A DNA stretch of 64,000 nt from contig NC_052158.1 in NCBI RefSeq assembly GCF_902713615.1, positions 32,157,990-32,221,989 of the forward strand, in the 5' to 3' direction. The DNA comes from Scyliorhinus canicula. Lineage: Eukaryota. Of the stretch, positions 1-64,000 are shown one piece after another; positions within the stretch are counted from its first letter, which is position 1; each line of letters begins with the position of its first letter. Below the pieces are notes generated by a model that was not told the origin of the DNA, searched no databases, and saw only the letters and a list, made by a program, of their open reading frames with translations. Both the position numbers and the translations under genes were made by a program.

Positions 1-1858
1 GGCTCTCAGGGACCTGGTCAAGAAGACGACAGAGTTCCAATGGTTCCCTGCCCACAAACACGAATCGTGGGAACTCAGGGCGAAGCTGACCGTGTTGGCA
101 TTTTTTGATCCGGCCAAAGAAACAAAGATTTCCACGGATGCCAGTCAATCCGGCATTGGAGCAGTGCTCCTTCAACGTGATGATGCCTCATCATGGCTCC
201 TGTTGCATACGCGTCACGTGCAATGACGCCTATCGAACAATGCTATGTGCAAATTGAAAAAGAGTACCTGGGCCTTCTTACCGGCGTCGTTAAATTCCAT
301 GACTATGTCTATGGACTCCCAAAGTTCACAGTCGAAGCAGACCACAGACTGTTGGTCAATATCATTCAAAAAGACCTTAACGACATGACCTCTCGCCTGC
401 GGTGTATTCTCCTTAAGCTCGGGCGTTACAACTTCGAGCTCGTCTACACCCCGGGCAACAAGTTCATTGACACTGACGCCCTCTCCTGGTCAGTCACCAT
501 ACCCTGCAACCCAGCGGGATTCATTTGTCAGGTTGATGCTCATGTGGCATTCGCTGCTTCCAATCTGCCTGCCACGGATGAACGACTCATCCAGATTCGT
601 TGTGAGATGGCCGATGACCCCCTGCTCCAACGTGTCATGCGCCACCTAACGGACGGGTGGTTCAAGGGCCAATGCCCTCAATTCTATAATGTTAAGGGTG
701 ACCTGACGGTAGTAGACGGGATTCTTCTCAAGCTGGACCGTATTGTCATCCCGCATAGCATGCACAACCTTGTCCTCTAGCAGCTCCATGAGGGCTACCT
801 GGGAGTGGAGGTGTCGCCAACAGGCCCGTGAAGCAGTGTACTGGCTTGGAATCAACGAGGACATAGCTAATGACATGCTCAACTGCCCAACATGTCAGCG
901 ATTCCAGCCGGCCCAACCAAGGGAAACCTTGCAACCTCATGAGTTGGTCACGTCTCCCTGGACCAAGGTGGGCATCGACCTGTTCCATGCTCTTGGCCGG
1001 GACTACATCCTCATTGTGGACTATTTCCCAAACTACCCGGAGGTGGTAAGGTTGCACGACCTCGCCTCAGCTGCGGTCATTCGTGTGTGTAAGAAAAACT
1101 CCGCTCGACACGGCATCCCACTCACGGTCATGTCAAACAATGGCCCCCGTTTTGCCAGTCAGGAGTGATCCAAGTTTGCCAGACGGTACAACATCACACA
1201 TGTCACGTCCAGTCCCCCTTATCCCCAATCCAATGGTAAAGCAGAGAAGGGAGTGCACATCATAAAACGGCTCCTGTGCAAGGCGGCCAATGCTGGTTCT
1301 GATTTTTACCTTGCCTTGCTTGCCTACTGCTCCGCCCCCTTGTCCACCAGCCTGTCACCGGCTCAACTACTCATGAATCGCACGCTGCGGACAACGATGC
1401 CGTCCATTCGTGTCCCGGACCTGGCCCACGTTCCGGTCCTTTGCCGGATGCAGCTGACTCGGGCCCAACACAAATCGGCCTACGACTCCTGTGCCACGGA
1501 TCTCCCTGCTCTGGCTCCCAATGACAACGTCCCTGTCCAGCTTCCAGATGGTCGCTTGTCCTCCACTGCTGTCGTGCTCAGACAAGTGGCCCCTTGTTCA
1601 TTCTTGGTTCGTCTACCGGACGGCTCTCTTCTGCGCCGAAATAGGCGGGCACTGCGACTCCTTCCGCGCTTGCCACATGATCTTCAGGTCCTGCCTCGCC
1701 ATCACGACGACCCCATCATGGACTTTGCAGATCTCCCTGTCGCTCTGCCACCCTCTAAGTCTGACACAGTCCAGCCCATTCCAGAACCGGCGGCTCTTGA
1801 CCCACCCTTGAGGCGGTCAACCAGAATTCGTCGCCCACCTCAGAGACTAAATTTATGA
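1..1858 (+). mobile_element. Ty3/Gypsy LTR retrotransposon, decayed 3' pol (RNase H, integrase)
   Basis: RNase H motifs STDASQSGIGAVLLQ and YASRAMTPIEQCYVQIEKE. Integrase PWTKVGIDLF, NNGPRF, YPQSNGKAEKGV and a LRRSTRIRRPPQRLNL tail. The frame is split by stops and frameshifts. Confidence 0.93.
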
Positions 1859-2078
1859 ACTGTCTGAATTCATGGACTCTGAATTGTTTTGTTGCTCTCT
1901 TTAATCAACTCACTGGTTTGCACATAATGTTGTTCTATCTACTATTTTGTTGCATACTGTTCACCTGCACACAACACCTTCCAATGTAAATAGATTAGTG
2001 TTTATGTACATAGTCTTGTAAATATGCTTGCACATGCCACACGGATATATTATTTATTACTATGAACACATTTTTTTA

Positions 2079-2161
2079 TAAAAGGGGGGGGAAGTCATAA
2101 TCGGCACATCGGTATATAATGGTGCAGAGACACACACTGACTGACACACTGCAAGACCAAT
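2079..2161 (+). mobile_element. Polypurine tract plus truncated 3' LTR of the Gypsy copy
   Basis: AAAAGGGGGGGGA is followed by (A)GTCATAAT...GCAAGACCAAT. This matches the first ~70 nt of the complete LTR at 34646-34246 (-). Confidence 0.8.
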
Positions 2162-3589
2162 ATATCTTTTACGCAGATGGGCATGCACTTTAAATATGGC
2201 ACCACGGCCTTGCCAGCTCTATCAGGCCCTGACATGCCAGAATGACGGCAGACACCCCCCCCCCCCCCCCCCCCCCCCCCCCCAGATCTGTGCTCAGAAT
2301 CCCTGAAAATGTGGTCTGAATTCCCGGTTATGTTTCTGGTGAGAAACACATCTGAACTGCTTCTAAAGCATTTACATCCTTTCCTACATAAAGACACACA
2401 GACTGTGCACAGTATTCCAGATGTGGCCTCACATGTACAACCACAACAAAACATCTCTACATTTATATTCCATTTCATTTGCAATAAATGGCAAAGTTCC
2501 ATTTGTCTTCCAAATTGTTTGCTATCCCTGTGGACTAACATTTTGTAATTCCTGTACCAGGACACCCAAAGTTCTGTAATCTCTCTACTGAAGTAATAGG
2601 AGGCCTTGTGGCACAATGGGTAGCTCCCCCTATCACTGAGGCAGAAGCTTCAAGTTTGTGTCCAATGTCAGGACTTGGTGGTCATGGAAACAGCATTCAA
2701 CACAATTCACAAGTTGATAATCAGCTCGGAAATCCTTCCACACTATTGCCCAAAGGGTAAAAAAAAGTACATAGGTGTGAAGATACGCAAACAACATTTA
2801 AATATTATGTTGCATTTCAGTTCTTCCTACCACCGTGGACAAGTTCATGCTTATCCCACGTATGACCCCAATGTACGGCAGAGAACTGGAACGAGATACC
2901 ACAACAATTTTGCAATTTGGAAACTGCGAGGAGGAAAGGCTACCTGCTTTCCCCGGCACCATCCCATCCGAGAAGTAATTCCGCTGACAAATATAGATAT
3001 TTTTTCACTGAAAAGAAACTTTATTATTAACACAGGACAAACTACATTAACATTGCCAAAAATACCTCACAGTTAACAGTTAAACAATTCTTAACAACAA
3101 AATGAAACACTTTAACTTCTAACATTCCTTCTCTATCTCTAATTAGGCAAAGCCCATGACAGATCAAAAGACACTTGTAAATAAAGTCAGCAAACACAGA
3201 GATATTTACAGTGCTCTTTGTGGAGAATTGCTTTCAGCGAAGGAACGAGACCCTTTCCAGGTCCAAAGACCTGGCTCCTCCCATTAATTACATCATCTGT
3301 GTCCCACTAACTGTCTTATAACCATCGTACAAAGGTTAAACACTTCCCCTCAATTATCTAAACCCCAGGGAGACTTGTTTCTGTAAACAAAACTCCATTA
3401 ACCCTCTATAGGAAAGCAATTGGTTATAATCAACTATTATCACACTTTTACAACATCTTAATTGCATCCTTTGCAGACTCACCACCTGCTTGACTGTTAA
3501 ACCCGGATTTATAAAAAAATTATTTCAACAGGTAAAAAAAAACTTATATATATATATATATATATAAAACAATTTCCTACATTGATCAC

Positions 3590-4055
3590 ACCATATTTCA
3601 CTCCCATTTGCCATATTTTTTGCCGAGTCATTTAACCTGTCTATATCCCTTGCAGATTTCTTATGTCCTCTTCACAAAATTTCTTATTTATCTTTTTGTC
3701 ACTGTCACATTTAGCAACCAAACATTAGGTGCCTTCTTCCAAATCATTGATATAAATTGTAACTAGTTGAGACTCCAGCATTGTTCCCCATGGCACTCCA
3801 CTACTCTCACCTTGCCAAGCTGAAAATTACATTTTTATCCCTCCTCTGTTTGCTGTTAGGTAACCATCCTTCTGTCCATGCTAAAATGTTATCTCTTGCA
3901 GAATGAGCTCGTATTTTGCATTGTAACCTTTGATGTGGAAAGTGCCTTCTGGAAATCTGAGTGCATCACAATCATAGGTTCCCCTTCATCCATGTTGCGT
4001 GTTACTTCCTCAAAGCTTTCCGAGAAATTCGTCAAACATGATTTCCCTTTCACAG
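3590..4055 (-). mobile_element. Decayed CR1 LINE RT fragment
   Basis: Reverse complement resembles CR1 ORF2 (DFQKALSTS, GVPWGTML, LVTIYINDL-like segments). Heavily mutated. Confidence 0.6.
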
Positions 4056-4060
4056 AACAT

Positions 4061-4802
4061 GGGTGGAATTCTCACATTTTGAGACTAAGTGTGGTAGCTG
4101 GCAGCTTCTGTCCCATTGGCCAGAATGGAGAAACCGAGTGCCCCAGATTCGGCACTCAGAACCTCATTAATTATACATTTTTCCTCAAATCTTCCTGGCA
4201 GCTGATTCATCCTCCTACCCTCAGTTGATGTATTCGAAATTCCCGACAGCAAGCTCCACCTCTGGGACCGCGGTGCAAACATATTCTGCACTTGAGGAAA
4301 TACGCAAATAATGTTGGATGTTACCGAGTGGAGACCCCTCGAGAAACTCGGGCAATGATTTTCCAGCCCCACCTTGCACTCCATTCCTTCTTGAACTGTG
4401 ATCCTTTGTTGTGGTGTGTGCATGTGTTCCACAGCACAGTCCTGTCCAGGAGGACAGGGACCCCTGTACTCTCAAACCCCAGGAACAGCACTCACCTCAA
4501 ACTTTTTGGTAACCTTCACTCTTTAGCAATTTGGTTTTAGACTGATGTAGTTTCATGCTGGCATGATACAAGATTGGAAGGCTGGACAGAATGGCAGTGG
4601 GTGGCTGGTTTAATGAGCATTCATGAGATGCAGATGACTGCAAATGGCATTCATGCCACAGCCAGTGGGAAGACCAACCCGCCATTGGGAGAATTACAAT
4701 GTGAGTTTATGCCAGTGTGTTTCTGACTGTTTGGCTCTCACTAGGTTCTCCAACCCTGCCCACCACTAAACCCACTACAGGCAGGATGGAAGAATTCCAC
4801 CC
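4061..4802. mobile_element. Non-autonomous TIR element (Harbinger-type MITE)
   Basis: Perfect 12-bp terminal inverted repeat GGGTGGAATTCT / AGAATTCCACCC. ACAT lies on both flanks. Confidence 0.7.
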
Positions 4803-4806
4803 ACAT

Positions 4807-5886
4807 GGCGAAATTCTCTAAAATTGGTGCGATAGCCCGATGTCTGCGTCAAAATCGGCGCGAACCACTCCGGCGTCGAGCCGCCAGGAAGTTGCGGAAT
4901 CCTCTGCCCTTGAAGGGGCTAACAGCGGCGTGACGCCAATCGCGACAGCGTGACCCATCACAGACGCGCGGGCCGTCATTTACGCCGTACGGCATCGCTC
5001 CACAAAAGACATCCCCGCCGGAGACTCGGCAGAATGGCCACCCGCCGTGCAGCGCCAAACTTCCAGGAGTGGGACATCGAGGTACTCCTGGGCACAGTAG
5101 AGCAGAGGATGGAGGCCCTGCACCCCGACATAGCCGCAGGTTCGCACCACACGTCAGCCGGGACCTGTGGAGGGAGGTGGCAGAGGTCGTCATCACCGTG
5201 GCCGTAACATCCAGGACAGGCAGCCAGGGTGAGTGCCCTCCACAATTTCCACCCCCCCCTCCCCCCCCAGATGGACGGCAAAGCCCTAGCTGAAAACCCC
5301 CCTCACCGATCCCACCCTGGCTACCAAATTCTCCAGCGCTGGTTTTTGGGCGGGGTGGATCACGCCACGCCGGTCGAAGGCCTTTGGCCAGGCCTCCCAG
5401 GCAATTCTCTGGCCCCAATGGACCGAGCGGCTGCCTGTTTTCGGCCAGTCCCGCGGGCGTGGATTAGACAAGGTCCATACTGGTGGGACCTGGCTTTGTG
5501 GGCAGCCTGCGGAGTCCGCGGGGGGCTCGGGGGGGGTCCCCCACGATGGCCTGGCCCGCGATCAGGGCCCACCGATCTGCGGGCGGGCCTGTGCCGTTGG
5601 GGCACTCTTTCCCTCCGCGCCGGCCTCTGTAAGGCTCTGCGATGGCCCGGTGTGGGGAAGAAACTCCCTGCGCATGCGCAGGAAACACAGCAGTGCTCCT
5701 GCGCATGCGCCACCTCGTGCCGGCTGTCGGAGGCCCTTCTGCGCCAGTTGGCGCGGCGCCAGCCACTCCAGCGCCAGCCTAGTGTGGAGGATTCCGCATC
5801 TTCCGGGCAGCCTGATGCCGGAGTGGTTCACGCCACTCTTTGGCGCTGGTCTGGCCCACCCCGTCGATTGCAGGATAATCCCGGCC
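4807..5886 (+). mobile_element. GC-rich Harbinger-derived element carrying a Myb/SANT-like gene remnant
   Basis: Degenerate termini GGCGAAATTCTC...GGATAATCCCGGCC. Nt 5031-5230 translate, with one frameshift, to MATRRAAPNFQEWDIEVLLGTVEQRMEALHP...DLWREVAEVVITVAVTSRTGSQ, which fits the Myb/SANT-like pattern of Harbinger partner proteins. Confidence 0.7.
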
Positions 5887-5957
5887 AAGGATTTATTTCT
5901 CGAGGGATAGAAAATATAAGTTGGGAAGTCAGGCCGAACCTGTATTGATTGTTATTT

Positions 5958-6648
5958 GAGCACTGTAGCATTGTGGATAGCACAATTGGGCAGCACGGTA
6001 GCATGGTGGTTAGCATAAATGTTTCACAGCTCCAGGGTCCCAGGTTTGATTCCCGGCTGGGTCACTGTCTGTGCGAAGTCTGCACGTCCTCCCCATGTGT
6101 GCGTGGGTTTCTCCGGGTGCTCCGGTTTCCTCCCACAGTCCAAAGATGTGCGGGTTAGGTGGATTGGCCATGATAAATTGCCCGTAGTGTCCTAAAAAGT
6201 AAGGTTATGGGGGGGTTGTTGGGTTACGGATATAGGGTGGATACGTGGGTTTGAGTGGGGTGATCATTGCTCGGCACAACATTGAGGGCCGAAGGGCCTG
6301 TTCTGTGCTGTACTCTTCTATGTTAATCGCTTCACAGCTCCTGGGTCCCAGGTTCGATTCCGGCTTGGGTCACTGTCTGTGCGGAGTCTGCACATCCTCC
6401 CCGTGTGTGCGTGGGTTTCCTCCAGGTGCTGCAGTTTCCTCCCACAGTCCAAAGATGTGCAGGTTAGGTGGATTGGCCATGATAAATTGCCCTTAGTGTC
6501 CAAAATTGCCCTTAGTGTTGGCTGGGGTTACTGGGTTATGGGGATAGGGTGGAGGTGTAACCTTGGGTAGGGTGCTCTTTCCAGGAGCCGGTGCAGACTC
6601 GATGGGCCGAATGGCCTCCTTCTGCACTGTAAATTCTATGATCTATGA
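5958..6648 (+). mobile_element. HE1-like tRNA-derived SINE with a second SINE (5988-6324) nested in its head
   Basis: The host head GCACTGTAGCATTGTGGATAGCACAATT breaks at 5987 and resumes AATCGCTTCACAGCTCC at 6325. The insert has its own head, box B and tail. The host ends in a CTATGA repeat. Confidence 0.88.
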
Positions 6649-6664
6649 CCCCGAGAGTACTGTG

Positions 6665-7135
6665 CACAGCTCTGATTTCCATATTGTATCAATGATATTG
6701 TGGCACTGGAGGTGGTGCAAAGATTGATTCGGATGATACCAGAAATGTGCGGGATTGCACATCAGGAGTGGTTTGACAAGCTGGGTATGTTTCCTCTTCG
6801 AAAAAGCAGGTCAAGAGGCGACCTAATAGAGGTCTCAAAAATTATGGAAGATTTTTATCGAGCAGATACAAAGAGAATGTTTCCTTTTGTGGGGTAGAGC
6901 AGAACTAGAGACGATTGATATACGAAAGTCACTGAGATTGCTAATACAAGAATGTGGAATTGGCTACCACAGGGGCTGGTTGAAGCAGACAGTATAGTTG
7001 TACCGAAGGGGAAGTGAGACAGGTAAGTGAGGGGAAAAGCAATATCGGATTACAATGGTAGATTTAGATGTGGAATGATGGGAGGAACTCGGGTGGAGCA
7101 CAAGCATGAACTGGTCGGGCTAAATTCTGTTTCGA
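6665..7135 (+). mobile_element. Decayed CR1 3' fragment
   Basis: LEVVQRLIRMIPEM...RSRGDLIEVSKIM matches the CR1 ORF2 C-terminus. Confidence 0.8.
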
Positions 7136-7394
7136 TGCCACACATCCTGTGTACTCCTGATTCCCTCTCTCTGAATCTTTCTGTCTTTCTCTGATTGTTA
7201 CTATGATTATTTCTGCCTCTGACTTTTTCTCTCCGATTCTCTCTTTCTCACTCCGTTGATTCTCCTGATATCACTTTCTGTTTGATTCTCCCTCTCTGAC
7301 TCTCTCTCTGTGATTCACTCTTTCTCACGTATTCTGATTCCATTTTTCTCATTCTTGATTCTCTCGCACTCCCTCTCTCCTGCCCCTCTAACAG

Positions 7395-7502
7395 GTCTGA
7401 AATCCCAGGTTATGGTTAATGTTAGGATTGTCTTTGGAGTCCTCGGGATCATCGCTGTGGTTGTCAACGCCGTTGTGGTTGTCATCATCTACTTGAAGAA
7501 AG
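7395..7502 (+). CDS. Transmembrane exon of a type I membrane protein, probably an MHC class I heavy chain
   Basis: Polypyrimidine tract plus AACAG acceptor and AAAG|GTAGGA donor. The exon is 108 nt, phase 1-1, and encodes LKSQVMVNVRIVFGVLGIIAVVVNAVVVVIIYLKK (hydrophobic span then basic stop-transfer). Confidence 0.78.
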
Positions 7503-7603
7503 GTAGGAATCGGAGAGACATTGACAGTTCCTCATTGGGGGAGGGGGGAATGTGTCTATGGTTCTGGAACGATCAAGGGGTGAGCAGTTCAGACTGAGGG
7601 AAA

Positions 7604-8216
7604 GGGCTCGGGTCAGGGTGCGAGTGAGGGTCTCGGGTCAGGGCGAGAGTGAGGGTCTCGGCTCAGGACGGGAGTGAGGGTCTCGGGTCAGGGCAGGAGT
7701 GAGGGGCTCGGGTCAGGATGGGAGTGAGGGTCTCGGGTCAGGGCGGGAGTGAGGGTCTCGGGTCAGGATGGGAGTGAGGGGCTCGGGTCAGGGCTGGAGT
7801 GAGGGTCTCGGCTCAGGGCGGGAGGGTCTCGGGTCAGGGCGGGAGTGAGGGTCTCGGGTCAGGGCGGGAGTGAGGGTCTCGCGTCCGGGCGGAGTGAGGG
7901 GCTCGGGTCAGGGCGGGAGTGAGGGGCTCGGGTCAGGGCTGGAGTGAGGGTCTCGGCTCAGGGCAGGAGTGAGGGTCGTGTCAGGGCGGGAGTGAGGGTC
8001 TCGGGTCAGGGCGGGAGTGAGGGTCTCGCGTCAGGCGGGAGTGAGGGGCTCGGGTCAGGACGGGAGTGAGGGGCTCGGGTCAGGGCGGGAGTGAGGATCT
8101 CGGGTCAGGGCGGGAGTGAGGGGCTCGGGTCAGGGCGGGAGTGAGGGGCTCGGGTCAGGGCGGGAGTGAGGGGCTCGGGTCAGGGCGGGAGTGAGGGTCT
8201 CGGGTCTGGGCGGGAG
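7604..8216 (+). repeat. 25-bp G-rich minisatellite, about 24 units
   Basis: Unit GGGTCAGGGCGGGAGTGAGGG(T/G)CTC is repeated in tandem with point variants. Confidence 0.97.
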
Positions 8217-8361
8217 AATTGGGCTCAACATTCTGTTAGAGGGGCTCAGTATGAGAAAGGGTCAATCTGTCCCTTTCACTCGGGGTTCCAGCATCTCTGA
8301 ATTTCTTTCAGTTTTTCGTCACTCACTGAAAATTCCTTGTTTAACATTCCTTGTTTTACAG

Positions 8362-8395
8362 GGAGAGGGAAGAGCGTCTAAAATCCTACAGAACA
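8362..8395 (+). CDS. First cytoplasmic exon (class I exon-6 equivalent) with an in-frame stop
   Basis: TTGTTTTACAG acceptor and A|GTAAGC donor. In phase 1 it reads G-R-G-K-S-V-*-N-P-T, with TAA at 8379-8381. Confidence 0.65.
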
Positions 8396-8460
8396 GTAAG
8401 CTGATGATCAAACACCCTCTGAATCTGTGTGTAACTGTGTGAATCATTCTTCATTCTACT

Positions 8461-8760
8461 TCAGGCACACTGAGTAACTAATTGTTCTCTCTCTCTGAAT
8501 GTGTGTGTCATCCTCTGTGTTTGTTTCTGTGTGTGTGTATCACACCCTCTGAGTGTACATGTATGACTGTGTCCCTCTGCTTCAGTAGGTATGTGTGTCA
8601 CCCTTTCACTCTGTGAATCCCTCTCTCTCGTCAGTCCGTCTGTCTTGCTCTCTGTCTGTGTCTGGCGGTGTGTGTATAACCCTCTTACTCCATGTTTGTG
8701 ACTTTCTGTCTCCTTCTGTTTTTGTGTCTTGCATGCTGTTTCTGTCTCTCTGAATGTGAA
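8461..8760. repeat. Degenerate (TG)/(TC) microsatellite-rich tract
   Basis: Interspersed TGTGTG and TCTCTC runs. Confidence 0.8.
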
Positions 8761-8790
8761 TTGTTTGTATAAGGCCTCTTTTATTAACAG

Positions 8791-8838
8791 CGTCAGATAA
8801 AATGGAATTCTCATCCACCTGCGCTACCAGTGCCTGAG
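8791..8838 (+). CDS. Second cytoplasmic exon (class I exon-7 equivalent)
   Basis: TTTTATTAACAG acceptor and G|GTATGA donor, 48 nt. In phase 1 it reads (T)SDKMEFSSTCATSA*, resembling my recollection of shark class I tails (TSDKAESSSNSSATA-like). Confidence 0.68.
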
Positions 8839-9972
8839 GTATGAATAATGTCGATTTATGTTGGGAGCAAATGCTTCTAGTTGGTACATCCTAGTTGGTG
8901 TAATAAATGTACAATCTGGAGGGTGGAATGGGAGCTCAGTGCATGTTCCTCAGTGTATAGTCATTAATGAGAAGCTCATTCAATTCAACACTGAGCTTTG
9001 AGACTGGCCTTTGAGAAATGACTGGTCTACAGTCTGAGGATGGAGATATCCTGGAGAGTTGGGGGGTTGCAGGGCAGGAACATCTCATTTGAGGCTGATG
9101 TCTCTTTCAGACTGGCCTTGAGGAGGTGGCTGGTCCTGTACAGTCTAGGGGTTGGGAGGTTTGAGTCTGGAAGCATCTAATCTTCGATGTGGCTTCCTGT
9201 CAGCTGATCAACATCCTTAAGGGAGTTCAGATGCCCAGAGCATCCGTTAAAATAGATTACTGGGGTTTAATGTTGTTGCTCTCCCGGGATTCTGAATTAC
9301 TGAAAGGAGTTTGTAGGATGTTGTGCACTGGGAGGGGTATGGATCTGATGGAGAACTTGTTTTGGACTCCAGACATTGAAGAGATTTACTGATCTTGGAG
9401 AGATTGCAATGTAGATTTAGCAGAATGATACCTGGTGGCCCAATGGTTAAAGTAGGAGGAGAGGTTAAAGAAGTTAGAAGGTCAAGGGCAATTTGATTGA
9501 GGCTTTCAATATATTAACAGAAATGGAGTAGATAGAGTGATAAACCATCCCTGCAGTTTGGGAGGCTTGGAGGGGGCATAGTCTAATTGAAACCTGCCTC
9601 ATGGAAACCGAAATTTGGAAATACTTCTGCACAAAACGGGTTGTAATGTTTTGAAACTCCCCTCCTGAAATTGAAATTGATGATCAATGAACTGCTAATA
9701 CATCCGCTTGAAAACCCCGACAAATCAAAAAAATTAGCAATGAGACAAATATAGAATATATATGGATATAGGTTTCACACACCAGGCAAGTTATCAATCA
9801 ATGATGGGACATGCTTTAGCGGGTAACTGGTGTTCCTGTGCCCTTCACTGGTTTCTGCTGGTGTTTGTGAGGTGGGTCTGTTGGATTTTGCTGCTGGTAT
9901 TTTTTGGGTGCTGTTGGGCCTGCTGGAATTTGCTGTCTTTCTATAACCACCCATGTCTTTCTCTTCCCCCAG

Positions 9973-10128
9973 TGTCCTCCTGTGTCCTGGGCTGGGAACC
10001 CAATGTTGCACTGCCGGAAATCATTTGGAGGAGTGGAAAAGAGCATTGAGCGCCATTGACTCTTTGACAACATTCAAAAATACGAGTTATAGAAAATGAA
10101 TAAAGTTGTTTATAATTAAATAAATAAA
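9973..10128 (+). other. Possible terminal 3'UTR exon with poly(A) signals
   Basis: TCTTTCTCTTCCCCCAG acceptor at 9972 and AATAAA at 10099, 10119 and 10123. It could instead belong to the LTR of the adjacent ERV. Confidence 0.35.
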
Positions 10129-10785
10129 GCCAGAGTGAGTGTGTCCGATCTGAAGTTAACATCTCAGTCACCCAGCCTGAGTTTGAATTAAGAGGGCAGT
10201 GAGCCCCATATGATGACCAGGATCAAGTGGATGAAGGGAGTATAAAATAAAGGACTGGGTAGCTGATGAATTCTGAGGGCATGTTCGAACCACCAATGTT
10301 GCAGACAAATTGTTACAGCAAAAGATAATTAAAATTTCAGAGGCAACGGCAACCTCCAAAAATCAGCCTTGAAGATTGTTCAGTAAACCTCATGTGCATA
10401 GACGAGGAGAGACTGAATGGGAAGATAGCGACAATGGTACCTGGGAACGGGTTTAAATAGATTAAGGAGGGACACTGTCTTGTCTTCTCCCCCACATTGG
10501 GGTCAGACCCCAAAACCGGTCCATTAACATGTTGATTATCTGAGACCTTGAAATGGCTGTCTCGGCCAGAATGGGAGGTGGCACTCAGGGCGTACCTAAG
10601 CCATAAATGGCCCAAATGGATAAATCATTTTGGGAAAGAATTAAAGGGCCTGGGACACACTGGACAGCGACAGTGGGAAGAAGCCCATAGGTAAATGCAT
10701 GCCTAAAAGTGAGACACCCGTGGCAATACTTACTTACACCCGAGAATTAAATGATAAAGAAATGGAGATTGAAAATTTAAAGTGA

Positions 10786-10862
10786 GGGCAGCACGGTGGC
10801 GCAGTGGTTAGCACTGCTTCCTATGGCACTGAGGACCCGGGTTCGATCCTGACCCCCGGCCA
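10786..10862 (+). mobile_element. SINE head only (tRNA-like boxes A and B)
   Basis: GGGCAGCACGGTGGCGCAGTGG...GGTTCGATCC. Confidence 0.8.
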
Positions 10863-11631
10863 CAACAACAATCCCAAAGGCAAAGACCCAGTCCACTGGT
10901 GCTCCTTCCCTTGGAAGGACCACAGATGCAGGAATAGGGATATGCCTCCATGGCCCCTGTTACAAAGGCCACATAATGTTTTACATCAATTTCTTCCTTT
11001 TGCAACCTTGAGATTTACTTCGTGCTGCATGGTAGTGATAGTATCACTACTTTATGATCCTCTGCAGTACCGCCTGTCATATCCACCTTTTCCTTTGCAG
11101 TCTTTATAACCATTGCTCCTGCAATGTCCATAATTCTATTTTCACTGATGCATGAATCCTGCTGTAGAAATGTGAGGTCAGTTTGAAAACTATTGATATA
11201 TGAAGCCAATGCAATAATGTAGGTTTCATAGATGCTGGCATTTCATTTTTTATACGTCCATAGTTGTGAGTCAGGACTGCAAAACTTCATCAAACTGTTT
11301 TTTATAACTTCTGCAACATCACTACCAAGGGAACCTTTGTGCTTGAATTTGCATTTTTTAAGCCGATGGCCAACCTTAATCTGGAACTCTCAGGATATAA
11401 CCCGAGTGTGTGATGGTGTCAGGCCTCTCCGATGTCGGTGTGTTGCGCTGGGCGGGATGGTGTGCGATGACCTCTTGTGGATGGTGAGGTAGGAGGGCCG
11501 TCCCGCTGAATTCTTAAACATCCAAAATTACAAACCTACACTGGTGTACTGGGAATACCATAATTCTGAATGGATTCACTGGCCAGTCACAGCAAGGAGT
11601 GGATATCACACAGCTAGACTTCAGATTTAGA

Positions 11632-11863
11632 GGGCAACACGGTCGTGCAGTGGATAGCACTGAGACTGTGGTGCTGAGGACCCAGGTTCGAATCCCGGCC
11701 CTGAGTCACTGTCCGTGTTGATTTTGCACATTCTCCCTGTATCTGCCTGGGTTTCACCCCTACAACCCAAAAGATGTGCAGGTTAGGTGGATTGGCCACA
11801 CTAAATTGCCCCTTAGATGGAAAAAAAAATAATTGGGTACTCTAAATTTATTATAAAAAATAA
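11632..11863 (+). mobile_element. HE1-like SINE, short-tail subfamily
   Basis: Consensus head and core, flanked by TTCAGATTT(A/G)GA duplications. Confidence 0.9.
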
Positions 11864-12475
11864 TTCAGATTTGGAGGTTAATTTTGTTTTCATCCAGCCT
11901 TTCTCATAACCCTAAATGTAGAAGCAGAATATATTCTTGGCTCCGACATGATGACAAGTTTTGATTCATCCTTTGACCAGCAGATGGAGAATTTGGCAGA
12001 AGTACAGTGGATGTTCCCACAGGAGCTTACCCCGAATGAATATGTACAGTCGGAGAATTGTGGATCAGTCCCTCAGTTCTGACGGATGATCCACGAGCAC
12101 AAGAAATTATTCAGCAACGTGTTGAGGCATTTGCAACTCGCAAACATGACTGTGGCCAAATGCTGGGAGAAATTGGGAGAGAAGGCCCAGACCCCAAGCC
12201 ACAAAAGTAGTACGGCTTCCTCAAACAGGCAGAATGTGGAATTCTGACTGTAATAACAGGCTTGTTACGAACAGTTTGATGAAGTTTTGCATCCACAAAT
12301 AATTCACTGATTTGGCCAACAAGAAAGATGAACGGATCCTGGTGACTGACAATTGACAATCGAGAATTAAATAAGGTTAATCCGTTGACCGAATCCCAGG
12401 TCACAGCTAGCCCTGAGACTATGTTAAAACAGACCCCACAAAATCAGTACTTCACTGTATTAGATAACAGTAATG

Positions 12476-12660
12476 GTGGTTTAGCACATTGGGCTAAATG
12501 TTTAGCTTTTAAAGCAGACCAAGGCAGGCCAGCAGCATGGTTCAATTCCCGTACCAGCCTCCCCGAACAGGCGCTGAACTGTGGCGACTAGGGGCTTTTC
12601 ACAGTAACTTCATTGAAGCCTACTTGTGACAATAAGCAATTTTAATTTTCATTTCAATTT
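12476..12660 (+). mobile_element. Second short SINE family, inserted in the ERV RT
   Basis: It splits the YFTVLD...PLAKECQY reading. An inverted copy of the same sequence lies at about 13362-13548. Confidence 0.8.
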
Positions 12661-13200
12661 CCTTGCAAAGGGAATGCCAGTATAAATTTGCATTTACCTT
12701 CCAAGACCAATAATAGACACGGACTGCTCGCCCCAAGCGTTTCACAATTCACCTCTAGTCTTTCTCCAAAGACGAGCCCAAGGACTCAAACATTTTTCCT
12801 GGCCCAACTGTTTGGTTCAATGCGTAGACGACTTATTTCTGCAAAGAGATGGGAGGGAGGACCACCTACAGCTTCTAGCCTAGTTGTCAATGTTACTCAC
12901 CTCCCTGGGTCTAAAATTGAACCCTAAGAAAGCTCAAATCATGAAGCCCCAAGACACATATTTAGGAACAAATACGTATTTATGGAAAACAGGAATTAGA
13001 GGGAAAATATGGAGAAACAATATTAGACTTCTTGTTCCGAGAGATGTAAAGTCCCTCCGATCCTTTCCAGGATTAGTCGGCTTTATCGCAAAAGCCGCTT
13101 TGTCGGTACTCCTCAAGAAGGACATCTTGTGGTAATGGATGGAACGACAGACTCAGGTTATTGTGGACCTGAGAAAGGCTTTCGCCAAAGCCCCAGCTTT

Positions 13201-14068
13201 AGAACAGAGAACATACAGTGCAGAAGGAGGCCTTTCGGCCCATCGAATCTGCACCAACCCACTTAAACCCTCACTTCCACCCTATCCCGATAACCCAATA
13301 ACTCCTCCTGACCTTTTTGGTCACTAAAGGCAGTATATCATGGACAATCCACCTAACCTGAAAATGAATGAAAAAATGAAAATCACTTATTGTCACGAGT
13401 AGGCTTCAATGAAGTTACTGTGAAAAGCCCCTAGTCGCCACACTCCGGCGCCTGTCCGGGGAGGCTGGTACAGGAATCGAACCGTGCTGCTGGCCTGCTT
13501 GGTCTGCTTTAAAAGCCAGCGATTTAGCCCAGTGAGCTAAACCAGCTACTGCACGTCTTTGGACTGTGGGAGGAAACCAGAGCACCCGGAGGAAACCCAC
13601 ACAGACACGGGGAGAACGTGCAGACTTCGCACAGACCGTGCAAATCAGCAATGGTCATCACTAGAATTTTATTTCCACATTTTTATTTAATTCAAACTTC
13701 AGCATCTGTAAGTGGCTTGATGTGAACCTGGGACCCCAGAGTGCTCTGGATTACTAATCCAGTGGCAATACCACTACACCACCACCTCCCCACCTTTAAT
13801 AATAATAATCTTTATTGGCTTACTTTAACACTGCAATGAAGTTACTGTGAAAAACCCCTAGTTGCCACACTCCGCCACCTGTTCAGGTTCAGAATGTCCA
13901 AATTCGCTAACAGCACGTCTTTCGTGACTTGTGGGAGGAAACCGGAGTACCCGGAGGAAACCCACGCAGACACAGGGAGTACGTGCAGATGCCGCACAGG
14001 CAGTGACCCAAGCCGAGAATCGAACCTGGGACCGTGGCGCTGTGAAGCAACAGTGCTAACCACTGTGC
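13201..14068 (-). mobile_element. Cluster of four SINE copies (HE1-like 13201-13637 with nested short SINE 13362-13548; tRNA-SINE head 13660-13790; hybrid SINE 13795-14068)
   Basis: Reverse-complement matches to the SINE families seen elsewhere in the window. Confidence 0.82.
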
Positions 14069-14619
14069 ATCCATGCCATCACAGGCCTCAGACTCATCAC
14101 TCCCATTTTCCCTATAAGTAGCAGCAACTGAGTCAACCACTTTGGCTGTTCTGAGACAAGAACAACATGACAGGATCAGTCGCATGTGCATCCTGACTCC
14201 TGATCCCCACGGAACAGAGGTCTTCTGCATGTGAACGGCATCTGTTCGCAGTTTTGTGGGCAGTACAGCATTTTCCATACATTATTGGATTAAACTCTAT
14301 CTATTCTCAATGAACATTCGCCAATCCAGCTGTTACTGGACGGATGTATGAAAGATGGAACAGTACATCAGAACCGCATAGTCCGATAGACGCTAATGCT
14401 CCAAGGCCACGACATTACAGTTAAGAAAACCAGAACACCTATCCTCCTCGCAGACAATCTCAGTTACGAAGTGGTACAGGAGGAATGTCAGGTCTTGACA
14501 GCGAACAATTCCAACTGACCAAAGGAAAAAGGAAAGAAACCCAGGGCGCCCCAATCCGTAAATAATTTTGTCAACGCCTCCTCCATGGTGGAGGATGGCA
14601 TTCGGAGGACAGGTTTTGG

Positions 14620-14949
14620 TATCATAGAATTTGATTATCATAGAATTTACCGTGCAGAAGGAGGCCATTTCCAGCTCTTGGAAAGTACACCCTACCCAAG
14701 GTCAACACCTCCACCCTATCCCCAAACCCAACCCAACACTAAGGGCAATTTTGAACACGAAGGGCAATTTAGCATGGCCAATCCACCTAACCTGCACATC
14801 TTTGGACTGTGGGAGGAAACCGGAGCACCCGGAGGAAACCCACGCACACACGGGAAGGATGTGCAGACTCCGCACAGACAGCGACCCAAGCCGGAATCGA
14901 ACCTGGGACCCTGGAGCTGTGAAGCAATTGTGCTATCCACAATGCTACC
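14620..14949 (-). mobile_element. HE1-like SINE
   Basis: Near-consensus reverse complement with a CATAGAATT tail repeat. Confidence 0.92.
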
Positions 14950-16490
14950 GGAAGGCACACCATAAATCAACCAAAAGGGAACGTTAGAGCAGATGAATTG
15001 GCAAAGCAGGGCGTCCACAAAAGGGTGTCATGGTAACCCCCAATTGGTGAACAAATTGATCCTGTCACCGTTAATCAAATGAAGAGGGCGGATTTGTTAG
15101 AGGCACAGATGGCAGATCAGTATTTGAAACGAATCATAAATGAAGTGTTTCCGGAACAAATATAAAGCTAAAATATCAATAAAGGACGGTTTCATCCTTA
15201 AGGACGGAGGGTATGTGGTGCCGGCCCAGAATCAGAACCAGATAATCTATCAACGTCACGATGTCCAAGGTGTGAATGCAACTACAGAAAGAATTCAAAT
15301 GTTTTGTTGGTGGCCCAAAGTAGATGGAGACATAGAGCATTGTGGAAAATTGTCTAGTTTCTGCCCAAAATAATCCAGATCACAATGCTGAGAAAGGAGA
15401 GCTTAGACACATGAGGCCAGTAAGTGGGCCATGAAGGAATTTACAAATAAACTATGTTGGCCCCTTTCCACCAGGTAAGAAGGGTTACAAATATATTTTC
15501 ATCATCATTGATACCTTTAGTAAATGGATTGAAGCATTCCCTACCAGGGCAAACACGCCAAAGTAACAGCCGGTGTGCTGAAAACACAGGTGTTCACTAG
15601 AATGGGACTTCTCCACAGCATTGAATCAGACCAAGGAATTAGTATCACCGCTCAGGTAAGCAGAATGTAACAACCCTAGTGGGAATAATACAGAAATTCC
15701 ACATATTTTATCCCCACAGTCTAGCTGTATTGTGGAAAGGATGAACGGAACCTTGAAAAGTGTGATTCAGAAAACTGTCCAACAAAATAACTCTATTTGG
15801 AATGTAGTCCTGCCCATTCTCCAAACGTTAGTACAAAATACCATATCCAACTCAACAGGCTTTGCTCCCCATATCCTGATGACAGGACCCCCCATGAGAG
15901 CAGTGGAACCCTTGTTGAGGTTGGATGTCAGAGCCAGAATTGGCAGCTGTCAGCCATGAAAAAGCTGTACAACAATTGAGGGAAAATACCCAAGTCATCC
16001 TTATGGCTGCTGCAGTTAAAATGGGCAGGAAAGGAAGGGCAGCAAAGGATATTTTTTATGGGAAGGCCAAGCTTGTGCATGAGATTGGGAAAAAACGTTA
16101 TGCTCCAAATTCACCAACCTGGAATGTTTTTGTCCCCGAAATATAGTGGACCCCATTCTACAGTAGATAAAGCAAGTCCCTCAGTTAACAAAATTTCATT
16201 AGACTCTGGTAAAGCGAGGCGGTACCATATAACCTAATTAAAGCTATTCAACGCCCAGGGCAATCACCAGCACCATATGTTGCTGGATGCGGATGAGGGA
16301 GACGCTGTTCCATCTCCCGCTCTTCCCCTCGTAGAGAATGGAGCATCTGCGGGCACTGCCATTATCTCTGATCAGGCAACAGGCTTGCAGAAGTGCCAAA
16401 AGCCGAAATCTCGAAGGAAATCTCCCATTATGCCCCCAGGTTGGGAGAGAATAAAGGGTATGGAGAGACAATCAGACCGACACAATCCAA

Positions 16491-18116
16491 ATGAAGAAGA
16501 AATTCTGTCCGATTGGCGAGCAAGATTGGTACGAAATTAGAGTAGGTATTACCTTTATGTTCAAAGAGGTGGACCACGTGCCTTTTCACCATAGGAGTGG
16601 TGGCGATAACAAGGACCTGGAGAGGACCGTCAGGTTGCACAAACCTGGTAGGAACGAGCTCCCAACAAAGAGTGTAATCTGGGATGAGAAGTGGTTCGAA
16701 CTATCACGCGTTGACTTTTGTAAAGATACAATTAAGACTCAGAATTTTGTCGTAGATCTTCGAGCTTTGGTGACTGAAAGCATGAAACAGTTTTCAATGG
16801 AGAAACATCAACAAAAGTTATTCAACTGTGAGAACTGTAACAAGATCAGGATTTGGGAGACAAAGGATTGATTGAAGTGCCCTGACATGCCCAGGACCCA
16901 GTAATGGGTTGATAGTGATAACATGGATAAAGGTTTACATGATCATGTGAACCAGGAGTTAGTACCAGGAGTTTTAAATATTGTAAAATTGGGCTCCCGG
17001 ATTGGGGTCTTATCCAGATCAAGAGATTATAATGGGCAGACTAAAATATTGTTGGGCCAAGAAGTAGGGAATGATGGGGAAAAGAGTAGAAGAAAGGGCT
17101 GTGTTAAATGATGCAGCAACCCTGTACAGTACAGGAATTTCTTTATAAAGTTAGAGTGCCCAACTTATATTTTCCAATTGAGGAGCAATTTAGCGTGGCC
17201 AATCCATCTAACCTGCACATCTTTGGGTTGTGGGGGTGAAACACACGCAGACACGGGGAGAATGTGCAAACTCCACACGGACAGTGACCCAGAGTTGCGA
17301 TCGAACCTGAGACCTTGGCACCTTGAAGCAGCAATGCTATGTACAGTACAGGAATTAGACTTGCAAAATCTGGATGAAACAATTGAGAGTTTTAACAAGA
17401 AAAGTGAAAACTCTCTCAGGGAAATTAAACAAAAATATTAAACAAGAAACTGAGGTAAATGAAGAAAAATATCAAGCAGGGTTATATAATGATACAGACC
17501 AGGATCAAAATCACATTATTTTCAGTATTTATAGGAATTGGATGACAGAGCAATTGAGGGGAAATTTGGAAGAAGTGAATAAAGGATTTGTGTCATCATG
17601 GATTACCGAAGAGAAGTCACAAAATTTGCTAAATAGCGACATTAACCTGATCATTACAGGATGCTGACGTAGACAGCTAATTAAAGTTTGGTTCAATGAA
17701 GATTGTAAAGGGATCAGTGGAGAAACAATCGGGATGGTATGAGGGATTCCTGTCATCCCACCTGAAAAGTCTGAGATGATGGTATTTGACATAGAAAAAA
17801 TCGGGATCATCCAGCATGATGTGTGGATGGAACACAAATATATGCCCCTAAACTCGGTAGAGTGGAGCAAAACATTCACAGGAACTATGGAGGACAAATG
17901 TCAGCAAGCCAACAAAATTATAATCTCCTTTTCCAATATACCTGTTATAACCTGCACAAGACTTCCAGGGCCGGACCAATTAGTCTACCCATGAACCTTG
18001 TTGAATATGAGCTTCCCCCCTGTGGGGCGGGGGCCCCATCAGCAGAGCAATGGACATTATGTATAAAAGATCTGTCAGAGTGGGAGCTGAGCAGTGTAGT
18101 CCCAACCAGGACCTGA
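16491..18116 (+). pseudogene. env-like glycoprotein remnant, truncated before the TM anchor
   Basis: Located after integrase. A basic cluster KSRRK at 17082-17096 is followed, across a frameshift, by AVLNDAATLYSTGI, then a heptad-like ELDLQNLDETIESFNKK and a Cys-bearing beta-rich part (GIPVIPP...VFDIEKIGII). Confidence 0.62.
17140..17339 (-). mobile_element. HE1-like SINE in env
   Basis: 17-bp TSD TGTACAGTACAGGAATT at 17123-17139 and 17340-17356. Confidence 0.92.
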
Positions 18117-18768
18117 GTATATTGGACAAATAGTTACTTCAGTCATAAAAAAACAGTTTCTTTACGTTTCTCGTGCGGACTCCACTGTGGCTTCAAAATT
18201 GGCGACAAGGATGGTGTGGAGCTACATATGGCGCTGTTAATCATTGGAAACATGCCACACTCGTACCGCTGGGGAAAGGTTTGCATTAGTTTCAAAATGC
18301 TGCTCGTTGGGAGACTCAATAGGCAGGATTCTCCCTTTTGGGTACTAAGTCCCAAGCCCGCCGGAAAAAGGGCGAGAATCACTCCGGACGTTTTCCTCAA
18401 AAATCAGGGGTGATTCTCAGTATTCCAGGGGGCTGGCAGGGCCTCGGCATACATCCCACAGCTCTGGCTTCTGGCGGGGCCCTGCTGCCCTGACAGCACG
18501 ACCGCACATGCGCACAGCAGCCGACATGGCGGAACCACACAGCGGGCCTGCGCGGAGTGAGGTAGGTCAAGCATCCAGCAGAGGGCAGCAGAGCAGAGCT
18601 TCTGATTGGCTGTTCTGGGGACATTTGCATATGTGCAGTGCGGTCAGCGTAAGTTGAAGGTGGTTTGTGAAGGGGCTGTTCTTGAGTGACAGCTTTACCC
18701 GAAACACTACTCACGTACTGTCTCCCACCCATCCTCCTCCTCTAACCAAAAAAAAAGTTCTGTCCGTT

Positions 18769-19059
18769 GGCCTAGTTTCAGCCGTTCAGAGGAGGAGGAG
18801 CAGTCTCTGGGTGAGTATAAAAACTCACTTTAACCCGGGGATCGAGGCCTAGTTTCGGGAGCCGTTCAGAGGAGGAGGAGCAGTCTCTGGGTGAGTATAA
18901 AAACTCACTTTAACCCGGGGATCGAGGCCTAGTTTCGGGAGCCGTTCAGAGGAGGAGGAGCAGTCTCTGGGTGAGTATAAAAACTCACTTTAACCCGGGG
19001 ATCGAGGCCTAGTTTCGGGAGCCGTTCAGAGGAGGAGGAGCAGTCTCTGGGTGAGTATA
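18769..19059 (+). repeat. 80-bp tandem monomers in the CR1 5'UTR (3 full units plus 1 partial)
   Basis: Units start at 18769 (77 bp), 18846, 18926 and 19006 and are nearly identical. Confidence 0.96.
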
Positions 19060-19199
19060 CAGACCTAACGGTAACTTCCTGTTTTCCACTTTTTTTCAAA
19101 CGTGACATCAGAGGGAAGCAGTGATCTGATTGGTTGATAACCAATCTGCCCCAAATTTAAAACTCGTAAACTTAAATTAAACAAATTAATTAATTAGAG

Positions 19200-20156
19200 A
19201 TGGCTGGTCAGGTGATGTGCTTAAGCTGCTTGATGTGGGAGCTGACAGATCCCATTGCGAGCTGCAGCGACCACATCTGCAGTAAGTGTTGGCTGCTCGA
19301 AGAACTCCGGCTCAGAGTTGATGAGCTGGAGTCTGAGCTTCACACACTGAGGCACATCCGGGAGGGGGAGGCTTACCTGGACACTTTGTTTCAGGAGGCA
19401 GTCACACCTGTCAGAGTAAATAGTTTAAATCCTGCCAGTGGCCAGGGACAGCAGGGTGTGACTGCAAGTCAGGCAGGTAAAGGGAACCAGCAGTCAGGAA
19501 CTCAGGAGCCTCAGCCCTTGACCCTGTCCAACAGGTACGAGGCACTTGCTCCCTGTGTGGATGGCGAACAGGGCTGCAGGAAGGATGAGTCAGCTGACCA
19601 AGGCACCATGGTTCAGCAGGCCATTCAAGGGGAGGAAGTAAATAGGCAAGTTGTAGTTGTAGGGGATTCTATTATCAGAGGGATAGATAGTATCCTTTGT
19701 GAGCAGGATAGAGGGTCCCGCATGGTATGTTGCCTGCCCGGTGCTAGGGTGCGGGACATCTCTGACCGGCTTGAAAGGATATTGGAGAGGGAGGGGGAGG
19801 ATCCAGTTGTTGTGGTCCATGTCGGTACCAACAACTTAGGCAAGTCTAGGAAAGAGGACCTGTTTAGAGATTATAAAGAGTTAGGATTCAAATTAAAAAA
19901 CAGGTCCTCAAGGGTCATAATCTCCGGATTACTGCCCGAGCCACGTGCAAATTGGCATAGGGAGGCAAGAATAAGGGAAGTTAACACGTGGCTGAAAGAG
20001 TGGTGTGGGAAAGAGGGGTTCCTTTTCATGGGACACTGGCATCAGTTTTGGGACAGGGGGGACCTATACCGTTGGGATGGTCTCCACCTGAACCGAGCTG
20101 GGACCAGTGTTCTGGCGAAAAGAGTAAATAGGGTGGTCAATAGGACTTTAAACTAG
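19200..20156 (+). CDS. CR1 ORF1p: Cys motif, coiled coil and SGNH esterase
   Basis: 318-aa ORF with CxxC...CxxC and a heptad region. SGNH blocks GDS, PGA, HVGTN and DGLH are present. Confidence 0.95.
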   Translation: MAGQVMCLSCLMWELTDPIASCSDHICSKCWLLEELRLRVDELESELHTLRHIREGEAYLDTLFQEAVTPVRVNSLNPASGQGQQGVTASQAGKGNQQSGTQEPQPLTLSNRYEALAPCVDGEQGCRKDESADQGTMVQQAIQGEEVNRQVVVVGDSIIRGIDSILCEQDRGSRMVCCLPGARVRDISDRLERILEREGEDPVVVVHVGTNNLGKSRKEDLFRDYKELGFKLKNRSSRVIISGLLPEPRANWHREARIREVNTWLKEWCGKEGFLFMGHWHQFWDRGDLYRWDGLHLNRAGTSVLAKRVNRVVNRTLN

Positions 20157-20290
20157 AGATTGGGGGGGAAGGGAAAGTCAGGGAACCAAGAGGTGAAGGA
20201 ATCAGTGGGAAGCGTAGCTGCTTAGGATTACAAAAAATCACGAAAAGACAGAGCTCAGGAGAGGTTACGATAGTCCCCATCTCACAAAAT

Positions 20291-31974: not shown

Positions 31975-32273
31975 TGATACCAGGTTATTTGGCTTTAAAA
32001 GAACTGTACCAGTTAGATTAGGTTACAAAAAAGGTCGAAAATAAAGTTACGATTGTTGAAACTGTTGTTTAAAGATTTTCCAGGTACTATTTATGTTACC
32101 GGTAGTTTTCAGCTACCGTGGAGCTTGAAAGTGGTCCAACGAATCGGTTGGTCATCGAGGATACAAATGCTGCGAAGTCTTCCACGGACGAACAGTCGGT
32201 ACTTTATTTTCTGCCTTTTTTGTAACCTGATCTATTTGGTACTGTTCTGTTAAAGCCAAATAACCTGGTATCA
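31975..32273. repeat. 83-bp inverted repeat with a 133-nt spacer
   Basis: Arms 31975-32057 and 32191-32273 have 10 mismatches by manual alignment. Confidence 0.9.
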
Positions 32274-32359
32274 TGTTTTATTACTCTTCTGTGTATGTTA
32301 TGATATACTACTGAATGTAATATATGAGGTTGCTAAAAATGGTAAGATCTCGAAGAAGG

Positions 32360-34245
32360 TCCTACAAAAAACAAAATCCAGTGGGATGGCTAGCCCTCCC
32401 AAACCTACAATTCGACCACTGGGCAGTGACGGCTGAGCGAATAAGGGGATGGATCCAGGAGCCAGAGGCCGAGTGGGTCCGTGCGGAGGAGGCCTGCATG
32501 GGGACCTCCCTCCAGGCCCTCGCCACGGTAGCACTCCCATCCCCACCAAAAAAACACTCCAGTAGCCCGGTGGTGTTAGCTACCCTCCAATCCTGGAACC
32601 AACTACGGCAGCAACTTGGCCTGACCAAAACGTCGGACAAAGCTCCTATCTGCAACAACCATAGGTTCACACCAGCACTGACTGACGCCACCTTCAAAAG
32701 GTGGGGACAGAATGGCAGGACACTGACAGTCAGGGACCTACACACGGACGGCAGGATCGCAACACAGGACGAACTGACAGAGAAATTCCAGCCAGCCAGG
32801 GGGAATGAGCTAAGGTATCTGCAGCTCAAAAAAGTCTTATGAAAGGAGACAAGGATGTACTCACAACCTCCACGACAGACACTACTGGAAGAACTACTGG
32901 AGGCAAGCATGCTAGATAAAGGAAACTGTAGTGACATGTATGACCGACTAATAGAAAGGGGCGACACCGTACTGGACGCAACAAGAAAGAAATGGGAGAG
33001 TGTTGCTTGTTGTGTTCTCTCTTTAATTGGCTCTGTTTATAGTGGTTAATATGGTCGCATTCTTTAATTCTCAAGAGTCGCCAGGTATCTTTCGATACCG
33101 CCACAAGGTTCAAAACCGAATACTGATCAAAGACTCGATACACCAGTTAGTAAGTTCGAAATCAATGCTCATTTATTTACACACACAGTCAATTATACTC
33201 ATGCACAAACACTACCAACTAAACTATCGCTACTACTAAAGCCTATACTTATCTTCGGGCACCCACTCAGTCAGAGGAACAATGGCCGTTGTCCGGTTCT
33301 GAGGCTGCTGGGGTCGAGCTAGTATGGAATAGTAGCTAGTAGCATCTATTTCGTAGCGTGCGTTGACTTTGGACTTACTTGTTCTGGTGCAGCTGCTAGG
33401 CAGGCCTCTTGTCGCTGAGAGCCAAGGCCAAGAAGAACGATTCTCACTTGGGGGCTTCTTCTTATACCCATATAGGGGCAACACGGTAGCATTGTGGATA
33501 GCACAATTTTTTCACAGCTCCAGGTCCCAGGTTCGATTCCAGCTTGGGTCACTGTCTGTGCGGAGTCTGCACATCCTCCCCGTGTGTGCGTGGGTTTCCT
33601 CCGGGTGCTCTGGTTTCCTCCCACATTCCAAAGATGTGCAGGTTAGGTGGATTGGCCATGATAAATTGCCCTTAGTGTCCAAAATTGCCCTTAGTGTTGG
33701 GTGGGGTTACTGGGTTATGGGGATAGGGTGGAGGTGTTGACCTTGGGTAGGGTGCTCTTTCTAAGAGCCTGTGCAGACTCGATGGGCCAAATGGCCTCCT
33801 TCTGCACTGTAAATGCTATGATTTATACCCGAAGGGGGCTTCGCGCACTTTTGGGCGGGCCTTGAACTTGGTCCCAATTAATTGGACCGTATCCTGATCA
33901 TCGGCATCGATTTCCTCCAATAATGGTGATGTTGTCCTGATTGCTGGGCGGGCCCTAGGTGGCCATTGGCCTGCTTTGTTCTAGTCTCCTCTGGCGCCGG
34001 GGTGTCTGCTTTAGTATCGTTTACCTAAATGTTTCTCTTTTGTACCCGGAGATGGCTCATTAGTATGGTAATGGCTTTGCAGTATCGGTCTGGGAGCTAC
34101 AGCTCCAATCAACAGACAAACCTTGCACCTGCTTGCTTTCTCAGCATTGTTCATTTTCCCTGCATTCTTTGCAAAGTGTCCATTTTGTAATCGGGACATG
34201 GCCCCCCCAGTGGCTACAGGAGGACCTGGGGATTGAGATAGGGTG
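32360..34245 (+). mobile_element. L1-clade ORF2 3' fragment (32360-33000 and 34218-34245), split by a solo LTR
   Basis: LALPNLQF...SSPVVLATLQSWNQLR. The codons KWE|EDLGIEIG rejoin across the LTR. Confidence 0.8.
33001..34217 (-). mobile_element. Solo LTR (about 860 bp) containing a SINE
   Basis: TGT...ACA termini, approximate GGAG TSD and AATAAA on the minus strand. An HE1-like SINE at 33476-33822 (+) has TTATACCC TSDs. Confidence 0.72.
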
Positions 34246-34646
34246 TGATGTGTTGGGTACTCTGGACCTGTGGAGACTGTGTTTACCTCAGCAGTAACAC
34301 ATACAGGCTACCAACACTTGAAATAGTACAACACTATTTTATTAAGCTAGAAACTGTTGAACATACTTTCACTGTGGGTCGACACTATGTTAGATTAAAC
34401 TAAAGACCTATGCCTACCCTAACCAGTCTATGCTCTCAGCACATGGTAAAGATCTGTGCTATAAGCTGTGAGCTCTGTCCTTCTTAGAGGCTGCATCCCG
34501 AATGAGCGGGAAAACTGGTGCCCTCTGTCTTTATAGTGAGTGTTCTCTAACTGGTGATTGGCTGCGGTGTTGTGTGTGTTGATTGGTCTTGCTGTGCGTC
34601 AATCAGTGTGTCTGCACCATGATATACTGGTGTGTATATTATGACA
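34246..34646 (-). mobile_element. Complete 3' LTR (401 bp) of a Gypsy element
   Basis: TG...CA termini, preceded by the PPT ATAAAAGGGGA, with internal TATAAA and AATAAA. Confidence 0.88.
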
Positions 34647-37600
34647 TCCCCTTTTATAAAGAAATGTGTGGTTATGGTAATAAATAATGTGTGGTGAGAA
34701 TGTGCCTAACTATGTGTGGAGTGCGAAGGCATATTTACAAGATTATGTACATAAGAACTAAGCTATTTACATGGGAAGGTGCCTGATGCAGATGGACAGT
34801 ATGCAACAAAATAGTAACTAGAGCATCATTATATACAAACCAGGGAATCGACTTAACAAAGCAACGGAACAATTCAGAGAGTCCATAAATTCGAAAAGTT
34901 CATAAATTTAGTCTTTGAGGTGGGCGACGAATTTTGGTTGACCGCCTCAAGGGTGGGTCAGGAGCGGGCTGGAGTGCGTCAGTCAGAGAGTGGCAGAGCG
35001 ACAGGGAGCTCTGCAAATTCCATGGCAGGGTTGTCATGACGGCGAGGCGGGACTTGGAGATCACGTGGCGAGCGTGGAATGAGATGGAGTGCACGCCGCT
35101 TGCATCGCAGATGAGAGCCATCCAGTAGACGAGCCAGGAATGAGCGGGGGGGCCACTTGTCGGAGGACAACAGCGGTGGCAGACTAGCCACCATCCGGAA
35201 GATGGACGCAGACGTTGTCATCGGGAGCCAGAGCAGGGAGATCGGTTGCACGGGAGTCATAGGCCGCCTTGTGCTGGGCGTGAGACAGCTGCATCCGGTG
35301 AAAGACCGGAATGTGGTCGAGGTCTGGGACATGGATGGACGGCCCCATCATCCTCAGCGTGCCATTCATGAGTAGTTGAGCTGGCGACAGGCCAGTGGAC
35401 AAGGGGGCAGAGCAGTAGGCCAGCAAGGCAAGGTTAAAACAGAACCAGAATCGGCAGCCTTGCATAGGAGCCGTTTGGCGACATGTACTCCCTTCTCTGC
35501 TTTGCCGTTGGATTGGGGGTACAGGGGACTGGACGTTACATGGGCAAAATTGTACCACCTGGCAAAGTTGGACCATTCTTGGCTGGCGAAGCAGGGGCCA
35601 TTGTCTGACATGACCGTGAGCGGGATGCCGTGTCAAGTAAAGGTTGCTTTACATGCACAAATGACTGCAGCCGAGGTGAGGTCATGTAACCGTATCACCT
35701 CCGTGTAATTCAAGAAGTAGTCCACAATTAGGACATTGTCTCGACCAAGCGCATGGAACAGGTCGATCCCCACCTTGGTCCACGGTGCCGTGACCAACTC
35801 ATGGGGCTGCAGGGTTTCACGTGGCTGCGCCGGCTGGAAACGCTGACAGGTGGGGCAGTTTTGCACGGTGTTGGCTATGTCCTCGTTAATGCCAGGCCAG
35901 TACACCGCCTCTCGGCCCGTTGGCAGCACTTCTCCACTCCCAGGTAGCCCTTATGTAGCTGTTCCAGGACAAGCTGGTGCATGCTATGCGGGATGACAAT
36001 GCAGTCCACTTTTGGAAGAACCACGTCTGCTACCACCAGATCATCTCTGACATTATAGAATTGAGGGCATTGGCCCTTGAGCCCCCCGTTCGTTAGGTGG
36101 CGCTTGACACGCTGGAGCAAGGGGACGGCAGCTGTCTCGTGACTAATTTGGACGAGGCGTTCATCGGAGGCAGGTAGATTGGAGGCAGCGAATGCCACAT
36201 GGGCAAATCCTGGCAAACAAATCCCGCTGGGTCACATGGAGTGGTGACAGACCGGGAGATGGCGTCAGCAACAGTGAGTTCCTTGCCCGGGGTGTATACC
36301 AGCTGGAAGTCGTAGCGTCTGAGCTTGAGAAGAATACGCTGGAGGTGAGGTGTCATGTCGTTCAGGTCTTTTTGAATGATATTGACCAGTGGTCTATGGT
36401 CTGTCTTGACAGTGAACTGAGGTAGTCCGTAGACATAATCATGGAATTTAACGACTCCGGTCAGAAGGCCCAGGCACTCCTTTTCAATCTGCGCATAACG
36501 CTGTTCGGTGGGGGTCATCGCACGTGACGCGTATGCCACGAGGGCCCGTGATGAGGCCTCATCACATTAAAGGAGCTCCAATGCCCGATTGACTGGCATC
36601 TGTAGAGATTTTGGTCTTCTTGGCTGGATCAAAAAAAGCTAAGACCGGGGCCGTGGTCAGCTTTGCCTTGAGTTCCCTCCATTCGTGTCCATGGGCAGGG
36701 AGCCATTGGAAGTCTGTTGTCTTCCTGACCAGGTTCCTGTGAGCCGTGGTGTGAGAGACGAGGTTAGGGATGAATTTCCCTAAGACGTTGACCATGCCCA
36801 AGAAGCGGAGGACCGCCTTTTTGTCCTCCCGTGTCTTCATAGCCTTGATGGCAGCAACCTGGTCCGCATCTGGCTGCACACCGAATTGGGAGATGTGGTC
36901 TCCGAGGAATTTAATTTCAGTTTGACCAAAGATGCATTTGGCCCTATTGAGGCGGAGGCCATGCTCATGTACCCATCTGAAGATGCGCTGGAGGCGATTA
37001 ACGTGCTCTTGCGGGGTGGTGGACCAGATGATTATGTCATCGACATAGACGCGAACGCCTTCAATACCTTCCATCATCTGTTCCATAATCCTATGGAACA
37101 TTTCTGATGCAGAGATGATCTCAAACGGCATCCTGTTGTAGCAATATCTTCCAAAGGAGGTATTAAATGTGCAGAGTTTCCTGCTGGATTCGTCGTGCTG
37201 GATTTGCCAGAATCCCTTTGAGGCGTCAAGTTTGGTAAAGAACTTGGCGCGAACCATCTCACAGGTGAGTTCTTCGCGCTTCGGAATGGGATAGTGCTCT
37301 CTCATAATATTGCGGTTGAGGTACTTGGGATCAATGCATATTCTCAGTTCGCCGGAAGGTTTTTTTACACATACCATGGAGCTGACCCAGTCGGTCGGTT
37401 CCGTGACTCTGGAAATCACTCCTTGGTCCTGGAGGTCCTGCAGCTGCTGCTTGAGCCGGTCTTTAAGGGGCGCTGGGACCCTGCGAGGTGCGTGCACCAC
37501 AGGTGTGGCATTTGGTTTCAATAAAATCTTGTAGGTGTACGGGAGCGTGCCCATGCCCTCGAAAACATCATGGTATTGGCTAATAATGGCGTCGTGCTGC

Positions 37601-37880
37601 GCCCTAAAATCAGTGTCCTGAGAGACAGACGCGTCAGCAGGAGAGAGGGAGTGAACCCTCTGGACTAGGTTCAACAGCTTGCATTCCTGAGCACCAAGCA
37701 GGGAGGCTTTTGAGGATCCCACGATTTCAAAGGGAAGGAGTTTTTAAGTGACCTGCGCGTCACTTCAAGTTGGCATGAGCCACTGGCAGCAATGGCATTG
37801 CCATTATAATCTAATAGCTGGCAGGCTGATGGCAGGATGGCTGGTTTGACACGAAGGCTTTGAAGGTCAGACCGCGCAAT
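34647..37880 (-). mobile_element. Gypsy pol (protease end, RT, RNase H, integrase), same family as 1-2161
   Basis: 386-aa RT stretch with LRICIDP, FTKLDASKGFWQ and VYVDD. RNase H and integrase fragments follow with frameshifts. Confidence 0.95.
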
Positions 37881-40800
37881 GGCGGAGGCACTTCCGGTTG
37901 CGGCTATGCGGAGCTAAGCCGCACGTTCGGCAGCTCCTGCTTAAAACGGACTTTGGGGCTCTTTTCAGGTCCCCCAATGGAACTTCGTCGACAAATCCCG
38001 ACGTGGGAAGGGGTCTGGAGTAGATCCCTAGGGTCCTATGGTCCGGACCAGGAGTGGGGTGAGCAGTAAAGCAGTGGAAGCGCCCCTGGAAAAGTGGGGG
38101 AAGGGAGACAAAATGGCGGCCGGCGGAGCCCTTGAGGAGCTGAGGCAGTGGGCGCAGGAGCAGCAGGAGCTTAAGTTGGAGCTGCTGGAGCCGCTGAGAG
38201 AGTTGATGGAGACTCAGACAGCCCAGGGGGCCGCGATCCGGGAGCTGCAGCAGCAGGCCTCCGAAAGGGAGTATGAGGCCGTGGCCGTCGCGGGGAAGGT
38301 GGAGATGCACGAGGCGCTCCATAAAAAGTGGCAGAAACGGTTCGAGGAGCTGGACAACCGGTCGAGGAGGAAGAATTTGCGGATCCTGGGCCTCACGGAG
38401 GGGCTGGAGGGGTCGGACCTGGCGGCCTATGTGGTTGTTATGCTGAACTCGTTGATGGGAGCTGGGTCCTTCCAGGGGCCCCTGGAGTTGGAGGGGGCCC
38501 ACAGAATTCTGGCTAGGAGGCCCAAGTCGAATGAGCCGCCGCGAGCGGTGTTGGTGCGGATCCACCGGTTCGTTGATCGAGAGTCCGTGCTCCGGTAGGA
38601 CATGAAGGAGCGGAGAAGCAAGTGGGAGAACACGGAGGTGCGGATCTTCCAGGACTGGAGTGCAGAGGTGGCTAAGCGGAGGGCCGGGTTCAACCGGACG
38701 AAGGCGGTGCTTCACAGACGGAGCGTGAAGTTTGGCATGTTGCAGCCGGCGTGTCTGTGGGTCACCGACAAGGACCGGATCATTATTTTGAATCCCCGGA
38801 GGAGGCGTGGGCCTTTGTGCAGGCCGAGAAACTGGACTCAAACTGAGGGTCAAAGATGGGGGTTTTTGTATGATAAAGTAATTGTGTTTAATTTTTGCTC
38901 TGGGGGGGGGGGGTTCTGTTTAATGCAAGATGTGTGTTGGCTTTAGGGTGGGTGGGGCGATGTCATTATGTCTTTTTGTATGGGTCTGGTGGACAGGTTC
39001 AGGCAGGGAGGTAAACTGGGAGTGCGGGGAGCTGGTGGGGGGGACTGGCAATGGGAGTTGCCCTAGAGGAGGCGGGGTTGGGCAGGGCGAAAGCGCGGGC
39101 TTTTCTCTGGTTTCCCGCGCTGTGGGATGATGGGAGCGGGGTCGCGGTAGAGAAGCGCGGGCATTTGCTGGCTGTTAGTTTCCCGCGCAAGAGCGGGGAG
39201 GGGTAGGAGGGCCTGCTGATGGGCACGATGGAGGAGGAGTAGTCCCACGTGGGGAGGAGTCGGAGGTAGGGCGGGAGTCGCCGGGGTCAGCAGAAGTTAG
39301 CTGGCTCACGGGAGTGCTATGGAGGGAGGGGCGCGGCTAGGAGTGGTCCTAGCCTTGGGGGGGCGGGGTGGGGGTGGGGGGAACCGGGTTGCTGCTGAAA
39401 TGGCCAGGAAGGAGCTGGAGTATGCAGGGGTGCTTTGCGGGGTGGGGGGGGGGGGGGGGGGGGGGGGGGAGTTGCCGCCGTGGGGAACTGGCAGAGCGGG
39501 GGACGCTGGCCAGTGGTGGGCAGGGGATGGGTTATGGCTAATCGGCAGGGGAGAGGGGCAGGGAGCCCTCTGATCCGGCTGATAACCTGGAATGTGAGGG
39601 GGCTGAATGGGCCGGTCAAACGGGCCTGGGTGTTTGTGCACTTGAAGGGGCTGAAGGCGGATGTGGCCATGCTCCAAGAGACACACCTGAAAGTGGCGGA
39701 CCAGGTTCAGCTGAGGAAGGGATGGGTGGGCCAAGTATTTCATTCAGGGCTGGATGAGAAGAATCGGGGGGTGGCGATCCTGGTGGGAAAGAGGGTGTCG
39801 TTTGAGGCGTTGAGGGTGGTGGCTGACAGTGGTGGGAGGTATTTGATGGTAAGTGGTAAGCTGCAGGGGGAGCGGGTGGTGTTGGTGAATGTCTATGCCC
39901 CGAACTGGGACGATGCGGGGTTTATGCGGCGTATGTTGGGCCGGATCCTGGACCTGGAGGTGGGGGGCCTGATCATGGGGGAGGACTTCAACACGGTGCT
40001 TGGTCCCCCATTGGATCGATCCAAGTCCCAGACGGGTAGGAGGCCAGAGGCGGCTAAGGTGTTGAGGGGGTTTATGGATCAGATGGGAGGGGTGGATCCC
40101 TGGAGGTTTGCGAGGCCAAGGGCCAGGGAGTACTCATTTTTCTCCCACGTGCATAAGGCCTATTCGAGGATTGATTTATTTGTCCTGAGCAGGGGGCAGG
40201 TTTCGAGGGTGGAGGATGTTGAATACTCTGCCATTTTGGATCATGCCCCGCACTGGGTGGACCTCGGGCTGGGGGGGGGGGGGGGAGGGACCAGCGTCTG
40301 CTCTGGCATTTGGAGGTGGGGCTGCTGGCAGACGAGGAGGTGGCTGGGAGGGTTCGGGGATGTATCGAGAGGTACCTTGAGGCCAACGATAACGGGGAGG
40401 TCCGAGTGGGGACGGTCTGGGAGGCATTGAAGGTGGTGATTAGAGGGGAGTTGATCTCCATCCGAACCCATAGGGAGAGGGGAGAGCAGAGAGAGAGGGA
40501 GAGATTGGTGGGGGAGATGGTGAAGGTGGACAGGAGATATGCGGAGGCTCCGGAGGAGGGATTGCTGGGGGAGCGGCGTAGCCTTCAGGCCAGGTTCAAT
40601 CTATTGACCACCAGAAAGGCGGAAGCTCAGTGGAGGAAAGCACAGGGAGCGGTGTCTGAATACGGGGAGAAGACGAGTAGGATGCTGGCACACCAGCTCC
40701 GAAAGCGAGACGCGGCCAGGGAGATTGGGGGAGTGAAGGATAGAGATGGGAAGGTGGTGCGGAGGGGGGTAGATGTTAATGGGGTCTTTAGGGATTTTAT

Positions 40801-43693
40801 GGGGAATTGTACCGGTCAAAACCCCGGGGGGGGGGGGGGGGTGCGGAATGGGGCGCTTCTTGGACAAGCTGAGATTTTCGAAGGTGGAGGCGGGGCAGGT
40901 GGAGGGACTGGGGGCGCCGATTGAGCTGGAGGAGCTGGTCACTGGGATTGGCCATGATGTGGAGATGCCGGCGTTGGACTGGGGTGAGCACAGTAAGAAG
41001 TCTTACAACACCAGGTTAAAGTGTAAACCTGTTGGACTTTAACCTGGTGTTGTAAGACTTCTTACTGGGATTGGCAGCATGCAGTCGGGGAAGGCGCCGG
41101 GGCCGGATGGGTTTCCTGCCGAATTTTATTAAACGTATGCGGACCTGTTGGGCCCCCTGTTGGTTCAGACTTTTAACGAGGCAAGGGAAGGGGGGCTTTG
41201 CCCCCAACTGTCATGGGCGCTGATTTCCTTGATCCTTAAGCGGGACTAGGACCCCCTGCAGTGTGGGTCATACAGGCCGATCTCGCTGCTAAATGTAGAC
41301 GCCAAGCTGTTAGCGAAGATCTTAGCTGCAAGGATAGAGGATTGTGTGCCGAGGGTCATTCACGAGGACCAGACGGGGTTTGTAAAGAGCAGGCAGTTGA
41401 ATACCAACATACGAAGGCTTCTGAATGTCATTATGATGCCGGCTGTGGAAGGGGAGGTGGAGATAGTGGTGGCATTCGATGCGGAGAAGGCCTTTGATAG
41501 GGTTGAGTGGGAGTATCTGTGGGAGGTGTTGGAGAGGTTTGGGTTTGCGGAGGGGTTTGTCTGTTGGGTGAGGTTGCTCTATGAGGCCCCGATGGCGAGT
41601 GTAGCCACGAATAGGAGGAGGTCGGAGTACTTTCGGCTGCACCGGGGGACGAGACAGGGGTGTCCCCTGTCCCCCTTGCTTATTGCGTTGGCAATTGAGC
41701 CCCTGGCCATGGCGTCGAGGGAGTCAGGGAACTGGAGGGGCCTGGTGCGGGGTGGGGAGGAGCATCGAGTGTCGCTTTATGCAGACGGCCTGCTGCTGTA
41801 TGTGACGGACCCGGTGGGGGGAATGCCGGAGGTGATGAGGATTCTCAGTGAATTTTGGGGCTTCTCTGGGTATAAGCTCAACCTGGGTAAGAGCGAGCTG
41901 TTCGTTGTGCACCCGGGGGATCAGGAGGAGGGGATTGGTAGGCTCCCATTGAAGCAGGCAGGGTGGAGTTTTAGGTATCTGGGAGTCCAGGTGGCTGGGA
42001 GCTGGGGGGCCCTGCACAACCTTAACCTCACAAGGCTGGTGGAGCAATGGAGGAGGAGTTTAAAAGGTGGGATATGCTACCGCTGTCGTTGGTGGGGAGG
42101 GTGCAGTCCGTCAAGATGACAGTGCTCCTGAGGTTTTTGTTCCTATTCCAGTGCCTCCCCATCCTTATCCTGAAGGCCTTTTTTAGCAGGGTCAATAGGA
42201 GCATCACGGGGTTTGTATGGGCACAAGGGACCCCAAGGGTGAGAAGGGTGTTTTTGGAGCGGGGCAGAGATAGGGGGGGGCTGGCGCTGCCCAACCTGTG
42301 TGGATATTACTGGTCTGCCAACGCAGCATTGGTGCGTAAGTGGGTAATGGACGGGGAGGGGGCAGCATGGAAGAGGATGGAGATGGCGTCCTGTGTGAAT
42401 ACGAACCTGGAGGCTCTGGTAACGGCGCCGTTGCCGCTCCCTCCAACGAGGTATACTACGAGCCCGGTGGTGGCGGCTACCCTCAAAATTTGGGGGCAAT
42501 GGAGACGGCGTAGGGCGGTGGTGGGGGGCTTGATGGAGTCCCCGATACAGGGGAATCACCGGTTTGTCCGGGGTTTCTTAGCTGGCACAGGGCAGGTACA
42601 AGGAGGTTGAGGGACCTGTTTATAGATGGGAGGTTTGCGAGCCTGGGTAAGTTGGAGGGGAAGTTTGGGCTCCCCCCGGGGAACATGTTTAGGTACATGC
42701 AGGTTAGGGCGTTTGCCAGGTGGCAGGTGGTGGGGTTCCCTGTGTTGCCCCCGCAGGGGGGTTTGGGACAGAGTGCTCTCGGGGGTGTGGGTTGGAGGAG
42801 GGAAGATTTTGGACGTGTACCATGTTATGCAGGAGGTGGATGAGGCCTCTGTGGAGGAGCTGAAGGGTAAATGGGAAGAGGAGCTGGGTGAGGAGATTGA
42901 GGAGGGGACATGGGCGGATGCCCTGGAAAGGGTGAACTCCTCCTCTTCTTGTGCGAGGCTTAGCCCCATACAGCTCAAAGTGCTGCATAGGGCTCATATG
43001 ACCGGGACGAGGATGAGCAGGTTCTTTGGGGGTGAGGATAGGTGTACTCGGTGCTCGGGGAGCCCAGTGAACCATGCCCATATGTTCTGGGCATGCCCAG
43101 CATTGGGGGACTTTTGGAAGGACGGTGTCGAGGGTGGTAGGATCCAGGGTTGAGCCAGGCTGGGGACTCGCGATATTTGGGGTAGCAGCCGAGCCGGGAG
43201 TGCAGGAGGCGAAAGAGGCGGTGTTCTGGCCTTTGCGTCCCTAGTAGCCCGGCATAGGATTTTGCTTCAGTGGAACGATGCGAGGCCCCCAAGTGTGGAG
43301 GCCTGGATCAATGACATGGCGGGGTTCATTAAGTTGGAGAGGGTGAAATTCACCCTGAGAGGGTCGGTGCAAGGGTTCTTTAGGCGGTGGCAGCCTTTCC
43401 TGGAGTTCCTGGCGGAACGGTAGGGAAATAGGCCGGCAGCAGCAGAAACCCGGGGTGGGGGGGGGGGTTTGGTTCGGTGGGAGGGAGAATTGTGTACAGG
43501 GGTTTGTTGGATGTGGCGAGTGTTATCTCTCTCATTTTTTGTTATTTTCTTTTGTTTGTTCTTGTTGTTGCTGGGGGGGGGGGTTCTTTTCTCTTTGGTT
43601 TTTACTATGTTTGTTTGGTTAATATTGTTTTGTTGTTTATATTTTGTGAAAACTTAATAAAAATTATTTTAAAAAAAAATAAATAAATAAAAT
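37881..43693 (+). mobile_element. Full-length decayed L1-clade LINE
   Basis: ORF1 ~38040-38846 (NRSRRKNLRILG, LEGAHR). ORF2 ~39534-43423 (TWNVRGLN, LQETH, GTRQGCPLSPLL, LYADG, HMFWACP) has many frameshifts. AATAAA at 43656 and an A-rich tail. Confidence 0.95.
40953..41063. mobile_element. 111-bp hairpin insertion, probably a Penelope-like LTR fragment
   Basis: Perfect 32-bp inverted repeat (40991-41022 / 41036-41067) and 12-bp TSD ACTGGGATTGGC. The Penelope assignment is from recollection only. Confidence 0.7.
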
Positions 43694-44193
43694 TCCCCAG
43701 TCTACTTCCCCCTGTTCTCCTTTCTCCTCAGGGAGGGAGTGATATAGCGGTTCTGCCGCCATCCGACTCTTTGGTTTTCTAAGTTCCACCTCCTGCGGTT
43801 CGCTTATAGAGTCTGCTTGTTTCTGCTCCGCCTCAGTTTTGAGGTGATTTTTTTATCATGGCAGCAAGTATAATAGCTGCCATTTCCTACTTGATTTCAA
43901 TCTGCCTTACCCACCAAGGCTACTGCTCGGCTTCGGCCGTTTCCGAATCATATCCTCTCTCATCCTCTTTTTGATTAACTTCTCATGCTCAATAACAATG
44001 GTTTGTATCATACTGCCATCAAGTCCCCACTGGAAGTTCTCTGTTTTGATTTGTGGCTGGGCCGTACCGTTTCCAGTCTTTTTAACGCGTGGTAGATATC
44101 TTGCACTGCTCATTGGCGTGGTACAACATTCCGTCTTTCCCCACCCAACATTAGCGCGTAATCAGTGTTGCATGTGTCCGCCACTTCCGACTA

Positions 44194-44503
44194 GCACGAA
44201 AGCACAGTGGTTAGCACTGCTGCCTCACAGCGCCAGCGACCCGGGTTCAATTCCAGCCTTGAAGTTTGCATGCTTTCCCGGTGTCTGTGTGGGTTTCCTC
44301 CGGGTGCTCCGGCTTCCTCCCGCAGTCCAAAGATGTGCAGGTTAGGTGGATTGGCCACGCTAAAAATTGCTCCTTAGTGTCCAAAGATGTGTAGGTTAGG
44401 TGTGGTTATGGAAATAGGGTGGGGGAGTGACCTTAGATAGGGCACTCTTTCAGAGGGTCGGTGGAGACTCATTGGCCAAATGGTCTCTTTCTGCAGGGAT
44501 TGT
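44194..44503 (+). mobile_element. HE1-like SINE, older copy
   Basis: Diverged consensus head, core and tail. Confidence 0.85.
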
Positions 44504-44849
44504 ACAGCCACACATTTCCAGGTTAATTCCTTAGCCACTCACTCCTTCATCCCACTTCCCCACAGCACATATGATTTTCTTCCTCATTGAGGTCAGTTCT
44601 ACGCTCCAGATGTCCATTTATAGTTCTATCCATGTCTCTCCTCCACTCTAACATTCAAATTCCGTCCAACCCAAGCTATCCTGAAACCCACCTAATCTTA
44701 TCTGACTAACAGCAGGCGGTCGAAAACCAGTCAATTTTCCTTGCCTTTTCCCATTGTTACATTCCATGGATCCCATTTGGAATTGATGTTTGGTTTCATC
44801 CATTAGAAATTCCCAGTGTCACCTCCTTCCTTCCTCATGGTCCCCGGGA

Positions 44850-47800
44850 TGAGAATTAGATAGTTCCTTAGAGCATGACATTTCAGCAGCAAGCAGAGAG
44901 CAGGCTATACTAGATCTGATAATGGGAAATGAACAGGATTAATTAATGTTGACCCGAGGTAGTAGTGATCATAATATGACTGTATTTTACATTCAGTTTG
45001 AGGGAGAGAAGAGAGGATCGAAGACAAGTTTTTTTTTAAGGCAATAAGAACAATTAAGAAGGCATGAGAGGTTAAAGTGACAGAAAAATTGGTTCAAGTG
45101 ATCAGCAGAGATGCAGTGACAGGCATTTAAGGAAGTATTTCAGAATACTCAGACGCATTTCAAGTGAGAAAGATGACTCTAAGGCAAGAACACACCATCC
45201 ATAGCTAAGTTAAAGTTGGTATCAAATCAAAAGGAAAACCGTATATGATGAGTGGCAGGTCAGAAGATTGGACAACATATCAAGAACAGCAATGAATGAC
45301 TAAAATATTAATAAGGAGGGAACAATTAGAACAATTGAGGGAAAGCTAGCTAGAAACATAAAATCAGATAGTAAGGGTATTTAAAAAGGAAAGAATAAGC
45401 AAAGTGCGTACTGGTCTAGAGTGTGAGAATGGCAAATTAATGGTGGAAAATAAAGAACTGGTGGATGAATTGAACATATATTCTCATCTGTCTTCATTGC
45501 AGAGGATACAAATAACATCTCAGAGGTATGTATGAACCAGGAGGTGAAAGGGAGGGAGGAACTTAAACCAACAACCAATCATCAGGGAAAGGCTATGAAG
45601 AAAACCTTTGAAACTAAAACTGACAAGACCACAGATCCTGGTGGACTTCATCCTAGGGCCTTAAAATAAATGGCTGCTGAGATAATAGATGAAATGATTT
45701 TAATGTTCCAAAATTCCCGAGATTCTCGAAAGGTCCCACCAGATTGGAAAACAATGAATGTGACTATTCAAGAAAGGAGAGGGGCAGGAAGCAGGAAACT
45801 TTGGAACAGTTTGCTTCACATCTGTTGCAGGGAAATGTCTGAAATCTATTATTGAGGAAGGTACAGTAGGGCACTTCGAAAATCTTCAGGCTGCAAAGAG
45901 ACATAGATAGGATGCACAGCTGGGCTGAGATGTGGCAGATGGAGTTTAACCCTGAAATGTGTAAGGTTGTCCATTTTGGAAGGACAGATATGAATGCGGA
46001 ATACAGGGTTAACGGTAGGGTACTTGGCAATGTGGAGGAGCAGAGAGATCTTGGGTCTATGTTCATAGATCTTTGAAAGTTGCCACTCAAGTGGATAGAG
46101 CTGTGAAGAAGGCCTATGGTGTGCTAGCGTTCATTAGCAGAGGGATTGAATTTCAGAGCCGTGAGGTGATGATGCAGCTGTACAAAACCTTGGTAAGGCC
46201 ACATTTGGAGTACTGTGTGCAGTTCTGGTCACCTCATTTTAGAAAGGATGTGGAAGCTTTGGATAAGGTGCAAAGGAGATTTACAAGGATGTTGCCTGGA
46301 ATGGAGAGTAGGTCATACGAGGAAAGGTTGAGGGTGCTAGGCCTTTTCTCATTAGAACGGAGAAGGATGAGGGGCGACTTGATAGAGGTTTACGAGATGA
46401 TCAGGGGAATAGATAGAGTAGACAGTCAGAGACTTCTTCCCCGGGTGGAAGAAACCATTACAAGGGAACACAAATTTAAGATGAATGGTGGAAGATATAG
46501 GGGGGATGTCAGAGGTAGGTTCTTTACTCACAGAGTAGTGGGAGCATGGAATGCACTGCTTGTGGAAGTAGTTGAGTCGGAAACATTAGGGACCTTCATG
46601 CGGCTATTGGATAGGTACATGGATTACGGTGGAATGATGGGGTGTAGATTAATTTGTTCTTAAGGGCAGCACGGTAGCATTGTGGATAGCACAATTGCTT
46701 CACAGCTCCAGGGTCCCAGGTTCGATTCCGGCTTGGGTCACTGTGCGGAGTCTGCACATGCTTCCCGTGTGTGCGTGGATTTCCTGCGGGTGCTCTGGTT
46801 TCCTCCCACAGTCCAAGGATGTGCAGGTTAGGTGGATTGGCCATGATAAATTGCCCTTCGTGTCCAAAATTGCCCTTAGTGTTGGGTGGGGTTACTGGGT
46901 TATGGGGATAGGGTGGAGGTGTTGACCTTGGGTAGGGTGCTCTTTCCAAGAGCCAGTGCAGACTCGATGGGCTGAATGGCCTCCTTCTGCATGGTAAATT
47001 CTATGAAGGGGACCCTGTGTTCCACTAACTTTCTGGAGTTTTTTGAAGAGGGAACAGAAATGGTCCATGAGGGCAATGCTGTTGATGTGATGTACATAAA
47101 CTTTCAGAAGGCATTCTGCACAGTGCCACTCAGCAGATTTGTGAGAAAAGTTATAGCTGATGGAATAAAAGGGAACATAAAACTGGCCAAATAATGGAAA
47201 ATGGAGAGTAATGGTCAATGGATATTTTCAGGCTGGAGTAAAGTTTGTAGTGGTGTTCCCAGGGACCATTGCTTTTGCCAATATATATTAATGATCCAGA
47301 TCTTGGTGTGCAGGGAGCAATGAGAATGTTTGTAGATCATACGAAACTTGGATGTCGTAAATTGTGAAGAGGACAGTGCAGAACCTCAAAAAGACATTGA
47401 TAAGTTGATGGAGTGGGCAGATGGGTGGCAGATGATGTTCAATGTCGAGAAATCTGAGGTGATGCATTTTGGTACGAAGAACTTGGAGAGACATAGAACA
47501 TAGAACATAGAACACTACAGCGCAGTACGGGCCCTTCGGCCCTCGATGTTGCGTCGACCTGTGAAACCATCTGAAGCCTATCTGACCTACACTATTCCAT
47601 TTTCATCCATATGTCTATCCAGTGACCACTTAAATGCCCTTAAAGTTGGCGAGTCTACTACTGTTGCAGGCAGGGCGTTCCACACCCCTACTACTCTCTG
47701 AGTAAAGAAACTGCCTCTGACATCTGTCCTATATCTTTCACCCCTCAATTTAAAGCTATGTCCCCTCGTGTTGGTCATCACCATCCGAGGAAAAGACTCT

Positions 47801-49520
47801 CACTGTCCACCCTATCTAACCCTCTGACTATCTTATATGTCTCTATTAAGTCACCTCTCAGCCTTCTCCTCTCTAACGAAAACAACCTCAAGTCCCTGAG
47901 CCTTTCCTCGTAAGACGTTCCCTCCATACCAGGCAACATCCTAGTAAATCTCCTCTGAACCCTTTCCAAAGCTTCCACATCCTTCCTATAATGTGGTGAC
48001 CAGAACTGCATACAGTACTCCAGGTGCGGCCGCACCAGAGTTATGTACAGCTGCAGCATGACCTTGTGGCTCCGAAACTCAATCCCCCTGCTGATAAAGG
48101 CTAGCACACCATATGCCTTCTTAACAGCCCTATTAACCTGGGTGGCAACTTTCAGGGATTTATGTACCTGGATGCCGAGATCTCTCTGTTCATCTACACT
48201 ACCAAGAATCTTGCCATTAGCCCAGTACTCTGCATTCCTGTTACTCCTTCCAAAGTGAACCATCTCACACTTTTCCGCATTAAACTCCATCTGCCACTTC
48301 TCAGCCCAGCTCTGCAGCATATCTATGTCCCTCTGTATCCTATAACATCCTTCAGCACTATCCACAACTCCACTGACCTTCATCTGCAAATTTACTAACC
48401 CATCCTTCTACACCCTCTTCCAGGTCATTTATAAAAATGACAAACAGCAGTGGCCCCAAAACAGATCCTTGCAGTACACCACTAGTAACTGAACTCCAGG
48501 ATGAACATTTAAATCAACCACCACCCTCTGTCTTCTTTCAGCTAGCCAATTACTGATCCAAACCGCTAAATCACCTTCAATCCCATACTTCCTTATTTTC
48601 TGCAATAGCCTACCGTGGGGAACCTTATCAAACGCCTTACTGAAATCCATATACACCACATCAACCGCTTTACCCTGATCCACCTGTTTGGTCACCTTCT
48701 CAAAAAACTCAATAAGGTTTGTGAGGCATGACCTACCCTTCACAAAACCGTGTTGACTATCGCTAATCAACTTGTTCTTTTCAAGATGATTATAAACCCT
48801 ATCTCTTATAAGACATTGTAAAATAAGGGATAAAATTCTTAAAGTTTTGTCGGAGCAAATGGGCCTGGGTATCTATGTGCAAAGATTATTGAAGGAGGCA
48901 GGAGAGTCACAGAGAACAGTTAATAGCGCATACAGTATTCCGGGCTTTGTAAATATGGGCATAGAGTACAAGAGCAGGGAGGTTATGTTGAATTGACATT
49001 CATTGGACTTCAGCTGGAATATTGTGCACCATACTATAGAAAGGTTATGAACGCATTGGAGCGAGTGCAGAAGAGGTTTGCAAGAATGGCTCCAGACGTG
49101 AGAAATTTCAGTTATGAGGATGGATCAGAGAGATTAGGACAGTTCTCCTAGGAAAGAAGGCAAGAAGAGATTTGATAGAGATATTCTAAATCATGAGGGG
49201 GGCTGGACAGTGCAGAGGGTATTCAGTCTAGAAACACCATGTGCATTGTGTGATACGAGGACACCTGTTATGTTATGCTACATTTCATCTTCAGTTCTCT
49301 CCCCAAAATAGCCCCTTGGCTATTATTCGCTGAATCATGAGGCATGTGTGTGTGTTTTTTTAACCATAAGACATAGGAGCAGAATTAGGCCGATCGGCCC
49401 ATCACGTCTGCTCTGCCATTCAATCATGGCTGATATTATTCTCATCCCCATTCTCCTGCCTTCTCCCTATAACCCCTTATCACCTTGTTAATCAAGAACC
49501 GATCTATCTCTGTCTTAAAG
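44850..49520. mobile_element. Stack of CR1 fragments (+44850-45850, +45885-46650, +47007-47490/48810-49210, -47491-48810, -49370-49520)
   Basis: CR1 RT motifs in ORFs 46073-46663, 47778-48389 and 48429-48770, and tail repeats AGAACAT. Confidence 0.88.
46664..47006 (+). mobile_element. HE1-like SINE
   Basis: Near-consensus full-length copy. Confidence 0.93.
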
Positions 49521-49900
49521 ATGGGTAGGAGTAGGAAAAGGTTCCTAAGCCTGCCTCATCCTGAATTGTACCCAATGCTGCTGACATTAACCTGATTCAC
49601 ACACTATCCATCTAACCGGGCCTCCAGAGATGGAACTGTCAGGAGGCCATTAATATATCATATATTGGGTAAAAGTGTATAAAGTGAACATTCCTCATCA
49701 AATGTGTTTATTCGATATTCTATGATGCTTAAGCTTAGGGGATATCCATTGTCCAGTTCACCCATAAATACATTCTGATAATCAGCTCATGCTTTGTTTC
49801 TTACCGACATTACACATGTATTGGATTTGATTCAGATGTTCTCTCAGTGTTACATGTCATAGATGTTAAATTGACCCATGATCCAACACAATGGACATGC

Positions 49901-50112
49901 TTTGAAAATAAATTTAGTGTACCCAATTCTTTTTTTTTTCCAATTAAGGGGCAATTTAGCATGGCCAATCCACCTACCCTGCGCACCTTTTTGGGTTGAT
50001 CCACGCAGACAAGGGTAGAATGTGCAAACTCCACACGGACAGTGACCTGGGGCCGGGATCGAACCCGGGTCCTCAGCTCCATGAGGCAGCAGTGCTAACC
50101 ACTGTGTCACCC
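49901..50112 (-). mobile_element. HE1-like SINE, short-tail subfamily
   Basis: Reverse complement of the 11632 type. Confidence 0.9.
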
Positions 50113-50136
50113 ACAATGGACGTTAATTACATATAG

Positions 50137-50353
50137 AGAAAATGCTGGAAATTCTCAGCAGGCCTGGCAGCACCTGTAGGGAGAGCAAAGAGCTAACGTT
50201 TTGAGGGCAGATGACCCTTTATCTAAGGGTCACCTGGACTCGAAACGTTAGCTCTTTTCTCTCCCTACAGATGCTGCCAGAGCTGCTGAGATTTTCCAGC
50301 ATTTTCTCTGGTTTCAGATTCCACCATCCGCAGTAATTTGCTTTTATTTAGTA
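50137..50353. mobile_element. Palindromic retro-insertion (Penelope-like)
   Basis: 85-bp arms at 50135-50219 and 50225-50309 with 9 mismatches. 14-bp TSD TTAATTACATATAG. Confidence 0.75.
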
Positions 50354-50442
50354 TTAATTACATATAGTTTGGATGTTAAAGTATGAAAGTCACCCTCCTA
50401 AGCACGTGTAACATGTTGACGAGGTTGTATGCGTAGCTGTTT

Positions 50443-51858
50443 CTATCTCGTTGCACTGATATTCTTGTACTGACACAGGAGGAGACGCTTGAAAGTTTTC
50501 TTGAATGTTGGATTGCACAGCGCATAGCAGGCTGGGTTGACGGTGCTGTTAATGTAAAATATCCAATATCCAATAATCCAGACCGTGTTGGGGACACAGG
50601 CTGAGCAGAAGGTGTCGATGAGAACGAGGACATTGTATGGGCTCCAAGTGATGATAAACGCCAGCAGAATAGCCAGAACGGTCTGTGTCACCTTCTGCTC
50701 TCGGGATACAGTTCCCTTCTTTTTCTTAGCTGGGATATCAGTCACTGTAATGATCTTATTGTCTACCCTGATCTCTCCATCATTCCCACCCTTACTGGCG
50801 ATAACTGGCACCATTCTTGTTGTGGTGTCACAGTGGTTATTCTTTTTAAACTTGCTGACTATTTTCAAGCAGGAGAGTTTGGAGTTGTCCATCCTGAAAC
50901 AGGTTGGAGTAGTGGATGTGCTCTCCTGTATCACCAATTGTTTCTTCTGCTTTGATTGGGCCCCACTGGGGGAAGTTGACTCAATGACGAGCTCCTCTCC
51001 TTGGCCACAATTATCACTTATTATTTCTCCAGTCATTTTGCTCTTTTGCATCTTGACCTCTGGTAAGCCATCAGGAGCATTTGAAAAGTTGTTATTATTC
51101 GGCTCCATTATTTTGCCCTTCGCTGCACGATGAGAAACGGTCCTCTTGCTCGATTCGGACTCCTTTTTATCTTCCATTATTCGACTTTTGCTGGCACGAG
51201 ATATTTTCACGTATAAAATCATCATGATGAACACAGGGAGGTAGAAGGCACCTATGGCAGTGCCAAAAGTGACAACTGGATTTGAGAAAAACTGTATATG
51301 ACACTCGCCCTCGCCGACTGTCCGCTCCCCTACGATGAACTGCCAGAAGAGAATGGCAGGAGCCCACAGGATAAACGACACCACCCAAACAGCAGCAATC
51401 ATCAATCCTGCCATTTTTGCTGTTCTCCTCACGGGGTAGCTGAGGGGCTTTGTCACGCAGAAGTAGCGGTCAAAGCTGATGACCAGGAGGCTCATGGACG
51501 AGGCATTACTGACAACATAATCTAGAGCAAGCCACAAGTCACATACCACCGGGCCCAAAGGCCAGTAGCCAATCAGAGTGTAAATGGTGAATAGATTCAT
51601 GGACACACCGACAATCAAATCAGCACAGGCCAAGCTAAAGATAAAGTAATTGTTAATAGTTTGCAATTGTCTGTTTACTTTGATAGAAACAATGACCAGG
51701 ATGTTTCCAATAATTGTCAACACGCTCAAAGATCCTGTCACAATCACAGCGAAGACCAGCTCGACTGTTTTATAAGGACTCCCTGTTTCAGTGACAACCA
51801 GGTCTGTTGGATTGCTGAGAGATTGACCTGTCTGTGTCGAGTTAGCCGCCATTCCCAT
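50443..51858 (-). CDS. chrm2: Muscarinic acetylcholine receptor M2-like, single coding exon
   Basis: Intact 7TM ORF: [48 protein letters not shown] and an M2-type end YKNISATR. Start ATG at 51858 or 51852 (the ORF-track start at 51876 is GTG). Splice acceptor at 51899-51900. Orthologue versus paralogue is unresolved. Confidence 0.93.
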
Positions 51859-53095
51859 CTGATGTGTAGTTAGCACTGATGAGGCATAAGTGTAGAAACT
51901 AAAAGAAAAATTGATTAGGAAACAGATTTCAGATGAAGTTAAAGGACAACTGGTACCTCATTGACGTTCTGCCGGCAAGACCTTCAATATCTTTGGCAGG
52001 AGGGACTCTGTTTTAATTAGGAATTATTTCATGGGCCGTTTCCTGTACAATTGATTATGAACTAATAGTTAATTACTTCTGTCGAACTGAATGAAGATGT
52101 TGATGAGCGACATTGCAGAGATGTCTCTCAATGTGTTAAATCCATTGATCCAATCACCTGCGAGCTCTGCAAATGTTCACCTGTTCATGGAAGAAAGGTT
52201 TGACCCCTGTATTTCCTTTATGTTCATGTCTCAAGGTCACAAATTCCTGTAAGCCCATAACATCCAGGTCTACTCGGGAAGTGATGTTAGAAGAACGGTT
52301 GCACCAGTGTCACTGCTCTCTCAGAGACTGAACAACCACCCTATCCAATAGGTTTTCAGTCATTCAGATGGAAAGCAGGGACTTGGAGCTTCACTACTGG
52401 GATGAGGGAAAAAAGTATCTGAGATTATGCAGATATCATGCCTTTCAAAGCAGATAGCCATTGGGTCACATTAATTGATGCCTAATACCAGTTTTAATGC
52501 TTTAATGTATCTAATTATGTAACTTACATGTTTTATGATGCTGTCGTGCTAAATACAAATGCAAGAATGATTTCCAGATGTTGGTATTTCAAAACAAATG
52601 TAGGAAACACATCAGGGGATATAAAATGACCAACATTTCACTGAAGCTGGCACTGTTAAAGAAACATCATGCTTCATATTGTGTGTTACTGAATGCTTAA
52701 ATAGTTCATTTATCAATATTAAATATCTCAGCAAGAATTCTCAATATTGTTCAAACTTGATTTAAGGCATTGTAAAGGAAATATACAGGAAGAAAATGCT
52801 GAGTTAGGATAGTGGGGATAAGGGCATGAGAGAGGAAGACAGAATGGATGATAAAACAAGAAGGATGAAAGAAAATGGGACAGAGAGGGAGGTGGAAATG
52901 TCACAGAGAAGAAACTGTAGACTACGAAACAGGAGAATTAGTAAAAGAAATTAAAGTGGAACCACTATTTGCGATGGGCGTACCAGAGTAAGATATAGCA
53001 GGAGGAGAAAATGATGTCATTGTTTCTGCATGTCTGAAGTGTATTTGGAGTTCAGGGCATAGAGTAAAATTAATTGGACATTAATTGAAAATTAA

Positions 53096-53393
53096 TTAGC
53101 ATTGCTGCCTCACAGCGCCAAGGGCCCGTGTTCGATTACGACCTTGGATAACTGTCTGTGTGGAGTTTGTACATTATCCCCGTGTCTGCGTGGATTTCCT
53201 CCAGGTGCTCTGGTTTCTTCCCACAGTCCAAAGATGTGCAGACTAGATAGATTGCAGTACTAAATTGACATTAGGGTGGGGTTGCAGGAATAGGCTGCAG
53301 GGAGATTGGGCCTAGGTAGGATGGTGTTTCAAAGGGTCAGTGCAGACTTGATGGGCCGAATGGCCTTCCTTCTGCACTTTAGCGATTCTATGA
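53096..53393 (+). mobile_element. HE1-like SINE, older copy
   Basis: Diverged consensus. Confidence 0.85.
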
Positions 53394-53617
53394 AAGAAAT
53401 GGACAAAAAGGTAAGGTGAAAATTTTCTATTTTGTCAAAAATGTTTTGGTTAACAAGTGCATGAAAAAAGATGATTGACTATGCATGGTGAATTAATCTT
53501 GCAATTGTCTTCAGAAGATTAATAATGCTATTGTCTCTGCATTATACAAATAATGGAGAACCACAATTTTGCCCGTTTTGCCAGTATGGGCACTGTAGCT
53601 TTACACAATCCCAAGTC

Positions 53618-53750
53618 GAGACTGAAGACTGGTCCTATAGTTCAGGAACAGGAATGTGTGCTCTTTATATCATCTCAAGGAGAGACTGAAGAGTTGTCCT
53701 ATAGTTCAGGAACAGGAATGTGTGCTCTGTACATAATCTCAAGTAGAGAC
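53618..53750 (+). repeat. 64-bp tandem duplication
   Basis: GAGACTGAAGA...TCCTATAGTTCAGGAACAGGAATGTGTGCTCT units start at 53618 and 53682. Confidence 0.9.
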
Positions 53751-55893
53751 AACGAGTGGAAATTGTTTCTGGTCCTTTTTCAGGTGAGCCCCTCGCATGC
53801 AATCCAATCCAATCAGAAGTCTCACGGACCCATGAGTAGCTGTTGGCACCTATCACACTTCCGCAAGCAGATCATACATTATATTGAGAAGGATATCCAT
53901 CTGTTGGCCTCATCTTAATGTGAGTCCTTCTGCTATGGTGTAATGGATCTTAATTGTGAAGCACAAGAAATCCCAAAGGGAATCTTGGCCCATCTAGCGT
54001 AACTTAATTTTTGTGCTCTGACCACAGGAAGATAGGCTTACTGAACTCTGAAGCCATAAATTTCAGCCACATTAAACCAAAGCATTTATTAATAAAATGA
54101 AATAAAACTTAACATGCAGGATTACAATTAAATTATTCTGACAGAACATGTCCCCCAAAAATATTTAGTACTTGGTCTGACTCACAAGTGAAAACCATGT
54201 TGGCAGAGCTCCCTTATAGATGTTTAACTATAAAAAAAATCCAGTAACATTACACCCAAGGCAAAGCTTTAGTGATACCACGTGATCTCTCACTTATCAC
54301 TTCCACTCTAGTGGAACTTCAAAACATTAGGCAGTACACAGTTTTATTTTTGCAGCCCCATGACATTTCTGGCTTAACTGGATGTTGATTTAAAACTGCA
54401 TCTCTTCCAATCTAGAGATGTTGCTTGCAGGTCTTTCTCAAACAGCCAACCCTCAGGAGGTGGGACATACCCATTTTCCAACACAGATCTCAAAAATATC
54501 TCCTTAAGTATTGTTTTCCATCTTCCATCTTCCATTGTCCGTGCCCATGTTAGAAACTTAACTTTAAATAAAAATCTTTCATGTTCGCTCGATAGCCCCA
54601 ATTGCATGTCAAATACAATTTGATCATCTTTCCTTGTTTGATTATGAAGCCTTTGCAAGCTGCACATGTCTTTTTTACGTTTTACTTCCCCTTTGCAATT
54701 TAACATCAAAAAATCCAAATCCTTGCCTATCTCCAAATTCAAATTTCTACCCACTGACTATTTACATGTAGAAAATTAACTTGACACCCTTACTTAACAC
54801 ACATTCATTTGAAGTCCCAAACCTTATAGAAAATCAATCCCCAACTTAATTAAATTATGTTCATGAACATAAACACGAGACTTTCACAGAATAACATAAT
54901 GAATCCCAAAAACATTAAATATAGTACCATCTCTCATCACACAGATGAAGGGGCACAATCAGTGGGTTTACAGAAATAAGCTCACTGTTTCTTTAACTCA
55001 AGAAACCATGATTAAATTGGTTATTTTCAAAACATAGATACATTGGGGCTGGGAAAAGATAGCATCAAAGGAAGGGAGCCTTTGCAATACTCTTGTTGAC
55101 ACAAACCAAGGGAAGTTCAATAAAGGGAGTCAACTTATCACTTCTCACTTGGAAGAAAATCAACTTGGGGATAGCCCATCAGAAATAAACAAATTGTGCT
55201 GAGATAATTCCTACAGAGTGTACAGCATTTGGGGACGTCATCCATGAATGTGCAGCAACAATCTGTGCAGCTTAAATTCTCCAATTAAGTTTACTCTCAT
55301 ATTACCTCATCAAAGTTTCTCAGTATTTGATCTCTCTTCTCTTACTTCATGTATTGTCCATTTTCCTATTAATACATCTGTACTATTTGTTTTAACCACT
55401 CACTGTAGCAGCGAATGCCACATACTCACCACTATTTGGGCTTGTTGAATGTAATATGAGATGGGATTTAGTCTTCATCATGTAAATTCATTATTGTTTA
55501 ATGAATTTAGACATTTGCGTAAAGGGATATTTGGCCACATTCTTCAACTGCTCTCTGAACTTCATCTGGATCATAGCGTAAATACAAATGTTTGTGCAGC
55601 AACTCAGGAGGTGAAGCATGAATCCTATATCCCAGACAATATCAAGCATCAGTGTAGATTTGTACGCTATGAACCACATTCCAGCCCATGTGGAATACAC
55701 CATACTTGTGGACCACAACAGGATGAAATTCCCAGAGATAACAAGCAGTTGGATGCAAAATTTCCTTAGACTCTCCATCTCTGAGATTCTGGGATTCTCC
55801 CCACTGCTGGGATCTTGGACTATCCTGTGGGCTCTATTGGCCAATAAAATATGGCTAATGGTGAATGGATTGAGCAGTGGAATCAGAGTAAAT

Positions 55894-56198
55894 GTGCTTC
55901 ACAGCTCCAGGGTCCCAGGTTCGATTCCGGCTTGGGTCACTGTCTGTGCAGAGTCTGCACATCCTCCCTGTGTGGGCGTGGGTTTCCTCCAGGTGCTCCG
56001 GTTTCCTCCCACAGTCCAAAGATGTGCAGGTTAGGTGGATTGGCCATGATAAATTGCCCTTAGTGTTGGGTGGGGTTACTGGGTTATGGGGCTAGGGTGG
56101 AGGTGTTGACCTTGGGTAGGGTGCTCTTTCCAAGAGCCGGTGCAGACTCGATGGGCCGAATGGCCTCCTTCTGCACTGTAAATTCTATGAAATCTATG
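55894..56198 (+). mobile_element. HE1-like SINE inside the GPCR pseudogene
   Basis: 5'-clipped consensus copy with AAAT on both flanks. Removing it restores ITPMVLF-TLIPLLN. Confidence 0.92.
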
Positions 56199-57139
56199 AA
56201 ATAGGACCATAGGGGTGATAATGCAGTGCTGGAGCATAACTGTTAACCAGACTCGTAATTCCATAACATTGCTTTGTGCAGAGCAAACTACGAGGCATTG
56301 CACAGCTGATACTGATCAGTTAACATCAAATACCACGTAGTATGCTTTAAACAGCTCAACACGGTCACCGTACCAAGAGCCACAGCCGCCGTTTTCTCAC
56401 TACAATATTTAACTTACAGCCTTGGGCAACAAATAGCCACAACTCCATCAAAGGTGTAAGTGGTAGTGAACAAGACAGAGCAGTCTGTGGCTGCATAGAG
56501 CAGAATTGTGTGGATGTTACATGTAGGGATGGAGTACACAAAAATGAACTGCTTCCAAGAAAAAAATTGCAATACGACTTATCATCAGGTCGATAATAAC
56601 AACCAATAGATTGGCCACTGCCATAGCCACCAGATAGCGTGTGACACATTTGGAGAGACTACACATTCCATGAGACAGGATCACAATTGTCACTACGTTG
56701 ACTGTGAGGAAGAGACATAAACAGGGAAAGCATATATCAGATTAGAAGCAAAATTATCAGTTTCACTAATTACTTGTTGCGATACAAAAATGCCCCGTGA
56801 TCTTTTGACTTTGTTTATTCTTTCAGACATGTGGTTGACCCTGGCAAGGCTAGCATTTTTTGCCCACCCTAATTTCTCTTGAACTGGGTGGTTTACTAGC
56901 TTATTGTACAGGGCTGGTAGGATTCAATCACAGAAATATTTGCAGTCAGGGAGAGGGGGATCTGATAGAAACACATCTGTGGGAGTGACTGAGAGACTGC
57001 ACTGTATGTTCTATGATCTATATTCTATGACTTGGATTTCGGATTTCCAGTCTTGTTACAATCTCCTAATTTCAAGAAAGAAACATCAAATGAGGATGCC
57101 GTTCTTTGAGGTCAGAATGAATGGGATACTGTGCAATCG

Positions 57140-57480
57140 GGGAGGCAGTGGCAGCATGATATTGTCACTGGACTAGCAATCCAGAGACCCAGGGTAATGG
57201 TCTGGCGACATGGATTCGAATCCCACCAGGGCAGATAGTGGAATTTGAATTCAATAAAAATCTGGAATTAAAAGTCTAATGATGAAATTGAATCGATTGT
57301 CGTAAAAACCCATCTGGTTCACTAATGCCCTTTAGGGGTGAAAATCTGTCATCCTCACCTGGTCTGGCACACATGTGACTCCAGACGCAGAGCAATGTGG
57401 TTGACTCTTAAATGCCCTCAGGGATGGGCAATAAATGTTGGTCCAGTGATGCCCACATCCCATGAACAAATAAAGGAATA
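57140..57480 (+). mobile_element. tRNA-derived SINE of a third family (possibly DeuSINE/SacSINE-like)
   Basis: Box B GATTCGAATCC. The tail GGGCAATAAATGTTGG...GATGCCCACATCCC is shared with the LINE at 58680. Confidence 0.65.
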
Positions 57481-58149
57481 ATTAAATTAATTAAAATTGA
57501 AACAACATTACACCCAGAAAGAAAGAATTTCACTGAATAAAAGTAATAACTCGCATAAAAAGAGACCATTCACACAGTGGGATAGAGTTTATAGAATGAA
57601 TAGCTGCGTATGAAGACTTACCAGGAACAGCAATAGCAGCAAGGAGAGAACAGTGAATCTTTTCGAAATCAATGATGAAACAATACACCATCCACATGTC
57701 CATTTCTATGGAGACGCTGATCCCTGTTAGTGTCGGAGGTGCTGCTCCCGCTGACACGAAGAGACTAACACTTTCAAAGGAGCTTCTTATTAATAGAAAA
57801 GAGAAACTCTCCAGTGGCACTGTTCAGTTCCATGGGGACTGTCATTAATCACAGTCACTGCACAAACAAGATCTTTCAATCTGGCACTTTTACTGCATAT
57901 TTGTGTGAATGGTCCACAGTACGTAATCCTTTGAAAGATTAAACATATACCAAAACAGATTTCAATGTTTTTCGGCAGTCTTCAGCCTTGTGAGATGAAG
58001 ATTTACTCCTTTGTGTTGAATTCTTTGTTAAGCCCTCGCATGCTGTGACCCATGAGCCCAATCTAGCATGGCAGACGGTGGTGCATTTGCTGACGGTGAA
58101 CTTGCAAGCGCTGCTGGGCTATCCTTTCATTGCATCTTCTTATTGGCCA

Positions 58150-58600
58150 GCTAAACTTTCTGTTTGCCTTCACCTCTTCCATGACCTTCCAAACAGGTAG
58201 ACCAGAGGTCACGGCTATTGATGATTGTCGCATTTGTCAGTGTTGAAGTTTGCCATGTTCTATTTCCTGCTTGAGGGCTCCTTTGTCGTGGGGGTTCGGT
58301 CACCAGGCATGTCAAAACCCCCTGGTTAGGTCACTAGAGAGAATGCCTGTGGGTACATGGCCCTCATCCATCGAATGAACATGGCCATGCCAACGCGTGT
58401 CATTGACTTAGTGTGTGCTGATGAAAGTTCGGTACCTTGGAGTTGGTGACCTTGGCTAACCAAGAGATGCCAATTATGTGCCAGAGAGAGTTGAAACTGT
58501 TCACCATTTTGTCCTGGCAAGCATATGCTGTCAAAGCCTCACCATTGTAGATGAGTGCACTGAAGGCACAGGTTTGATGATCTCAGTCAAGCTGCTGTTG
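58150..58600 (-). mobile_element. Decayed RTE-like LINE 3' fragment
   Basis: RWHGHVHSMDEGHVP resembles the RTE C-terminal WLGHVxRM motif. Confidence 0.55.
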
Positions 58601-58679
58601 CTTTGCACGCTCTTCATGCATATGTTCATTTCAGCATCAAGCGGAAGATTGCTAGTCATTTTTAACAAATTAATTAAGG

Positions 58680-60570
58680 GGACGTGGGCATCGCTGGCTA
58701 AACCAACATTTATTGCTGACCATAATTGCCCCTGAGAAGATGGCGGTGAGCAGCTGCAGTCCCTGTGGTGTAGGTACATCCACAATGCTGTTCGGATTTT
58801 CACTCAGCCACAGTGAAGGAACAGTTGATATAATTCCAAGTCAGAATGGTGAGCGACTTGGAACAGAATATCCAGGTGCTGTGGTTCCCGTGTGTTTGAT
58901 GCCCTTGTTCTTCCATATGCTAGCAGTTGTGGGTCGGGGATGCATCAGGAGCCTTGGTGTGTTTGTGCTGTGCACACTGCTGAGACTGTGTGTTGATGGT
59001 GGAATGAGAGAGTTTTTGAGAAAGGGGTGCCAGTCACGTGAGCTGCTAATTCATAAATGGTGTGGAGCGTCCTGAATGTGGTTGGAGCTGCTCATGCAGG
59101 CAAGTGGAGAATATTCCATTATACTCCTGACTTGTGCTTTTGTGGGTGGTGGACAGGCTTTGGGGAGTCAGGAGGTGAGTTATTTGTGGCAGGATACATC
59201 ACCCCTGACCTGCTCTTGTAGCCACAGTATCTATATGGCCATTCCAGTCAGTTTCTGGTCTGGTAACCCCAGAATGTTGATAGTGGGAGATGCTGCAAAT
59301 GTAATGCCATTGAATGTCATGGGGAGATGGCTAGATTCTCTTTTGTTGGAGAGGGTCAGTAACTGTCATTTGTGGGGTGAGAATGTTACTTCTCATTGTC
59401 AAACTAAGCCTGGATATTGTCCACATCTTGCTGAACACGGAGATGGACTGCTTCAGTATCTGAGTGTCAGATGGTGGAGAACATTGTGAACTCATCAGCA
59501 AAGATTCTGACCTAATGATGAATGGAAGGTCATTGACGAAGCAGCTAAAGATGGTTGGGCCTAACACACCAGCCCAAAGAACTCATTAACTCCAGTTTTG
59601 CTTCGGAACTTTGATGTCATACTCGGTCAAATGCTGCCTTGATGTCAAGGGAAGTCGCTCTCACCTCACCTCAGAGAGATCAGCTCTTTCGTCCATGTTC
59701 AAATAATGGCTGAAATAAGCTCAGGAGTTGAATGATCCTGGCAGCCTGGCGCTGCTCTTGGCTTGCCCTCCTGCACTCTTCATTTAATCAGGGTTGCTCC
59801 CCTGGCTTGGTGGTAATGGTAGAGTACGGGATAAGCTGGGCCATGAGGATACAGATTGTGGTTGAGTGCCATTCTGCTGCAGCTATTGGCCTACAGCCCC
59901 TTCGGGATGCTTGATCTGTTCAAAATCCATCCCATTTAGCATGGTGCGAATACCACACAACACAATGAAGGGTATCCTCAATGTGATAGTGGAAGTTTGC
60001 CTCCACAAAGATTGTGCAGTGAACACTCCTACCAATACGTTCGGGTACAAATGCATATGCAGCAGGCAGATTGGTGAGGATGAGGTCAAGTATGTTTTTC
60101 CCTCTTGTTGGTTCTCTCACTTCTTTCCACAATCCCAGTCTAGCAGTTTTGTCCTTTCAGACCTGGCCAGCTCATTCAGTGATGGTACTACCGAGCCACT
60201 CTTGGTGATGAACATTGAAATCCCCCACCAGTGTACATAGTGCACCCTTGCCACCCTCAGTGCCATCTCCAAGTGGTTCACCGTGGAGGAGTACTGATTC
60301 ATCAGCTTAGGATGAATGGTACATCGTAATCAGCAGGAGGTTCTCTTGCCCCTGTTTGGCCTCATACCATGATGCTTCATGTGGTCCAGAGTTGATGTTG
60401 AGGACTCTCAGAGCAACCTCCTCCCGATAGTATACTACTGTGACATCACCTCTTCTGGATCTCTTTTATTCATTTACAGGATTGGGGCATCGCTGGCTGT
60501 GCCAACATTTATTGCCCATTCCTAGTTGCCTTTCAGAAGATGGTGATGAACTGTCTTCTTGAACCGCTGC
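58680..60570 (-). mobile_element. Decayed CR1/L2-group LINE with an internal deletion
   Basis: VREPTRGKNILDLILTNLP (APE end) and LGPTIFSCFVNDLP (RT). The 3' tail matches the 57140 SINE. Confidence 0.8.
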
Positions 60571-60640
60571 AGTTTCTTTTGTACCAGTCTGCCATGAAGG
60601 ACCTTGTCAAACGCCTTATGTTGGAGTCCATTTTGGCATC

Positions 60641-60968
60641 ATAGAACATAGAAAATACAGTGCAGAAGGAGGCCATTCGGCCCATCAAGTCTGCACCAAC
60701 CCACTTAAACCCTCACTTCCACCCTATCCCCGTAACCCAGTAACCCCTTCTAACCTTTTTTGGTCACTAAGAGCAATTTATCATGGCCAATCCACCGAAC
60801 CTGCATGTCTTTGGAGTGTGGGAGGAAACCGGAGCACCTGGATGAATCCTACGCAGAAACGGGGAGAAAATAAAGACACCGCACAGATAGTGACCCAGCA
60901 GGGAATCGAACCTGGGACCCTGGCGCTGGGAAGCCACTGTGCTAATCACTTGTGCTACTGTGCTGCCC
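60641..60968 (-). mobile_element. HE1-like SINE
   Basis: Reverse-complement consensus. Confidence 0.9.
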
Positions 60969-60999
60969 AAGCTGTTCCTTCATCAATTAATTTTGTCAC

Positions 61000-62310
61000 C
61001 TCCTCAAAACTCTATTAAGTTGGTAAGACAAGACCTTCCCCACACAAAACCATGTTGCCTATCACTAACAAGTCCATTCACTTCCAAATGTCAATAAATC
61101 CTGTCCATCAGTATCTTCTCCAATAGCTTCCCCACCACTGACGTCAGGTTCACCGGGCTATAATTACCTGGATTATCCCTGCTTCCCTTCTTAAAAAAGG
61201 GATGACATTGGATATTCTCCAGTCCTTTGTATCCTCACATGTGGTCAAAGATGATGCAAAGATATCTGTTGAGACCCCAGCTATTTTCTGTCTTGCCCCC
61301 ACAGTAACCTGGCAATCCAGCACAGGGACATGTCTAACTTAATGCATTTTAAGTTATCCAACACTTCCTCTTTCAATATGTTGACATGTCTTAGAGTATT
61401 CACGACACCCATCCCTAACCTCAACATCAGTCATGTCATTCTGTGAATACCGATCCAAAGTACTCATTGAGGATCTCACCCACTTCCTCTGACTCCACGC
61501 GTAACTTCCCTCCTCTATCCTTGAGTAGGCCTACTCTTTCTCTAGCTACCCTATTGCTCCTTATATAAGTATAAAAGGCTTTGGGATTTTCCTTGACCCT
61601 ACTTTCCAATGACATTTCATGGCCTCTTTTATCCCTCCTAACTCCACGTTCGAGTTTGTTCCCAATTCCCCTCTATTCTTCAAAATCTTTGTCTGTTTTT
61701 AGTTGCCTAGACCTTATTTATGCTTCCTTTTCCTTTTTGACGTGTCTCACAATTTCCTCTGTCTTCAATAGTTCCCGAATCCTGCCATTTCTGCCCTTCA
61801 TTTTCGCATGGATGCCTGCCCTGCACTCTAATCAACTGGTCTTTAAAAGGCTCCCACATATCAAATATGGATTTACCCCCAAACATGGGGGAAATTAAAA
61901 TCACCCACAACTACCCTGCTATTTTCACACCTTTCCAGAATCTGACGATATATCTGTTCCTCTGTATTCCGCTGGCTGTTGGGAGGCTTATTGTACAACC
62001 CCAACATTGTGATTGCACTCTTCCTATTTATGAGCTCTACCCACAATGCCTCACTTCAGTATCCCTCCAAGATGTCTTCCCTCATGACAGCTTCGATATG
62101 GTCCTGAACCAGTAATGCAACTCACTCACCTTTCTCGTACCACTTCTGTCTCATCTAAAACATTGATATCCCAGAACGTTAATCTGGCAGTCCTGTCCCT
62201 ACTTTAACCATGTCACCATAATAGCAAAAACAACATAATTCCCCACATTAATCCAAGCTCTAAATCTTACCTGCCATATTTCTTGCATTGAAGCGCCCCC
62301 TGGGATTTTT
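61000..62310 (-). mobile_element. Decayed CR1 ORF2 fragments
   Basis: MWEPFKDQLIRVQGRH and other CR1 linker/RT segments. Confidence 0.75.
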
Positions 62311-62419
62311 GACTGTGAGCAAAGATGTGTCATCCTCCCCCCCCCCCCCCCCCCCCCCACCAAGGCCGCCACCCAACCCTTACATGTCACTTTAAGAAAT
62401 GTTTGTCTTCTCAAGTGGC

Positions 62420-62949
62420 TGAAGTGATGTCAGTGCCTGGGTGTAGCTGGGCTCTGGCTCTGATTTTTACTTTTGTTCTGAGCTGGAAGCTGTTTTTGGC
62501 TCTGAGTTTTAGTTTCATTTTCAGTTGGAAGCTGCATTCAAACCCAGGAGGTGTATTTCTGTCTCTCTTTGCATGGCATGCTAAAGAATGTCTCCAGATT
62601 ACTTGATGATTTCAAAGTAATACCCATTTCTGGAAGGAATACAAACCTACTTTCTTTGCTAAAAAGGGTCTTTGACTTATGGATATTGTTCAGAAAGTTA
62701 CTAAAGTTACTATAAAGTATTGTATCTTTGGGGATTATCAGTGTTGGTAGTTGATAAGATGTTTACTGCGTGTTTATATAATGTTAACAGGATTCATAGA
62801 ATAAACATTGTTTTTGTTTAAAAATACTTTAGATCTCTGTTGCATCACACCTGTAAAATGGGCCCTTGTGCTCCAAAATCTATTAAAAGTTGTGGGTCAG
62901 GTGAAGTAAAATGATATACTTTGGTGTTCTCTAAACCCTGGCCCATAAT
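62420..62949 (+). mobile_element. LTR portion, same family as 23405-23709
   Basis: Shared AATAAACATTG block and an end CTGGCCCATAATA. Confidence 0.55.
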
Positions 62950-63104
62950 AATGACTACTCAACTCCTCGCCTCCCCACAGAAGCCCTTACGTTCGGTTCA
63001 CGTTTTTCAAAACGAGTACTAATTGGCACCAGCGTAAATACTTGCTGGGAAGGCCGGTGAATGTCGGAGGGCCGTTGGATATGTGTCGCTGCAGTTAACT
63101 GTAT

Positions 63105-64000
63105 GGTGGCACAGTAGCACAGGTTCGCTCTATTGCTTCATAACTCCAGGGACCCAGAGTCAATTCCCGGCTTGGGTCACTGTCTGTGTGGAGTCTGCCT
63201 GATCTCTCCGGGCGGGATTCTCCAATCCCGTGGCTGAATGTCCACACCGTCGTAAACGCCATCGCGTTTTATGGTGGCGTGAATGGGCCGCTCCCAAATC
63301 TTATTCTGGCCCCAAATGGGGGTCAGCACGGCGCTCCAGCTGCAGATCCCGGTGGAAACTGGGCACCACAAGATCCGCGCATGCGCAGTTGTGCTGGCGC
63401 CAACAAGGACAGGTGCAGTGGTGCCTGTGCCAAGGTGCCCATGTGCAGTGGCCTCCTTCAACACGTCAGCCCCGACACTACATGGCGCAGGACTACAGGG
63501 GCCGGCGCATAGGAAAGGAGGCCCCCAGCCACAGAGGCCGGCCTGCCGATCGGTGGGTCCCGATCGCGGACCAGGCAACATCGGAGGTCCCCCTGCGGTC
63601 GGACCCCCCTCTAACCCCCCAGAGGCCGCCACCCGACCCTTACACGCCAAGGTCCAGCCAGCTCAGAGCAGGTTAGAACGGCGCCGGCGGGACTCGGCTC
63701 TATTCCTATGGCCGCTCGGCCCATCCAGGCCGGAGATTTGGCAGAGCGGCCCGCAACCGGTGCCGCGCCAACCATGCCAGCGGCAATGGCGCCGATTCTC
63801 CGCAATGCGGAGAATCACGTGCTGGCATCGGGGCAGCGTGACCTGTTCGCCGGGATTCTTCGGCCTGGCGCGGGGCTGGGAGAATCTCGCCCTCCATGTC
63901 TGCGTGGATTTCCTCCAGGTGCTCCCGTTTCCTCCCACAGTCCAAAGATGTGCATGTTAGGAACATTGCCCATGCTAAATTGCCCTTAGGCTAGGTGGGG
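63105..64000 (+). mobile_element. HE1-like SINE interrupted by a MITE
   Basis: The SINE breaks at ...GATCTCTCC (63209) and resumes TCCATGTCTGCGTGG (63893). Confidence 0.88.
63210..63892. mobile_element. GC-rich Harbinger-type MITE, 683 bp
   Basis: 14-bp TIRs GGGCG(G/A)GATTCTCC and an exact 3-bp TSD TCC. Confidence 0.9.

What the first reader, a model, noticed from the sequence alone, without database searches (positions are those of the whole stretch)
7395..8838. MHC class I-like 3' end whose conserved cytoplasmic Tyr codon is a stop
Seen: a 108-nt TM exon, a 34-nt exon and a 48-nt exon, all with canonical splice sites. The middle exon reads K-S-V-TAA-N-P-T and is one base longer than a phase-preserving 33 nt. 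The last exon reads TSDKMEFSSTCATSA*. Established: class I heavy-chain genes have short phase-1 cytoplasmic exons (33 and 48 nt in HLA-A) with a conserved Tyr, and HLA-G is truncated by a stop in exon 6. From memory, shark class I tails read about K-x-G-Y-N-P-A-K-T-S-D-K. Inference: TAC>TAA removed the Tyr motif. This is either a tail-truncated non-classical class I (an HLA-G-like convergence) or a pseudogene. The alpha1-alpha3 exons are not in the window.
Basis: partly seen in the sequence, partly recalled or inferred. Interest (0 to 1): 0.72.

Follow-up and report, generated by a model that had tools for sequence, protein, structure and literature searches.

The report
Catshark class I gene with cut-off tail
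This is the 3' end of a real, transcribed small-spotted catshark non-classical MHC class I gene (UBA family) in which the codon for the tail tyrosine conserved in class I molecules has become a stop; its messenger RNA is also built like that of human HLA-G, a neat but modest case of convergence in a gene that is already annotated.

Summary
Exon 5 (TM, 7395-7502, 108 nt), exon 6 (8362-8395, 34 nt) and an exon-7-like 48-nt exon (8791-8838) have canonical splice sites, and TAA (8379-8381) is in frame. RNA-type contigs from two studies join exon 5 exactly to 8362 and carry the TAA and the extra base.

The RefSeq catshark protein XP_038672762 (323 aa, intact leader, alpha1-3 and TM) ends ...IIYLKKGRGKSV, exactly at this stop. 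Related shark class I tails read KKGRGKS[D/A]YNPTNTSDKGDSSSSSS, so the stop replaces the conserved Tyr and exon 6 is one base longer than the family's 33 nt.

A tree puts the gene in the clade of horn shark O19480 and nurse shark O19479, which is the UBA non-classical lineage, not classical UAA.

The one junction seen splices exon 6 to a further terminal exon (9973 to about 10140, with polyA signals) and skips the 48-nt exon. Stop in exon 6, exon 7 left out and exon 8 untranslated is the published HLA-G layout.

My reading is a tail-less, probably functional UBA gene (about 0.6) rather than a transcribed decaying copy (about 0.3). The scan has no earlier follow-up of this stretch. Interest is modest.

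The parts
1..7394 (+). 3' part of intron 4 (alpha3 to TM) of the class I gene. It is filled with repeats, including a Ty3/gypsy pol remnant at 184-1855.
   Evidence: No alpha1-3 similarity in the window. The gene range is 29,988 nt. RT_RNaseH and Integrase_H2C2 hits.
7395..7502 (+). Exon 5, 108 nt, phase 1. It encodes the connecting peptide, the TM helix and the first basic residues (GLKSQVMVNVRIVFGVLGIIAVVVNAVVVVIIYLKK).
   Evidence: Sequence and splice sites. Identical to the C-terminal part of RefSeq proteins P0001/P0121. Its last 30 nt are the loose ends of the RNA contigs joined to exon 6.
7603..8216 (.). Minisatellite in intron 5: 25-bp unit, 24.9 copies, 89% matches. Each unit holds a donor-like A|GTGAGG.
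   Evidence: Tandem Repeats Finder and the sequence.
8362..8395 (+). Exon 6, 34 nt against 33 nt implied by the family. It encodes (G)RGKSV, then the stop. The extra base lies within 8391-8395 (ACA GAA CA, where the family protein NPTN-T implies ACA AAC A).
   Evidence: The acceptor at 8362 and the donor after 8395 are both used in RNA contigs of X20 and X25, with 0 differences. Family tails.
8379..8381 (+). TAA stop at the position of the conserved cytoplasmic Tyr codon. It leaves an 8-residue tail, KKGRGKSV.
   Evidence: Translation. The RefSeq protein ends here. Tyr stands at this column in UBA and UAA tails of sharks and rays.
8791..8838 (+). Exon 7 homologue, 48 nt, (T)SDKMEFSSTCATSA*. 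It keeps its splice sites but is skipped in the one junction seen and is untranslatable behind the stop.
   Evidence: Sequence. Similar to family exon 7 (TSDKGDSSSSSSANH; nurse shark SDETEFSDSPAVS, 7/13). Depth 0 in both RNA assemblies, and the joint 8395 to 9973 skips it.
9973..10140 (+). PolyA signals at 10099, 10115 and 10123. The end coordinate is approximate.
   Evidence: Joint 8395 to 9973 with GT..AG ends in an X25 contig. Strong pyrimidine tract and AG before 9973. PolyA signals. Homology to the tails of TM-to-exon-8 isoforms of other sharks.

Best explanation
The window holds exons 5-8 of a small-spotted catshark non-classical MHC class I gene of the shark UBA lineage (RefSeq XP_038672762-5 and -768). 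A single-base change turned the conserved tail tyrosine codon in exon 6 into TAA.

Shown:
- The heavy chain ends after an 8-residue tail (KKGRGKSV). It lacks the Y-N-P-T tyrosine motif and the serine-rich C-terminus that the related shark class I proteins compared here carry.
- Behind the stop, the tail exons have drifted: there is a one-base insertion in exon 6, and exon 7 has diverged from the paralogues' sequence.
- The mRNA splices exon 6 straight to the terminal exon 8.
- The rest of the protein (leader, alpha1-3 with both disulfide pairs and the N-glycan site, TM) is intact.

Inferred:
- The product is a membrane-bound class I-like molecule that cannot use tyrosine-based endolysosomal sorting or internalisation. 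It is therefore likely to stay longer at the surface and not to sample endosomal ligands, as described for HLA-G.
- Skipping exon 7 leaves the stop 14 nt from the last exon junction. This is inside the 50-55 nt window that escapes nonsense-mediated decay in mammals. Including exon 7 would make the distance 62 nt.
For: Exon 5 to exon 6 and exon 6 to exon 8 junctions, and the TAA with the extra base, are seen with 0 differences in RNA-type contigs of two studies.

The RefSeq protein ends ...IIYLKKGRGKSV, carries Pfam MHC_I (7e-49) and C1-set (1.3e-14), and its gene spans 29,988 nt.

Family tails are KKGRGKS[D/A]YNPTNTSDKG.SSSSSS in catshark paralogues, S. torazame, Mustelus, horn shark O19480 and nurse shark O19479. 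UAA tails read GYNPAKTSDK.

The tree places the gene in the 99% SH-aLRT clade with O19480 and O19479, with the UAA references outside. The UBA name for the Bartl 1997 genes comes from PMC12562908.

Divergence from the nearest paralogue is uneven: alpha1 62/87, alpha2 73/89 and alpha3 85/89 identical. There is no frame break in 323 codons, against one stop and one frameshift in the 82 nt of exons 6-7.

S. torazame P0123 has the same TM subtype and a similar gene length (31.5 kb). It is also intact and also lacks the canonical tail in its RefSeq model.

The HLA-G layout is described in PMC3021195. The role of the conserved Tyr320 in endolysosomal trafficking and cross-presentation is in the abstract of PMC12518231.
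Against: - There is no protein-level evidence.
- The gene's own branch is about four times longer than those of its sister paralogues (0.20 against about 0.05).
- It has changes at 7 of 119 positions that are invariant in 13 relatives.
- It has an Asn inside the TM helix. All three points fit relaxed constraint.
- Raw reads of one oligo-dT RNA run gave nothing.
- Exon 7 skipping rests on one contig, and the X20 contig stops at 8395, so other 3' forms may exist.
- Orthology with S. torazame P0123 is not supported by the whole-protein tree, in which genes cluster by species. It rests on the TM exon alone.
- No shark DNA outside the window could be fetched, so neither dN/dS nor the age of the stop could be measured.
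- The NMD rule is established in mammals, not in sharks.
Confidence: 0.6

Rival explanations
1. It is a transcribed, decaying duplicate (a young pseudogene). The nonsense mutation was the first of several lesions, the gene is no longer under selection, and RefSeq simply reports the longest frame left.
For: - Two lesions in the tail: the stop and a +1 base.
- Exon 7 diverged from the paralogues, 5 of 14 residues alike.
- A long private branch.
- Private replacements at otherwise invariant sites (Q>N in IPREQW; GGI>EGE; E>A, Q>K and R>Q in alpha3).
- A polar Asn in the TM helix.
- UBA is a multicopy family in which copies can be spared (PMC10751288).
Against: - 323 codons have no stop or frameshift, and both Cys pairs and the NQS glycosylation site are kept.
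- Divergence is concentrated in alpha1 and low in alpha3, not uniform. Gene conversion could mimic this.
- The share of changes at invariant sites is no higher than in intact-tail relatives such as P0017 (8/120) or O19480 (7/119).
- The gene is correctly spliced and assembled in RNA data of two studies.
- A similar tail-less but intact gene exists in S. torazame.
Confidence: 0.3
2. The stop is a segregating null or variant allele of an otherwise full-tailed UBA gene, seen here because of the individuals sampled.
For: Only three data sets (the assembly and two RNA studies) were checked at base level. Class I loci often carry null alleles.
Against: All three sources carry both TAA and the extra base. 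The extra base and the diverged exon 7 behind the stop suggest that the region has been untranslated for some time.
Confidence: 0.07
3. The frame is rescued. An alternative acceptor 4 nt downstream (exon starting at 8366, 30 nt) would read EGRASKILQN-TSDKMEFSSTCATSA without a stop. Skipping exon 6 would give KK-ASDKMEFSSTCATSA.
For: Both forms are in frame on paper (my reading). Exon-6-skipping models exist for other sharks, for example basking shark P0031 and perhaps S. torazame P0123.
Against: Both RNA contigs use 8362, not 8366, and both contain exon 6. All RefSeq products of the gene end at GRGKSV. Neither rescued form would restore the tyrosine.
Confidence: 0.03

Closest known systems
Shark UBA non-classical MHC class I lineage (horn shark O19480 and nurse shark Gici-11 O19479, Bartl et al. 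1997; multicopy UBA cluster of Verissimo et al. 2023, PMC10751288)
   Same: - 73% and 67% identity over the query, against about 54% to the UAA references.
- Inside the same 99%-supported clade.
- Same exon layout, and the same tail text up to the stop (KKGRGKS).
- It lies megabases away from the UEA/UGA/class II genes of the same chromosome, with a further class I gene 143 kb off. This fits the separate multicopy UBA cluster.
   Different: - The tail ends at the Tyr codon.
- Exon 6 is 34 nt.
- Exon 7 is skipped.
- The TM exon is of a distinct subtype (GLKS-QV..., two residues shorter before the helix, Asn in the helix), shared only with S. torazame P0123.
- K146-equivalent is Ser, where other UBA have Arg.
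Human HLA-G
   Same: Premature stop in exon 6 giving a very short tail without the endocytosis tyrosine, exon 7 absent from the mRNA, and exon 8 serving as 3'UTR (PMC3021195, against here).
   Different: - It is not an orthologue. This gene sits inside a shark-only lineage, so the likeness is convergent.
- The HLA-G stop is at the start of exon 6 (6-residue tail); here it is the seventh codon, exactly the Tyr codon.
- Nothing is known here of receptors, tissue restriction or soluble isoforms.
Classical shark class I, UAA (nurse shark 6LUP chain, Triakis O46821)
   Same: Same domain structure, Y7, R84, W147, Y159 and Y171 equivalents, both disulfides, and the same ancestral tail motif Y-N-P-[AT]-x-T-S-D-K.
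   Different: Only about 54% identical and outside the UAA clades. The Y59, T143 and K146 equivalents are F, I and S. There is no tail.

Membership tests
MHC class I heavy chain | alpha1-alpha2 peptide-binding superdomain and a C1-set alpha3 domain | tested here: met
   The RefSeq protein that ends at this window's stop (P0121) matches Pfam MHC_I at 7e-49 (residues 17-191) and C1-set at 1.3e-14.
MHC class I heavy chain | Conserved disulfide cysteines in alpha2 and alpha3, and the N-glycosylation site at the end of alpha1 | tested here: met
   NGCEL...VECIDWL, LSCVV...YSCQV and NQS are present.
MHC class I heavy chain | Phase-1 TM exon followed by short phase-1 cytoplasmic exons (33 and 48 nt) and a terminal exon | tested here: met
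   Exons of 108, 34 (33+1) and 48 nt plus the terminal exon at 9973.
Shark UBA lineage | Groups with the founding UBA sequences (Bartl 1997: horn shark and nurse shark) to the exclusion of UAA | tested here: met
   99% SH-aLRT clade with O19480 and O19479, with UAA references in separate clades. That these are 'UBA' is taken from PMC12562908, not from the original paper.
Shark UBA lineage | Lies in the multicopy UBA cluster set apart from the UDA/UEA cluster, flanked by c4 and rxrb | tested here: inconclusive
   Earlier notes place UGA, UEA and class II genes 6-10 Mb away and another class I gene 143 kb away. The flanking c4 and rxrb genes were not seen. The window's other gene is a muscarinic M2-like receptor.
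Classical class I (UAA) | Full set of peptide-terminus anchors (Y7, Y59, R/Y84, T143, K146, W147, Y159, Y171) | tested here: not met
   The equivalents of residues 59, 143 and 146 are F, I and S.
HLA-G-type tail-less class I (a likeness in working, not kinship) | Premature stop in exon 6 that removes the tail tyrosine | tested here: met
   TAA at 8379-8381 at the Tyr column.
HLA-G-type tail-less class I (a likeness in working, not kinship) | [quoted passage not shown] | tested here: inconclusive
   One contig joins 8395 to 9973, and exon 7 has depth 0 in two RNA assemblies. Only one junction was seen and there are no read counts.
HLA-G-type tail-less class I (a likeness in working, not kinship) | Orthology with primate MHC-G | tested here: not met
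   The gene is nested in a shark-only clade.
HLA-G-type tail-less class I (a likeness in working, not kinship) | Slower internalisation and longer surface life | not testable with these tools
   This needs cell-biological assays.
Pseudogene | Frame-breaking lesions in the exons that encode the mature ectodomain or TM | tested here: not met
   P0121 is a 323-residue open frame, colinear with intact relatives.

The most novel reading that the evidence does not exclude
A shark UBA class I gene has independently arrived at the full HLA-G gene plan: a stop in exon 6 at the conserved tyrosine, exon 7 dropped from the mRNA so that the stop escapes nonsense-mediated decay, and exon 8 as UTR. It has been kept as a working tail-less surface molecule since before the split of S. 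canicula and S. torazame. This would mean that losing the endocytic tail is a recurrent, selected route to a specialised class I function across 450 million years of vertebrates.
Probability: 0.3. Interest if true: 0.55.

Novelty: new variant of a known kind. Interest (0 to 1): 0.38.

Why it matters
The tail tyrosine is the one cytoplasmic residue of class I molecules kept from sharks to humans. In mice it steers the molecule through endolysosomes for cross-presentation.

A naturally tail-less but otherwise intact family member in a shark, sitting next to full-tailed paralogues, offers a ready-made comparison for asking what the tail did in the oldest jawed vertebrates.

The match with HLA-G, down to the skipped exon 7, suggests that the mRNA layout follows from the position of the stop (avoidance of nonsense-mediated decay) rather than being a primate oddity.

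The significance is limited. The gene and its short product are already in RefSeq, UBA is a described multicopy family, short-tailed non-classical class I genes are known, and function is untested.

Tried and rejected
- A 62-residue read-through query (X at the breaks) found no candidate in the big protein collection.
- The 35-residue TM exon found nothing among 1.84 billion representatives.
- Pfam on the tail gave only noise.
- The gene's protein was reached only by padding the TM peptide with an unrelated window ORF in a two-row profile, to get past the length filter. That hit had E = 0.5 and counts only because its C-terminus is letter-for-letter the window's exons.
- No shark DNA outside the window could be fetched. 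The look-up of encoding contigs knew the genes of P0121, P0123 and P0129 but served no DNA, and P0001 and P0005 were not on record. Paralogue and orthologue exon 6 DNA, dN/dS and the age of the stop therefore remain unmeasured.
- The two UBA/UDA papers of Almeida et al. (PMC8454915, PMC7002201) are not held, so I cannot say whether tail variants of UBA were already described.
- Raw RNA run X22 and contig set X32 gave nothing on 8225-10200.
- I rejected an alternative acceptor at 8366 that would remove the stop: RNA uses 8362.
- I rejected an assembly error: two independent RNA assemblies agree.
- I rejected a retrocopy as the source of the spliced contigs: the contigs are identical to this locus and RefSeq models the same junction.
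- The new C-terminus is neither a canonical KKxx/KxKxx ER-retrieval signal (it is R-G-K-S-V) nor a class I PDZ ligand.
- The likeness of the S. torazame P0123 tail (ASAKAARPPLPEV) to this exon 7 read in two frames (ASDK.....HPPALPVPE) is suggestive only. tblastn did not rank it above chance hits.

Full report
**What is in the sequence.** On the + strand there are three small exons with canonical AG/GT borders.
- Exon 5 is 7395-7502 (108 nt).
- Exon 6 is 8362-8395 (34 nt).
- A third exon is 8791-8838 (48 nt).

Read in phase 1, the first exon gives a connecting peptide, a hydrophobic helix and a basic stop-transfer: LKSQVMVNVRIVFGVLGIIAVVVNAVVVVIIYLKK. With the carried-over G, the second exon reads G-R-G-K-S-V-TAA-N-P-T-E plus two bases. 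The stop is at 8379-8381. The third exon reads (T)SDKMEFSSTCATSA-TGA only in the frame that a 33-nt second exon would have handed on. With 34 nt it reads H-V-R-stop.

**Are the exons used?** Contig sets of small runs labelled as probable RNA were laid on 8225-10200.
- In two studies (X20, X25) a contig carries ...CGTTGTGGTTGTCATCATCTACTTGAAGAA + AG + GGAGAGGG..., which is the end of this gene's TM exon joined exactly to 8362.
- I had noticed an alternative acceptor four bases downstream that would give a 30-nt, stop-free exon. It is not used.
- Both contigs match 8360-8395 with no difference, so the TAA and the extra base are real in at least two data sets besides the assembly.
- The X25 contig then jumps from 8395 to 9973 (GT..AG, 1,577 nt skipped).
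- The 48-nt exon has depth 0 in both assemblies.
- The X20 contig stops exactly at 8395, which may mean a branch in its assembly graph.
- One raw oligo-dT run gave no reads.

At 9973 a strong pyrimidine tract and AG precede a stretch with AATAAA/ATTAAA at 10099, 10115 and 10123.

**What gene is it?** Short queries failed. A profile padded to pass the length filter pulled out one protein. It is NCBI 'MHC class I-related gene protein-like isoform X2 [Scyliorhinus canicula]', and its last 46 residues are letter for letter exon 5 plus exon 6 up to the stop.
- Its cluster mate, isoform X1 (XP_038672762-5, 323 aa), is a complete heavy chain with leader, alpha1, alpha2, alpha3 and TM.
- It matches Pfam MHC_I at 7e-49 and C1-set at 1.3e-14.
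- The gene spans 29,988 nt.
- This agrees with an earlier first-reader note of an alpha2 exon and a repeat-filled intron 3 a few kb upstream of the window.
- It also agrees with the absence of any alpha1-3 similarity inside the window.

**The tail in the family.** 231 relatives were found. Their C-termini read as follows.
- Catshark paralogues: ...KKGRGKSDYNPTNTSDKGGSSSSSS... and ...KKGRGKRGYNPTNTSGNGDSSS...
- S. torazame: ...KKGRGKSAYNPTNTSDKGDSSSSSSANH
- Mustelus: ...GRGKSDYNPT/AN...
- Horn shark O19480: ...TGTSGYNPTKTSDKGESSSSSSANA
- Nurse shark O19479: ...GQVKSNYSPTDTSDETEFSDSPAVS
- Classical UAA: ...GYNPAKTSDK.ESSSNSSATA

This gene reads GRGKSV-stop-NPTE-(+1)-TSDKMEFSSTCATSA. The stop therefore stands exactly in the conserved Tyr column. 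The family's exon 6 must be 33 nt (NPTN-T, where this gene has NPTE plus one base, within 8391-8395). The 48-nt exon is the homologue of exon 7, with its stop at the family position.

The original codon (TAC or TAT) could not be checked, because no paralogue DNA was obtainable.

**Exon 8.** Read in the frame of a TM-to-exon-8 splice, 9972-10037 gives VSSCVLGWEPNVALPEIIWRSG. This is 12/22 identical to the C-terminus of a white shark RefSeq isoform (VSSQVLTINPGISVPEISGRSG) and similar to the corresponding basking shark tail; horn shark and S. torazame isoforms end in tails of the same type. This confirms 9973 as the family's terminal exon. It also hints, in passing, at a second, tyrosine-less tail used by other members.

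**Lineage.** In a maximum-likelihood tree of 53 cartilaginous-fish class I proteins, the gene lies in a 99% SH-aLRT clade with horn shark O19480 and nurse shark O19479. The UAA references (Triakis O46821, nurse shark 6LUP chain, horn shark O19481) fall outside this clade.
- A 2025 review gives Bartl et al. 1997 as the source of the expanded shark 'UBA' family, 'derived from the UAA family' (PMC12562908).
- A 2023 genome study describes a multicopy UBA cluster set apart from the UDA/UEA cluster (PMC10751288).
- The position here, megabases from the UGA/UEA/class II genes noted earlier on the same chromosome and 143 kb from another class I gene, fits that picture.
- The anchor residues for peptide ends are partly replaced: F59, I143 and S146. 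This is in keeping with a non-classical gene.

**Gene or pseudogene?**

For a working gene:
- 323 codons have no break, while the 82 nt of exons 6-7 carry a stop and a frameshift.
- Both disulfide pairs and the glycosylation site are kept.
- Divergence from the nearest paralogue is graded: alpha1 62/87, alpha2 73/89 and alpha3 85/89 identical.
- The share of changes at positions invariant in 13 relatives (7/119) is no higher than in full-tailed relatives (P0017 8/120, O19480 7/119).
- The gene is spliced and present in RNA assemblies of two studies.
- S. torazame has one UBA gene (P0123, 334 aa, 31.5-kb gene) with the same unusual TM subtype. It is also intact and also ends in a non-canonical short tail in its RefSeq model.

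For decay:
- The gene's own branch is about four times longer than those of its sisters (0.20 against about 0.05).
- It has private changes in otherwise invariant motifs.
- It has an Asn in the TM helix.

Caveats:
- Gene conversion among tandem copies (genes cluster by species in the tree) could explain the conserved alpha3, and it blurs orthology.
- Without DNA of relatives I could not compute dN/dS or date the stop.

I put a functional tail-less gene at about 0.6 and a transcribed decaying copy at about 0.3.

**How it would work.** Shown: the protein ends KKGRGKSV.

Established elsewhere:
- The single conserved tail tyrosine (Y320) of class I directs endolysosomal trafficking and cross-presentation in mice (PMC12518231).
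- HLA-G has a premature stop in exon 6. It lacks the endocytosis motif, stays longer in the ER and on the surface, always lacks exon 7 in its mRNA and leaves exon 8 untranslated (PMC3021195).

Inferred:
- The catshark molecule should likewise be poorly internalised and should not sample endosomes.
- With exon 7 skipped the stop is 14 nt from the last junction. With exon 7 included it would be 62 nt, beyond the 50-55 nt limit of the mammalian NMD rule. The skipping could therefore be what keeps the mRNA stable. This is untested in sharks and rests on one junction.

**Novelty and verdict.** The gene is a UBA family member already in RefSeq. It is a new variant of a known kind and of modest interest.

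Noticed in passing
window 9973-10037 (+): Read in the frame of a TM-to-exon-8 splice, the '3'UTR exon' encodes VSSCVLGWEPNVALPEIIWRSG. This is 12/22 identical to the C-terminal tail of a white shark RefSeq isoform and similar to the basking shark one; horn shark and S. torazame isoforms carry tails of the same type. A second, tyrosine-less cytoplasmic tail made by skipping exons 6-7 may be conserved across sharks.
   Followed up: partly
window 7603-8216: Intron 5 holds a G-rich 25-bp minisatellite (24.9 copies, 89% matches). Each unit contains a splice-donor-like A|GTGAGG. Earlier notes report donor-derived minisatellites filling intron 3 of this gene and of a neighbour 143 kb away.
   Followed up: no
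window 7395-7502 (+): The TM helix of this gene has an Asn in mid-membrane (IIAVVVNAVVVV) and an Arg at its outer edge. Both are absent from paralogues and from S. torazame P0123. This could be drift, or a site for helix-helix contact.
   Followed up: no
window 184-1855 (+) and about 34900-36570 (-): Ty3/gypsy-type pol remnants (RT_RNaseH, Integrase_H2C2), broken over several frames. The first sits in intron 4 of the class I gene.
   Followed up: partly
window 18769-23164 (+): An apparently intact CR1/L2-type LINE: an 80-bp x 3.7 tandem repeat (18769-19059), ORF1 of 320 codons with a GDSL esterase domain (19194-20153), and an open 1007-codon ORF2 with endonuclease and reverse transcriptase domains (20144-23164).
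   Followed up: partly
window 50446-51957 (-): A single-exon open frame of 504 codons for a muscarinic acetylcholine receptor. The best match is human M2 (E 2.5e-189 to PDB 6u1n). It is an unexpected neighbour for an MHC class I gene.
   Followed up: partly
P0123 (S. torazame XP_072331370), not in the window: The only S. torazame UBA protein with this gene's TM subtype ends KK-ASAKAARPPLPEV. This looks like exon 6 skipped and exon 7 read partly in another frame, which would mean the canonical tail was lost there too.
   Followed up: partly

Follow-up and report, generated by a model that had tools for sequence, protein, structure and literature searches.

A dead shark endogenous retrovirus with a canonical reverse transcriptase and a predicted F-type envelope protein related to that of lokiretroviruses

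A published premise holds that the envelope (Env) types of lokiretroviruses and canonical retroviruses share no similarity. The Env of foamy viruses has an F-like fold (PMC11468914), and endogenous retroviruses (ERVs) related to the snakehead retrovirus (SnRV) have been described as clade Huo (PMC6001957) and, from the elephant shark, as CmiERV lineage I (PMC4422223). Our literature search, which covered subscription journals only in small part, brought up no account of an F-type Env in a canonical ERV from a shark or amphibian. Here, the analysis of a window of 64,000 nucleotides from Scyliorhinus canicula led us to conclude, with a probability of about 0.87, that it contains the dead remains of one copy of an old, multi-copy shark ERV that combines a canonical reverse transcriptase (RT) with a predicted F-type Env related to the lokiretrovirus Env.

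The window locus is a real decayed provirus, a dead and insertion-riddled retrovirus fossil in a shark, and it encodes no functional products. An earlier note on this DNA had presumed a shark genome, which was confirmed by a gene of the window for an M2-like muscarinic receptor, with top matches in sharks and rays (best, catshark, 90%). The note had also described a decayed ERV, colinear from gag to env, at 10540..18150. Remnants of RT, the tether (first RNase H) and integrase were indeed found in this order on the + strand, but most of gag and of the second RNase H is gone; in addition, 17943-18150 belongs to the LTR of a Gypsy element nested in env, and the retrovirus runs on to 29072. The features are as follows.

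10099..10140, + strand: last bases of the 5' LTR (homology to a local duplicate starts at 10099, the end of the LTR of the duplicate)
10541..10785, + strand: N-terminal gag remnant (tblastn with the N-terminal part of the young-family Gag)
11371..12060, + strand: protease region, broken (Pol mapping and DNA match to copy L035)
12061..13201, + strand: RT, in several frames (RVT_1, E 6e-7)
13202..14090, no strand: SINE cluster breaking pol (repeat families D5, D9, D13, D14 and I12; gap in the Pol mapping)
14091..14400, + strand: tether, a degenerate first RNase H (RT_RNaseH_2, E 1.7e-4; RT_RNaseH, E 4e-4; Pol 490-600)
14555..15030, + strand: second RNase H reduced to its two ends, without the core (Pol mapping)
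15140..16315, + strand: integrase, broken, with zinc finger, core and GPY/F-like tail (Integrase_H2C2, E 1.4e-5; rve, E 2.4e-3; Pol 860-1251)
16530..17942, + strand: 5' part of env, broken (profile of database relatives; DNA matches to other copies)
17943..27838, + strand: nested Ty3/Gypsy element, foreign to the retrovirus (matches to the genome; also in the duplicate)
27839..28210, + strand: 3' part of env (tblastn at E 1e-6 to 8e-3; copies L032 and L074 matched at the DNA level)
28800..28810, + strand: polypurine tract (sequence; context as in the young-family tract)
28811..29072, + strand: 3' LTR, internally shortened (aligned with the 5' LTRs of copies L016 and L074 at 74-88%; TG...CA ends)

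The tether (E 2e-4) and rve (E 2e-3) matches in the window lie below the cut-off. The pol remnants of the window map in order onto the open Pol of a related young family, in which pol is open and env is shrunken, and for whose Pol no close viral contig was found. Other copies with LTRs include four two-LTR copies of the young family and copy L074, whose two LTRs are 76% identical to each other; the env piece gave 148 matches in the shark genome. No primer-binding site (PBS) was recognisable behind the 5' LTR of the window copy, in which the post-LTR stretch of L074 is missing, and the region before gag, the place of the optional lokiretrovirus smc gene, is deleted. The N-terminal part of the young-family Gag aligned at 10566-10679 (44%, tblastn E 2e-5), and DNA alignment to other copies showed the remainder of gag to be absent. 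In the protease region, Pol residues 55-73 and 90-118 correspond to 11542-11598 and 11891-11977, with a SINE at about 11630-11870; no catalytic motif was recognisable within 11371..12060. The YxDD position of RT reads CVDD (12821-12832), and the SINE at 12478-12653 inside RT is missing from the duplicate. The RNase_H domain spans Pol 662-805 in the open copy of the young family (PF00075, E 1e-15). In the window, Pol 550-682 stops at 14623 and Pol 793 begins at 14977, a SINE (14624-14950) separating the two ends and about 110 core residues being absent. The dual RNase H, consisting of the tether and the second RNase H, is present in the young-family open Pol, survives as remnants in the window, and is common to all retroviruses. 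The GPY/F-like integrase tail reads GPH in the window copy.

The nested Gypsy element begins with an LTR (17943-18196), whose boundary is marked by 30 of 39 other genomic matches beginning at 17939-17945, followed by a PBS-like motif and a decayed gag-pol. It holds a LINE (about 18569-23246) and an insert (25987-26692); its second LTR was not found in the window. The local duplicate, 62 kb away and 94% identical, carries the same Gypsy element but not the LINE. The window copy has lost parts of gag, RNase H and env, has taken up many SINEs, the Gypsy element nested in env and a LINE of its own, and has been duplicated locally.

The earlier note had assigned the element to the lokiretroviruses; RT, the defining character, places it in the canonical retroviruses instead. 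In the RT tree, the window pieces and the young family (100/94) lie inside the canonical retroviruses (100/99), while lokiretroviruses (100/100), foamy viruses (100/100) and Gypsy (100/99) form separate clades, and a second RT tree gave the same picture. Joining the window RT group to the lokiretroviruses was rejected (AU p=0.005). The group comprises shark, frog and coelacanth sequences (support 90/91). It falls in none of the clades of foamy viruses, gamma, epsilon and ERV-L, shares a polytomy with SnRV, ERV-L and foamy viruses, and probably belongs to the class III / snakehead-related assemblage. These trees contained five exogenous foamy viruses, leaving aside fish foamy-like ERVs and CmiERV lineage I; lokiretrovirus rows were recognised by RT motifs as in the supplement of the paper, L120 and L121 also by Env, and the provisional groups 'birdetc' and 'fishI' were not clades in the tree. 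All seven scoring RT-bearing pieces or domains of the window preferred the frog/coelacanth or an allied group over lokiretroviruses, an out-of-frame piece giving no score, and the RTs of all seven env-bearing copies that retain one scored best against the frog/coelacanth group. The RT motif of the shark group is of the LPQGFHNSP type, in contrast to the (C/L/M)PFGY type of lokiretroviruses. RT also lies outside both Ty3/Gypsy and the foamy clade, the two placements that the note had named as contrary to its proposal. An errantivirus of the Ty3/Gypsy group carrying an F-type env is extremely improbable: such envs are widespread in errantiviruses (PMC13524379), and the top BFVD matches of Env include invertebrate-virus glycoproteins and baculovirus F, but two fully supported branches separate RT from Gypsy, and the open Pol has the true second RNase H.

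The integrase gave a different signal. In a tree without the CGIN1 sequence, it fell outside the foamy/SnRV/gamma/epsilon group (99/97), in a polytomy with lokiretroviruses; a clade with lokiretroviruses was not the best tree and was unsupported, though not rejected (p=0.30). The young-family integrase is 43-45% identical to that of lokiretroviruses and 33% to that of SnRV. This identity, the dual RNase H and an Env nearest to the lokiretrovirus Env among the references would suit a genuine lokiretrovirus, which would be the first known in cartilaginous fish, and a member might have been missed, since none was found in six chondrichthyan genomes (PMC7947760 Fig. S1). We nevertheless consider this very unlikely and do not regard the element as a lokiretrovirus: its RT is canonical, its integrase is not inside the lokiretrovirus clade, and the second RNase H of the young family, used as a proxy, falls outside the loki+foamy group to which that of lokiretroviruses belongs (p=0.02 against joining lokiretroviruses).

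The env gene lies downstream of pol, as the earlier note had it, although not as one separate frame: it is broken by stops, frame breaks and a SINE, one frame break separating the fusion peptide from the basic cluster. The 5' part shows, in order, a hydrophobic leader-like stretch, a surface/F2-like region, a basic cluster, a fusion-peptide-like stretch (about 17098-17142), a SINE directly 3' of it (about 17143-17340), a heptad helix and an F-core region, in agreement with the note's basic cluster, small-residue fusion-peptide-like segment and heptad repeat. The profile of database relatives alone matched 17503-17925 at 2e-16, and env upstream of about 16870, where no protein match was found, was assigned by position and DNA matches to other copies. 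Env homology does not reach 18150, as had been proposed, but ends at 17942 and resumes at 27839, about 190 bases being lost at the junction. The 3' part contains the second heptad region, a Trp-rich membrane-proximal motif and a TM-like stretch. In other copies, an RxKR-type site lies ahead of the fusion peptide. The description of a Cys-containing beta region without ISD or CX6CC also held, neither motif being present in the six window frames or in five long relatives. No Pfam family matched the window env frames.

Searches for relatives of Env gave 31 matches, the named ones from sharks, frogs and coelacanth. Of 33 stretches retrieved around env matches, 13 have pol and env in colinear order; the frog and coelacanth Env matches may belong to the same elements as the frog and coelacanth Pol matches. 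The model of a full-length shark relative, P0135, gave Newcastle disease virus (NDV), hPIV3, Langya and RSV F as top Foldseek matches (E 6e-11 to 7e-10) and superposed on Nipah F with Z 11.6 and an rmsd of 4.6 Å over 281 residues (VIA); its N-terminal 179 residues have pLDDT < 50. Another relative, P0150, gave a weak V-set match (E 0.045) beside a source name hinting at an Ig-like tip. The window piece is only about 15-20% identical to P0135 and is linked to it by profile. The model of its 194 residues (17359-17940) gave no significant fold match, with a best Foldseek E of 0.15 and F proteins in all of the first 14 rows shown, and a wide VIA search with it returned coiled coils only. The F-like, non-gamma character proposed earlier is borne out for the family through P0135, and the prediction for the Env of the shark family is a class I fusogen of the F type. 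In the ESM Atlas, the matches were viral glycoprotein clusters that stayed under its mark of reliability.

Profile comparison ranked the lokiretrovirus Env as the closest reference, followed by the foamy Env, with SnRV Env marginal. The Env profile matched the lokiretrovirus Env with a probability of 97% (hhalign, E 3e-11 over 274 columns), a shark-only profile gave 2e-10 and 5e-9 (reversed controls 0.7 or worse), and the reverse search gave 2e-11. Profile A1, built from copies in this genome alone, did not find the lokiretrovirus Env and gave only chance matches against the PDB, and the env piece drew no match in a word-based protein search. None of 36 family members matched PF00523, which two lokiretrovirus Env controls did match; a PF00523 scan of the whole genome was blank, as were its controls. 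SnRV Env gave no pairwise BLASTP match, hhalign probabilities of 34% (E 4e-4) and 10%, and an hmmsearch E of 0.86. The top PDB sequence match was the foamy Env (E 0.002, over the TM subunit), and foamy Pol and integrase also ranked high in the PDB search, as a divergent foamy-like ERV might give. Such an element is nonetheless very unlikely, with RT outside the foamy clade, gag and pol in the same frame with a single stop between them in three of the four two-LTR young copies, and no Foamy_virus_ENV match among 36 members, fish foamy-like ERVs being compared by motif only. Predicted models of the walleye epsilonretrovirus Env also match the F-type fold. Because foamy and, by predicted models, walleye Envs are F-like too, an F-like env is not diagnostic of lokiretroviruses and is not enough by itself to call an element one.

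If the ancestral virus behaved as its sequence suggests, reverse transcription would have been tRNA-primed, with tRNA-Arg the likely primer as for the young sister family; read-through of the gag stop would have yielded Pol, and the genome would have been integrated into that of the host. The primer reading comes from the young family, the PBS region of the window copy being missing; the young-family PBS is complementary to genomic tRNA-Arg(TCT), which ARAGORN calls in one of four loci checked. The PBS of SnRV is likewise of the tRNA-Arg type. Entry may have used an Env cleaved by furin, in which the fusion peptide and both heptad regions would refold as in paramyxovirus F.

By itself, the window locus is an ordinary dead copy. 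Its lineage, however, is a canonical retrovirus that carries a loki-type Env; a canonical-RT lineage with an Env detectably similar to that of lokiretroviruses removes the published premise, and opens the origin of the retroviral envelope to testing by ordinary phylogenetics. Among retroviruses, the F-type entry protein probably occurs more widely than has been assumed. We tentatively suggest, at less than even odds, that the F-type Env is the ancestral retroviral envelope, and that the shark-frog-coelacanth canonical lineage kept an integrase-env module shared with lokiretroviruses and bridges the loki, foamy, SnRV and walleye epsilon Envs. If so, env was not acquired independently by lokiretroviruses and by canonical retroviruses, and the gamma- and beta-type Envs came later as replacements. 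Alternatively, a canonical retrovirus may have acquired integrase and env from a loki-related lineage long ago, which is possible but short of probable. The canonical RT beside an integrase outside the foamy/SnRV/gamma/epsilon group, an Env much nearer to that of lokiretroviruses than to those of foamy viruses or SnRV, and the frequency of domain swapping in retroviruses (PMC7947760) are consistent with recombination. The unsupported integrase-loki clade and the F-like foamy and (by predicted models) walleye epsilon Envs argue against it, and slow evolution of shared ancestral characters would look identical.

Compared with known systems, the shark protein is predicted to share the fold of the ectodomain core with paramyxovirus and pneumovirus F at about 10-14% identity, but it is encoded by a retrovirus. 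Foamy viruses (PMC11468914) share the F-like Env core and the profile similarity over the TM subunit, and differ in RT clade, gag-pol arrangement and Env size. The shark group shares RT motifs with SnRV, whose Env is also non-gamma, has a long TM subunit and shows weak colinear similarity to the shark Env, and both have aquatic hosts; SnRV is not resolved as sister in the RT tree, and its integrase (33%) and Env are far more distant than those of lokiretroviruses. From lokiretroviruses (PMC7947760, PMC9040795), the shark group differs in RT and second RNase H, which lie outside the clade, and its Env relatives differ in a longer N-terminal region (673-749 aa versus about 560), a Trp-rich membrane-proximal motif and no PF00523 match. 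The two are alike in the tether and second RNase H, in a similar integrase, and in an Env of the F type that has a furin site, a fusion peptide, a coiled coil, a conserved Cys pattern and a TM.

Pfam searches of the window, which is embedded in a 4.2-Gb genome, detected remnants of reverse transcriptase (RT), the tether RNase H, and integrase in this order on the + strand. Mapping onto an open 1408-aa Pol of a related family placed protease, RT, the tether, the second RNase H (its two ends), and integrase within 11542–16315. The earlier note had described colinear gag, RT, two RNase H domains, and integrase, followed by a separate glycoprotein frame, at 10540–18150. The order of RT, tether, and integrase held, but of gag only an N-terminal scrap is left, and of the second RNase H only its ends. 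SINEs break the provirus at repeated points. The downstream region does show env homology, but it carries stops and frame breaks and is not a single frame. Nor does env reach 18150: similarity to other genomic copies stops at 17942, where the LTR of another family starts (30 of the 39 other genomic matches to 17900–18300 begin at 17939–17945), and env resumes 3′ of a nested Gypsy element. The 3′ part is arranged as follows.

To about 27838: nested Gypsy element interrupting env and itself carrying a LINE
After the nested element: 3′ part of env, ending in a Trp-rich motif and a transmembrane (TM)-like stretch
3′ of the env end, before the 3′ LTR: polypurine tract
28811–29072: 3′ LTR

A duplicate of the provirus, 94% identical, is located 62 kb upstream. 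The nested Gypsy element is common to both duplicates, and at least one SINE and the LINE are missing from the upstream one; the LINE insertion is therefore recent. This LINE (19194–23167), which we take to be CR1-like, has an open ORF1 resembling a GDSL esterase and an endonuclease-RT ORF2 of 1007 aa. The window also contains two inverted copies, about 81% identical, of a Gypsy-like element (195–2042 and 34714–36546), 25-bp (7514–8276) and 80-bp (18780–19064) tandem arrays, and an intact M2-like muscarinic receptor gene (50446–51957, − strand), whose top matches are from sharks and rays (best, catshark, 90%), which identifies the host as a shark. Many M2-like paralogues in sharks appeared in the same search.

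The window env piece gave 148 genomic matches (150 of 303 candidates scored). Among 33 stretches fetched around env matches, 13 carried a pol piece 5′ of env on the same strand, and in all seven of these that retain RT the best score was to a frog/coelacanth group. In several copies an RxKR-type site precedes the fusion peptide, and a WWD motif precedes the TM segment; one old copy retains two LTRs (76% identity). At one locus, L065, several env ends are repeated in tandem in 10 kb (10 tblastn pieces).

An RT search uncovered a young related family (about 50% identity) with high copy number and open gag and pol (copies read: L086 and L088–L093). About 36 of the 150 matches listed, counted by eye, have open frames of at least 1400 aa, and the LTR pairs of four copies are 99.2–99.8% identical. 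In three of four two-LTR copies, one stop separates same-frame gag and pol, and readthrough of the gag stop would yield Pol. The primer-binding site is of the tRNA-Arg(TCT) type, and tRNA-Arg would prime reverse transcription. At the env position, all three copies read have only a conserved ORF of 113–114 aa (signal peptide, short Ser/Thr-rich stalk, TM, and basic tail), weakly resembling the Env TM end (E about 0.2). Since env has shrunk to this ORF, the family likely spreads within cells; the retained mini-Env may be functional.

The polymerase does not support the lokiretrovirus-like assignment in the earlier note. Snakehead retrovirus (SnRV; a 10,688-nt genome record) and lokiretrovirus (loki) rows were identified via motifs in the PMC7947760 supplement, and foamy, gamma, epsilon, delta, and further loki references were taken from motif scans; group labels are based on motifs and the tree and, in the case of two loki records and one foamy record, also on Pfam. 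A tree was built from 47 RT rows, a selection of those available. In it, the young family and both window pieces formed one clade (branch supports 100/94) in a frog–coelacanth group (90/91) within the canonical retroviruses (100/99), to all of which the loki clade (100/100) is sister. The base of the canonical group, SnRV included, is a polytomy. A forced grouping of the shark RT rows with loki was rejected (AU test, p = 0.005), and the second RNase H of the young family likewise fell outside loki (p = 0.02). Integrase formed a polytomy with loki, separate from the foamy/SnRV/gamma/epsilon clade (99/97), and grouping it with loki gained no support but was not rejected either (p = 0.30). Searches with the young Pol found frog and coelacanth proteins at 50–54%, with loki Pol at 36–39%.

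Searching 1.84 billion proteins with a profile built from 27 of this genome's env pieces yielded 31 hits; of 20 clusters looked up, 18 were named, and these came from sharks (14), frogs (3), and coelacanth (1). In the long relatives (673–749 aa), a furin site, a fusion peptide, heptads, and a beta region rich in Cys are present, and most also have a TM segment. Neither ISD nor CX6CC was found in them, in agreement with the absence recorded for the window. In a run against 219 reference ORFs, a profile of 21 relatives, with rows from this genome excluded, recovered the window env piece (2e-16) and loki Env (7e-18 and 2e-15); foamy Env scored 0.002 or weaker, and SnRV Env 0.86. A shark-only profile also reached loki Env (2e-10 and 5e-9; reversed controls 0.73 or worse), and hhalign gave a probability of 97% over 274 columns for loki Env versus 34% and 10% for SnRV Env. 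The top PDB match by sequence was foamy Env (E 0.002). Two results count against an F-type, loki-like Env: a profile of this genome's copies alone did not recover loki Env, and PF00523 matched none of 36 family members.

P0135 (Chiloscyllium punctatum), P0137 (Pelodytes ibericus), and P0150 are long open env ORFs in host genomes, possibly with an Ig-like N-terminal domain, and are candidate recent insertions or domesticated F-type fusogens. In P0142, annotated as a Heterodontus francisci fbxo15 (F-box) isoform, the transcript end is the env C-terminal part (HR2, Trp motif, and TM), possibly through exonisation or an annotation artefact.

The Env family is predicted to adopt an F fold. The AlphaFold model of P0135, a full-length shark relative (mean pLDDT 63, core mostly 75–95), matched the F proteins of paramyxo- and pneumoviruses (Foldseek E 6e-11; VIA Z 11.6, rmsd 4.6 Å over 281 residues). 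A further point against is that fold matches of the window's own env piece did not reach significance (best E 0.15). Furin cleavage of such an Env, and cell entry via F-type refolding, would be expected from F proteins and retroviruses. Among predicted viral structures, P0135 matched Env of walleye epidermal hyperplasia virus (1e-9) and walleye dermal sarcoma virus (3e-7) and foamy Env, leads with low TM-scores. The two walleye epsilonretrovirus models are Q9WHI8 and A4GTG3 (BFVD); their match to the F-type model suggests that class I fish retroviruses may carry F-type Env too.

PMC7947760 defines lokiretroviruses by RT and reports none in 6 chondrichthyan genomes. In the parts available of the other sources, separate Env origins are argued from absent similarity (PMC9040795), foamy Env is shown to be F-like (PMC11468914), bioRxiv 2021.11.23.469661 covers gamma- and beta-type Env only, and PMC13524379 and its preprint assign retroviral class I Env to canonical retroviruses and F-related Env to loki. 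Elephant shark harbours an SnRV-related ERV lineage (PMC4422223), and PMC6001957 gives the SnRV-related clade the name Huo; the sections seen of these two do not describe the Env type of SnRV-related elements, and those of PMC11089739, PMC10435555, PMC13709493, PMC12193657, and PMC5210030 contained no description of the shark env family.

The earlier observation is thus partly confirmed, but membership of the lokiretroviruses is not. The anatomy, decay, nesting, and RT placement are demonstrated, the F fold is a prediction, and a canonical retrovirus bearing an F-type, loki-like Env is supported at the level of the family. Compared with SnRV, the young family shows 38% identity in Pol and 33% in integrase. 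Compared with loki, RT and the second RNase H stand apart, whereas integrase is 43–45% identical, and among the 219 reference ORFs loki Env is closer in profile to the env family than is foamy or SnRV Env.
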